A stretch of DNA of 63,876 nucleotides from a bacterium. Its GTDB lineage: Bacteria > Babelota > Babeliae > Babelales > RVW-14. The notes under the pieces were generated by a model that did no database searches, had not been told where the DNA came from, and saw only the letters and a list, made by a program, of their open reading frames with translations. The position numbers and the translations under genes are program-made. Positions 1 through 63,876 of the stretch are shown here, piece by piece (the stretch's first letter is position 1; each line of letters begins with the position of its first letter). Location: contig JBDRBF010000055.1 of assembly GCA_043822925.1 (NCBI GenBank), positions 1-63,876 of the forward strand. The letters are read 5' to 3'.

Positions 1-200
1 ACGTCATGTAGCTTGTAACCGACATCTTTAAGAGATTGCCTGTATTTGTCACTGAGTTTATTGTAGCCGACGGTAAAAAGAATGTGAAAGTCGTTAGATA
101 ATCCCAATCTTTGATTTCTTTGGCCAACAAATAAGAGTGGGATTGTGTTTTCAAAATCAACTTCGTTTGTGTTGCAGTATGCGACTATAACGTTTTTCAT
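1..200 (-). CDS. hypothetical protein, N-terminal part only (runs off the window start)
   Basis: ATG at 200-198 on the minus strand opens an uninterrupted frame to base 1 (MKNVIVAYCNTNEVDFENTIPLLFVGQRNQ...). It lies 11 nt downstream of the stop of the co-directional gene at 212-1102. No family recognised. Confidence 0.35.
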   Translation of the reverse strand, partial: MKNVIVAYCNTNEVDFENTIPLLFVGQRNQRLGLSNDFHILFTVGYNKLSDKYRQSLKDVGYKLHD

Positions 201-211
201 GTGATTTCTTT

Positions 212-1102
212 CTAAACTTTTTGCCAGTTAAGATGTGCGACGTGTGGCTGTCTGTTTTTTTGTCCATCAAGAGCTTGTGGGCTTGACAGACATTCTTCGA
301 TAGTTATTTCTGGCAGAATATCTTTTGCAAGTTCTTCTTTTACGAAAAAAGCATTAAATCCATATTTATTACAAGCAACCAATCTGTAGCCCTTACTTTT
401 GGCCAGTTTTACGAATGCTGCCAAAGATGCGCCACAAAAGTCTTCGTGAATGTTAAATCTGTTAAATTCTGGACTATAGGGGACTGTGACTGCGTGCTCG
501 CTTGTCCAAATATTCATGTATTCGACGACTACAATGCGCGGCTGTACCGTTTCGATGTTTTTCCAAACCCAATAGTCAACGCCGTCAATGTCGAGCGATA
601 AAAGATCTATTTCTCCTGAATATCCATTTTTTTCTAATATATTATTAACGTTCTCTGCTGTTATCCAGGCGTTAGTTATGTTTGGGGGATAAATAAATGT
701 ATCAGGATGGGAAGAAAAAAAACTTTTTGCAGGAGTTATCTCATGTTCTGATCCACAAACTAATAGTCCGGTCCAGTTAAAGTTACAAATAAGATTGGTT
801 ACGTTAGAGCCATGGGGGTTTGCAAAGGCAATATCGACGCATTTTTTATTTGTTGTGCCGATGAGTGCAAATAAATAAAGTAAAATGCCATCTTCATCAT
901 TTTGTGAAAAATTTCTAAAGCCAACGTCGTGAACACTTGGTAATGGCTTTTTTTCTGCTAATAATTGCTTGTAGTATAAATAGAGCTGTTTTTGTTCTAT
1001 TTGTGATTGAGCAGGGGCTTGATGATTATGTGTTATCTTTTCTGGTTGTGCGAGAAATGGTGAGAGCGTTTTTTTTATGGCGTTTTTTACGTGGTTTTTC
1101 AT
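212..1102 (-). CDS. FkbM-like / class I methyltransferase-fold protein of the glycan cluster
   Basis: 296-aa ORF. The motif FSQNDEDGILLYLFALIG...CVDIAF...GSNVTNL...WTGLLV resembles the SQxGED...GA...SNT...W.G pattern of FkbM-type methyltransferases. Last full gene of the long minus-strand string. Confidence 0.4.
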   Translation of the reverse strand: MKNHVKNAIKKTLSPFLAQPEKITHNHQAPAQSQIEQKQLYLYYKQLLAEKKPLPSVHDVGFRNFSQNDEDGILLYLFALIGTTNKKCVDIAFANPHGSNVTNLICNFNWTGLLVCGSEHEITPAKSFFSSHPDTFIYPPNITNAWITAENVNNILEKNGYSGEIDLLSLDIDGVDYWVWKNIETVQPRIVVVEYMNIWTSEHAVTVPYSPEFNRFNIHEDFCGASLAAFVKLAKSKGYRLVACNKYGFNAFFVKEELAKDILPEITIEECLSSPQALDGQKNRQPHVAHLNWQKV

Positions 1103-1122
1103 TTTATTTTGTCTCTTTATTT

Positions 1123-2148
1123 TTAGATTTTAGTTTTTTTATAATATTTGCTGAGCCAATCATGTGTCTTTTGTATGCCTTGTGTATAAGAAATAGCAGG
1201 CTTGAAGTTTAAAAGTTTTTCGGCTCTGGCCAGATCTGATGTGAAAATTAGTTGGTCTCCTGGGCGCCATGTATCAAATTTATAGGTAATTTTTTTCTTT
1301 GTAATATTTGAAAGTACATCAAAAAACTGCAAAAGAGAGAGTGTGTTATTTTTGCCACCACCAATATTAAACGCGAGCCCCTTAGCTTTTTCAATATTGT
1401 TAATTGCTCGTTCGTAAAAATGTACAAGATCAGAGACAAATAAAACATCTCGAACTTGTTTGCCGTTACCGTAAATAGTAATTGGTTTGTTAGTAAGAAT
1501 GGCAATAATAAACCAGGCGATCCAGCCTTGGTCTTCTATGCCAAATTGATGTGGGCCATAGATGCACGATTGTCTGACTGAAACTGTTTTGAGTCCATAA
1601 ATGCGTGCGTAATCGAGTGTGTATTGGTCGGCTATGCCCTTTGAGCACCCATAAGGTGAGTAAAAATCTAAATGTTGTTTTTCAGAGACTCCATCATAAG
1701 AAAGATCTTGGTATCTATAGCAGTCTTTTTCTTCGGTAACCGGGCGATTTTCTATTTTTCCATATACTTTGTTTGTTGATGCGTTAATAAAAATAGTATT
1801 GGGGTTGTGTATGCGAATGCATTCTAGAAGATTAAAAGTACCATGAGCATTAATGTCAAAATCGTGCCGTGGGTTTTCAACAGAGCTGGTTACGGCAACT
1901 TGTCCGGCCAAGTGTATAATTGCGTTAAATGTATGTTTTTTGAAAAAAGTTTCAAGTAATGGTCGTTGGGTTATGTCTATGTGTGTGAAATTAAATTTTA
2001 TTTTATTATCTGTCATCCATTGTAAGTTTGTGCGTGCTGTTGGGCGGGAGAGATTGTCTATAATAAAAATTTCGTGCCCGAGTGTAGCAAAATGTTGAGC
2101 AGTGTTGCACCCTATAAACCCTGCGCCACCGGTTATTAAAATTTTCAT
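1123..2148 (-). CDS. NAD-dependent sugar epimerase/dehydratase (extended SDR, CDP-paratose 2-epimerase-like)
   Basis: MKILITGGAGFIGCN Rossmann motif and a YGCSKGIADQY catalytic YxxxK. The ORF track starts 5 codons earlier (2163); the ATG at 2148 has a GGGGA upstream. Confidence 0.75.
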   Translation of the reverse strand: MKILITGGAGFIGCNTAQHFATLGHEIFIIDNLSRPTARTNLQWMTDNKIKFNFTHIDITQRPLLETFFKKHTFNAIIHLAGQVAVTSSVENPRHDFDINAHGTFNLLECIRIHNPNTIFINASTNKVYGKIENRPVTEEKDCYRYQDLSYDGVSEKQHLDFYSPYGCSKGIADQYTLDYARIYGLKTVSVRQSCIYGPHQFGIEDQGWIAWFIIAILTNKPITIYGNGKQVRDVLFVSDLVHFYERAINNIEKAKGLAFNIGGGKNNTLSLLQFFDVLSNITKKKITYKFDTWRPGDQLIFTSDLARAEKLLNFKPAISYTQGIQKTHDWLSKYYKKTKI

Positions 2149-2184
2149 ATTTTTTATCCCCATTATTTATTGGGTTGTTTTTTG

Positions 2185-3243
2185 TTATTTATTGAGAGCT
2201 AACTTTTGATACGCTTTAGGCAGTTTTTTGAGCACGACATCAAAATCTTTGTCGGGGACTCCCTGTGCACCAATATCCCAGAGATATTTTGCTAGGTCTG
2301 GGTTTCTATCTAAGACATGTTCCATTCCAAGGCGAGATTGATAGTACAGGCTCCACATTTCATCAGGAATTAGTGGGGCTTTTTCTCCTGTTAGGCGCTT
2401 TATTTTTGCTTTAAAATAATGTGTTATTAATTTTTTTATTATAAAAGTTTTTGGTTTTTTAAAGTTAAGTTCTTTGAGATTTATTTGTGTTAAAGCTGTG
2501 CAGTGGCCTTCTCCAACCATGCGCGAGACCCAAAAATCTTTAGAGAGTCTGAATGGTGGGATAATATGTTCTATAATAATTTTAGGAGAATAAATAACCG
2601 AATATCCGGCGCGTTTGCATAAAACACAAAAGCCATAATCTCCAGGGCCGATATACAGTTTTTTAAATGTTTTGTTTGCTTGGTTTGTTTCTACGCCAAC
2701 CGTATCTGGCGGGAATCCATTGACAGCATCAAAGGCTGTTCTTCTAATAGCCATAAGTGGACCTGGTATTGCATCGACTTTTTTTTCTTTATCTCCTAGA
2801 TCATATAAAGAAAGCCCGTTAAAACTTTTTTGTAACTTTAAGACCCAATCAGGAGGGCTTTGTTCAAAGTGTCCCAGAATTTTGCCACCAGCGACGCCAC
2901 AGTCAGGATTTTGTGAGAATATGCGTATAATTTCTTCAAATGTTCCCGGTTTTATTAAAATATCATCATCAAGATAGGTGATAATTTCGCCATTGGCATT
3001 ATATGCACCGGTGTGCCGGGCTTTGGTGAATGATGTGTTTCCTTCAAAAACATATATTACTTTGTTTCCATAAGACAGTGCGATTGCTTTTGTTTCATCT
3101 TTTGAATTATTATCAACAATGATTATTTCAAACGATATTTTTTGTGATATTTCAAAAATATTATCAAGTACGCGTTTAAGCGACTGAGCTCTGTTGTGTG
3201 TAGGTATAATAAGAGAAAGTTTTATGTTTTCGTTAGTCTTCAT
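2185..3243 (-). CDS. family 2 glycosyltransferase
   Basis: LSLIIPTHNRAQSLKRVLDNI...IIVDNNSKDET...YLDDD (GT-A fold, DxD). Confidence 0.75.
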   Translation of the reverse strand: MKTNENIKLSLIIPTHNRAQSLKRVLDNIFEISQKISFEIIIVDNNSKDETKAIALSYGNKVIYVFEGNTSFTKARHTGAYNANGEIITYLDDDILIKPGTFEEIIRIFSQNPDCGVAGGKILGHFEQSPPDWVLKLQKSFNGLSLYDLGDKEKKVDAIPGPLMAIRRTAFDAVNGFPPDTVGVETNQANKTFKKLYIGPGDYGFCVLCKRAGYSVIYSPKIIIEHIIPPFRLSKDFWVSRMVGEGHCTALTQINLKELNFKKPKTFIIKKLITHYFKAKIKRLTGEKAPLIPDEMWSLYYQSRLGMEHVLDRNPDLAKYLWDIGAQGVPDKDFDVVLKKLPKAYQKLALNK

Positions 3244-3279
3244 GTGCTCTCCTGACTTTTTCTGAGTAAAAACGAATTA

Positions 3280-4176
3280 TTATTTGAATAAAGAATCATA
3301 ATTAACGCGATTAAAAATTTCGAGTACGCCACCTTTTGTTGCGTTAAAAATATTAATGCCTTGCGATTTTCCAAAAGTATTAAGTGCTCTGAATTGGTCT
3401 AATAAACTCAAGTACGCTCGATATTCGTCTTCAATACGATCTAAATTTGCCAGAATATCATCGGGAGTAAGTCCTAAATGGTCTACGACGCTTGCTTCAG
3501 TTTTGTAAAAGTGAGAGGCATGAGTTTCTTTATCCCAGCAGCAATCTATGCCTAATAAATAAATTTCTTTAAATCCCATTCCTATTGCAAGTTGTATTGC
3601 CATTATTGGTATACCAGTTGCTCCATAAAGCACTTGGGTAAGATTAATTTTATCTTTAAAAATTTTTTTTAAATCTTTTTTAAAGCAAGAGTAGTAAACG
3701 TTGTGTTTACTAAAAAAGCCATGCTTTAATATGAAGTTTTTATCGAAATAATTCATAAAAAGGGCTGTTTTAACGGGAACTGAATCTTCAATTTGTTTGA
3801 AAAATTTTAGCCAGTGATCATATGTTGCTTTGCCATTTAAATGGGGAGTCATGCCACTGAATAGGTGATATTTTGGGCTTATGTGTTGGTAATCTTTGTG
3901 TAAGTAAAACTGGCTTAAAAATATGCAGTGTTCATTTTTTAATTTATTTATATCGATTTTATTTATTGAAGGGCCTGTGCCCAAAATAAAGCAGCGTTGA
4001 TTCTTATGAGTATTATTTAATATTCTATTTTTATTGAGCGTTTTAAAAATTTCTGGGTCTTTATATCGTAGATAAGGGTATGAGTATTTATAATCTCTTC
4101 TGAAATTTCTAGAAAATTCAACAATTCCATATGGGGTTGTCCATTTTAGAGCTTTTTTTAGTTTTTGTATGATCAT
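3280..4176 (-). CDS. putative CMP-nonulosonate (pseudaminic acid) transferase, Cst-II (GT42)- and Maf/DUF115-like
   Basis: CFILGTGPSINKIDINKLKNEHCIFLSQFYLHKDY parallels the Cst-II N-terminus (GNGPSLKEIDYSRLP..FRCNQFYFEDKY). MAIQLAIGMGFKEIYLLGIDCCW parallels AVAIALGYKEIYLSGIDFY. It lies directly downstream of pseI. Confidence 0.55.
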   Translation of the reverse strand: MIIQKLKKALKWTTPYGIVEFSRNFRRDYKYSYPYLRYKDPEIFKTLNKNRILNNTHKNQRCFILGTGPSINKIDINKLKNEHCIFLSQFYLHKDYQHISPKYHLFSGMTPHLNGKATYDHWLKFFKQIEDSVPVKTALFMNYFDKNFILKHGFFSKHNVYYSCFKKDLKKIFKDKINLTQVLYGATGIPIMAIQLAIGMGFKEIYLLGIDCCWDKETHASHFYKTEASVVDHLGLTPDDILANLDRIEDEYRAYLSLLDQFRALNTFGKSQGINIFNATKGGVLEIFNRVNYDSLFK

Positions 4177-4215
4177 TTAATACTCTTTTTTTTGTGACTT
4201 TATACGCGTTTTTTC

Positions 4216-5274
4216 CTAAATTATAGCTTCCCATTTAATGGCTGTGCCTTTTTTTAAATCTTGTGAAACTTTTTTTCCTAAAAATTCGTCGTAATATTTT
4301 GGAGGTAAGCCAAATCCTGGTCTGACTATTCGTAAGTTATCTTGAGTAAATATGTCACCGGCTTTCATATCTTGAGCTACATACAAAGAGCGGCGATGGG
4401 CAAAAGATGTTTTTTCGTTTTCTCGTGGTCCATAGCTAACAGTTCCTAGCGCTTGCCAGGCTCGTTCAGTTTCTCGTACTAAATTTTTGAGTTCATCTGG
4501 TTCGAGTGAAAAATTTGAATCTATTCCGCCATCAGCACGGCAAAGTGTAAAATGCTTTTCTATGAATGTGGCACCCAGTGCTACACTTGCAATACTAACG
4601 CCAATTCCAAGCGTGTGATCAGAGAGTCCAATTTGACAATCAAAAAGGTCTCGCATATTGGGTATTGTTAAAAGATTCGACTGAGTTGGATTTGCAGGGT
4701 AAGAACTTGTGCATTTGAGTAAGATAAGTTCTTTGCAGCCATTGTTTTTAGCTGTATTAACAGCTTCTTCTATTTCTGAAATATTGGCCATGCCGGTTGA
4801 CATGATTATGGGTTTGCCTGTTTGGGCAACTTTTTTTATCAATGGTAAGTGTACAAGTTCAAAAGATGCAATTTTGTAGCATGGTACGTCTAGTGTTTCT
4901 AAAAAGTTGACTGCTGTTTCATCAAACGGCGTACTAAATGCTATGAGGTCAAGTTTTTTGCAAAGTTCAAATATTGGTTTATGCCATTCCCATGGGGTGT
5001 ATGCTTTTTTATACAAATCGTAAAGATAAGAGCCGTCCCAGAGATTTTGTGGATCTTGTATGAAAAAATCTTTTTCTTTAACATTTAATGTGATTGTATC
5101 TGCTGTGTATGTTTGGAGTTTTATCGCGTGAGCTCCTGCTTTTGCGGCAGCGTCGACTATTTGTAAGGCACGTTCGAGTGATTGGTTATGATTTCCAGAC
5201 ATTTCTGCAACAATAAAAGGTGTTTCACTTGGTCCTATTATATGGTCTGCGATTTTAATGTTTTTATTAGACAT
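4216..5274 (-). CDS. pseI: pseudaminic acid synthase (NeuB-family nonulosonate synthase)
   Basis: 352 aa. PFIVAEMSGNHNQSLERALQIVDAAAKAGAHAIKLQTY plus a C-terminal SAF-like domain. Context with pseB/pseC/pseH favours PseI over NeuB/LegI. Confidence 0.75.
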   Translation of the reverse strand: MSNKNIKIADHIIGPSETPFIVAEMSGNHNQSLERALQIVDAAAKAGAHAIKLQTYTADTITLNVKEKDFFIQDPQNLWDGSYLYDLYKKAYTPWEWHKPIFELCKKLDLIAFSTPFDETAVNFLETLDVPCYKIASFELVHLPLIKKVAQTGKPIIMSTGMANISEIEEAVNTAKNNGCKELILLKCTSSYPANPTQSNLLTIPNMRDLFDCQIGLSDHTLGIGVSIASVALGATFIEKHFTLCRADGGIDSNFSLEPDELKNLVRETERAWQALGTVSYGPRENEKTSFAHRRSLYVAQDMKAGDIFTQDNLRIVRPGFGLPPKYYDEFLGKKVSQDLKKGTAIKWEAII

Positions 5275-5290
5275 ATTTTCTTTCTATAAT

Positions 5291-5959
5291 TTATTTCAAC
5301 TGATTTAAAAAATTGAGATTTAGTTCTTTTAGTGAGTGTATTATATGTTCGGCTTCAAATTGTTCATTAAGTCTAACATTTTTATATGGGCCTTGAAGTA
5401 TTCGTACTGTTTTAAAACCTAGAGGTTTTATTCCCACGAAATCTTTTGTTGGATTGTCTGCAATATAAATAACTTCTTGGGGTTTTGCCATTTCTTTGGC
5501 GCATATTTTAAGAAAACAGTAGGGTGAAGGTTTTGAATTTTGTCGGCCATATCTATGAGTGATAAAGCAAAACTTTGCCTTATCAAATAACCCTAAAGCT
5601 TTTAATTTATTTCTTTGAACATTTTTATTGCCATCAGTTACGATGTAGATTGGGTAATTTTTTAAAGATAAGAAGCATGCTTGTGCATCGGGATATAAAG
5701 CTATAGTTGGTTTGTGTTGTCGATATATTGATAGACAAGAATTTACGTTTTTCTTTATATTTAACTTGTGTTTATCAAGTAACTTGTTAAAAACAAATTG
5801 CCGTCCAAATTTTAATGCATGTTCTATCATGAAAGAAAAACTTTTTTCATAAGATAAGCCATGTTTTTTTTCAAGATAATGAGCGACGGCCATGTAGCCG
5901 CTTCTCACGAACGATATTTCTTCGTAAAGAGTGTCATCTAAATCAAAAACTATGATCAT
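5291..5959 (-). CDS. HAD-superfamily hydrolase
   Basis: N-terminal MIIVFDLDDTLYEE (DxDxT motif I), later IVTDGN and a downstream ADNPTKDF motif. Confidence 0.7.
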   Translation of the reverse strand: MIIVFDLDDTLYEEISFVRSGYMAVAHYLEKKHGLSYEKSFSFMIEHALKFGRQFVFNKLLDKHKLNIKKNVNSCLSIYRQHKPTIALYPDAQACFLSLKNYPIYIVTDGNKNVQRNKLKALGLFDKAKFCFITHRYGRQNSKPSPYCFLKICAKEMAKPQEVIYIADNPTKDFVGIKPLGFKTVRILQGPYKNVRLNEQFEAEHIIHSLKELNLNFLNQLK

Positions 5960-7871
5960 CTAAAACTAAATCCTCTGCGTAACGAATTTGTTTTTTTGCG
6001 TGTTTACTTGGAATGAATTTGTAATCATCTAATGAGACATTGAGTGCTTCTAAGAAGAACCAATAGAAACTATCAAGTCCCATTTCTAGGCTTAGTGATG
6101 AGGCGCCTCCGAATCTACTATTGCATTCGATTATATGAATCTGATTATTGTTATTTATTATTACTTGAAAGACGGCATGTCCGTAGATATTGAGCATTTC
6201 AGCCCATGAGCAGGCATTTTTTTCTAGTATTTCGTGCTTTAAAACTGTTGTAATTTGTGATTCGCCATTAATAACTACGTCTCTTTTTCTTACAACTGCT
6301 CCTTTGGCTTTACCCTTTTTCCCGACAAATACGTCTATGCTATATTCTTGGCCTTCAATAAATGGTTGAAAAATTGGGGTTTCTAGATTTAATGCGTGCG
6401 TTTTTGCTTCTTGTGGTAATAAGTTAATTCCAATTTGTTTTGCTCCTGCCCCGAAGCGTTCTTTTACTACATAAGTATTACACGATATTTTTTCTAAATT
6501 TTCTGTTGTTTGAATCGCTGGTAATCCTAAAGTTGCGCATTTTTGATAAAAAAGAAATTTATCTAAACAAGCAGTAACATTTTCTAAGTCTGGAACCATA
6601 ATCGATATGCCATTTTTTTTGAAAACATTTTTATGTGTAGCAAAAAACTTTAATTCGCCGTCTCTTGTAGGGATAACACATGAAATATTGTTTTTAGTGC
6701 AAAAATTTATTATGTCTTCTGGGTTTAAATTTGATAGTTGAGGCATCAGCCAAAAAGTGTCTATAAAAAAGCGACTAATGCAATCATGATTTGCATCTGC
6801 TCCATAGATTTTTCCAATATTTCCTAATTTAGCAAATGCTTTTCTAACTGATTTAATTAGGGGGACTTTTTTAGATATGCTTGTAATTAAAACGTTAAAG
6901 TAAAGAGCTTCATCCAAATTAATAGTGGTGTTTTTTTTCTCATGTTCAATAATCATGGGAATAGTATCTTCTAATTGGAAGCTAGGCTTCCAACCAGTTA
7001 GAGTTTTGCATTTATTCATGTTTGCTTGGGATGCTTCGTATAAAATATTTGAAGAGATTTCAGTTGCATGCATATGTGGGAAGTGTTTTTTTAAAATGGT
7101 AACTACTTCATTAATGCTGCGTGCATTATCTGTTCCTAAATTTATAATCCCACTAATACCTTGTTTTGCAAATTCTAAAAGACCTCGGGCAACGTCTCCG
7201 GCATATATATAGTCAAATAGACCTTCTTTGCAATAAATTTGGATGGGTTCATTATTGAGTAATGCTCTGACCCAGCGTGAAATGATGTCCCTTGAGTCTT
7301 TTCCATAACTACGAAAGATACGAGCCATTACAATTTCGATGTTTGGTTTGAAGTTTTTTAAAAATTCGAGCTCTGCTTCATGATAAAGTTTTGCAGCGCC
7401 ACATAAGTTTCTTGGTATTATAGAATTATGCTCGTTTAATTGGAAAGCTTTTTCTTGTGGTGTTGAAAATGTGTATAAGAGTTGATCATAAATAAGATAT
7501 GAAGATGCAAAGATAATTTTTTTAAGTGATGTACAATCTTTTAAACAGTTTGTTAAATGATTGCTTAGTTTCACATTATGCTGAAAATTTTCGTCCCAAA
7601 ATGAGTAGGTCTCGGTTGAGCGTTCAAATGTAGCAGCTAAATGAAAAAAATATTCAGGTGAAAATGCGAGTAATTCTTCTTGAGATATATAATTTAAATC
7701 ACCTTGTCTATATAAAATGTTATGTGGGAAGTGTGGTGGTCGTTTTTTTAAATCGCCAACAAATATTTTTGCGCCTTGTTTGTAGAGTAAGTCAACAAGT
7801 TCAGAACCTATTACTCCGGCTCCACCGCTGATAAAAATTCGTTTATTTCTGACATGTTCGAGCATAGTCAT
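5943..7871 (-). CDS. fusion protein: N-terminal extended-SDR (epimerase/dehydratase-like) domain plus C-terminal ATP-grasp ligase domain
   Basis: N-terminal RIFISGGAGVIGSELVDLL Rossmann motif and an ASSYLIYD region. The C-terminal half has ATP-grasp features (VVKERFGAGAKQIG, QEYSIDVF, IIECNSRFGG). 642 aa in one frame. Confidence 0.7.
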   Translation of the reverse strand: MTMLEHVRNKRIFISGGAGVIGSELVDLLYKQGAKIFVGDLKKRPPHFPHNILYRQGDLNYISQEELLAFSPEYFFHLAATFERSTETYSFWDENFQHNVKLSNHLTNCLKDCTSLKKIIFASSYLIYDQLLYTFSTPQEKAFQLNEHNSIIPRNLCGAAKLYHEAELEFLKNFKPNIEIVMARIFRSYGKDSRDIISRWVRALLNNEPIQIYCKEGLFDYIYAGDVARGLLEFAKQGISGIINLGTDNARSINEVVTILKKHFPHMHATEISSNILYEASQANMNKCKTLTGWKPSFQLEDTIPMIIEHEKKNTTINLDEALYFNVLITSISKKVPLIKSVRKAFAKLGNIGKIYGADANHDCISRFFIDTFWLMPQLSNLNPEDIINFCTKNNISCVIPTRDGELKFFATHKNVFKKNGISIMVPDLENVTACLDKFLFYQKCATLGLPAIQTTENLEKISCNTYVVKERFGAGAKQIGINLLPQEAKTHALNLETPIFQPFIEGQEYSIDVFVGKKGKAKGAVVRKRDVVINGESQITTVLKHEILEKNACSWAEMLNIYGHAVFQVIINNNNQIHIIECNSRFGGASSLSLEMGLDSFYWFFLEALNVSLDDYKFIPSKHAKKQIRYAEDLVLDDHSF

Positions 7872-8424
7872 CCTTTATAATTCCGTGAATCAAAGAATCA
7901 AAAAAACAGTCGTTTTTTGTTACATGGCTTCGTAACCTGCCTTCTAGCATAAAGCCATTTTTTTCAAGAGTTTTGGTGTGCAGCAAGCGACAATCAAAGG
8001 TCTCTGTAAAGATTCTATTGAGAGATAAATCTTTAAATGTGATGTTTTTTATTAATTTTAAATATGCTGAAAAATGGGTTTTATATAAAAGATCTTCTTT
8101 TGTGTATTCTGTATTTAGAAGAAAAGAGAGTTCTGCTCGTCCAGATGTCCAATTAATATAGGTCAGGCCTCCATATCCAATACATGTGTTATCTAGTAAA
8201 AAGCTTAGTAAAATAAGCGATGGTTGCTTTTCTTGCATAGATGGTACGACAACGGTGTTAAAGTATTGTAATTGTTCTTCGTTACTTAAAATATTATTTT
8301 GTCTTAAAATATTTCGTTGGTCGTTGCGCCATTGTTTTATTAAAAAAATGTCTTGTTCTCGCAATGGGACAAGTGCATAGTTTTTCCAGGAACATATATT
8401 TTGTTTCCAGCACAGATATTTCAT
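7843..8424 (-). CDS. pseH: GNAT N-acetyltransferase, PseH-like
   Basis: LVPLREQDIFLIKQWRNDQRNILRQNNILSNEEQLQYF matches the PseH N-terminal signature (wRN...vr.....is.eeh..wf). Located inside the pse gene string. Confidence 0.6.
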   Translation of the reverse strand: MKYLCWKQNICSWKNYALVPLREQDIFLIKQWRNDQRNILRQNNILSNEEQLQYFNTVVVPSMQEKQPSLILLSFLLDNTCIGYGGLTYINWTSGRAELSFLLNTEYTKEDLLYKTHFSAYLKLIKNITFKDLSLNRIFTETFDCRLLHTKTLEKNGFMLEGRLRSHVTKNDCFFDSLIHGIIKDDYARTCQK

Positions 8425-8426
8425 AA

Positions 8427-9317
8427 TTATGTTTTATTCGTTTTATTTTTTACAAACGCAGTGATTGATCTGCCAAAATTACAATCAGCTGCTGTTTCCA
8501 TATATCGAATATATTTTTCGGTTCCTTGAGATACCAAGAAGTTATCGATTTCTATGCGCGCTTTATGCGCTTTTTTCCCTTTGTTTCTGTCTTTCCAATA
8601 ATTTGAGTTCTCATTAAAAAGATATAATTCTACTGGAAAATCGGCCAAAATCGTAACGATATCAAATTCTTGCGATAAGAATTTTTTGAGCGATACAAAT
8701 GTGAAATAATTAAGATGTGCTGGTGGTGTGAACCATGTTTCGTGATCAATATGTCCTTTTGCCAGGAGAAGCTTTTGTAGGTTTGAATAATCGTTTGGAA
8801 CAACAATACGTAGTAATGACGATTGGTGCATGATTTGTTTTATAAGAAGTAAAGATTCCATTGGATGGCTGGCGTGCTCAAGAACATGAGCAAGATTTAT
8901 GAGGTCATATGTTTTTTCTGCTTGAGATAAGCTTTGTAAAATGTCGAATAAATTTCCTTGAGTAAATGATGGCATTAATGATGGATTTTGCTTTTGTATT
9001 CCATATGAAGAGAAGTCGCAGCCTTGCACCAGCCAGTCTTTTTTAGCAAAATAATCGAGAAAGAAGCCTTCACCGCATCCAACGTCTAGCAGTGTTTTTT
9101 CTTTAGGTGTAATTGCAGAATTCACAATAGTTTCTGTGATTAAACCACGATTGAAAAAGTATTCTTTTTCTTCTGAGTCGTATTCTTTATTATAAGAAGA
9201 ATTTTTGCATTCTTGATAGTATTCTTCTGCATAAAATTTGTTTAAGTCTTGCTCTGATGGGGTCGGCGTTACATGATAAAAGCCGGTTTCATGTTTTTGA
9301 ATGTTAAATTTATACAT
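8427..9317 (-). CDS. class I SAM-dependent methyltransferase
   Basis: LLDVGCGEGFFLDYF motif I and YDLINLAHVLEH motif. Confidence 0.7.
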   Translation of the reverse strand: MYKFNIQKHETGFYHVTPTPSEQDLNKFYAEEYYQECKNSSYNKEYDSEEKEYFFNRGLITETIVNSAITPKEKTLLDVGCGEGFFLDYFAKKDWLVQGCDFSSYGIQKQNPSLMPSFTQGNLFDILQSLSQAEKTYDLINLAHVLEHASHPMESLLLIKQIMHQSSLLRIVVPNDYSNLQKLLLAKGHIDHETWFTPPAHLNYFTFVSLKKFLSQEFDIVTILADFPVELYLFNENSNYWKDRNKGKKAHKARIEIDNFLVSQGTEKYIRYMETAADCNFGRSITAFVKNKTNKT

Positions 9318-9328
9318 ACGTCTGTTCT

Positions 9329-10060
9329 TTATAGGTTTTTTTGTTCTATGTGTGAATTGATAAAAAATAAGTCTTCGTGCGTATCTAAATATGCCAGTAC
9401 GTCTTGCATGGTAAAATTATGTTTTGTGGGGTATACGTTTTCTAAAATATTGCTAATAAGTGTGAAATCTTCAGGTGTATCAACGGTCCAGCGGTGATAA
9501 CTATTATCTTGTTCACAGCTTACGTTGGATAGTTTGAATATTTCTGGGTTTTTATAGATATACGGTGTGACGTGTTCTAGTTCACTTTGTTCTTTTGCAT
9601 GTAAAAATGCTTTTTCTAATGCTTTGAAAGAGAAAACTTCTGTGTCCATACCGCGAGGGTATGTTCGAGTTAAGCTGTTAGATACGTAATCGTATGCGGG
9701 AAATTTATCGATATAATGTGAAATAACATGGTCGATAACTGCTGGATCTATGATTGTACAGTCTGACGTAATGCGTACGACGGTGTCAGCATGATGAGCT
9801 TTTGCTGTGTTATAATAGCGGGAGAGTACATTGTGTTCGTCTCCGCGAAAACATTCGATATTAAGATCTTTGCAGAGCATGACAATTTTATTGTCAGCAT
9901 TATTATTTGTTGTTGCGACAACAATTTTGTGAGCTTTTCGTACATGCTTTAACCGGTCAATTTGATATTCAAGAAGCGTTTTTCCATGAACTTTTTTGAG
10001 AACTTTGCCGGGTAAACGGGTAGAATTCATGCGTGCTTGGACGATAATAACAATATTCAT
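9329..10060 (-). CDS. SpsF/PseF-type cytidylyltransferase (probable CMP-nonulosonate synthetase)
   Basis: MNIVIIVQARMNSTRLPGKVLKKV... is the COG1861/SpsF-type nucleotidyltransferase N-terminus. Overlaps the pseC stop by 4 nt. Confidence 0.6.
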   Translation of the reverse strand: MNIVIIVQARMNSTRLPGKVLKKVHGKTLLEYQIDRLKHVRKAHKIVVATTNNNADNKIVMLCKDLNIECFRGDEHNVLSRYYNTAKAHHADTVVRITSDCTIIDPAVIDHVISHYIDKFPAYDYVSNSLTRTYPRGMDTEVFSFKALEKAFLHAKEQSELEHVTPYIYKNPEIFKLSNVSCEQDNSYHRWTVDTPEDFTLISNILENVYPTKHNFTMQDVLAYLDTHEDLFFINSHIEQKNL

Positions 10061-11208
10061 AGTATTGCCTCTTTTATAATACGTACGATATTTTTTACGT
10101 CTCTATTTGTTAGTTCTGGATACAGTGGTATAGATAGTGTTTGCTTATAATATTGTTCGGCGTTAGGAAAGTCGCCATCTTTTAAACCACGTTTTTTATA
10201 GTATGGCTGCGTATGTACTGGAATATAGTGTACTTGTGTGTTGATGCCTAGATTTTTTAGTTTTTCGTAAATTATATTTTTAGGGGTTTTGACGATGTCA
10301 AAATTAATTAAGAGCGGGAATAGGTGAAAAGCTGCTTTTGAATAATTTTTTTCGTGTAAAAAAGCGAAGCGTTTATCTTGTGCAAATTCTTGTTTGTATA
10401 GCGCTACGATTTCGCGGCGTCTTTGTTTGAATTTATTGAGATGTTTGAGTTGCGATATTCCAAGTGCAGCTTGAATATCTGTCATGCGAAAGTTTAAACT
10501 TGGTTCTTGAATTTCATAGTACCAGGGGCCATCGTTTTTAGTTAATAATAACGGATCTTTGAGCATGCCATGCGACCTGAGTTCTATTAGTTTATCGTAT
10601 AATTGCTTGTTATTTGTGGTTATTGCGCCGCCTTCGCCTGTTGTCATATTTTTTACCGGGTGAAATGAGAATACGGTCATGTCAGAATACTCGCAAGAGC
10701 CTACTTTTTTGCCTAAATATTCAGAGCCTATTGCGTGTGCTGCGTCTTCTATAATTATTAAATTATGTTTTTTTGCTATTTCGTGTATAGCTTTCATGTC
10801 GCACGTTTGGCCTGCAAAGTGTACCGGGATTAATACTTTAGTATTTCGGTGTATATGTTTTAAAATTTCTTCAGGGCTAATATTTGCTGTCTCAGGTTCT
10901 ATGTCGGCAAATATAGTGGTGCCACCAGCAACTTCTATGCAATTTGCTGATGCCAAAAATGTGATTGGACTGGTAATGCCCTGGTCGGTTGGTCCCAGGC
11001 CGGCTGCGCGTACTGCCATGTATAAGCCAACGGTTGCATTAGAAACGGCTACAGCGTACGGTGCTCCTGTGTATTTGCACAGAGCATTTTCAAATTCTTT
11101 TATTTTTGGGCCTTGGGTGAGATACGGTGACCGAAGTGTTTTGATGACTGACCAGATATCGAGCCATGAAATAGATTGTTTAGAATAAGAATATATTTTT
11201 TTATTCAT
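10057..11208 (-). CDS. pseC: DegT/DnrJ/EryC1-family aminotransferase, PseC-like
   Basis: SKQSISWLDIWSVIKTLRSPYLTQGPKIKEFE, then FSFHPVKNMTTGEGG (PLP lysine context). Confidence 0.8.
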   Translation of the reverse strand: MNKKIYSYSKQSISWLDIWSVIKTLRSPYLTQGPKIKEFENALCKYTGAPYAVAVSNATVGLYMAVRAAGLGPTDQGITSPITFLASANCIEVAGGTTIFADIEPETANISPEEILKHIHRNTKVLIPVHFAGQTCDMKAIHEIAKKHNLIIIEDAAHAIGSEYLGKKVGSCEYSDMTVFSFHPVKNMTTGEGGAITTNNKQLYDKLIELRSHGMLKDPLLLTKNDGPWYYEIQEPSLNFRMTDIQAALGISQLKHLNKFKQRRREIVALYKQEFAQDKRFAFLHEKNYSKAAFHLFPLLINFDIVKTPKNIIYEKLKNLGINTQVHYIPVHTQPYYKKRGLKDGDFPNAEQYYKQTLSIPLYPELTNRDVKNIVRIIKEAIL

Positions 11209-11212
11209 GTTC

Positions 11213-12199
11213 TTATAACTCGTTTATCATGTTTTTCATTTGGTCGACAGTGAGCCATACGTCATTCTTTCCACTATGATATTCGAAATTTGGGTCGACT
11301 GGCTTTCCGGGCATGTTTTTGAGAGCGCGAGCGGCGTAATATTCTGGTTTTATAATATAGTAATCGTCAAATTCTATGGTATTTTTTGCATCTTCACGTG
11401 TGATCATTTTTTCATGAATTTTCTCACCAGGTCTGATCCCCACTTCTTTGAGCTTGAGTGCTGGCGCTATTGCTTCAGCCAGATCTGTAATGCGCATTGA
11501 GGGGATTTTTTTAACAAAGAGTTCACCTCCCTGCATGATATTGAGTGCATTAATGACCATGTCGACTGCATCTTCTAGCTTGAGCCAAAAGCGGGTCATG
11601 CGATAATCTGTAATTGGGAGTTCATGATACCCTTGGCCAACCAGATTTTGAAAATAGGGGATTACTGAACCTCTACTGCCAGCGACATTGCCGTACCTGA
11701 CGACAGAAAATTTTGTATCATGTGACCCAGAGTATACGTTGCCTGCGATAAATAATTTGTCTGAGCATAATTTTGTGGCTCCGTATAAATTTATCGGTGA
11801 ACAGGCTTTGTCTGTGCTTAGGGCTATTACTCTTTTTACGTTCCGGTCTATTGCTGCATCAATAACGTTTTGTGCCCCTAAAATATTTGTTTTGACAGCT
11901 TCAAACGGGTTAAACTCACATGATGGGACTTGTTTAAGCGCTGCTGCGTGTATGACGACGTCTATGCCGTCAAACGCTCGATATAGCCGATCTCTGTCGC
12001 GTACGTCTCCAATAAAAAATCTAAGTTTTTTGTTTTCATGAAATTCGGGCTTATTGGACATGATAAATTGTTTGTATTCGTCGCGTGATAATACAACGAT
12101 CTTTTCTACTTCAGGATGTTTTTCTAAAATAACTTTGATAAATGCGTTACCAAAAGACCCGGTGCCGCCTGTTATTAAAATAGATTTGTACGGTATCAT
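11213..12199 (-). CDS. pseB: UDP-N-acetylglucosamine 4,6-dehydratase (inverting), PseB/FlaA1-like
   Basis: ILITGGTGSFGNAF, VIHAAALKQVPSCEFNP, STDKACSPINLYGATKLCSDK, VRYGNVAGSRGSVIP. Confidence 0.85.
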   Translation of the reverse strand: MIPYKSILITGGTGSFGNAFIKVILEKHPEVEKIVVLSRDEYKQFIMSNKPEFHENKKLRFFIGDVRDRDRLYRAFDGIDVVIHAAALKQVPSCEFNPFEAVKTNILGAQNVIDAAIDRNVKRVIALSTDKACSPINLYGATKLCSDKLFIAGNVYSGSHDTKFSVVRYGNVAGSRGSVIPYFQNLVGQGYHELPITDYRMTRFWLKLEDAVDMVINALNIMQGGELFVKKIPSMRITDLAEAIAPALKLKEVGIRPGEKIHEKMITREDAKNTIEFDDYYIIKPEYYAARALKNMPGKPVDPNFEYHSGKNDVWLTVDQMKNMINEL

Positions 12200-12221
12200 G
12201 TGCTACTCCCGTGACTTGTTA

Positions 12222-12262
12222 TCTCAGATTTGCCTGCCCGGCGGAGCCTTGTGCAAAGCCTG
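12222..12262. repeat. family-A palindromic repeat, partial copy in the pseB-fcl spacer
   Basis: tctcagatttgcctgcccggcggagcc matches tcccagacttgcctgcccttcgaagcc (reverse complement of 14704-14762). Confidence 0.5.
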
Positions 12263-12265
12263 GGC

Positions 12266-13363
12266 CTATTTCTCTTTTTTTATTAAGTTTTGTCTTACAT
12301 AATCTTGATACACATTTTTGATTCCAAGTGCAAGATCTGTTTTGTGTTGCCAGCCAAGTGCGTGAATTTTTGAGACATCAAGTAACTTGCGCGGTGTTCC
12401 ATCTGGATTTGTTTTGTCCCATATAATATCACCGGTAAAGCCGGTAATATTTTTAATTAAGAGGGCAAGTTCTTTTATTTGTATATCTGTGCCTGAGCCG
12501 ATATTAATAGTTTCGCCAATATCTGAGTAATTATAATTATTTATAATAAATATAAGCGCATCGGCCAAATCTTTTACATGCAAAAATTCGCGATATGGTT
12601 CTCCTGAGCCCCAGAGAGTTACGTGATTTTTTGTGATGCCAAGTGAGTTGAGTATTTGTTCTATTTGTTCATGGTTAGAATTGGTTGTGTTTGGTAGACC
12701 GTTAGTGGTGGTTTGGCCTGGTGTGCCTAGTGGTCGTGCGTTCAGATCTTCCATAATTTGTTCAAAATTATTTTCGTGTAATAATTTTGCTAAATAAAAT
12801 TTGCGTATAAGCGCAGGCAGTACATGGCCTGAAGTAAGATTGAAGTTGTCTTGGGGGCCGTATAAGTTGGTCGGCATGACTGAAATAAAGTTTGTATGAT
12901 ATTGTTCGTTATAATATTTACAGAGTTTTATGGCTGCTATTTTTGCGATAGCATACGGTTCGTTTGTTGGTTCAAGTTCGCCGGTTAATAGATGTGCTTC
13001 TTGTATTGGCTGTGGGGCGTGTTTTGGGTAAATACAGGACGAGCCCAAGTTTATGAGTTTTTTGACGTTATATGTGTAGGCGGCGTGAATAATATTGGTT
13101 GCGATCATGAGATTGTCGTAAATAAATTCAGCTTTGTATGTGTTATTTGCTAAAATCCCGCCGACTTTTGCGGCGGCTAGAAATACGTATTCAGGTTTTT
13201 TTTGCTCAAAAAAACGTGAAACTTGTTCTTGGTTGCGCAAATCGAGTTCAGCAAAATTTCTTGTAATTATATTTGTGTATCCATTAGTTTTAAGCTTGCT
13301 GATTATTGCTGAACCGACTAGGCCTGTGTGGCCTGCGACGTAAATTTTAGCGTTCTTGTTCAT
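12266..13363 (-). CDS. fcl: GDP-L-fucose synthase (GDP-4-keto-6-deoxymannose 3,5-epimerase/4-reductase)
   Basis: IYVAGHTGLVGSAI, GSSCIYPK, PYAIAKIA, LWGSGEPYREFLHVKDLA. Adjacent to gmd. Confidence 0.85.
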   Translation of the reverse strand: MNKNAKIYVAGHTGLVGSAIISKLKTNGYTNIITRNFAELDLRNQEQVSRFFEQKKPEYVFLAAAKVGGILANNTYKAEFIYDNLMIATNIIHAAYTYNVKKLINLGSSCIYPKHAPQPIQEAHLLTGELEPTNEPYAIAKIAAIKLCKYYNEQYHTNFISVMPTNLYGPQDNFNLTSGHVLPALIRKFYLAKLLHENNFEQIMEDLNARPLGTPGQTTTNGLPNTTNSNHEQIEQILNSLGITKNHVTLWGSGEPYREFLHVKDLADALIFIINNYNYSDIGETINIGSGTDIQIKELALLIKNITGFTGDIIWDKTNPDGTPRKLLDVSKIHALGWQHKTDLALGIKNVYQDYVRQNLIKKEK

Positions 13364-13371
13364 GGGCGTTT

Positions 13372-13493
13372 CCTATGGTTAAAACCATAGGCTCGCAGGA
13401 GCCTTAGGCGATTACGCCTGATGAAAATTTCAAACTTTATGTTCTCAGGCGTAATCGCCTGATACTTATTCCAGCCTAGTGTTTTAACACTAG
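13372..13493. repeat. family-B modular palindromic repeat filling the fcl-gmd spacer
   Basis: Hairpin cctatggttaaaaccatagg, linker ctcgcaggagc, inverted pair aggcgattacgcct / aggcgtaatcgcct, hairpin cctagtgttttaacactagg. The 18-nt and 23-nt blocks are identical to 26882-26932. Confidence 0.8.
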
Positions 13494-13513
13494 GTATGGA
13501 GTTAGGTGAAGTC

Positions 13514-14662
13514 TTATTCATATGTGTTTTGTTTAAGCGAAAAATCATGCGATGTATATGAGAATTCTTTGTCTGTGCATATTCGTAACCCATCGCCAAT
13601 TGGTGTTAGGTTTGCAAATTTCAAATCATAGTCAACCATGATTTTTATGAGTTCTTCAAACGTGACTCTGGGTTGCCAGCATAAATTTTTTTGTGCTTTT
13701 GAAATATCAGCATGCAGGTGTTCAACTTCTGTCGGTCTAAAATATCGTGGGTCTATTTCAATTATCGTATCGTTTGGTTTTACGTGTGAGAGCCAGTTAC
13801 TTGTGCAGTCTTTTACGAAGCCTTGTTCTTTAATCCCACTATTTGTCCAGCCAATTTCTACGCCGGCATACGCAAAAGATTTTTCTATGAATTCGCGTAC
13901 TGTATGGCTTTTTCCGGTGCCGACGACGTAATCGTCAGGCGTATTTTGTTGGAGCATGAGCCACATCATTTCAACATATTCAGGTGCAAAACCCCAATCA
14001 CGTTTGGCGTTTAGGTTGCCGACGTATATTTTTTTTTGTTTGCCGGCAAGCATAGCTGCAATTGCGCGTGTAATTTTACGGGTGAGAAATGTTTCACCAC
14101 GCCGTGGGCTTTCATGATTAAATAATATCCCATTACAGGCGAATATGCCGTATGATTCGCGATAATTTACGGTCATCCAGTAGGCATATAATTTGGCTGC
14201 TGCGTAGGGGCTGCGCGGTCTAAAAATAGTTTCTTCGTTTTGTGGAGGTACCGCTGAGCCGAACATTTCTGATGAAGAAGCTTGATAGAATTTTGTTTTG
14301 CTATTGCTTCGGCGTATTGCTTCTAAAATTCTTGTTGTGCCTAGGCCGGTAATATTTGCAGTATATTCTGGCATGTCGAATGATACTTTGACGTGTGACT
14401 GTGCGCCGAGGTTATAGATTTCGTCTGGTTTTATGTTCCAGATAATATCGCTTATTACCCCAGGGTCAGATAAGTCACCATAGTGCAAAAAAAGTTTTGT
14501 TTCTGATTGGTGGGGGTCTGTGTATACGTGGTCTATTCGTTGGGTATTAAACGTTGATGAACGGCGTATGATCCCGTGAACTTCGTACCCTTTGGCCAGG
14601 AGAAATTCTGCTAAGTAAGAACCGTCTTGGCCGGTTATTCCGGTGATTAATGCTTTTTTCAT
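13514..14662 (-). CDS. gmd: GDP-mannose 4,6-dehydratase
   Basis: [51 protein letters not shown]. Confidence 0.9.
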
Positions 14663-16521
14663 ATTATGTCTTTCTGGGGATTAGAGTGGGGAGAAAGTTG
14701 ACTGGATCCCAGATCCCTACTACGCCCAAGTGGCTTCGAAGGGCAGGCAAGTCTGGGATGACAAATAATATTGGCTGGATTTTCAGGTGATAAATTACTT
14801 GGGCTATTTATGTGTTCTTTTGTCACATTAGTTACTGTGCCCATATCTATGCGATAAACTGTGTCGCACCGTTTAATTGTCGTGAGCCGGTGGGCGACAA
14901 TTATAAGCGTTTTGTTGTTATTAACACGGTAGATTTCTTCCATGATTTTTTCTTCAGTTTCATGGTCAAGAGATGATGTTGCTTCATCGAGTACTAAAAT
15001 TTCTGGGTCGTCATATAATGCGCGTGCGATGCCAATGCGTTGTTTTTGGCCACCACTCAGTTGTATGCCGCCTTCGCCTACTGACGTGAGTATGCTGTTT
15101 TTTGTTTGTAAAAAGTCGTACATGTATGCTTTTTTTAGTGAGAGTATAATTTTTTGTTCGTCATATTCTCGGCCACAAACGATATTGTCTGCGACGGTGC
15201 CATCAAATAAATAGATGTTTTGGGGGATATAGCCAATAGTTTGTCGCCAAGCTTTTTTATTTTGGTGTGTAAGTGTAATATTATCGATTTTAATTGCTCC
15301 AGAAGTTGGTGTGAATAAGCCCATGAGCAGGTCTGTAATAGTACTTTTACCGGCACCGCTTTCGCCCACGAAGCCAACGCGTTCACCTTTTTTTATAGAA
15401 AAGTTTGCCTGTTTTAAGATCGTGTCTTTTTCTGTGTATTTAAAAGATACGTTTAAAAAATTTATATTGTTTTTGAACGTTATTGGTTCGTGGCCTAATT
15501 GTTCATAATCATGATGTAAGAAATTATAAAGGGGAGCGAGCGCGTGTTTGGTGAACATAATTTGATTATATGCAATTACCATTTTATTTATTGATGGTAA
15601 AAAACGGTAAAAAGCGAGTGCGTAAATTGAGACCATGGGGATAACAAAGCTTGCGTTATTATGCATGTATATTACATATAAAATTATGCTTATGAGCATT
15701 AAAAAACCTACAGTTTCTAGGACATAGCGTGGTAACCCTTGCCAGACGTTATTGACAATGTTTGCTCGTGCCAAGCCTTGAGTAGCGCTATTGAAACGCT
15801 CAAGAATTGGTTTGTCATGTGCAATTATTTTGAGAAACTTGTAGTTAGCGTACGATTCTGAATAGGTTCGGGATGTGATCAAAGAAAACTTTTGATTTCT
15901 TTGTCCGGCTGCCATGATTTTTTTTGAGAAAAAACGAGCTACGATAATTACTTTTATGGTCAGAAGTACAGTTAATATGAGCGTCATTTTCCAATTCACA
16001 TAAAAAAGCATGCCGTATATACATATGAGCGTGAACGATTCTGTGCAGATAGAAAGAAGGTTTGTGATTATTTGTGTTGTATTGCCTACATAACCAAAAA
16101 ATATTTGTCCGATGCTTGATGGATTTGTGAGTACAAAATCTTTGTAATTAAATTGTAAGTATCGTTCAAATAAGCGGATAGAAAATTTTTGTTGGCATGT
16201 GAGGGCAAATTTACTCATGTAATAAATGTGTACTGTATTGATTGCAAGTCTGCAAAAATAAAATAGAACGAGTCCGATGCCTGCTATCAGTATAAAATTG
16301 CTTGGGGAGCTGCAACCTAAAAAATTATAAATAGTACTGAGATATTTATTGGTAAAAATGGTGTTGAAATTTGTGGCAAGTGCGATAAAAACCATGAGCG
16401 AAGATAAGCTTATCGTTTCAATTATTGATACGATAATAGAAGCGAAGAGTAAAACGCATATGACTTTTTTGTCGCGCCGTGTAAAGAGTCTGCGTAGCAG
16501 TGTTAAAATGGTGAGCTCCAT
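14659..16521 (-). CDS. ABC exporter, fused permease/ATPase (MsbA/PglK/Wzk-like; probable lipid-linked glycan flippase)
   Basis: Six-TM N-terminal half. GESGAGKST Walker [16 protein letters not shown] signature, [12 protein letters not shown] Walker B. The stop overlaps the gmd start (ATGA). The last ~45 aa are encoded by a family-A repeat. Confidence 0.85.
14704..14762. repeat. family-A palindromic repeat (full copy), lying inside the 3' end of the ABC exporter ORF
   Basis: ggatcccagatccctactacgcccaagtggcttcgaagggcaggcaagtctgggatgac. Terminal inverted arms atcccaga/tctgggat. Related copies at 23968, 36906, 58052 and 12222. Confidence 0.75.
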
Positions 16522-16632
16522 TACGCCCCTTTTAAAAATTTATCGCGTACGATATAGTAAACACAAGAACTTTACCGTTAACGAGAAAAAAAAGAAAGAG
16601 GGGGCTTGTGTCCCCGGGAGAGATAGATCGTT

Positions 16633-17649
16633 ATGATAAAGAATAAAAGAATTTTGGTTGCGGGTGGTGCGGGGTTTCTTGGAAGTAATTTGTGTTACAA
16701 GCTACTTGAGCAAAATAATCATGTTATTGTGCTTGATAATTTGTATACGGGGCGACAAGAAAATATTCAGGACTTACTTAAAAATAAAAATTTTAGGTTT
16801 ATTAATCACGATATTATTGAGCCAATAGTTTTGGGACAAGATTTTGGCGATAACTTAGACATGATATTTAATTTGGCTTGTCCAGCATCACCGCCACATT
16901 ATCAAAAAGACCCGATATTTACGACCAAGACAAGTGTCTTTGGAGCTATTAATATGCTTGATTTAGCCAAAAAACATAACGCGCGTATTTTGCAAGCATC
17001 GACAAGTGAAGTGTATGGTGATCCAGAGGAGCATCCACAAAAAGAGACGTATCGTGGTTGTGTGAACCCGATTGGGATAAGAGCTTGTTATGACGAAGGA
17101 AAGCGCTGCGCAGAATCTATTTTTTTTGATTATCATCGCATGTATAATATAGACATAAAAGTGGTGCGCATTTTTAACACGTACGGCCCAAATATGGATC
17201 CACTGGACGGTCGAGTCGTAAGCAATTTTATTATGCAGGCTCTCAAGAATGAGCCAATTACTATGTATGGCGATGGGACCCAAACACGTTCATTTTGTTA
17301 TGTTGACGATTTAGTTAATGGCATGCTTGCTATGATGGAATCTCAAATAATAACTTCTGGATTAGCGACTAGTCAGTCAGGGGTTGTTGGCTTGCAGGTG
17401 CCATTTACGGGGCCAGTTAATTTAGGCAACCCGCATGAGTTTAACTTACTTGAACTTGCTCAATTAATATTAGAACAAACTAAAAGTTCGTCACAAATTA
17501 TTTTTAAGCCATTACCTGCTGACGACCCAGTGCGCCGCAAGCCAGATATTACGCTTGCCAAGCGTATGCTTGGCTGGGAGCCAAAGATAGACTTGAAAAC
17601 GGGGTTATTTAAAACGATCCCGTATTTTGCACGATTAGCCCGGGGTTGA
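16633..17649 (+). CDS. UDP-glucuronate decarboxylase (UDP-xylose synthase)
   Basis: [69 protein letters not shown]. Confidence 0.85.
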
Positions 17650-17770
17650 AACCCCAGGCTCGCAAGAGCTTCATGCTTTGCCTGGTAGGCGCAGCATGAT
17701 GAAGCGTTATGTGAAATTTATTTTCTCGTGCGGAGCACGAAATTTGTAATAGACCGGGGTTAAAACTCCG
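17639..17770. repeat. family-B modular palindromic repeat downstream of the UDP-xylose synthase gene (contains its stop codon)
   Basis: cccggggttgaaaccccagg + ctcgcaagagc + hairpin ttcatgct..agcatgatgaa + tttctcgtgcggagcacgaaa + accggggttaaaactccg. The TGA at 17647-17649 lies in the first hairpin loop. Confidence 0.7.
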
Positions 17771-17798
17771 ATGTACATGATTAAAAGAAAGTTACCAT

Positions 17799-19040
17799 AT
17801 GAAAGTAGCAATTTCTGCAGGCGGGAGATTTCACGCGTTTCGTTTAGCATATGAACTTTATAGAAGAAATAGTCTTTCTTGCTTTTATACGTTTAGTTAC
17901 GGCAAGCAAGATTCGATTTTGTTTCCCAAGAGTGTTGTCAAAAGTATTGGGCTGTGTAAGTTTCTGAATTTTGTTTCGACGCGGTTACGGTTATCTCGTG
18001 TGATTAACTCTTCTGTTCTTAATGTAATTCAGGATAATTTGTTTGATTATTCAGTAAGTAAGAAAATAAAAAAATTGGGAGAAATTGATATTTTTGTTGG
18101 TTGGGCACATTATGCCCTTAAGAGTATGCCTGCAATACGTAAAACTGGTGCTAAAGTGATTATTGAGTCAGGGTCTTGTCACATACTTGAACAGCAAAAG
18201 ATGCTGCAGGAAGAGTATGCAAAATGGGGCTTGAAGTATCAGCCGATTCACAAAAGTAATTGTGCGAAAATGGTTGCCGAGTATCAAGCAGCTGATTATA
18301 TTATGACGCTTTCAGAATTTTCTCGTCAAAGTTTTATTCGCCAGGGGTTGAGCCCGGACAAGATTCTCAAAGTTCCGTGCGGCATGGACGTTGAATATTT
18401 TAGTATTGGTCGGCAAAAGCCGGCACCGTGGGGTGCAGGGCTATCTTCTGGACAAGTTGGGCAAGATGTTTTGCGTGGGCAGGCAAAGTTTCGTGTTGTT
18501 TTTGTGGGCATGCTTAATGTGCGCAAAGGGGTGCAATATTTGCTTGAAGCTTGGAATAAATTAAATTTGCCTGAAAATAGTACCGAGTTGCTTTTTGTGG
18601 GCAATCTGCAAAAAGATATTAAAGATATTTTACGCACAATAAAAATCAAAAATAATGTGGTATTTGCGGGGGCTACAAATAGGCGCGATTTGCGTACGAT
18701 ATTACATGATTCGTCTGTGTTTGTGTTGCCATCTATAGAAGATGGTTTTGGTATGGTTGTTGGGGAAGCGATGGCCAGTGGTCTACCCGTTATTTGTTCT
18801 GATCACGCTGGTGCTACTGATATGATTACTGAAGGGCAAGAGGGCTTTGTTGTACCGGCTGCAAGCCCAGATAAATTGGCTGAAAAGATTTTGTGGTGTT
18901 ACGAAAATTATGAGCAATCTTGTGCGATGGGTGCGCGAGGGAGCGAGACGGTGCAGAATTTTTCTTGGGATGTGTATGGTGAACATGTGTATAAAACATA
19001 TGAAAAAATCTTGAATAAAAAAATAAGTAAAACGATTTGA
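17799..19040 (+). CDS. family 4 (GT-B) glycosyltransferase
   Basis: C-terminal EDGFGMVVGEAMASGLPVICSD (E-x7-E type motif). Confidence 0.75.
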   Translation: MKVAISAGGRFHAFRLAYELYRRNSLSCFYTFSYGKQDSILFPKSVVKSIGLCKFLNFVSTRLRLSRVINSSVLNVIQDNLFDYSVSKKIKKLGEIDIFVGWAHYALKSMPAIRKTGAKVIIESGSCHILEQQKMLQEEYAKWGLKYQPIHKSNCAKMVAEYQAADYIMTLSEFSRQSFIRQGLSPDKILKVPCGMDVEYFSIGRQKPAPWGAGLSSGQVGQDVLRGQAKFRVVFVGMLNVRKGVQYLLEAWNKLNLPENSTELLFVGNLQKDIKDILRTIKIKNNVVFAGATNRRDLRTILHDSSVFVLPSIEDGFGMVVGEAMASGLPVICSDHAGATDMITEGQEGFVVPAASPDKLAEKILWCYENYEQSCAMGARGSETVQNFSWDVYGEHVYKTYEKILNKKISKTI

Positions 19041-20192
19041 GTGAAAAAAATACTTCTGGTAAGCAAGATTAACGATATTAATGGAGGGGCTGGAAATCAG
19101 GCGTATACATATGCATCGTCGTTTGAGCGTGTTTTGCGAGAGCTCGGGCATGACGTGTGTGCGTTTAATTGCAAACGTAATTTTTTGCTTTTTGGTCCGT
19201 GTGATCACGATAAATTGTCTTATATTTATAAAAAAATTAATAATTTTTTTGTTAATTATCGGCTCAAAAAACAGGCTTTGGCTTATCAGCCTGATATTGT
19301 TTTTTTTATTAAAGCCGAGAACATTACGCATAAAACAATTAAATTCATAAAATATTTTTTTAAAAAAAATATTAAGATTTTTAATTTTTATCCCGATAAC
19401 CCATTTTCTTTTTGGAATGGGAATTCAAATAAGAATATTTTGTTATCGTTGCCTGTGTATGATTGTTTTTTGATCTGGTCCAAGCAGCTTGTGCCTGTAT
19501 TAATGGCTGCTGGTTGTAAAGATGTGTATTATTTCCCGTTTGCGTATGATGAAAATTTGTTTAAACAGGATATTCGTATTACGAGTGCTGATCAGACGTT
19601 ATATGCGAGTGATATATGTTTTATTGGCACCTGGGATGCTGATCGAGAGTTCTGGCTTACACAATTGTGCCAAAACGTGCATGTTAATTTTGCTCTTTGG
19701 GGTAACAGCTGGGACGAGAATCTTGCATTAAGTTCGATTTTAAGAAAGTATTTACGAGGGCCTGCTATTTATAGTCAAGATATGATCAAAGCGTTTAGCT
19801 GTTCAAAAATAAATTTAAATTTTGTACGTACTCAAAACATGTCATCACATAATATGCGTACGTTTGAAGTGCTGGCCAGTGGAGCATTTTTATTAACGCA
19901 AAGAACTCAGGAGCAAATAGAAGCGCCATTTGAAGAAGGTGGTAATATTGAGTGTTTTGGGACGCATGATGAGCTGGTTAAAAAAATAGCCTTTTACTTA
20001 AAAAACGATACGATTAGAAAAAATATAGCGTGTGCAGGTCGGGTTATAGCGGTTCGAGATTTTACGCTTCAAGGCAAACTTACAAAATTTTTTGAGTATT
20101 TAGATTTAGTTAAGGTTAATACGGAGTGTAAAGGGAGTCGCAATGACGAAGTTAATAAAAAAACCGAAGATCGCAATACTTTCGATCCGTAA
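19041..20192 (+). CDS. CgeB/DUF3880-type glycosyltransferase
   Basis: GTG start immediately after the preceding stop. NMRTFEVLASGAFLLTQ resembles the CgeB-family motif (RtFEi.acG.fllt). Confidence 0.5.
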   Translation: MKKILLVSKINDINGGAGNQAYTYASSFERVLRELGHDVCAFNCKRNFLLFGPCDHDKLSYIYKKINNFFVNYRLKKQALAYQPDIVFFIKAENITHKTIKFIKYFFKKNIKIFNFYPDNPFSFWNGNSNKNILLSLPVYDCFLIWSKQLVPVLMAAGCKDVYYFPFAYDENLFKQDIRITSADQTLYASDICFIGTWDADREFWLTQLCQNVHVNFALWGNSWDENLALSSILRKYLRGPAIYSQDMIKAFSCSKINLNFVRTQNMSSHNMRTFEVLASGAFLLTQRTQEQIEAPFEEGGNIECFGTHDELVKKIAFYLKNDTIRKNIACAGRVIAVRDFTLQGKLTKFFEYLDLVKVNTECKGSRNDEVNKKTEDRNTFDP

Positions 20193-21426
20193 TGAGTACG
20201 ATTTTGGTGGGGTTTTGGCTACGCTTAAAGTAGCACATGCTTTTTGTAGTCAGTATTTTGAACCAACAATTTTTTATTTGAGTTTTGATAAACAAATTTC
20301 TGCGAATTTTAAATCTCTTAAATTTACTTCGGCCAATAGGACAGCAAGTTTTTGTGGTATGCCTGCGATAGAAGTTGGCTCCCGGTGGGCTTTTTGGGAG
20401 CCGGGGCATTATAAGTTCACGCAAGAACAGTGGCGAGAAGCTCTTAAAGATTATGATTATTTTTTTGTGGTAAGTGCGACGCCGATTGCAGCGCATCCTC
20501 TTGTTTTACTTGATAAAAAATTTGTTTTGTGGGCATCAACATCGTATGATCATGATAGAACAGAGCGGGTGAAAAAACTTTCAGGGATGCGAAAAATTAT
20601 CGATAAACTTGCACATAAGTACATGAATAAAATTCAAAGAGATGTTTTGCGAAAAGTGTCTTATGTGTGGCCGTTAAGCCAATATTCGTATAATCAGTTT
20701 GAAATAGAGTGTGAAACGTTAAAATCCAAAAGCATGTTGTGTGGTTATCCCATAGATTGTGAAAAAATAAAACGGGTTCCTGATGTTGTGCGGGAAAAAA
20801 ATATTATTGCTGTTGGGCGCTTTTCTGATCCAAGAAAAAATATTGATATGCTTATGCGCGCTTTTGAGCGTATTTATGAAAAAGAACCAAAAGCAAGATT
20901 ATATGTCGTCGGGCAACAACCAGGATTTGGGAAGTTACAAGAGTTTGCGCATTTAAAAAGCTTTGGTCATGTCGTATTTACGGGGACTTTAGAGCCTAAA
21001 GATTTAAGGCACATGTATCGACAAGCATCACTTATGCTTATTACATCGTATCAAGAAGGTTTTGGAATAGCCGGGCTGGAAGCTCTTGCTAATGGCGTGC
21101 CAATAGTTTCAACGAATTGTGGCGGTGTGAGTGATTTTGTGGTCCATGGCGAGACTGGCTACTTGGTTGATATAAATGATGATAAAAATATGGCGATAAA
21201 AGCGTTGCGAATTCTTACGTTGCCAGATACGCATCAAAAATTAGCTGAGCAGGCGCGTGTTTTTGTTGAGAAAAATTTTGCGCAAAATATTATTTTTGAA
21301 CGGTTTAAGTTTGGTTTAGTTTGCGCGTATCCAGAACTAGAAGCTTTATTTAGAAGTGTTGATAAAACGTCTATAAAACATAACTTTTTAAAACGCGTGA
21401 TTCAGTATGAAAGCGTTGGTAATTAG
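20143..21426 (+). CDS. family 4 glycosyltransferase
   Basis: EGFGIAGLEALANGVPIVSTNCGG. 50-nt overlap with the upstream gene. Confidence 0.7.
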   Translation: MTKLIKKPKIAILSIRNEYDFGGVLATLKVAHAFCSQYFEPTIFYLSFDKQISANFKSLKFTSANRTASFCGMPAIEVGSRWAFWEPGHYKFTQEQWREALKDYDYFFVVSATPIAAHPLVLLDKKFVLWASTSYDHDRTERVKKLSGMRKIIDKLAHKYMNKIQRDVLRKVSYVWPLSQYSYNQFEIECETLKSKSMLCGYPIDCEKIKRVPDVVREKNIIAVGRFSDPRKNIDMLMRAFERIYEKEPKARLYVVGQQPGFGKLQEFAHLKSFGHVVFTGTLEPKDLRHMYRQASLMLITSYQEGFGIAGLEALANGVPIVSTNCGGVSDFVVHGETGYLVDINDDKNMAIKALRILTLPDTHQKLAEQARVFVEKNFAQNIIFERFKFGLVCAYPELEALFRSVDKTSIKHNFLKRVIQYESVGN

Positions 21427-22552
21427 TCATACATATATTGCTCGGATAAATCGAGATAAGTGGAAGGTTTTCGCATCGCGTTATAGCGGTATGGTTGTTA
21501 CTGTTGTTTTTCCAAAAGTTTGGCCTACACATCTCTTTTTTCACCGAGCTAAGATTTTGGCAGGTGAGAATTTACCTAATTGCACGTTTGTTGCGCTTGA
21601 TGTTTATAATGCGGGCAACGAAGTAAAATATAGCTATAATTCACAAGCTCTTATAAAGCTATTAATAAAGACAAAGCCAGACATAATACATGTTGAGCAG
21701 GGGGTGCATGCGTTTAGTTATTTTCAGGTTATTCTATTTTCTTATTTACTTGGCTTGCGCCCACGATTTGTATTTTTTACCTGGGTTAATTGGCAAGAAA
21801 AGAATGCTTTAAAACATAGATTTTTTACTTGGTTACTTGAAAAAATAAATATATCTTTCACGTCTGGTGCTGTTGCGGGGAATAACGATGCGAAAGACAT
21901 TTTGCATGCGCGGGGGTTAAAAAAAGATATTATTGTTTTGCCGCAATTGGGGGTTAATCAGCATATTTTTACTCCAGCAGTCAAATCAAGCTTTTCTGAC
22001 ACAAAAAAATATATTGGTTATGTTGGCCGTATTGCTGAAGAAAAAGGGGTCTTTTTGTTGGTTCAAGCATATGCATTGCTTCACGAGCAGTTTCCAGATT
22101 GGAATATGCGTATTGTTGGTGATGGGCCAGCAAAAAAACAACTTATCGATTTTGTGGTTCAGCATAAGCTTATCGATAGAATAGAATTTTTAGATTCTGT
22201 GATGCATGATGTTGTTGCGCACGTTTTGCATGGTATCGATATATTGGTTTTGCCGTCATATGATACGCCAAATTGGAAAGAGCAGTTTGGGCATATTTTG
22301 ATTGAAGCAATGGCTTGTAAAGTTCCTGTTATTGGTAGTTCTGCGGGAGAAATTGCACAGGTAATTGCGGATAGTGGTTTAGTTTTTTCCCAAACAGATC
22401 TTTGTTCTTTGGTGCAAAACTTACGGTCTTTAATGGGGGATGAGTTTTTACGTCAAGAGTTTGGCCAAAAGGGGTATGAGCGTGTACAAAAAAAATATTC
22501 ACACGAAGTAATTGCAGACAAAACGTATGCTTTTTGGCGGTCTTTAATATAG
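21407..22552 (+). CDS. family 4 glycosyltransferase
   Basis: GRIAEEKG...EQFGHILIEAMACKVPVIGSSAGE. Confidence 0.7.
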   Translation: MKALVISHTYIARINRDKWKVFASRYSGMVVTVVFPKVWPTHLFFHRAKILAGENLPNCTFVALDVYNAGNEVKYSYNSQALIKLLIKTKPDIIHVEQGVHAFSYFQVILFSYLLGLRPRFVFFTWVNWQEKNALKHRFFTWLLEKINISFTSGAVAGNNDAKDILHARGLKKDIIVLPQLGVNQHIFTPAVKSSFSDTKKYIGYVGRIAEEKGVFLLVQAYALLHEQFPDWNMRIVGDGPAKKQLIDFVVQHKLIDRIEFLDSVMHDVVAHVLHGIDILVLPSYDTPNWKEQFGHILIEAMACKVPVIGSSAGEIAQVIADSGLVFSQTDLCSLVQNLRSLMGDEFLRQEFGQKGYERVQKKYSHEVIADKTYAFWRSLI

Positions 22553-22563
22553 GAAGTAGTATT

Positions 22564-23967
22564 ATGAAGAAAATTGTTGTAATTGGTGCTGGATATGTAG
22601 GTTTGGTGACCGGTGTTTGCTTTGCGCAAAAGGGCAATAGTGTTACAATTGTCGAAAATAATAAAGAAAAGATAAAAGCGCTTCAAGACGGTAGAGTTCC
22701 GTTTTATGAGCCTGGTTTAGATGAGCTTGTTGCTCAGAATATAGCTGCTGGAACGCTTACTTTTGTAAAATCTATCTCAGATATTATGGTTGAAAATCCA
22801 GAAATTATATTTTCTTGCGTTGGGACCCCGTCACTTGTGGATGGGTCTGCAGATCTTTCGTATGTGTATCATATGGCTCAAGAAATTGGTGAAAATTTAC
22901 AAGAGTATTGTTTGATTATTAATAAATCTACAGTGCCTGTTGGAACTGCTAAAAAAGTAAAAGAGATTATTCAAGAGAATTTAGATGCTAGGCGTTTAGC
23001 AATTTCTTTTGATGTTGCTTCAAACCCTGAATTTTTAAAAGAGGGTAATGCGTTAGAAGATTTTGTGACTCCAGACCGAGTTGTTGTTGGAACAGAATCT
23101 CAGCGGGCAGAAAAATTATTATTTGATTTATATGAGCCGTTTTTGACAAGTACTGATCAGTTTCTTTCTATGAATATAGAATCTGCAGAGTTAACAAAAT
23201 ATGCTTCTAATGCAATGCTTGCAACGCGTATAAGTTTTATGAATCAAATGGCAAATTTGGCTGATAAAGTTGGTGCAGATATAGAAGCTGTAACAAAGGG
23301 CATGGGAAAAGATAAACGTATTGGTAGTGCTTTTTTGAATGCGGGGATTGGGTATGGTGGCAGTTGTTTTCCTAAAGATGTGCGTGCATTAATTCATATG
23401 GGTCTTGAGCATTTACAACCTATGACACTTATTCGCGAGGTTGACCGTGTGAATGAACATCAAAGAATTGTTTTTTTTGATATGATCATGCGTTATTATT
23501 TAGGTAATTTAAAAAATAAACGGGTTGGCGTTTGGGGCCTTGCCTTTAAGCCAGAAACAGATGATATTCGTAGTGCTCCATCGATAGATGTTATTAAAAA
23601 GCTTTTGTATCATGGTGCTCATGTAACGGCTTATGATCCGGTTGCTCAAGAAAATATGCATGCAATATTTGGCGATACGATTGATTATGTAAATACATCA
23701 GATGCTGTACTTAGGAGTTCAGATTTTCTTGTTATTTTTACCGAATGGAACACATTTAAAAAATATCCAGCTCAAAAATTTGCTGTATTGGCAGATAAAG
23801 TTGTTTTTGATGGTAGAAATTGTTTTGATCCTGCTCGTATGCTTGAGGCAGGGATTACCTATATATCTATTGGTAGAAATGCATTAACTCAGACGTTGCA
23901 AAAGCAGCATCAAGATGAAAAACGTGTGAATAAAAAAAATTCTGAAAATATACAAAGTGCTTTATAA
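22564..23967 (+). CDS. ugd: UDP-glucose 6-dehydrogenase
   Basis: MKKIVVIGAGYVGLVTG and GGSCFPKDV (catalytic Cys). The ATG at 22564 is preceded by AGGAAG; the ORF track starts 10 codons earlier. Confidence 0.9.
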   Translation: MKKIVVIGAGYVGLVTGVCFAQKGNSVTIVENNKEKIKALQDGRVPFYEPGLDELVAQNIAAGTLTFVKSISDIMVENPEIIFSCVGTPSLVDGSADLSYVYHMAQEIGENLQEYCLIINKSTVPVGTAKKVKEIIQENLDARRLAISFDVASNPEFLKEGNALEDFVTPDRVVVGTESQRAEKLLFDLYEPFLTSTDQFLSMNIESAELTKYASNAMLATRISFMNQMANLADKVGADIEAVTKGMGKDKRIGSAFLNAGIGYGGSCFPKDVRALIHMGLEHLQPMTLIREVDRVNEHQRIVFFDMIMRYYLGNLKNKRVGVWGLAFKPETDDIRSAPSIDVIKKLLYHGAHVTAYDPVAQENMHAIFGDTIDYVNTSDAVLRSSDFLVIFTEWNTFKKYPAQKFAVLADKVVFDGRNCFDPARMLEAGITYISIGRNALTQTLQKQHQDEKRVNKKNSENIQSAL

Positions 23968-24003
23968 ATCCCTACTACGCTCAGGTGGCTTGGAAGGGCA
24001 AGT
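23968..24003. repeat. family-A repeat, partial copy forming the entire ugd-GT4 spacer
   Basis: atccctactacgctcaggtggcttggaagggcaagt matches 14713-14752 apart from a 5-nt gap. Its GGAAGGG sits at Shine-Dalgarno distance from the ATG at 24004. Confidence 0.7.
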
Positions 24004-25257
24004 ATGAAAAAAAAGATTCTTTATATTCATCATGGTAAGGGCTTAGGTGGTGCGCCACTTAGTCTTTTGTATTTGATTCAGGCATTGGATAAAAGTAAAT
24101 ATCAGCCTATAGTTTTATTTTTGCATGATTCACCTGTGCTTGAAGTTTATAAAAATTTAGATATTTATAAAAATAAAACTATAGACGTAATTGGTCCGGT
24201 TAATTTGTATGACTTCCCACATACTAAAATATGGTGGTTTCGTTGGTACCATGTACTCAGTTTTTTGCGTTGTACGAGTGATACTCTTTTAACGTTGGTA
24301 TTTGGCGCTCGTTATTGGTTAAAAAAAATAGAACCAGATATCGTGCATTTGAATACAAGTTCTTTAATTGCATGGGGCAAAGTTGCTAAGAAAATGGGGA
24401 TACCAGTAGTTTGGCATATTCGTGAGCCACTTGCAGATGGTTATTTGGGTTTGCGCAAAAAACTTATTACGAATTGCGTTAAAAAACATGCACATACGAT
24501 TGTGTCGATTTGTAAGAATGATGCTTGCCCTTGGGAAAAATTATCAAAAACGCATGTTATTTACAATACTGTTGATCAAAAAATATTTGATCACAGAATA
24601 AGCCCAGAAAGCTTTCTCGCCAAATATAATTTAGAAAATAGTAATCAAGATTCTAATATTTTAAGAGCACCTAAGATATTATTTCTCGGTGGTCTATCGC
24701 AAGAAAAGGGTACGCTTGTTATTTTGTCTGTATTTAAAAAATTACTCGAAGTTATGCCCAATGCAAAACTCTTACTTGCTGGCTATTTTCCTGAGCAGTC
24801 AAACAGGTCTATTCTTATTTCGTCATTAATCAAAAAACTTTTTCCGGCGCATAAATATACAAAACAGGTATTTAAAATTTTAGCGTCTATAAAAGAGTCT
24901 GTGATTTTTCTTGGACCAATTCTTGATGTACCCGGTGCGATGGCAGCGAGTTCAGTAGTTGTTTTTCCGGCAACTATAGGGCACTTTGCACGGCCAATTA
25001 TAGAAGCTGGATTTATGAAGAAACCTGTAGTTGCATCATGCTTGGCGCCACTAGACGAACTGGTTATTGATGAAAAAACGGGCTTTCTTGTTGATCCAAA
25101 AGCTATCGATATTTGGGTGCAAAAACTTACGTTATTATTAATTAATCAGGCTTATAATAAGCATATGGGGCAGCAGGCTTACGAATTTTGTAGAGTAAAT
25201 TTTGGGTTAGAAATGCATATATCAAAAATAGAAAAAATTTACGAAAAGATTTTATAA
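24004..25257 (+). CDS. family 4 glycosyltransferase
   Basis: N-terminal KILYIHHGKGLGGAP and a GT-B C-terminal half (FARPIIEAGFMKKPVVAS). Confidence 0.65.
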   Translation: MKKKILYIHHGKGLGGAPLSLLYLIQALDKSKYQPIVLFLHDSPVLEVYKNLDIYKNKTIDVIGPVNLYDFPHTKIWWFRWYHVLSFLRCTSDTLLTLVFGARYWLKKIEPDIVHLNTSSLIAWGKVAKKMGIPVVWHIREPLADGYLGLRKKLITNCVKKHAHTIVSICKNDACPWEKLSKTHVIYNTVDQKIFDHRISPESFLAKYNLENSNQDSNILRAPKILFLGGLSQEKGTLVILSVFKKLLEVMPNAKLLLAGYFPEQSNRSILISSLIKKLFPAHKYTKQVFKILASIKESVIFLGPILDVPGAMAASSVVVFPATIGHFARPIIEAGFMKKPVVASCLAPLDELVIDEKTGFLVDPKAIDIWVQKLTLLLINQAYNKHMGQQAYEFCRVNFGLEMHISKIEKIYEKIL

Positions 25258-25274
25258 TAGATGCGGGAATAATT

Positions 25275-26108
25275 ATGCAAAAACAAGAGTTTAAAAATCA
25301 GGTAAATATTCCCACTTCAGAACTTAAAGAACAGGTAAAAGCGTACTGGAACAAAGCAAGTTGTGGGACTGAGTTTATTCGTGAGAAAAAGTTTAGCAAA
25401 GCGTATTTTGAAGAAATCGAGTGCTTTAGATATTTGGTAGAACCTGAGATATTTGCGTTTGCGCAATTTACCCGTTTTCATAATAAAAAAGTACTTGAAG
25501 TTGGGGTTGGTGCTGGTACTGATTTTGTGCAATGGGTACGTGCTGGTACGCAGGCTCATGGCGTAGACTTAACTCAAGAAGCTATTGATAATGTCCAACA
25601 CAGACTAAGATTATATAATCTTGATGCTTGCGACATTCGTGTAGCTGACGCCGAAAAATTATCGTACGAAACTAATTCGTTTGATTTGGTATATTCTTGG
25701 GGTGTAATACATCATTCGCCTGATACAATACAGTGTTTGCGTGAAATTATACGTGTAACTAAACCGGGTGGAACTATCAAAGTTATGATTTATAATCGCC
25801 ATTCGTTATTTGCGTTTTATCGCTATCTCTTAAGTGCTTTATTTAAGGGTAGGCCGTTTAAAAGTTTTAAAAAAGTTTTATTTGAAGATCAAGAAAGTCC
25901 TGGGACTAAAGCATATACGCAAAAAGAAGTTCGTAAGATACTGGCAGATTTACCGGTAACGATTGTGCAAATTAAAGCGACAGTATCGAATCACGATTTA
26001 TTGTATTACAAAAATAAGTTTATACGCTTTTTTGCCTATAGCTCAGCTTGTTTATTGGGTTGGAATCGTGTTGGCTGGTTTATGACCATCGAGTTACTAA
26101 AAAAGTAA
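25275..26108 (+). CDS. class I SAM-dependent methyltransferase
   Basis: VLEVGVGAGTDF motif I, FDLVYSWGVIHH, TKPGG. Confidence 0.7.
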   Translation: MQKQEFKNQVNIPTSELKEQVKAYWNKASCGTEFIREKKFSKAYFEEIECFRYLVEPEIFAFAQFTRFHNKKVLEVGVGAGTDFVQWVRAGTQAHGVDLTQEAIDNVQHRLRLYNLDACDIRVADAEKLSYETNSFDLVYSWGVIHHSPDTIQCLREIIRVTKPGGTIKVMIYNRHSLFAFYRYLLSALFKGRPFKSFKKVLFEDQESPGTKAYTQKEVRKILADLPVTIVQIKATVSNHDLLYYKNKFIRFFAYSSACLLGWNRVGWFMTIELLKK

Positions 26109-26171
26109 AAATATTCGTAGGAAATTGTTGTCAGAAAACGGGATTCGTTCTTAGCCAAATTATCTTAGAAA

Positions 26172-26612
26172 TTATTCGAATGAATCTTCCCACAAGCCAT
26201 TAACGGGCATCATGTAGAGATTTTTATCGAATGGTAAACATAAAGAGCCGGTATACAGTACTATTTCCATAATAAATTTTTCTTTCACTTTGTCTCTCAA
26301 ATATGTGAGCCCTTTAAAATCTTGGGCGCCGACCGTTTCACTATTTTTTATTTCTATGCTAATAATGTTGCCGGAACGATCTTCGAGTATTACGTCGACT
26401 TCTTGGCCTTCTGTTGTTCTGCAATGATACATGTTTACAATTATTTTGCTCCAGGTTGCCTGTTTCTTGAGTTCGCCAACGATAAAGTTTTCAAATATTT
26501 TGCCCATGTGTGTGCTATTGGTGAGGGCTTTTTGAAGATTAGTGTCCAGAAGATAAGCTAGCAGCCCCGAATCAAGTAAGTATAATTTGGGTGATTTAGT
26601 AAACCGTAGGGT
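26172..26612 (-). pseudogene. 5'-truncated copy of the COG1373-type AAA+ ATPase / PD-(D/E)xK gene (C-terminal ~145 aa only)
   Basis: RFTKSPKLYLLDSGLLAYLL...GKIFENFIVGEL...QEVDVILE...ISIEIKNSE aligns with RFVKSPKLYFYDTGLICYLL...GNIFESLIISEI...HEVDCIIQ...IAIEMKAGR of 37235-38428. The whole Walker-A/AAA+ part is absent. Homology ends at a repeat. Confidence 0.7.
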
Positions 26613-26629
26613 AAGGTTCGTGCTCCATT

Positions 26630-26660
26630 GTCACCCCGGACCCGATCCGGGGCAGGATCC
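26630..26660. repeat. short GC-rich palindromic repeat (family-A variant)
   Basis: gtcaccccggacccgatccggggcaggatcc, with a ccccgga/tccgggg stem. The GGGGCAGGATC core recurs at 48608-48618. Confidence 0.45.
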
Positions 26661-26741
26661 AAACCTAATTTCTCTTATTACGTAAAAAATGTGTGCTAAA
26701 AACGCTAGTTTTTTTGATGTTTTGTATCTGAGGGCTGATTT

Positions 26742-26790
26742 TGGAGTGGGAAACGGGACTTGAACCCGGCGAGCATTGTTGTAGGTTTTT
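26742..26790 (-). other. tRNA-like 3' fragment (T-arm, acceptor 3' strand, CCA) with no matching 5' half
   Basis: Minus strand reads ...gccgggTTCAAGTcccgtttcccactCCA: a canonical 7-nt T-loop flanked by a 4-5 bp stem, 7 nt, a discriminator and CCA. No gtgggaa 5' acceptor strand within tRNA distance. Confidence 0.3.
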
Positions 26791-26881
26791 ATTCAATTTC
26801 CCTATGGTTGAAACTATTCGCTGATGCCAAATTTCAGGTGATTGCATCTGAGCATCAGTGTCATGCATTGTTTCCAGCTCA

Positions 26882-26932
26882 TCAGGCGTAATCGCCTGAA
26901 GCTCTCTTGCAAGCCTAGTGTTTTAACACTAG
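26882..26932. repeat. family-B palindromic repeat, half copy
   Basis: tcaggcgtaatcgcctga and gcctagtgttttaacactagg are identical to blocks in 13445-13493. The linker agctctcttgcaagc is the reverse of the ctcgcaagagc module. Confidence 0.8.
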
Positions 26933-27340
26933 GTAAAAATTGGATTGAGTCTTTATTTTAGGGCATAAAATTGTCGGGTACTAAGGTTTTTTACTTGATA
27001 TGTCTTATCGATAAAATAATTGTCTGGCTGTTTTGCTTGTTATTTTGTTTATTTTGAAGCTTTTTTATAGCGTGGCCAAGAGCCAAATAACGAGCATTGT
27101 ATTTGGGTGCGTAATTTGGGATGCGTTGCGAGAATCCGGTTTCTATATTGTTCTGTGTACAGAGTTTTATATAGGTTTGGTAGAGCATGGGTATCTCTTT
27201 TTTTTTAGGTTTTATCGTGTCTTTTTTGTATTTTTGTGTTGTTTTTATTTCATATAGAATAATGGCATGCGTAACCTCTTTTGTAATGCGGTTTTTTATG
27301 CTAAATTTACGGTGTATTTAGGCAAGATAAAATTTTCGAC

Positions 27341-27440
27341 GTGGATCCTAGATTGAAGTCAGGGATGACGAAACAAAATAAATGAATGCTTCGATAGCTT
27401 CAGCATGAGTGTAGAGGGGCAGGCTCGGGATAAAAAGATA
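27341..27440. repeat. degenerate family-A-like repeat upstream of grpE
   Basis: Reverse complement gives gtcatccctgacttcaatctaggatcc and cctgcccctctac...gaagc, resembling the gtcatcccagacttgcctgcccttcgaagcc core. Confidence 0.35.
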
Positions 27441-27465
27441 AGAATAATAATTGTGATGGGAATTT

Positions 27466-27972
27466 ATGATTAATGAGAACGAAAAGAATATCGAAAACAA
27501 CGATTTAGATAACGCAGAGAATAACGAGAGTGGTGAACAGCAAATGGAGCAAGATGCGTACAAAGAGCAATTTTTGCGTTTAAGTGCAGATTTTCAGAAT
27601 TATAAACGGCGCGTAGAAAAAGAACGCATTGAATGGATGCTTATGGCTCGGGTTGAGATGCTTGAAGATTTATTGCCTATTTTTGATGAGCTAGACCGGG
27701 CAATAGAACTCGCAGAAAAAAGCGTAAGCGACGATGTAAAAATATGGCTTGATGGTTTGCTATTAATTCAAAAAAAATGGCAAAAAATTTTTAGTACACT
27801 TGGCATTGAAGCCGTTGTTGTTACAGGTGAATTTGATCCAGAATTACACGAAGCTGTTATGCAAGTTGAAACTGAAGAAGTTGTATCTCATCATATTGTT
27901 CAGTGCTTTGAAAAGGGGTATACGTTAAAAGGTAAAGTTGTAAGACATGCAAAAGTAAGCGTAGCCAAATAA
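27466..27972 (+). CDS. grpE: nucleotide exchange factor GrpE
   Basis: FLRLSADFQNYKRRVEKE, then C-terminal GYTLKGKVVRHAKVSV. No hrcA or dnaK flanking it. Confidence 0.85.
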   Translation: MINENEKNIENNDLDNAENNESGEQQMEQDAYKEQFLRLSADFQNYKRRVEKERIEWMLMARVEMLEDLLPIFDELDRAIELAEKSVSDDVKIWLDGLLLIQKKWQKIFSTLGIEAVVVTGEFDPELHEAVMQVETEEVVSHHIVQCFEKGYTLKGKVVRHAKVSVAK

Positions 27973-28071
27973 GAACAGTTTTAATAGACCCTTTGATAAG
28001 TTTTCAGTCTTGGCCAAGGCCCCGCTGAACATGGTAGGGAGAGCGCTCTTGCTAAATTATAAAGGGTTGGT

Positions 28072-28818
28072 ATGGGTTTGATAAAACGATTTGATAAGAG
28101 TTTGGTGCGCAAAAAGCGGTTTACGCTGCGTAAAGGCCTTGAGATATTACCACACATTTTTACGTTGGGTAACGGCTTTTTTGGTTTTTTATCAATAGTT
28201 TTTTCATCACAGACAGATTTTATTGGAGCGGCATATTTTATTTTGCTTGGCGCTCTTATGGATTTATTGGACGGCCGAGTTGCTCGGCTTGCAGGCACAA
28301 CCAGTGAGCTTGGTATGCAACTTGATTCACTGTGCGACGCGATATCTTTTTGTGTAGCTCCTGCTTTTTTAGTGTACAGTTGGGAGTTATATAAATTTGG
28401 GTTTATTGGTTTGATGTCTTGTGCTCTGTTTTTTCTTGCAGGGGTGCTCAGACTTGCTCGATTTAATATTACGAGTAATGAGCAAAGTATTTTTTTCTTA
28501 GGTCTACCAACGACGATTGCGGGATGCTTTCTTGCAACGTTACTTTTAAATTTGGGTTACGCTTATCGTGATTTTTGGTCTTTAGTTGTGCTTTCGGTTC
28601 TTATGGTTTTTTTAGGTGTTCTTATGATTAGTACTCTCCGGTTTCCAACGTTTAAGCATATGAAAAGGGGCTGGAGTGCACTTATTATTCTTGGCTTTAT
28701 AGCGGTTGGCATAGTAATGGGATTTACGAATGTTGTATTATTATTTTTTCTTATATATTTTGTTTTTTCTTTTATTCGAAGCTTTTGGTTTTTTTTATAC
28801 GCTAAAGAACCAAGCTAA
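28072..28818 (+). CDS. pssA: CDP-diacylglycerol--serine O-phosphatidyltransferase (CDP-alcohol phosphatidyltransferase family)
   Basis: LGALMDLLDGRVARLAGTTSELGMQLDSLCDAISF (D-G-x2-A-R-x8-G-x3-D-x3-D) and multiple TM helices. Confidence 0.8.
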   Translation: MGLIKRFDKSLVRKKRFTLRKGLEILPHIFTLGNGFFGFLSIVFSSQTDFIGAAYFILLGALMDLLDGRVARLAGTTSELGMQLDSLCDAISFCVAPAFLVYSWELYKFGFIGLMSCALFFLAGVLRLARFNITSNEQSIFFLGLPTTIAGCFLATLLLNLGYAYRDFWSLVVLSVLMVFLGVLMISTLRFPTFKHMKRGWSALIILGFIAVGIVMGFTNVVLLFFLIYFVFSFIRSFWFFLYAKEPS

Positions 28819-28876
28819 AGAATAATATTGATAGTTATATGTGTTTGTTGCTTAAAATTTATTATTGAGGGTTATT

Positions 28877-30538
28877 ATGTTGAATTTCAGGGGTAAGCTA
28901 TTTTTTGCATTAATATTTGCTGGGGCAACTTTTGGATGTATCGCATATGTATTTTATTCTCAAAAGTCTCACGTGTTGAAACTTGAAGAAGAATATGCGT
29001 TATTAAAAAGCAGTATTGATCAGCAATTGCAGGGACAAAAAAAAGAATTTTTAAATGCAAACGCCTCAAAAGCATTTGTTACTCAATCACAATCAATGTG
29101 GCTTGATATTCAAAAAAAAGTTAAAGATACCGTTGTTCAAGTGTTTGCTGATGTCGCAGAGTTTAATTGGATTGAGCCGTATAAAACGCCAAAACAGGGC
29201 GCAAGCCGTGGAAGTGGTTTTTTTATTAATAATAGTGGCGATATTATTACAAATTATCATGTAGTGAGCGAGGCTACTTCTATTCAGATACAGATATCGT
29301 CTTTGGGGCTAGAGCGTTTTGATGCTGAAATTGTTGGTGTTGGTCCGGCGCGTGATATTGCGTTATTGAGATTAACTTCTGAAGATTTGAAAAAAGTAAA
29401 AGAAAAATTGAAAGAGATACCATATCTGGTGCTTGGTGATTCTGATCAGATTATGCGATCTCAAGAAGTGCTTGCTCTTGGCTATCCGCTGGGTCAAAGT
29501 CGTTTAAAAAGTACGTTAGGTATTGTGAGTGGCCGTGAACGGCTTGGTTATTTTGGATATATTCAAGTATCTACTCCATTAAATCCTGGTAACTCTGGTG
29601 GACCAGCTCTTAATACAGAGGGCGAAGTTATTGGTATTAATGCTCAGGGTGTGCCATCGGCTCAAAATGTTGGGTATATTATTCCTATTAACGAAGTAAA
29701 GAGTGCGTTGCAAGATTTACGTAAAGTAAAACTTTTGAGAAAACCGACGCTTGGTTGTATTTTTACGTGGGCAACTCCAGAAATGGTTAAATTTCTTGGT
29801 AACCCAGATGATGGCGGTTGGTATATTGCAAAAGTTTTTGATAATACTTTAATGAAAGATGTTGGCGTTAAAGAAGGTGATATGCTCTATGAATTTAATG
29901 GGCATAAAGTAGATATATATGGTGAGCTTGATGTGCCATGGAGCGAAGACAAAGTTTCTTTGTTTGAATTTTTAAATCGATATAAAGTTGGTGACGTACT
30001 ACAATTTTTAATTTATCGCAAAGGGAAACCGGTAAAATTTAACTTTAAACTTGAAGATAAGTATTTGCCTCCCGTGCGCAATATTTATCCAGAATTTGAA
30101 AAAGAAGCGACAGATTACGAAGTTTTTGGTGGCATGATTCTCATGAATCTGACACTTAATCATGTTGGTATAATGCTTTCAAGCGTTCCGACACTTGTAA
30201 ATTATGGGCGTTCAGAAAAACAGCATGAGCCTGCATTACTTATGACTCATATTTTGCCAAATTCTCAGGCTTTTAAAGCACGTGTTTTGATGCCAGGATC
30301 TATAATCGAAGAAGTAAATGGCGAAAAAGTTAAGTCTCTTGCTGATTTTAGACGCATTGTATTGAGAGATAAAAAAACGGGCCATGTGACTGTTAAAACT
30401 GACGAGCAACTCTATGCTGTGTTATCTCTTGAGAAAATATTAAAAGACGAAGAAGTCTTACCTGCACGATATTTTTATGAGAAATCAAAGTTGGTAGAAC
30501 AGTTGTCTGATGCTAAAAAAGAAGTAAAAGAAAAATAA
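28877..30538 (+). CDS. HtrA/DegP-like trypsin-fold serine protease with C-terminal PDZ-like regions
   Basis: N-terminal TM/signal, GSGFFINNSGDIITNYHVV (His), DIALLRL (Asp), GNSGGPALN (Ser). ATG at 28877; the ORF track begins at an upstream TTG (28865). Confidence 0.8.
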   Translation: MLNFRGKLFFALIFAGATFGCIAYVFYSQKSHVLKLEEEYALLKSSIDQQLQGQKKEFLNANASKAFVTQSQSMWLDIQKKVKDTVVQVFADVAEFNWIEPYKTPKQGASRGSGFFINNSGDIITNYHVVSEATSIQIQISSLGLERFDAEIVGVGPARDIALLRLTSEDLKKVKEKLKEIPYLVLGDSDQIMRSQEVLALGYPLGQSRLKSTLGIVSGRERLGYFGYIQVSTPLNPGNSGGPALNTEGEVIGINAQGVPSAQNVGYIIPINEVKSALQDLRKVKLLRKPTLGCIFTWATPEMVKFLGNPDDGGWYIAKVFDNTLMKDVGVKEGDMLYEFNGHKVDIYGELDVPWSEDKVSLFEFLNRYKVGDVLQFLIYRKGKPVKFNFKLEDKYLPPVRNIYPEFEKEATDYEVFGGMILMNLTLNHVGIMLSSVPTLVNYGRSEKQHEPALLMTHILPNSQAFKARVLMPGSIIEEVNGEKVKSLADFRRIVLRDKKTGHVTVKTDEQLYAVLSLEKILKDEEVLPARYFYEKSKLVEQLSDAKKEVKEK

Positions 30539-30546
30539 GTAAGAGC

Positions 30547-31287
30547 ATGAAAGAAAAAAAAAGGCTTGATGTGCTGGTACTTGAACGGCATCCGCATCTT
30601 ACACGTAATCAGGTGCAAAGTTTTATCATGCAGGGACTTGTATTTGTTGATGGTAAAATTGCAGATAAATCAGGCAAATTAATCGATGTTACGTGCGAAA
30701 TTACGTTGACGATTGATCAGCCAAAATTTGTAAGTAGAGCTGGGGTAAAGCTCGAAGCGGCTCTTGAAAACTTTAAGATAGACGTTAAAGATTTTGTCGT
30801 GCTGGATGCAGGTATTTCTACCGGTGGATTTACTGATTGCTTGTTGCAACGTGGTGCCAAAAAAGTATATGGGGTTGATGTTGGCAAGGGACAGGTGCAT
30901 GAGAAAGTACAGGCAGACCAACGATTAGTGCTGCTTGAAGAAACGAATTTGCGTTATTTGGAGAAACTACCTGAATTGGTTGATCTTATTACGCTTGATC
31001 TCTCGTTTATATCGGTGCTTAAAGTTATGCCTGCTGTAAGTAAATTATTAAAGCAGGCAGGCAAAATAATTATACTTATTAAGCCTCAGTTTGAAGCTGA
31101 CCGGAAAGATATAGGATCTGGAGGTTTAGTTAAAGGTGATGCAGTGCATGAGAAAGTGATTAAAAAGGTGCAAATGGGAATGCTTGAGTTTGGTTTTAAG
31201 ATGGTTGGGGTGATTGATTCACCAATAACGGGAGCCGCTTCAGGTAATAAAGAATTTTTGGCATTATTTGAGAAAACAAGTGTTTAA
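30547..31287 (+). CDS. tlyA: TlyA-family rRNA 2'-O-methyltransferase
   Basis: N-terminal S4-like RLDVLVLERH...TRNQVQSFI, then VLDAGISTGGFTDCLLQRGAKKVYGVDVG. Confidence 0.85.
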   Translation: MKEKKRLDVLVLERHPHLTRNQVQSFIMQGLVFVDGKIADKSGKLIDVTCEITLTIDQPKFVSRAGVKLEAALENFKIDVKDFVVLDAGISTGGFTDCLLQRGAKKVYGVDVGKGQVHEKVQADQRLVLLEETNLRYLEKLPELVDLITLDLSFISVLKVMPAVSKLLKQAGKIIILIKPQFEADRKDIGSGGLVKGDAVHEKVIKKVQMGMLEFGFKMVGVIDSPITGAASGNKEFLALFEKTSV

Positions 31288-31366
31288 TATGCGTGAAATT
31301 TGGATTTAATCTGTTTTTTAGGTACAATTTAGTAAATTTTAATAGTAGTTTACGATATAAAAGGCT

Positions 31367-32254
31367 ATGGGGTCATCGATGAAAATTTTGACAAGTATTC
31401 TTACCGGCAGTTTTGGATCTTATAATAAACTTAAAGATCATGATAAAGCGCCAAATATTCAGGGATTAATGGAATATGCGAATAAGTGTTTTAACAATGG
31501 GCGCGTAAAAGATGCGATTAAAGAGTATCATGAAGCGCTTAGAGCATATGAATGTGTTGAGTTATATAATAATTTGGCACTTATTTATCATGCAGAAAAG
31601 AAACTTGATAAAGCGCAGCAGATGTTTGAAAAAGCCCTTGTTGTAGATGCTCGTGATTTACTTGTTAAATATAACTTGGGCCACTTTTTCTATTTAAATA
31701 ATAAAATTGCTGAAGCTATGGAACAATTTAGTGGTATTACAGAGTGGGCTGAAGGTAAAACAGATTTAACTGAAGAAGATAAAATTTGGGTAGCATTTGC
31801 GTATAACGATTTGGGATGTGCTTGGTACCGAAAAGAAGATAAAGAAAAAGCGATTGAGAATTTTAAAAAATCGTTAGAAATGGAAAAAACATTTTTGAGC
31901 GCGCAAAATAACTTGGCTAACGTTTATAGCTCTCAAGAAAAATATGATGAAGCTCTTGCTGAATATAATAAAATAATCGAATTAGATAACGCTTTTGCTG
32001 AAGCTTATAATGGCATGGGCGCTATCTATTTCAAGAGAGATGAAATCAAAAAAGCTGCTGAATTATTTCAAAAAGCTTATCAGATAGATAATCACTGTCA
32101 GGTGGCGTACATGAACTTGCAAACATTGTTTAAACTTGCTCAGCAACAGGCGTTATACTCGGTAAAAGAAGAAGCTCAGAAAAAAATGGCACAAGAAGTT
32201 GCTGCACGGACACTAGAAGAACCTGGTCAGTTGTCTGACACAGACGTGAAATAA
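31367..32254 (+). CDS. tetratricopeptide repeat protein
   Basis: Serial 34-aa TPR-like units (AIKEYHEALRAYE, AQQMFEKALVVD, AIENFKKSLEME, ALAEYNKIIELDNAFAEAYNGMGAIY, AAELFQKAYQID). Confidence 0.75.
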   Translation: MGSSMKILTSILTGSFGSYNKLKDHDKAPNIQGLMEYANKCFNNGRVKDAIKEYHEALRAYECVELYNNLALIYHAEKKLDKAQQMFEKALVVDARDLLVKYNLGHFFYLNNKIAEAMEQFSGITEWAEGKTDLTEEDKIWVAFAYNDLGCAWYRKEDKEKAIENFKKSLEMEKTFLSAQNNLANVYSSQEKYDEALAEYNKIIELDNAFAEAYNGMGAIYFKRDEIKKAAELFQKAYQIDNHCQVAYMNLQTLFKLAQQQALYSVKEEAQKKMAQEVAARTLEEPGQLSDTDVK

Positions 32255-32302
32255 GATCTGGGTTTGTCGCGTGATAAAATGCGTTAAATTATGTTAAATG
32301 CA

Positions 32303-32336
32303 AAAAAGCCTCGACTTGAAAAAGTCGGGGCTTTTT
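32303..32336 (+). terminator. rho-independent terminator after the TPR gene
   Basis: aaaagcctcgactt-gaaa-aagtcggggctttt stem-loop followed by T-rich tail. Confidence 0.6.
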
Positions 32337-32403
32337 AACATGAGCAGTAGCATACGTTGTAGCGTAAAAAAAGTTTTTTTATGTTAAAAATAGAAAGCGC
32401 ACT

Positions 32404-32997
32404 ATGGGCAAAGTTTGTTATATAAAAAGTTTATGTTTTATGATTTGTTTTTGTTTGCTTTGTCCCTTTGTTGATCTTCACGCTATGAAAAGAAAGAGAG
32501 AAGAAGTTGAAGAAGAATTTGGTGAATTTACAGGCAACAAGCGAAGGAAAATGTTTGATCTGGATAATTATAATGGCGAAATAGCAGACGAGTATCTTAT
32601 TATTGTGGCGAGAGATTATTGCGATTTTTTGCCGAAGCTATTGATGAATAGTTCTTTTTTGTATGATGTTTCTGGGGACGGTGCATATGAGGCTCTATCT
32701 ATTGCTTTAAACGATTCTAGATTAGATAATGTTTTAACTGAAATGCTTAATAATATTTCTTTTAGGTCAAAAATTACGGTCTTTGCGTATAGCCTTTTGA
32801 TTCAAGCTATAGAAAAACGAGTTTCGATAATAGTTCTCTCTCAAATTTTAAAGGCATTTGCTTACACAAGAGATGAGTTGCAAGAAGCATATAAACAAGC
32901 TACGAGTAAAATAATACAGACGATTCTTTTAGGTGAAATTGTGGATAGTAAAGATTTTGGGACTGAATGCAATACAAATAGGATGGAAGATGAGTGA
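32404..32997 (+). CDS. secreted hypothetical protein with bipartite NLS-like basic motif
   Basis: Hydrophobic N-terminus (SLCFMICFCLLCPFVDLHA), then KRKREEVEEEFGEFTGNKRRK. No family recognised. Confidence 0.5.
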   Translation: MGKVCYIKSLCFMICFCLLCPFVDLHAMKRKREEVEEEFGEFTGNKRRKMFDLDNYNGEIADEYLIIVARDYCDFLPKLLMNSSFLYDVSGDGAYEALSIALNDSRLDNVLTEMLNNISFRSKITVFAYSLLIQAIEKRVSIIVLSQILKAFAYTRDELQEAYKQATSKIIQTILLGEIVDSKDFGTECNTNRMEDE

Positions 32998-33025
32998 TGC
33001 GTAGTAAATAGCATTTAGTGTTGGT

Positions 33026-35557
33026 TTACTTTGTACTCAAGAAGCTTGAAAGAATTTGTTTTTTGCCAATCTTGAATATCGCCGTTATATAGTATTCGTC
33101 TTTTTTGTCTGGTATATTTGCCGGTTCTATATCTGTGATTACACCTAACCCAAATTTTTTGTGAAACACGCTTTGGTTTTTTTGCCAGATGCCAAAATCT
33201 TGGCCACTTTGAGCACGATCAAGCGCTTGTAGGTTATTCTTTTCTTCTACTTGATTTTTACGCGCGTGAGCTTCTTTTAACCTGTTTTTAAGTATTTCTT
33301 TGGGCGTCGTTGACGTTGTTGCTTTTAGTCGGGAGCTTTTTGAGATTGTTTGTGTGTTTTTAAATTCAGTTTTATGGGAACTGCGTTTTCCTGCAGGGGC
33401 CCAACTTGAGAGTCCGGTTGTTTTGGTTGCGGGGGTTGTTGTTTTGTTAAAATTAAACGTTATGAGATCGCTTTTGAGCGGTTCTAGTCCGAGCCACTGA
33501 CGGAGTGTGCTGCGTGTATTTTGAGTGTCTCGTTGTTCTGCGTCAAAAGTTCTTATGTGTTTGGTGTCTATCTCTGAGAGAAAGCGTGAGGATACTTGGT
33601 CTGTTATTTGGCCAAAAGTACTGCGATATGAGGCATGCGTAAGGGCTAAGTATTCTTTTGCTCGTGTTATGCCAACGTAAAATAGGCGACGTTCTTCTTC
33701 GAGCTCGTCGTTTGTTGTGAGCGACTTGCTGCTTGGCAGTAAGCCTTCTTCGAGTCCTGCTATAATAACGACGTCAAATTCTAGGCCTTTAGCTGCATGT
33801 AGCGTCATGAGCTGGACATGATCTTCTGTTGTTTCTTCTTTTATTTTTTCTTGTAACAATGCTATTTCGTATAAGAAGTTTTCGAGTGATATGTCTGTAC
33901 TTTTTTTGCTGTGAGAATTTGTCGTGTTAGCTGTATCGTAAAATTCTTGGGCGCTTGGTGCTGGTGTAAATTCATACATGTTTATTGAACGTACAAATTC
34001 TTGTACGTTCTCTATTTTTGTTTCTGCATCTTTGGGGTCAAAAGCGTTTCTCAGATATGCTAAATAATCTGTTTTTTTAAGAATAATGTCCATTAATTGA
34101 GATGGGGACGTTTTTGGATTGATATTATCGTAAATAGATAAGAAGTTTTTGAGCGCTTCGCGTTTTTTAGTCGGTATATCATGTATTTCTGGCGTATTAA
34201 GCATGTTTGTAAGGAGCTCTTTAAAGTCAAAAAATGGGTTTTGGATCCATTCTTGCATGAGTTGCTGCTCAAATTTATCGCCCAGGCCACGTAGTGGTAC
34301 ATTAATTATGCGTGTTAAGCTTATTTTATCAAATGGGTTTACGATTAGGCGTAAGTACGCGAGTAAATCTTTTATTTCTTGGCGTTCATAAAATCTTATA
34401 CCGCCAACGATGCGATAGGGAAGCGCGTGATATATGAGTGATTCTTCAAGTATTCTGGACTGAAAATGTGTTCTGTATAAAATCGCGACGTCTTTTACTT
34501 TTTTTGTTTCAGGTAGTGTTTTGATTAGGTTTGAAATAATATCTGCTTCTTGTTCACCGGAGCGACAGGCGATTGATAGTATTCTGTCTTGTGCTTTTCG
34601 CTCAGACCAGAGGTTTTTTGGATTTCTGAGCTTATTGTGTTCGATTAAACTATTTGCAGCCTCAAGAATAGGGGTTACAGATCGATAATTTTGTTCAATT
34701 TTTATACTGGTAACAGGAGCGAAGTCTTTTTTAAACGTGAGCATATTTGTGACTGTTGCACCGCGCCATGAATAAATAGATTGGTCTTCGTCTCCGACGA
34801 TACATAAAGATGTTGCGGTTACTTTGTTATTTTCGTTTAGTGCCATGTGTTTGAGTAAATCGTGCTGTGAATGGCTTGTATCTTGGTATTCGTCGACTAG
34901 AATATGTTTAATATTTTGCTGGAATCTTTGTTTAAATTCTTTTTCTGATTTAAACATCTGTAAAACTTGCAAAATAAGATCGTCAAAATCAAAACAGTGG
35001 GCGGCAGCTTTTTCAGATTCGTATGCGAGATAGATTTCTTTGACGATTGGATGTCCAAACATGTTATCGTTGGGGTCAGCGTGTAGGCCGTTTTTTATGT
35101 TTGATATTTGATAATTTAATTGGTGGGGCGTTGAATATTTTTCAAGCGCGTTTGTTTTGATGATTTTGCGCAATAAGCTTAATTTGTCGTCTGTATCCAT
35201 AATAGAAAATTGTGGGTATGGGAGTAAGTTTGGGTTTGAGCGCATAAGAAAAAGACAATAAGAATGAAATGTGCCAACAAACGGTAAGTTATATCGAGCT
35301 CCTAAGAATTTAATAATACGTTGCTTCATTTCGTTTGCTGCTTTGTTTGTAAACGTGAGTGCAACAATAGAACTGGGGTCTTGTTCTTCTTCGAGTATTA
35401 AATTTGTGATACGTGACGTAATAACGCGTGTTTTTCCTGAGCCAGCACCAGCAACAACAAGTAGTGCGCCTTCTTTTTGAGCGACAGCTTTTAATTGTGG
35501 TGGGTTCAGGTTATTTTTTAAAAAATTTTGAAATTCTGTTTTAAGAAGATTTGTCAT
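33026..35557 (-). CDS. uvrD: UvrD/PcrA/Rep-family ATP-dependent DNA helicase
   Basis: LLVVAGAGSGKTRV, ILVDEYQDTS, VGDEDQSIYSWRGA, TLHAAKGLEFDVV, YVGITRAK, C-terminal Tudor-like FHKKFGLGVI. The ATG at 35557 avoids overlap with the upstream gene; the ORF track starts at 35590. Confidence 0.85.
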   Translation of the reverse strand: MTNLLKTEFQNFLKNNLNPPQLKAVAQKEGALLVVAGAGSGKTRVITSRITNLILEEEQDPSSIVALTFTNKAANEMKQRIIKFLGARYNLPFVGTFHSYCLFLMRSNPNLLPYPQFSIMDTDDKLSLLRKIIKTNALEKYSTPHQLNYQISNIKNGLHADPNDNMFGHPIVKEIYLAYESEKAAAHCFDFDDLILQVLQMFKSEKEFKQRFQQNIKHILVDEYQDTSHSQHDLLKHMALNENNKVTATSLCIVGDEDQSIYSWRGATVTNMLTFKKDFAPVTSIKIEQNYRSVTPILEAANSLIEHNKLRNPKNLWSERKAQDRILSIACRSGEQEADIISNLIKTLPETKKVKDVAILYRTHFQSRILEESLIYHALPYRIVGGIRFYERQEIKDLLAYLRLIVNPFDKISLTRIINVPLRGLGDKFEQQLMQEWIQNPFFDFKELLTNMLNTPEIHDIPTKKREALKNFLSIYDNINPKTSPSQLMDIILKKTDYLAYLRNAFDPKDAETKIENVQEFVRSINMYEFTPAPSAQEFYDTANTTNSHSKKSTDISLENFLYEIALLQEKIKEETTEDHVQLMTLHAAKGLEFDVVIIAGLEEGLLPSSKSLTTNDELEEERRLFYVGITRAKEYLALTHASYRSTFGQITDQVSSRFLSEIDTKHIRTFDAEQRDTQNTRSTLRQWLGLEPLKSDLITFNFNKTTTPATKTTGLSSWAPAGKRSSHKTEFKNTQTISKSSRLKATTSTTPKEILKNRLKEAHARKNQVEEKNNLQALDRAQSGQDFGIWQKNQSVFHKKFGLGVITDIEPANIPDKKDEYYITAIFKIGKKQILSSFLSTK

Positions 35558-35564
35558 ATTGTGC

Positions 35565-36863
35565 CTATTTAATAATTTGCCCTGATTCAATAAGTTTTTT
35601 ATTTGTTTTGCCTACATAAAATGCTGCTGCTATCCAGATACCAATAACGCCGAATGAGACCAGCGAGCCGTACATGATCAAGTCTGTAAACTGTGTGAAA
35701 CACATGTTAATCCCTGATCCTATAGCTTTGGTGGTGCGCAGTCCAAACATGTCTATCCAACTTTTTGTTTTAAATTTGACGTCTCTGCTTGTTGGTATAT
35801 ACATAATTTCTTTGCTTGGATTATTTAATGCGTAACTGAGGGCTTTGATGATAACAACACTTGCGAATAAAATCCATATTGTTGGAAAAACTAACACGTT
35901 ACAGACAGCTAATGCGGTGACGATAGGAAAAAGAACTAAGCAAAAAGTTAAACCAAGTTGGCGTATTAAGAATCCAGTACCAAAAACAGCGAATACGAGC
36001 GACAGGCTATTTGTGGTGAGTCCTAAATAACCAATAAAAGAGGTGATTTTTTCAGCGCTGTGGTAGGTAATATCTGCCAGAAAGTCGAGTTGATATTCTA
36101 AAATAGAGGCAATAATATCAAATAACGTTGCAACACCAAGAATGCCGAGTAAATATTTATGAGAAAAAAGAAGTTTAATGCCTTCTAGTGGTCCTGTTTT
36201 TTCTTCATCAGGAATATGAGCTTCAGCTGTTGCGGGATATAGTGTAATAAAAATTTTTATAAGTATTGGAATGAGCATAACACTTATTGCTATGGCGAGT
36301 GTTAGTGTTGGGATTCCAAATAATGGCGCGTGTATGGCAATAGAAGGGCCGCAAATTGCGCCGATTTGAGCTCCTGCGAGTATTAGGGGGTATCCGCGCT
36401 TTGCAGATGAAACGTCTGTTGAGCTGACAACGAAAGACCAAAAGAGTGTGACAAGTAATGAGCCAAAAGTTTCAATGGCGACATATAAAATCCAGCCGAT
36501 TATACGTTTTGGGCTTGGGTTTGTATTGGCTAGACCTATTGTGTTATGGGTTAATAATAGTGAAATAACTAAAAAAATTAGGCTATAACAGGAACAGATA
36601 ATATAAAAAAGTTTTTGTTTTTCGACTAAATCGACTAACTTTGAGTAAATAAGAATGAGGGGGAAGATAACCAGAAAACTTGCTATTTTTGCATAGGGTA
36701 AATAGAGTCTGCCGACGGTTTTCATGAAGACGGCATCTTTGAGTGGCTTCATTAGCCAGTATGAACCTAAAATAATAAAGAGCGTTGCAGCGAGCATGCC
36801 AAATTCTAAAAGCTCTTTTTTCGTCAGATTTCCCCAGAGGGCGATACGAATTTTTTTGAACAT
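35565..36863 (-). CDS. tlc: ATP/ADP translocase-type nucleotide transporter (NTT/Tlc family), paralog 1
   Basis: Polytopic membrane protein. YWLMKPLKD, LFWSFV...SAKRGYPLI and NNPSKEIMYIPTSRDVKFKTKSWIDMFGLRTTK are typical of Tlc-type antiporters. Confidence 0.8.
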   Translation of the reverse strand: MFKKIRIALWGNLTKKELLEFGMLAATLFIILGSYWLMKPLKDAVFMKTVGRLYLPYAKIASFLVIFPLILIYSKLVDLVEKQKLFYIICSCYSLIFLVISLLLTHNTIGLANTNPSPKRIIGWILYVAIETFGSLLVTLFWSFVVSSTDVSSAKRGYPLILAGAQIGAICGPSIAIHAPLFGIPTLTLAIAISVMLIPILIKIFITLYPATAEAHIPDEEKTGPLEGIKLLFSHKYLLGILGVATLFDIIASILEYQLDFLADITYHSAEKITSFIGYLGLTTNSLSLVFAVFGTGFLIRQLGLTFCLVLFPIVTALAVCNVLVFPTIWILFASVVIIKALSYALNNPSKEIMYIPTSRDVKFKTKSWIDMFGLRTTKAIGSGINMCFTQFTDLIMYGSLVSFGVIGIWIAAAFYVGKTNKKLIESGQIIK

Positions 36864-36905
36864 ACTAACTCCCCTTTTTTGTCATACGTTTTAATTTTTA
36901 TTTTT

Positions 36906-36961
36906 GTCATCCTGCCTGCTCACCGAAGCTTCACGCGAAGGTCGGGAACTTGTTTCAGGAT
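36906..36961. repeat. family-A palindromic repeat upstream of tlc paralog 1
   Basis: gtcatcctgcctgctcaccgaagcttcacgcgaaggtcgggaacttgtttcaggat, with terminal arms atcctg/caggat. It shares the TGCCTGCyC..CGAAGC core. Confidence 0.65.
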
Positions 36962-37018
36962 TTAGTCAAAACGTATTTTCTAACGTGATGATTGTAACGT
37001 TTTTGCTGTTAAAAGCCA

Positions 37019-37059
37019 GGTAAAAATAAAAAACGGGCTCTGGTAAAAAATAAAAAACG
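37019..37059. repeat. two A-tract direct repeats
   Basis: ggtaaaaataaaaaacg (37019-37035) and ggtaaaaaataaaaaacg (37042-37059), immediately upstream of the iteron array. Confidence 0.7.
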
Positions 37060-37072
37060 TTGCGCCAGGCTA

Positions 37073-37182
37073 ATTCGATATTGATAGCTGGCGAATTCGA
37101 TATAGAGGGCTGACATATTCGACATTGAGTATAGACAAATTCGATATGTAATGTTAGCATTTTCGATATGTATATCGAAAAT
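37073..37182 (+). promoter_or_regulatory. array of five 22-bp iterons with conserved ATTCGAYAT head
   Basis: Heads at 37073, 37095, 37117, 37139 and 37161 (attcgatat, attcgatat, attcgacat, attcgatat, tttcgatat), spaced exactly 22 bp. The last unit is part of the palindrome ttttcgatatgtatatcgaaaa. The array ends 52 bp before the ATG at 37235. Confidence 0.8.
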
Positions 37183-37234
37183 GTCAGGTAATTTGTGCGA
37201 TTGAGAGCTAGGGTATAACGTTTGATGGGATGTT

Positions 37235-56567: not shown

Positions 56568-58067
56568 ATGATTACATTTTTCTTTAAAACATATGGTTGT
56601 TTGGCCAACGTTGCGGATTCTCAAAGTGTTGCAAAATATTTGAAGCTTTTGGGTTGTGATGATGTGGCGACTGAAGATCAAGCTGATATTATTATAATAA
56701 ATACGTGTGCGGTGCGTGATAAAGCTGAGCAAAAGCTATTTTCCTATATTGGCCAACTTATTGATCTTAAAAAAAAGAGACCATATTTGAATGTTGGGAT
56801 TATGGGTTGTGTTGCCAGTTACAAAAAAGATGAAATTTATAAACGCTTTGATCTTGTTAACTTTGTGCATGGCGCACGTGACGATATAAATATCTTACAA
56901 GCTTTTTTGGCTGATTTGGTTGTAAAACTTGAAACTAAAAAACAGTTGTTTGATCAGCAAGAATTTTCAGGGCAGGTATTGCTTGAAGAGCTTGAAGGTG
57001 GAGCGGCTGGTAATCCAAAAACGGTTGCTTTGCACACAAAGATATGGTCTGGCGGTCAGGCAGGTGACTTACGTAAGCGCTTTACTATCGATAATTTAGC
57101 GAGCAAGTATGCCCTTGCGAGTAAGGGGCGCATAGATTTCGATGAAAAATTACAGGATATTAAGCCCTTTAAAAAAGAATTAGAATTAAATCGTTCGTTT
57201 ATTACGATTATGACCGGGTGTAATAAGTATTGTGATTATTGTATTGTGCCGTTTACGCGCGGGCGTGAAGTTAGTTTTTCGGCTCAGGCTATTCTTGACC
57301 GTATAAGCTATGATGTTACGCAGGGTGCGCGTGAAGTAACGCTTGTTGGCCAAAATGTAAACTCGTATAAAGATCCAGTGACTGGTGCAGATTTTTCCGA
57401 GCTTTTGCGTCAGGTCGCAGCAATGCCGGGTGAGTTTTGGGTTCGTTGGATGAGTCCTCATCCGCAAGATATGACGCCAGAGCTTTTTGATGTCATATCT
57501 GCTCATCAAGATCGTATACCTGCGTATGTGCATTTTCCGGTTCAATCTGGATCTAATAGAATTTTGGAACTTATGAAGCGTAATTATACGCGTGAGTATT
57601 ATTTGGAACAAATTAAATGGTTGAGGGACCGGATGCCTGATGCAGTTATATCGACTGATATAATTGTTGGTTTTCCGGGCGAAACAGAAGAAGATTTTGT
57701 TCAAACGTATGACTTACTTGAAAAAGTGCGCTTTGATTTTAGTTATTTATTTATTTATTCTCCGCGTCAGTATACGGGGGCGAGTAAACGTGAAGATTCC
57801 TGTTCAAAGCAGGTAAAAAACGATCGTCTTGAGTTGCTTAAAAAGCGTCAATTAGAGATCGCTCTTGAAAAAAATAGTGAGCGAATTGGCACAATTATGA
57901 AAACTTTAGTTGAAAAACGTCTTACAAATGGTAAGCTTTTAGCACGTACTCAAGGAAATATACGAGTTCTTTTTAATGGCGATGATAGTTTGATTGGAAA
58001 TTTTGTCGATGTTAAAATCGATACGGTAGCTCCAACAAGCTTCTTTGCGACCATCCTACGCTCTTAG
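56568..58067 (+). CDS. miaB: tRNA-2-methylthio-N6-dimethylallyladenosine synthase (radical SAM methylthiotransferase)
   Basis: MITFFFKTYGCLAN, NTCAVRDKAEQK, GCVAS, MTGCNKYCDYCIVPFTRG (CxxxCxxC), C-terminal TRAM-like GNFVDVKI. The ORF track starts at an upstream GTG (56520). Confidence 0.85.
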   Translation: MITFFFKTYGCLANVADSQSVAKYLKLLGCDDVATEDQADIIIINTCAVRDKAEQKLFSYIGQLIDLKKKRPYLNVGIMGCVASYKKDEIYKRFDLVNFVHGARDDINILQAFLADLVVKLETKKQLFDQQEFSGQVLLEELEGGAAGNPKTVALHTKIWSGGQAGDLRKRFTIDNLASKYALASKGRIDFDEKLQDIKPFKKELELNRSFITIMTGCNKYCDYCIVPFTRGREVSFSAQAILDRISYDVTQGAREVTLVGQNVNSYKDPVTGADFSELLRQVAAMPGEFWVRWMSPHPQDMTPELFDVISAHQDRIPAYVHFPVQSGSNRILELMKRNYTREYYLEQIKWLRDRMPDAVISTDIIVGFPGETEEDFVQTYDLLEKVRFDFSYLFIYSPRQYTGASKREDSCSKQVKNDRLELLKKRQLEIALEKNSERIGTIMKTLVEKRLTNGKLLARTQGNIRVLFNGDDSLIGNFVDVKIDTVAPTSFFATILRS

Positions 58068-58099
58068 CCTCACGGCTTGTAGCTTCGGATGGCAGGCCC
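58052..58099. repeat. family-A palindromic repeat overlapping the miaB stop
   Basis: The reverse complement gggcctgccatccgaagctacaagccgtgaggctaagagcgtaggatg shares GCCTGCC..CGAAGC..GCGTAGGA with 14704-14762. The miaB TAG (58065-58067) lies inside it. Confidence 0.6.
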
Positions 58100-58174
58100 T
58101 CTAACTCTTTGGCGAGTTGCTTTCTATGTTAAAGCTACGGGGCGAGACGCATAGAGAGTGTGGAATAAAAAAGC

Positions 58175-58248
58175 GGCGGCATAGCCAAGTGGTAAGGCAT
58201 GGGTCTGCAAAACCTTGATCCCCGGTTCGATTCCGGGTGCCGCCTCCA
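58175..58248 (+). tRNA. tRNA-Cys (GCA)
   Basis: Acceptor ggcggca/tgccgcc, anticodon loop ct-GCA-aa, T-arm ccggg-ttcgatt-ccggg, encoded CCA. 74 nt. Confidence 0.9.
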
Positions 58249-58291
58249 AAAAGTACGTGATCTTTTAAAAAATGTTCCTAAAAATTTGGTT

Positions 58292-58379
58292 GCCGGGGTG
58301 GCGGAATTGGTAGACGCAAGGGACTTAAAATCCCTCGGGCCTAAAGCTCGTGCCGGTTCGAGTCCGGCCCTCGGCACCA
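58292..58379 (+). tRNA. tRNA-Leu (TAA)
   Basis: Acceptor gccgggg/cctcggc, anticodon loop ct-TAA-aa, long variable arm, T-arm gccgg-ttcgagt-ccggc, encoded CCA. 88 nt. Confidence 0.9.
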
Positions 58380-58602
58380 TAAGAAAATCAAATTATTTGT
58401 CATCTCAGGTTTGATCTGGGATGGCAAGGTCTATTTTATAGTTACTCTCTCATAAATACTCAATTAAACATTTTCTGGCCAAAACCAAATCTTGACAAAA
58501 ATTATTTGATGAACAATTCTGACAATGTGTAATGTTTGTGTTGGCTTTTGTGTTGTTAATCCGTTTCTAAACCCTGGTTCTTGATGGGATGAGGAGAAAG
58601 AT

Positions 58603-58875
58603 ATGAATAAAGCAGAGTTAATCGATTATATGGCCAAGGAGACCAAACTTGCAAAAACAGAATGCAAGCATGCTTTGGAAGCTATTATTAAGGGTATCGA
58701 AACTACCCTTAAAAAAGGTAAAAATGTTGTATTAACAGGTTTTGGAACATATTCAACGATGAAAAGAAAAGAACGTATTGGCGTAAATCCAGCAACAGGT
58801 GCTCAGATGAAAATTGCTGCCAAACGTGTTCCAAAGTTCAAGCCTGGCAAAAAATTAAAAGATTTAGTTAGATAA
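58603..58875 (+). CDS. hup: HU-family DNA-binding protein
   Basis: MNKAELID...GFGTYSTMKRKERIGVNPATGAQMKIAAKRVPKFKPGKKLKD. GGAGAAAG RBS upstream. Confidence 0.9.
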   Translation: MNKAELIDYMAKETKLAKTECKHALEAIIKGIETTLKKGKNVVLTGFGTYSTMKRKERIGVNPATGAQMKIAAKRVPKFKPGKKLKDLVR

Positions 58876-58901
58876 GTTTTTAACTTGATTGATAAGTTTT
58901 A

Positions 58902-58941
58902 AAGAGAGAGGGGCTGATGCAAAAGCCCTTCTCTCTTTTTA
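58902..58941 (+). terminator. rho-independent terminator after the HU gene
   Basis: aagagagaggggc-tgatgcaaaa-gcccttctctctt followed by ttt. Confidence 0.75.
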
Positions 58942-59102
58942 GTTTGTGCGTGTATAGTATTATTTTTTATATTTTGAGATCAAGTCTAGAGATCTGACAG
59001 ATTTATTTGTTAAGATTCGTACTAAGATTATGCATGTGAATTTTACTCTGGTGTTGTGTCTTAGTTATAGTGCCCTGGTCGATGATTAGAGGAGATCGGA
59101 TA

Positions 59103-59531
59103 ATGGAAATGTCAGAAATGTTTGATTCTGTTACTCAATGGGTAAAAGATTTGTGGAATAGCTTTGATTTGCAAAAATGGTCAGAAAAAATTGGCGGATC
59201 TTCAGCTGAAGCAGTGCAAGCTGGTTTCTATTTTATGTTATTCTTTGCTTCTGGATTTTTGTTTAAGAAGTACTTTAAGTTTATATTTGTTTGTCTTTTG
59301 CTTTCGCTTATTCTGGTTAAAGTTTTTGAATATAATGGGTTTTTGCAAATTGACATGGTTGCTATAAAAAAAGCATTGGGATTAGTCTCTGCTCAAGTAC
59401 AAACGCCGGGCGTGCCTGTTGAGGCCGGTTTTAACACATTAATTAATTCGTCTTTTGATTGGATTAAAGCGCACGTGCTTATTTTTGTTTCATCAGTTAT
59501 TGGCTTTCTTGTTGGTTATAAGCTTGGATAA
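59103..59531 (+). CDS. small membrane protein of unknown function
   Basis: ATG at 59103 preceded by GGAGA. At least three hydrophobic helices. The stop lies 6 nt before the pilB/gspE-like gene. Confidence 0.5.
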   Translation: MEMSEMFDSVTQWVKDLWNSFDLQKWSEKIGGSSAEAVQAGFYFMLFFASGFLFKKYFKFIFVCLLLSLILVKVFEYNGFLQIDMVAIKKALGLVSAQVQTPGVPVEAGFNTLINSSFDWIKAHVLIFVSSVIGFLVGYKLG

Positions 59532-59536
59532 TAATT

Positions 59537-60787
59537 ATGATGCATGATGGGGACCAAGGCGACAGCACTTATTTTTTACTAAGTACCGAAGAAAAAATAA
59601 AGCAGGGGCTCGTTGGGGACCGCGTTGTAGATCTTGTTGATGCAATTTTACATCAAGCGATAGAACAAGGGGCTTCAGATGTTCATTTTCAACCTGATGG
59701 CCATGTTTTGCGCATTAGGTATAGAATTGATGGGATTTTGTACGATCGTGCTCCTGTTGCTCATGAGTTATGGTTTCAGGTTATCTCGCGCATTAAAGTA
59801 ATTTCAGCTCTTGATATTGCAGAAAAGCGAGTTCCTCAAGATGGAAAATTTAAAGTGAGCATGGCGACAAGAAGAGATTCTATTGATTTTCGTGTGTCGA
59901 CTTTTCCGTCAATATATGGTGAAAAGCTTGTAGTGCGAATTCTTGATCGGTCTTCAAATCTTTTAAGTTTAGACTCACTTGGTTTTTCAGCTCAAAATTT
60001 AGCTGCAATAAAAGCAGTTGTTACTGCGCCGTATGGTTTTTTTTTGGTTACTGGTCCAACCGGTGCGGGTAAAACAACAACGCTGTATGCGATACTTTCG
60101 AGTTTAAATAGTGCTGAAAAAAATATTATTACTATGGAAGATCCCGTTGAGTATGACTTATCAGGGATTACGCAGAGTCAGGTAAATAGGCACACCGGGT
60201 TTATGTTTGAAAATGGTTTACGGTCAATTTTGCGTCAAGATCCTGATATTATTATGATTGGTGAAATACGTGATGCGCCGACGGTATCTATGGCTATAGA
60301 ATCCGCGCTTACAGGGCATTTGGTGCTTTCGACGTTACATACAAATGATGCGGCAGGTGTTATTACGCGTTTGATAGATATGGGTGTAGAGCCGTTTTTA
60401 ATTAATGCGTCGTTGAGTGGGGTTCTTGCCCAGCGCTTGGCGCGTAAATTGTGCGATTACTGTAAAAAAGAAGTAATTGTGACATCAGCAGAGAGAGTGC
60501 TTGCAGAGAAAAATGGTGTACAACTAAAGAGATTATTCAAGGCTACAGGGTGTAAGCACTGTTTGAATCTTGGATATAAAGGCCGGGTGGGGCTTTTTGA
60601 GTTTTTAATGCCGAGTGAAGGCTTGCGGCAGTGTATTTCTGGATTTTCCGGGAAAATGTCTCATAAGATTATTCGTGAGCAGGCAATTCAAGATGGGATG
60701 GTATCTTTATTTCATGATGGGATAAGTAAGGTTAATCAGGGGATTATATCGCTTGAAGAGCTTGTTTTGGTTGCAGGGTCTGTTTAA
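59537..60787 (+). CDS. GspE/PilB-family secretion ATPase (short form, lacks the N-terminal N1 domain)
   Basis: VTGPTGAGKTTTLY Walker A, DPDIIMIGEIRD, VLSTLHTNDA, tetracysteine CDYC...CKHC, GYKGRVGLFE. Confidence 0.85.
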   Translation: MMHDGDQGDSTYFLLSTEEKIKQGLVGDRVVDLVDAILHQAIEQGASDVHFQPDGHVLRIRYRIDGILYDRAPVAHELWFQVISRIKVISALDIAEKRVPQDGKFKVSMATRRDSIDFRVSTFPSIYGEKLVVRILDRSSNLLSLDSLGFSAQNLAAIKAVVTAPYGFFLVTGPTGAGKTTTLYAILSSLNSAEKNIITMEDPVEYDLSGITQSQVNRHTGFMFENGLRSILRQDPDIIMIGEIRDAPTVSMAIESALTGHLVLSTLHTNDAAGVITRLIDMGVEPFLINASLSGVLAQRLARKLCDYCKKEVIVTSAERVLAEKNGVQLKRLFKATGCKHCLNLGYKGRVGLFEFLMPSEGLRQCISGFSGKMSHKIIREQAIQDGMVSLFHDGISKVNQGIISLEELVLVAGSV

Positions 60788-60804
60788 TTTTGTATCGAAA
60801 TAGG

Positions 60805-60838
60805 GCGAATGAGCGCCTCAGACGCTCATTCGCGTTTA
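60805..60838 (+). terminator. rho-independent terminator after the GspE/PilB-like gene
   Basis: gcgaatgagcg-cctcaga-cgctcattcgc followed by gttta. Confidence 0.7.
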
Positions 60839-60884
60839 TAAAATACTAAAAGCAGCGTAAAAACCAGCAAAATAACAACGTAGA

Positions 60885-60912
60885 TTGACAGTAAGTAAAT
60901 AGCTGTTATAGT
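60885..60912 (+). promoter_or_regulatory. sigma-70-like promoter candidate for the DEAD-box helicase gene
   Basis: TTGACA (60885-60890), 16-nt spacer, TATAGT (60907-60912). This would give a ~330-nt leader before the ATG at 61248. Confidence 0.4.
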
Positions 60913-61247
60913 GTTCTTATACTGTTAAATTACATAAAAACGCTCAAACTGTTTTAATTGTGATTTAATTCATGCGGTGAAGTCTGTATTTTAATTATAC
61001 AGCGTTTTGTCATACAGCCTTAAGGACTTTCGTAAGAAAGAGGCTTCCAATGGGGGGCACAATCTGTGCTGTAGGATTCCAAATCGTTTCGTGTTTTAAA
61101 CGACGACGCATTAGTCTTCATCGCGATTTTATTCTCTTATGTAAAGAGGATAAAAGAGTGATTTTATGTTGTTCGTACGTGCTGCCCGGTTAATTTTGCA
61201 AAAAACACATGCAGAAATCGATGCAGTTTATACCGAGAAGGATACCT

Positions 61248-62912
61248 ATGGTGTCAAATTTTAATTCAAATAATATTACTGGTTCTAGTCCTGTTGATCG
61301 TACATTCATCGCTAAAGATGACTTTGCGACGTCAGATCAAACAATGTTTAAAGATTTTGCTATATCAGCTGATATTCTTAGAGCGCTTGAAGATTTAGGT
61401 TTTCAGCATGCTTTTCCAATTCAAGCTCAGGCGATTCCATCAGTTCTTGAAGGGCGCGACATTATTGGTTTAGCGCATACAGGAACAGGAAAAACAGCAG
61501 CTTTTGCAATTCCTGCAATACAAATGGTTGATGCTAATTCAAGAGATCCACAGGTTATTGTTATGTGTCCAACTCGTGAACTTGCGGTGCAAGTTTGTGG
61601 TGAAGCAGAAAAACTAACCAAATATAAAACAGCTGTTAAAGCAGGGGCTATTTATGGTGGTGCTTCTATTGAGCAACAAATTTCTATGTTGCGACGTGGA
61701 GTTCAAATTGTTGTTGGTACTCCTGGTCGGTTACTCGATCATCTTTCACGTAAAACGTTAAAGCTTGATAATATTAAAATGGTTGTTTTGGACGAAGCTG
61801 ACGAAATGCTTAACATGGGCTTTCGTGAAGATATTGAAAAAATTTTGCAATATATCCCAGGAAAACATCAAACATTATTGTTCTCAGCAACAATGTCTCC
61901 TGACATTTTGCGTTTAACAAAGAATTATCAAGATAATCCAAAGATGATTCAAGTTGCTTCTAAATCAACAGCTCAACAAAATATTGAACAGATTTATTTT
62001 GAAGTTGGACCATCAATGAAAGTTGATTTACTTGCTCGCTTGGTTGATTTGCATGCACCAAAACGTTCAATAGTGTTTTGTAACACTAAAAGACGTGTTG
62101 ACGAAGTTATTGATCAATTGCAAGGAGCTGGTTATCCCGTTGATGCGATTCATGGTGATATTAGCCAAATGAAGCGTAATAAAGTTATAGCGCGTTTCCG
62201 TAAAGGTGATGTGACTATTTTAGTCGCAACAGACGTTGCGGCCCGTGGTCTTGACATTCAGGATGTTGAAGCAGTTTTTAACTATGATATTCCACGTGAA
62301 ACAGAATCGTATGTTCATAGAATTGGACGTACTGGACGAGCTGGAAAAACTGGTAGAGCATTTAGCTTTGTTACCAGATCTGAGCATGGTCGTTTTGAAA
62401 TGATTAAACGTTATGTCAAAATGGATATATACGAAGAACGCATTCCATCACGTAAAGAGCTTGAGGATCTTAAATTAAATAAGTTTTTATCGACGATAAA
62501 AGAAGTTATTGAAAAGAACGATTTATCTAAAAATAAAGATATTATTGCTAGATTAACAGCTCAAAGTATTGATCCAGTTGTTATTGCAGCTGCATTGTTA
62601 GAAATGACAGGATTGGCAAAACAAAAGACAATCGAGCCAAAATTTGAGAGTTCTGGACGAGGTGATCGCGAAGAAGGTGATTTCCGTCGCTCAGATCGTG
62701 GACCTCGTAGAAGCTTTGGAACCAGCAGACCTTCAGGCCGTAGAGATAACAGAGATAATAGCTTTAGCAGAGATAGAGACAGCAGCTTTGGTTCAGAGTC
62801 ATCATCTGAAGGTGGTAATTCACGCTTTAGATCACGTGGCTTTAGACCTCGTTCAAGATCTACCAATGGTGGTGGTTTTTCAAGGCCAAGACCTGATTCA
62901 TCATCGTTTTAA
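61248..62912 (+). CDS. deaD: DEAD-box ATP-dependent RNA helicase with R/S/G-rich C-terminal tail
   Basis: Q-motif FQHAFPIQ, AHTGTGKT, PTRELA, VLDEADEML, SAT, ATDVAARGLD, HRIGRTGRAG. Tail RGDREEGDFRRSDRGPRRSFG...RFRSRGFRPRSRS. ATG at 61248 preceded by GAGAAGGA. Confidence 0.9.
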   Translation: MVSNFNSNNITGSSPVDRTFIAKDDFATSDQTMFKDFAISADILRALEDLGFQHAFPIQAQAIPSVLEGRDIIGLAHTGTGKTAAFAIPAIQMVDANSRDPQVIVMCPTRELAVQVCGEAEKLTKYKTAVKAGAIYGGASIEQQISMLRRGVQIVVGTPGRLLDHLSRKTLKLDNIKMVVLDEADEMLNMGFREDIEKILQYIPGKHQTLLFSATMSPDILRLTKNYQDNPKMIQVASKSTAQQNIEQIYFEVGPSMKVDLLARLVDLHAPKRSIVFCNTKRRVDEVIDQLQGAGYPVDAIHGDISQMKRNKVIARFRKGDVTILVATDVAARGLDIQDVEAVFNYDIPRETESYVHRIGRTGRAGKTGRAFSFVTRSEHGRFEMIKRYVKMDIYEERIPSRKELEDLKLNKFLSTIKEVIEKNDLSKNKDIIARLTAQSIDPVVIAAALLEMTGLAKQKTIEPKFESSGRGDREEGDFRRSDRGPRRSFGTSRPSGRRDNRDNSFSRDRDSSFGSESSSEGGNSRFRSRGFRPRSRSTNGGGFSRPRPDSSSF

Positions 62913-62913
62913 T

Positions 62914-62996
62914 TCCCGGGGTTAATCCGTCTACGCCAAGGCTACGACGCGACACGAATCCCAGGTTAATACGAGTTTCGTGCTTTGCATGAGAAA
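62914..62996. repeat. family-B modular repeat downstream of the helicase gene
   Basis: cccggggttaat..., ...cccaggttaat..., and tttcgtgctttgcatgagaaa. The last is the inverted counterpart of tttctcgtgcggagcacgaaa at 17722-17742. Confidence 0.6.
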
Positions 62997-63012
62997 TCGT
63001 ATTTATAAATTA

Positions 63013-63050
63013 AAGAGGCTCTCGATTAAGTTCGGGGGCTTCTTTTTTTT
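63013..63050 (+). terminator. rho-independent terminator after the helicase gene
   Basis: agaggctctcga-ttaag-ttcgggggcttct (G-U-containing stem) followed by a run of eight T. Confidence 0.6.
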
Positions 63051-63171
63051 GTTGCTCTGCCGCGCTTTTTATTCTTTTAAAATATTTTTTATCTGATAAT
63101 ATGTGGTGACGTTATGTAACGTTTATCGTGTAAAATTAGTAATATTTTTTTAGCATCGTATTGGTAAATTC

Positions 63172-63876
63172 ATGAACAAGATATTTTTAAAAAGATTGTA
63201 TCGCAGCATCTACTCGCTTACTTTAATTGTTTTATTTTCAGGGTGTTTTATTTTTGCGGAGAAAAAACTTGAAATAAAACCAGAAGAGAAGCCTGTCGAC
63301 AATTCTCGTGCTTTAGTGTTGTACGATCAACGCAAGTTGCAAAAAGATACTTTAGAAGAAGAATTTAAAGACGAGTTTTTTGATGATCAGATAGATTTTG
63401 ATTTTACATCAAAGAAAAGATATCCGAATAAAAGATATGAACCAAAGCTCGCAGCGTTTAAGAAAAATTTGGAGAAACAGCGAAAAGAATTAGAGAAAAA
63501 GCAAAAAACATTTAAAGAAGAATGCAAAAAAGCGAAGAAGAAAAAGGGTAAATTTGACGATGCTCCTGATTCGTTTTTGGAAGAAGTCTCTGATATTTTT
63601 AAAAAACAGTTAAATATCAACAATATTGGGCTGTGGCTTATCGATACAGCGTTAACGACAGGTAAGTATGTGCTTGTGGTTTGCGTTCTTGTGTACATAA
63701 TTTTGAGCGGTGGTGAGTGGTTTATAAATAAATGTAAGCATAAGCTTGCGCAAATCTTTTTATTTGGTGGTGATAGTTCTGGAAGTAGCGCAACAGGTGG
63801 GACGAGTGCTGGGCCGACAGAGACTGAAAAATTAACTAAAAAGATGGCAGAGCAAACTGATGCGTTTTATCAAAAA
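63172..63876 (+). CDS. hypothetical lipoprotein-like membrane protein, N-terminal part (runs off the window end)
   Basis: ATG at 63172 opens 235 stop-free codons to the window edge. LIVLFSGC lipobox-like signal, K/E-rich region, one TM helix (YVLVVCVLVYIIL), G/S-rich stretch. Not in the ORF track because it has no stop. Confidence 0.55.
   Translation, partial: MNKIFLKRLYRSIYSLTLIVLFSGCFIFAEKKLEIKPEEKPVDNSRALVLYDQRKLQKDTLEEEFKDEFFDDQIDFDFTSKKRYPNKRYEPKLAAFKKNLEKQRKELEKKQKTFKEECKKAKKKKGKFDDAPDSFLEEVSDIFKKQLNINNIGLWLIDTALTTGKYVLVVCVLVYIILSGGEWFINKCKHKLAQIFLFGGDSSGSSATGGTSAGPTETEKLTKKMAEQTDAFYQK

Follow-up and report, generated by a model that had tools for sequence, protein, structure and literature searches.

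What purpose is served by an array of short, evenly spaced repeats directly upstream of a gene for an ATPase-nuclease? The sequence-only reading of the 63.9-kb window (the whole stretch of DNA that was analysed, 63,876 nucleotides) had taken the array for a cooperative binding platform and had offered three roles for it: an autoregulatory operator of the adjacent ATPase, a relic or active replication origin, or a regulator site for the divergent transporter gene. No published description of the array element was found. It appears most likely that the array is the protein's own binding and self-regulation site and not an origin, because the repeats travel with the ATPase-nuclease gene. We put at roughly 0.7 the probability that it is the cis binding platform of the downstream protein, that is, a self-recognised, promoter-overlapping cooperative operator with self-regulation. 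A platform tied to the adjacent ATPase seems well supported by the comparisons given below, and among the three roles autoregulation is the one that appears to fit them. The array and the repeats preceding it consist of the following parts.

37019 to 37059, + strand: two A-tract direct repeats, GGTAAAAA(A)TAAAAAACG.
37071 to 37081, + strand: unit 1, core TAATTCGATAT.
37093 to 37103, + strand: unit 2, core GAATTCGATAT, 22 bp past unit 1.
37115 to 37125, + strand: unit 3, core ATATTCGACAT, 22 bp past unit 2.
37137 to 37147, + strand: unit 4, core AAATTCGATAT, inside the 17-nt spacer of the promoter-like TAGACA/TAGCAT.
37159 to 37169, + strand: unit 5, core ATTTTCGATAT, left half of the palindrome, starting 73 nt before the ATG.
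37172 to 37182, - strand: unit 6, an inverted copy with ATTTTCGATAT on the - strand, right half of the palindrome.
37158 to 37183, no strand: 26-bp perfect palindrome, CATTTTCGATAT-gt-ATATCGAAAATG, arms matching at 12/12 positions, centred 64 nt before the start codon.

Direct reading placed TTCGAYAT on the + strand at 37074, 37096, 37118, 37140 and 37162, confirming that five heads follow one another at exactly 22 bp, four times over. The 8-mer takes the form TTCGATAT at 37074, 37096, 37140 and 37162 and TTCGACAT at 37118, and an inverted TTCGATAT occupies 37172-37179 on the - strand. Since 22 bp is about two helical turns, the units all lie on one DNA face. The earlier wording of the heads as ATTCGAYAT needs correcting for the fifth, which reads TTTCGATAT and not ATTCGATAT; the last unit does merge into a palindrome (z = 6.1 against shuffles), although one of 26 bp, not the 22 nt first given. 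Tandem Repeats Finder assigned the array a period of 22 with 3.6 copies and 74% matches, and a repeat search found 4 in-register copies at spacings of 22, 22 and 22. TTCGAYAT has 12 matches in the window, 6 of them inside 106 bp, against a whole-window expectation of 5.1, and only 3/386 tiles across the window qualified as carrying a phased motif, all overlapping and all from the array. No 14-mer matches were found in the window outside the array. The 9-mer ATTCGATAT, thought to be absent from the rest of the window, does recur at about 8502-8510 (- strand) and at 9853-9861 (+ strand), as isolated copies at chance level.

Alignment of 48 units yielded the consensus AAATTCGACAT with uninformative flanks, so that only an 11-bp core (AAATTCGAYAT) is conserved in each 22-bp unit. 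The A-tract direct repeats were recovered as described (AAAAATAAAAAACG twice, 24 bp apart, at 37022-37035 and 37046-37059); they probably lie outside the conserved module, because they are not kept in relatives. The hairpin element farther upstream (about 36906-36960), which had been counted as a 'family-A' palindrome, is not kept in relatives either; sequence comparison finds it only once in the window, so its membership of a 'family' could not be confirmed.

The gene behind the array, whose product is the proposed binder, is the following.

37235 to 38428, + strand: ATPase-nuclease gene, 397 aa, with AAA+ ATPase, winged helix and PD-(D/E)xK domains; Pfam AAA_14 plus DUF4143; PADLOC PDC-S01.

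Its product matched Pfam AAA_14 (E = 3e-28) and DUF4143 (E = 2.8e-50) as well as PADLOC PDC-S01 (E = 8.7e-95), and an N-terminal AAA_14 P-loop with a C-terminal DUF4143 places it in the PDC-S01 or AAA_14-DUF4143 family (COG1373). The Walker A motif GPRQSGKTT and the D76-E77 pair are invariant. DUF4143 has been classed as PD-(D/E)xK (PMC3424549), and a nuclease core of this kind was found within it: D319, E332 and K334 do not vary among 31 sequences, and residues 282-368 of the AF2 model form an alpha-beta-beta-beta-alpha-beta unit. The model as a whole (pLDDT 89.4) contains an AAA+ domain, a lid, a winged helix and the PD-(D/E)xK domain, and its best fold matches were PABY2304, Cdc6/Orc1, MalT, DnaA and STAND proteins. 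A PDB sequence search returned P-loop-level matches only and no solved structure, and NCBIfam has no model for the protein. PDC-S01, with about 40,000 genes, is reported to rank fourth in abundance among candidate defence systems of prokaryotes and, in rumen genomes, first among individual loci (PMC12988326, PMC13356809); validation is pending for most such candidates (PMC12988326). The family is present across phyla and both domains, in our data and in the literature (PMC12988326). There is almost no literature on PDC-S01 itself, and none with demonstrated activity; one representative tried against T4, T5 and T7 does not figure among the four candidates for which protection was reported (bioRxiv 10.1101/2024.09.26.614923). 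An anti-phage role is a candidate function only.

We then turn to the relatives, which were fetched singly via their encoding contigs; scans seeded with the single window protein matched nothing in genome or metagenome contigs. In 12/12 close relatives with upstream DNA, independent loci that encode 53-72% identical proteins, the AAATTCGAYAT core was present upstream of the gene; the refuting outcome named beforehand, an array missing from the other gene copies, thus did not occur. These clade loci carry 2-5 units at a spacing of 22 bp, rarely 23, and the most distant locus has the palindrome alone. At least two phased or inverted TTCGAYAT-like sites were found upstream at 12/12 clade loci vs. 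1/75 other family loci (Fisher p = 7e-14). The neighbouring genes of the clade loci are unrelated and their genomic contexts differ. Comparison shows the array module to be inherited together with the gene.

Position relative to the gene is also kept. Six loci (the window, L082, L224, L226, L227 and L002) place the start of the last direct unit between -71 and -74 from the ATG, and the inverted partner lies at -62/-63 in five of those six; the partner in L224 is visible but too degenerate for the 1-mismatch criterion. Three other loci (L086, L229 and L235) have the array flipped, nearer the ATG and lacking the terminal palindrome, and an insertion in L233 puts the array more than 200 bp from the gene. 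A terminator-like hairpin bounds the array in L082, with a similar one in L224.

These comparisons bear directly on the transporter gene. The array lies within a 371-bp divergent intergenic region, across from a TLC nucleotide-transporter gene at 35565-36863 on the - strand, and promoter-like hexamers on the minus strand also fall inside it; such siting would suit an operator for an unlinked host regulator, possibly one that controls the transporter. However, no TLC genes were called in the relatives' loci, where the arrays accompany the ATPase and adjoin other neighbours, and 208 bp separate unit 1 from the TLC start codon in the window. Operator types, described below, go with the ATPase clade whatever the phylum and in archaea and bacteria alike, and differ between paralogues of the same genome. 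Since the array moves about without TLC genes, we rejected an operator for the transporter, and a host regulator of any kind seems to us quite improbable.

The scatter of the module among contexts could instead suggest that the nuclease acts on its own upstream palindrome or array in the horizontal transfer or homing of a single-gene cassette. The gene stands alone among housekeeping genes (GrpE, HtrA, FtsJ, UvrD, TLC x3, AtpD and SecA), as an insertion that breaks a series of three TLC paralogues. Arrays of binding sites mark the ends of transposons such as Tn7, whose TnsB sites are 22 bp. The spread of the family over phyla and both domains, the flipped array orientation in some relatives and the bounding hairpins of L082 and L224 would all be in keeping with mobility. 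However, there is no second, inverted array near the gene and no motif copy downstream of it or nearby (the nearest other 8-mers, at 27488 and 51033, are isolated), so ends of the Tn7/Mu type are not seen, and control of expression would better explain why the distance to the start codon is fixed. It seems unlikely, therefore, that the array is a mobility site.

A Rep-dependent replication origin, or the relic of an integrated plasmid or phage, was a further role in keeping with the form of the array: five direct repeats (three or more of about 17-22 bp being expected), a 22-bp period and A-rich DNA alongside, next to a protein of ORC/Cdc6/DnaA-like fold. Plasmid iterons (R6K, pSC101, RPA-family) likewise are direct repeats of 22-bp period on one DNA face, and they also autoregulate rep and titrate Rep. 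We scanned metagenome and viral contigs for three exact TTCGAYAT at 21-23-bp spacing, which gave at least 136 loci. Genuine 22-bp plasmid iterons containing TTCGATAT do exist there beside RPA-family rep genes: 3/6 proteins checked beside the 22-bp arrays were RPA-family plasmid Rep initiators (L102, L105 and L183). The 22-bp matches listed are, however, tandem arrays in which the whole 22-bp unit is conserved as a near-perfect 22-mer, whereas 11 of 22 bp are conserved per unit in the array studied here, and none of the matches listed encodes a relative of the ATPase. Unlike the plasmid arrays, ours closes with a palindrome that overlies a promoter-like site, and it has no Rep gene or origin context. 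Domains of Rep, Par or integrase type were found in 0/15 ORFs scanned from 27466 to 48128, and no mobile-element gene lies within about 10 kb. DnaA boxes (TTATCCACA, up to 1 mismatch) are absent between 32948 and 43599, the nearest being at 32940 and 43599. Nor does the locus coincide with a replication switch, as had been considered, since GC skew is positive in every 2-kb bin of the window with no sign change and cumulative skew rises monotonically. The A-tracts are unconserved in relatives, and wherever the array turns up again, at many places in chromosomes, the ATPase-nuclease gene comes with it. An origin, active or relic, is on this evidence very improbable.

One further element is embedded in the array.

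37132 to 37160, + strand: promoter-like TAGACA-17-TAGCAT, with 9/12 matches, embedded in the array and overlapping units 4-5.

Transcription from this site would be predicted to start at about 37167, within the palindrome. Relatives have a TAGAAT/TAGTAT hexamer at a specific position 5' of the last unit; in a consensus promoter scan of these loci the embedded promoter was unconfirmed, as the upstream or -35 hexamers are weak and only the window passes. In the [TS]HNT group, TTGACA lies within the operator and a -10-like hexamer follows 16-18 nt downstream, so operator and -35 overlap. The palindrome can form a hairpin, and a mechanical listing has an ORF of 64 aa at 36966-37160 on the - strand, so we also considered an RNA-level element (a 5' leader structure or small RNA) or a small ORF. 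Either is scarcely credible: the fold z-score is only -1.8, the best Rfam matches reach 15-21 bits vs. gathering thresholds of 37-55 bits, direct repeats cannot pair mutually, and the array orientation flips among relatives. The 22-bp period is moreover out of frame for coding repeats, and the ORF translation is unremarkable.

When tested as an operator, the array has a promoter or leader siting at a conserved position and is co-inherited with a gene whose presumed DNA-reading residues diverge along with it. We propose the following mechanism. The protein is a solitary, horizontally mobile AAA+ ATPase with a winged helix and a PD-(D/E)xK nuclease, and its target would be the 11-bp AAATTCGAYAT, which the comparison shows to be repeated every 22 bp with a head-to-head pair last, at a fixed distance from the start codon. 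Its own winged helix (model residues about 190-260) may read this site, probably through a recognition helix at about 220-233 with the motif S-D-Q/N-T-x-K/R-R-W. Protomers bound at 22-bp intervals would touch through their AAA+ domains, and such contacts would make occupancy cooperative and probably nucleotide-dependent. Units 4-6 would lie over the gene's own promoter, on its spacer and transcription start, and their occupancy would feed back on transcription. Repression seems most likely, keeping a potentially self-damaging nuclease low and buffered, but the palindrome position would also fit an activator site if the real promoter were downstream. The equivalent winged helix in STAND ATPases is often structural and not DNA-binding, which counts against the view that this helix reads the site.

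The wider family is consistent with a self-recognised operator. The best upstream inverted repeat of family genes scores 10.4 vs. 6.6 upstream of neighbouring genes (Mann-Whitney p = 1.3e-11) and exceeds z > 3 against dinucleotide shuffles at 40/84 family loci. Operator type co-varies with winged-helix residues 220-225, tracking the protein rather than the host, a covariation that is confounded by shared descent. The type GGACAAATTGTAAAT..ATTGACAATTTGTCC is common to archaea (Methanoculleus L013; L020) and bacteria (L016 and L018), at about 50% protein identity, with related sites at L008, L055 and L064; two paralogues in one MAG (L011 and L012) have differing operators. A phased array or palindrome is also carried by the cultured Dyadobacter soli DSM 25329 (L059). 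If the sites are self-recognised, they would give the family its first defined ligand, a specific DNA sequence, easing biochemistry and structural work; they would explain how, with no partner gene, a potentially self-damaging nuclease is restrained; and the correspondence of helix to operator across clades would be a readable specificity code. This would be the first experimental handle on a very common, uncharacterised candidate defence gene. If, instead, the sites are ordinary promoter furniture, the finding shrinks to an annotation detail.

The same binder might use the array mainly for docking, titration or nucleation of an ATP-dependent nuclease filament, with feedback on expression secondary. 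Titration of DnaA by datA and of initiators by iterons are analogues. Five to six sites exceed the need of simple repression, the recurrence of a 22-23-bp period in several clades suggests a fixed oligomer geometry, and proteins of the ORC/DnaA/STAND-like fold oligomerise on nucleotide binding. However, the sites overlap promoter-like elements, and most family members have a single palindrome rather than a phased array. Extra half-sites at phased offsets, searched for at all palindrome-bearing family loci, were few, so phasing is clade-specific and not universal. We regard a primarily docking function as doubtful. Somewhat more room may be left, tentatively, for a combined possibility, in which PDC-S01 proteins are sequence-programmed formers of ATP-dependent nucleoprotein filaments: each lineage would have a 'home' array or palindrome particular to it, recognised through a variable helix, protomers would line up at 22-bp steps along one DNA face in the manner of ORC/DnaA, and docking would both set expression and hold the nuclease inactive until a signal releases or re-targets it. 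If so, the family would be a natural set of orthogonal protein/operator pairs carrying a nuclease, and the 'defence' label might need revising.

Several known systems resemble the self-regulating operator that we favour. Archaeal Orc1/Cdc6 proteins also combine AAA+ domain, lid and winged helix (fold matches 1fnn and 2qby), and their ORB sites, like the repeats here, are partly dyad-symmetric and lie directly upstream of the gene of the binder (a putative one in our case); in both, several protomers would occupy one DNA stretch. However, the present protein differs in its C-terminal PD-(D/E)xK domain, the locus has no origin features, the gene is accessory, horizontally spread and often multi-copy, and the two are only remotely related in sequence, at 13-15% identity in the fold alignments. 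MalT and other STAND factors belong to the same broad fold class of ATP-dependent oligomerising NTPases (8bob is among the top fold matches), and MalT binds several short asymmetric promoter boxes cooperatively. MalT, however, contacts DNA through a C-terminal LuxR-type HTH and switches on operons other than its own, whereas in the present protein the internal winged helix would do the reading, the target would be the protein's own promoter and the effector is a nuclease. Like the operator proposed here, C-protein boxes of restriction-modification systems and BrxR/CapW-type operators overlap a promoter whose gene is potentially self-toxic, and they are transferred with that gene. A separate small regulator protein binds the operator in those systems, whereas no such regulator gene accompanies the array here, which leaves the enzyme itself as the sole conserved candidate for binding it. 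With their several phased sites, the arrays also exceed typical C-boxes in size. Other members of the family have phased arrays built on different motifs, in Flavobacterium (F. gawalongense GSP16, L067, with 5 units, and F. gelidilacus DSM 15343, L077, with 6 units), Saprospiraceae (L081), Eubacteriales (L066, 44 bp) and two relatives on viral contigs (L247 at 23 bp and L258 at 22 bp).

We put the probability at about two in three that the array is a self-recognised, promoter-overlapping, cooperative operator of a solitary gene encoding an AAA+ ATPase with a winged helix and a nuclease domain. The array occupies a 371-bp gap between two divergent genes, and the ATPase-nuclease gene on its right is the sole + strand gene within a - strand run (UvrD, TLC, the ATPase, TLC, TLC and ATP synthase beta subunit). 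The features of the locus are as follows.

35565-36863, - strand: TLC-type nucleotide transporter gene, one flank of the gap
36906-36960: hairpin-rich, MITE-like element
37019-37059: two A-tract repeats, GGTAAAAA(A)TAAAAAACG, 24 bp apart
37074, 37096, 37140 and 37162 (starts), + strand: direct units TTCGATAT
37118 (start), + strand: direct unit TTCGACAT
37132-37160, + strand: sigma-70-like match, TAGACA-17-TAGCAT
37158-37183: perfect 26-bp palindrome, CATTTTCGATAT-gt-ATATCGAAAATG
37172-37179: inverted sixth copy, completing the palindrome
37235-38428, + strand: gene for the 397-aa ATPase-nuclease (AAA_14 and DUF4143 in Pfam), other flank of the gap
38534-39892 and 40200-41531, - strand: two further TLC-type paralogues

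Read directly from the sequence, the five + strand units are spaced by exactly 22 bp, four times over, as the sequence-only reading had proposed; Tandem Repeats Finder gave a period of 22, 3.6 copies and 74% matches. The heads, described there as ATTCGAYAT, hold as a phased series, but the fifth starts with T rather than A. That 9-mer had not been seen in the rest of the window, where we found two further, isolated copies. Half of the window's matches to the 8-mer lie inside the 106-bp array stretch (5.1 are expected over the entire window), and mismatch-free matches to the 14-mer GACANNTTCGAYAT are confined to the array. The A-tract direct repeats noted upstream are real, but relatives lack them in front of their arrays, and their role, if any, would be local, for example as a DNA bend or a UP-like element for one divergent promoter. 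The upstream hairpin (~36906-36960), taken for a member of a repeated family, has no second copy in the window.

The nearest public proteins are 63-72% identical to the ATPase, and we compared the DNA of ten of these and of one 53% relative from the genome collection (L002). The motif was present in every relative with upstream sequence, arranged at the individual loci as follows.

L224: five direct units and a degenerate inverted partner, TATTTGATAT-gt-ATATTGGG
L226: five direct units
L082 and L083: three units each and an inverted partner two bases off
L227: three units and an inverted partner
L231: three units
L233: four units, with a hairpin-rich insertion between array and gene
L086, L235 and L229: three, three and two units, respectively, in flipped orientation
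L002: the palindrome alone
L087: sequence ends 86 bp upstream; palindrome still visible

Neighbouring genes differ in nearly all of these relatives (ThyX and ABC transporter genes, a Cache-domain sensor, a nucleotidyltransferase pair, ankyrin and MutS genes, RecD2, an IS3 transposase and others). Phased motifs, defined as at least two TTCGAYAT-like matches with at most one mismatch each, 21-23 bp apart on the same strand or 9-12 bp apart on opposite strands, occur in 12 of 12 independent clade loci (proteins 53-72% identical to the window ATPase) and in 1 of 75 other loci of the family; the Fisher p of 7e-14 is descriptive only, because the definition was set after the data had been seen and common descent links the loci of the clade. 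It had been suggested that relatives be compared for such arrays, and throughout this clade the array does accompany the gene. Within the window, only tiles over the array contained such motifs. Alignment of 48 units gave an informative core, AAATTCGACAT, with uninformative flanks, and a spacing of 22, now and then 23, bp. The last direct unit begins -71 to -74 nt from the ATG in the window locus, L082, L224, L226, L227 and L002, and the inverted partner at -62/-63 in all but one of these six, L224, where it is too degenerate for the one-mismatch limit. Because the register is precise while the tails drift, the aligned sequences indicate that selection acts on the site at the DNA level.

MITE-like elements rich in hairpins, whose ends resemble GTCATCC...GGGATGAC, are found between or next to arrays in L233 (~1440-1640), L235 (~1650-1840) and the window; the L233 element puts over 200 bp between the four-unit array and its gene. 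In L082 (2353-2373) and L224 (~2300-2325), whose neighbours differ, the array is closely preceded by a terminator-like hairpin (AGTGCCACAGCTTGTGGCACT, then a run of T), which may be an upstream boundary or insulator of a transferred cassette.

An origin of replication, which the sequence-only reading had entertained, is rejected on several grounds. The tails are variable, the A-tracts are unconserved in relatives, no Rep, partition, integrase or phage-like gene lies within ~10 kb of the array, no DnaA-box-like 9-mer was found between 32948 and 43599, and GC skew is positive across the entire window. Farther neighbours of the locus are GrpE, HtrA, FtsJ and SecA. A pattern scan for repeated TTCGAYAT, which listed at least 136 loci on metagenome and viral contigs, did find tandem 22-bp arrays containing TTCGATAT with the entire unit conserved. 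Such near-perfect iterons (e.g. TTTCGATATTTCACACAC...) at L102 10640-10692, L105 5161-5213 and L183 1245-1297 adjoin RPA-family plasmid replication initiator genes (Pfam PF10134, E ~1e-85); they have the 8-mer and the period in common with the window array and are otherwise unrelated. Their whole unit is conserved and a Rep gene is adjacent, whereas the window array has variable tails and no Rep gene. None of the 136 matches listed encodes a relative of the ATPase. Among the matches listed, 71 loci within L088-L223 carry TTCGAYAT at an exact 21-bp spacing, a period that would fit coding 7-residue repeats. A transposon end would require a second inverted array, which was not found; for a structured RNA, Rfam gave nothing near threshold and the fold was unremarkable (z = -1.8); and nothing favoured a 64-aa ORF spanning the array.

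The array also overlaps a predicted promoter, the sole + strand sigma-70-like match in the window: unit 4 falls within its spacer, and the palindrome of units 5 and 6 covers the predicted start site. Relatives have a TAGAAT or TAGTAT hexamer at the equivalent spot, directly before the last unit on its 5' side; the matching upstream hexamers in these loci are weak, and a consensus promoter scan made no calls in them. The overlap looks like an autorepressor arrangement, as a candidate. Autoregulation of the adjacent ATPase, one of the roles raised from the sequence, is the best explanation of the array. The main alternative, in which the array serves to dock or titrate the same protein, appears unlikely.

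The protein itself is compatible with an operator-binding role in its architecture. An AlphaFold2 model (alignment with 31 relatives; pLDDT 89.4, pTM 0.90) is confident and comprises an AAA+ core (residues ~1-160), a helical lid followed by a winged helix of three helices and a beta-hairpin (~190-260), and an alpha-beta-beta-beta-alpha-beta unit typical of PD-(D/E)xK nucleases (~282-394), the class in which DUF4143 has been placed (PMC3424549). Walker A, Walker B and D319/E332/K334 are invariant among relatives. The best structural matches were the Pyrococcus Walker-type ATPase PABY2304, Cdc6/Orc1 (including DNA-bound 2qby), MalT, DnaA and the STAND proteins Avs and Apaf-1; Can2 and Cdn1 also matched, presumably via the nuclease part. 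A sequence search found no solved structure of a relative, and NCBIfam has no model for the protein. PADLOC assigns it to candidate system PDC-S01 (E = 8.7e-95), described as the fourth commonest defence candidate across prokaryotes, most such candidates awaiting validation (PMC12988326); the one representative tried against T4, T5 and T7 did not figure among the systems that gave protection (bioRxiv 10.1101/2024.09.26.614923).

Upstream palindromes extend across the family. Among 84 bacterial and archaeal loci, the best inverted repeats between -170 and -10 far exceeded dinucleotide shuffles (z > 3 in 40) and the upstream regions of neighbouring genes at the same loci (mean score 10.4 vs 6.6, Mann-Whitney p = 1.3e-11; scores of at least 12 in 39% vs 6%). 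They are long (25-41 bp) and A/T-rich, centred mostly 26-70 nt before the ATG, and their types track the residues that open the recognition helix of the winged helix (window residues 220-225).

Helix motif S-D-[QNH]-T: operator AAATTCGAYAT
Helix motif [TS]-H-N-T: operator GGACAAATTGTAAAT..ATTGACAATTTGTCC
Helix motif S-P-N-T: operator AAATCCGCAAT
Helix motif [TS]-Q-P-T: operator TGTAATTTCAAAAT
Helix motif D-x-K-T: operator TGGAAT..ATTCCA

The [TS]-H-N-T operator contains TTGACA in its right half, with a TAnnnT hexamer 16-18 nt on in at least six loci. This type is common to archaea (Methanoculleus, L013; a Methanobacteriota MAG, L020) and to bacteria from several phyla at ~50% protein identity, and two paralogues in one MAG (L011 and L012, 47% identical) have different upstream palindromes, so a host regulator is not easily the reader. 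The gene itself is the only component that all these loci share. This constitutes strong circumstantial evidence, not proof, that the family protein reads its own upstream site, because the helix and its operator are passed on jointly.

Phased direct arrays occur in only part of the family, in several clades whose motifs are unrelated.

Flavobacterium gawalongense: five TGTAATTTCAAAAT units, 22 bp
F. gelidilacus: six units
Saprospiraceae MAG: two to three units
Eubacteriales MAG: two complete palindromes, 44 bp apart
L247 ~1395-1480, viral contig (IMG/VR): four direct repeats ACTTTRGAWWATTC, 23 bp
L258 ~1400-1480, viral contig (IMG/VR): four direct repeats AKTTTCAAWTRGTCG, 22 bp

The two viral contigs encode 35-36% identical family members. 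Because the same period recurs with different sequences, it suggests that the protein imposes the constraint, with adjacent protomers probably lying along one helix face. In geometry the array and ATPase resemble the ORB/Orc1 and iteron/Rep pairs, and in logic the array resembles the C-box of restriction-modification systems, but it is a member of none of these. Literature on DUF4143 and PDC-S01 is scant, and the papers searched describe no conserved upstream operator in the family. The array matters since this family is very abundant yet poorly understood.

The three TLC-type ATP/ADP transporter paralogues stand in series, with the ATPase-nuclease gene inserted between the first and the second. 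This row of transporters, the G+C content of ~37% and the names given to related proteins suggest that the host is an energy-parasitic intracellular bacterium, probably of the Dependentiae/Babeliales. Several genomes have more than one family member, and the L233 contig carries a second, 450-aa paralogue (4342-4838, - strand). Finally, a (GTTACTG)x15 microsatellite in a Bacteroidales MAG (L014, 2722-2826) lies ~130-230 nt upstream of its AAA_14-DUF4143 gene and may subject that gene to slipped-strand phase variation.
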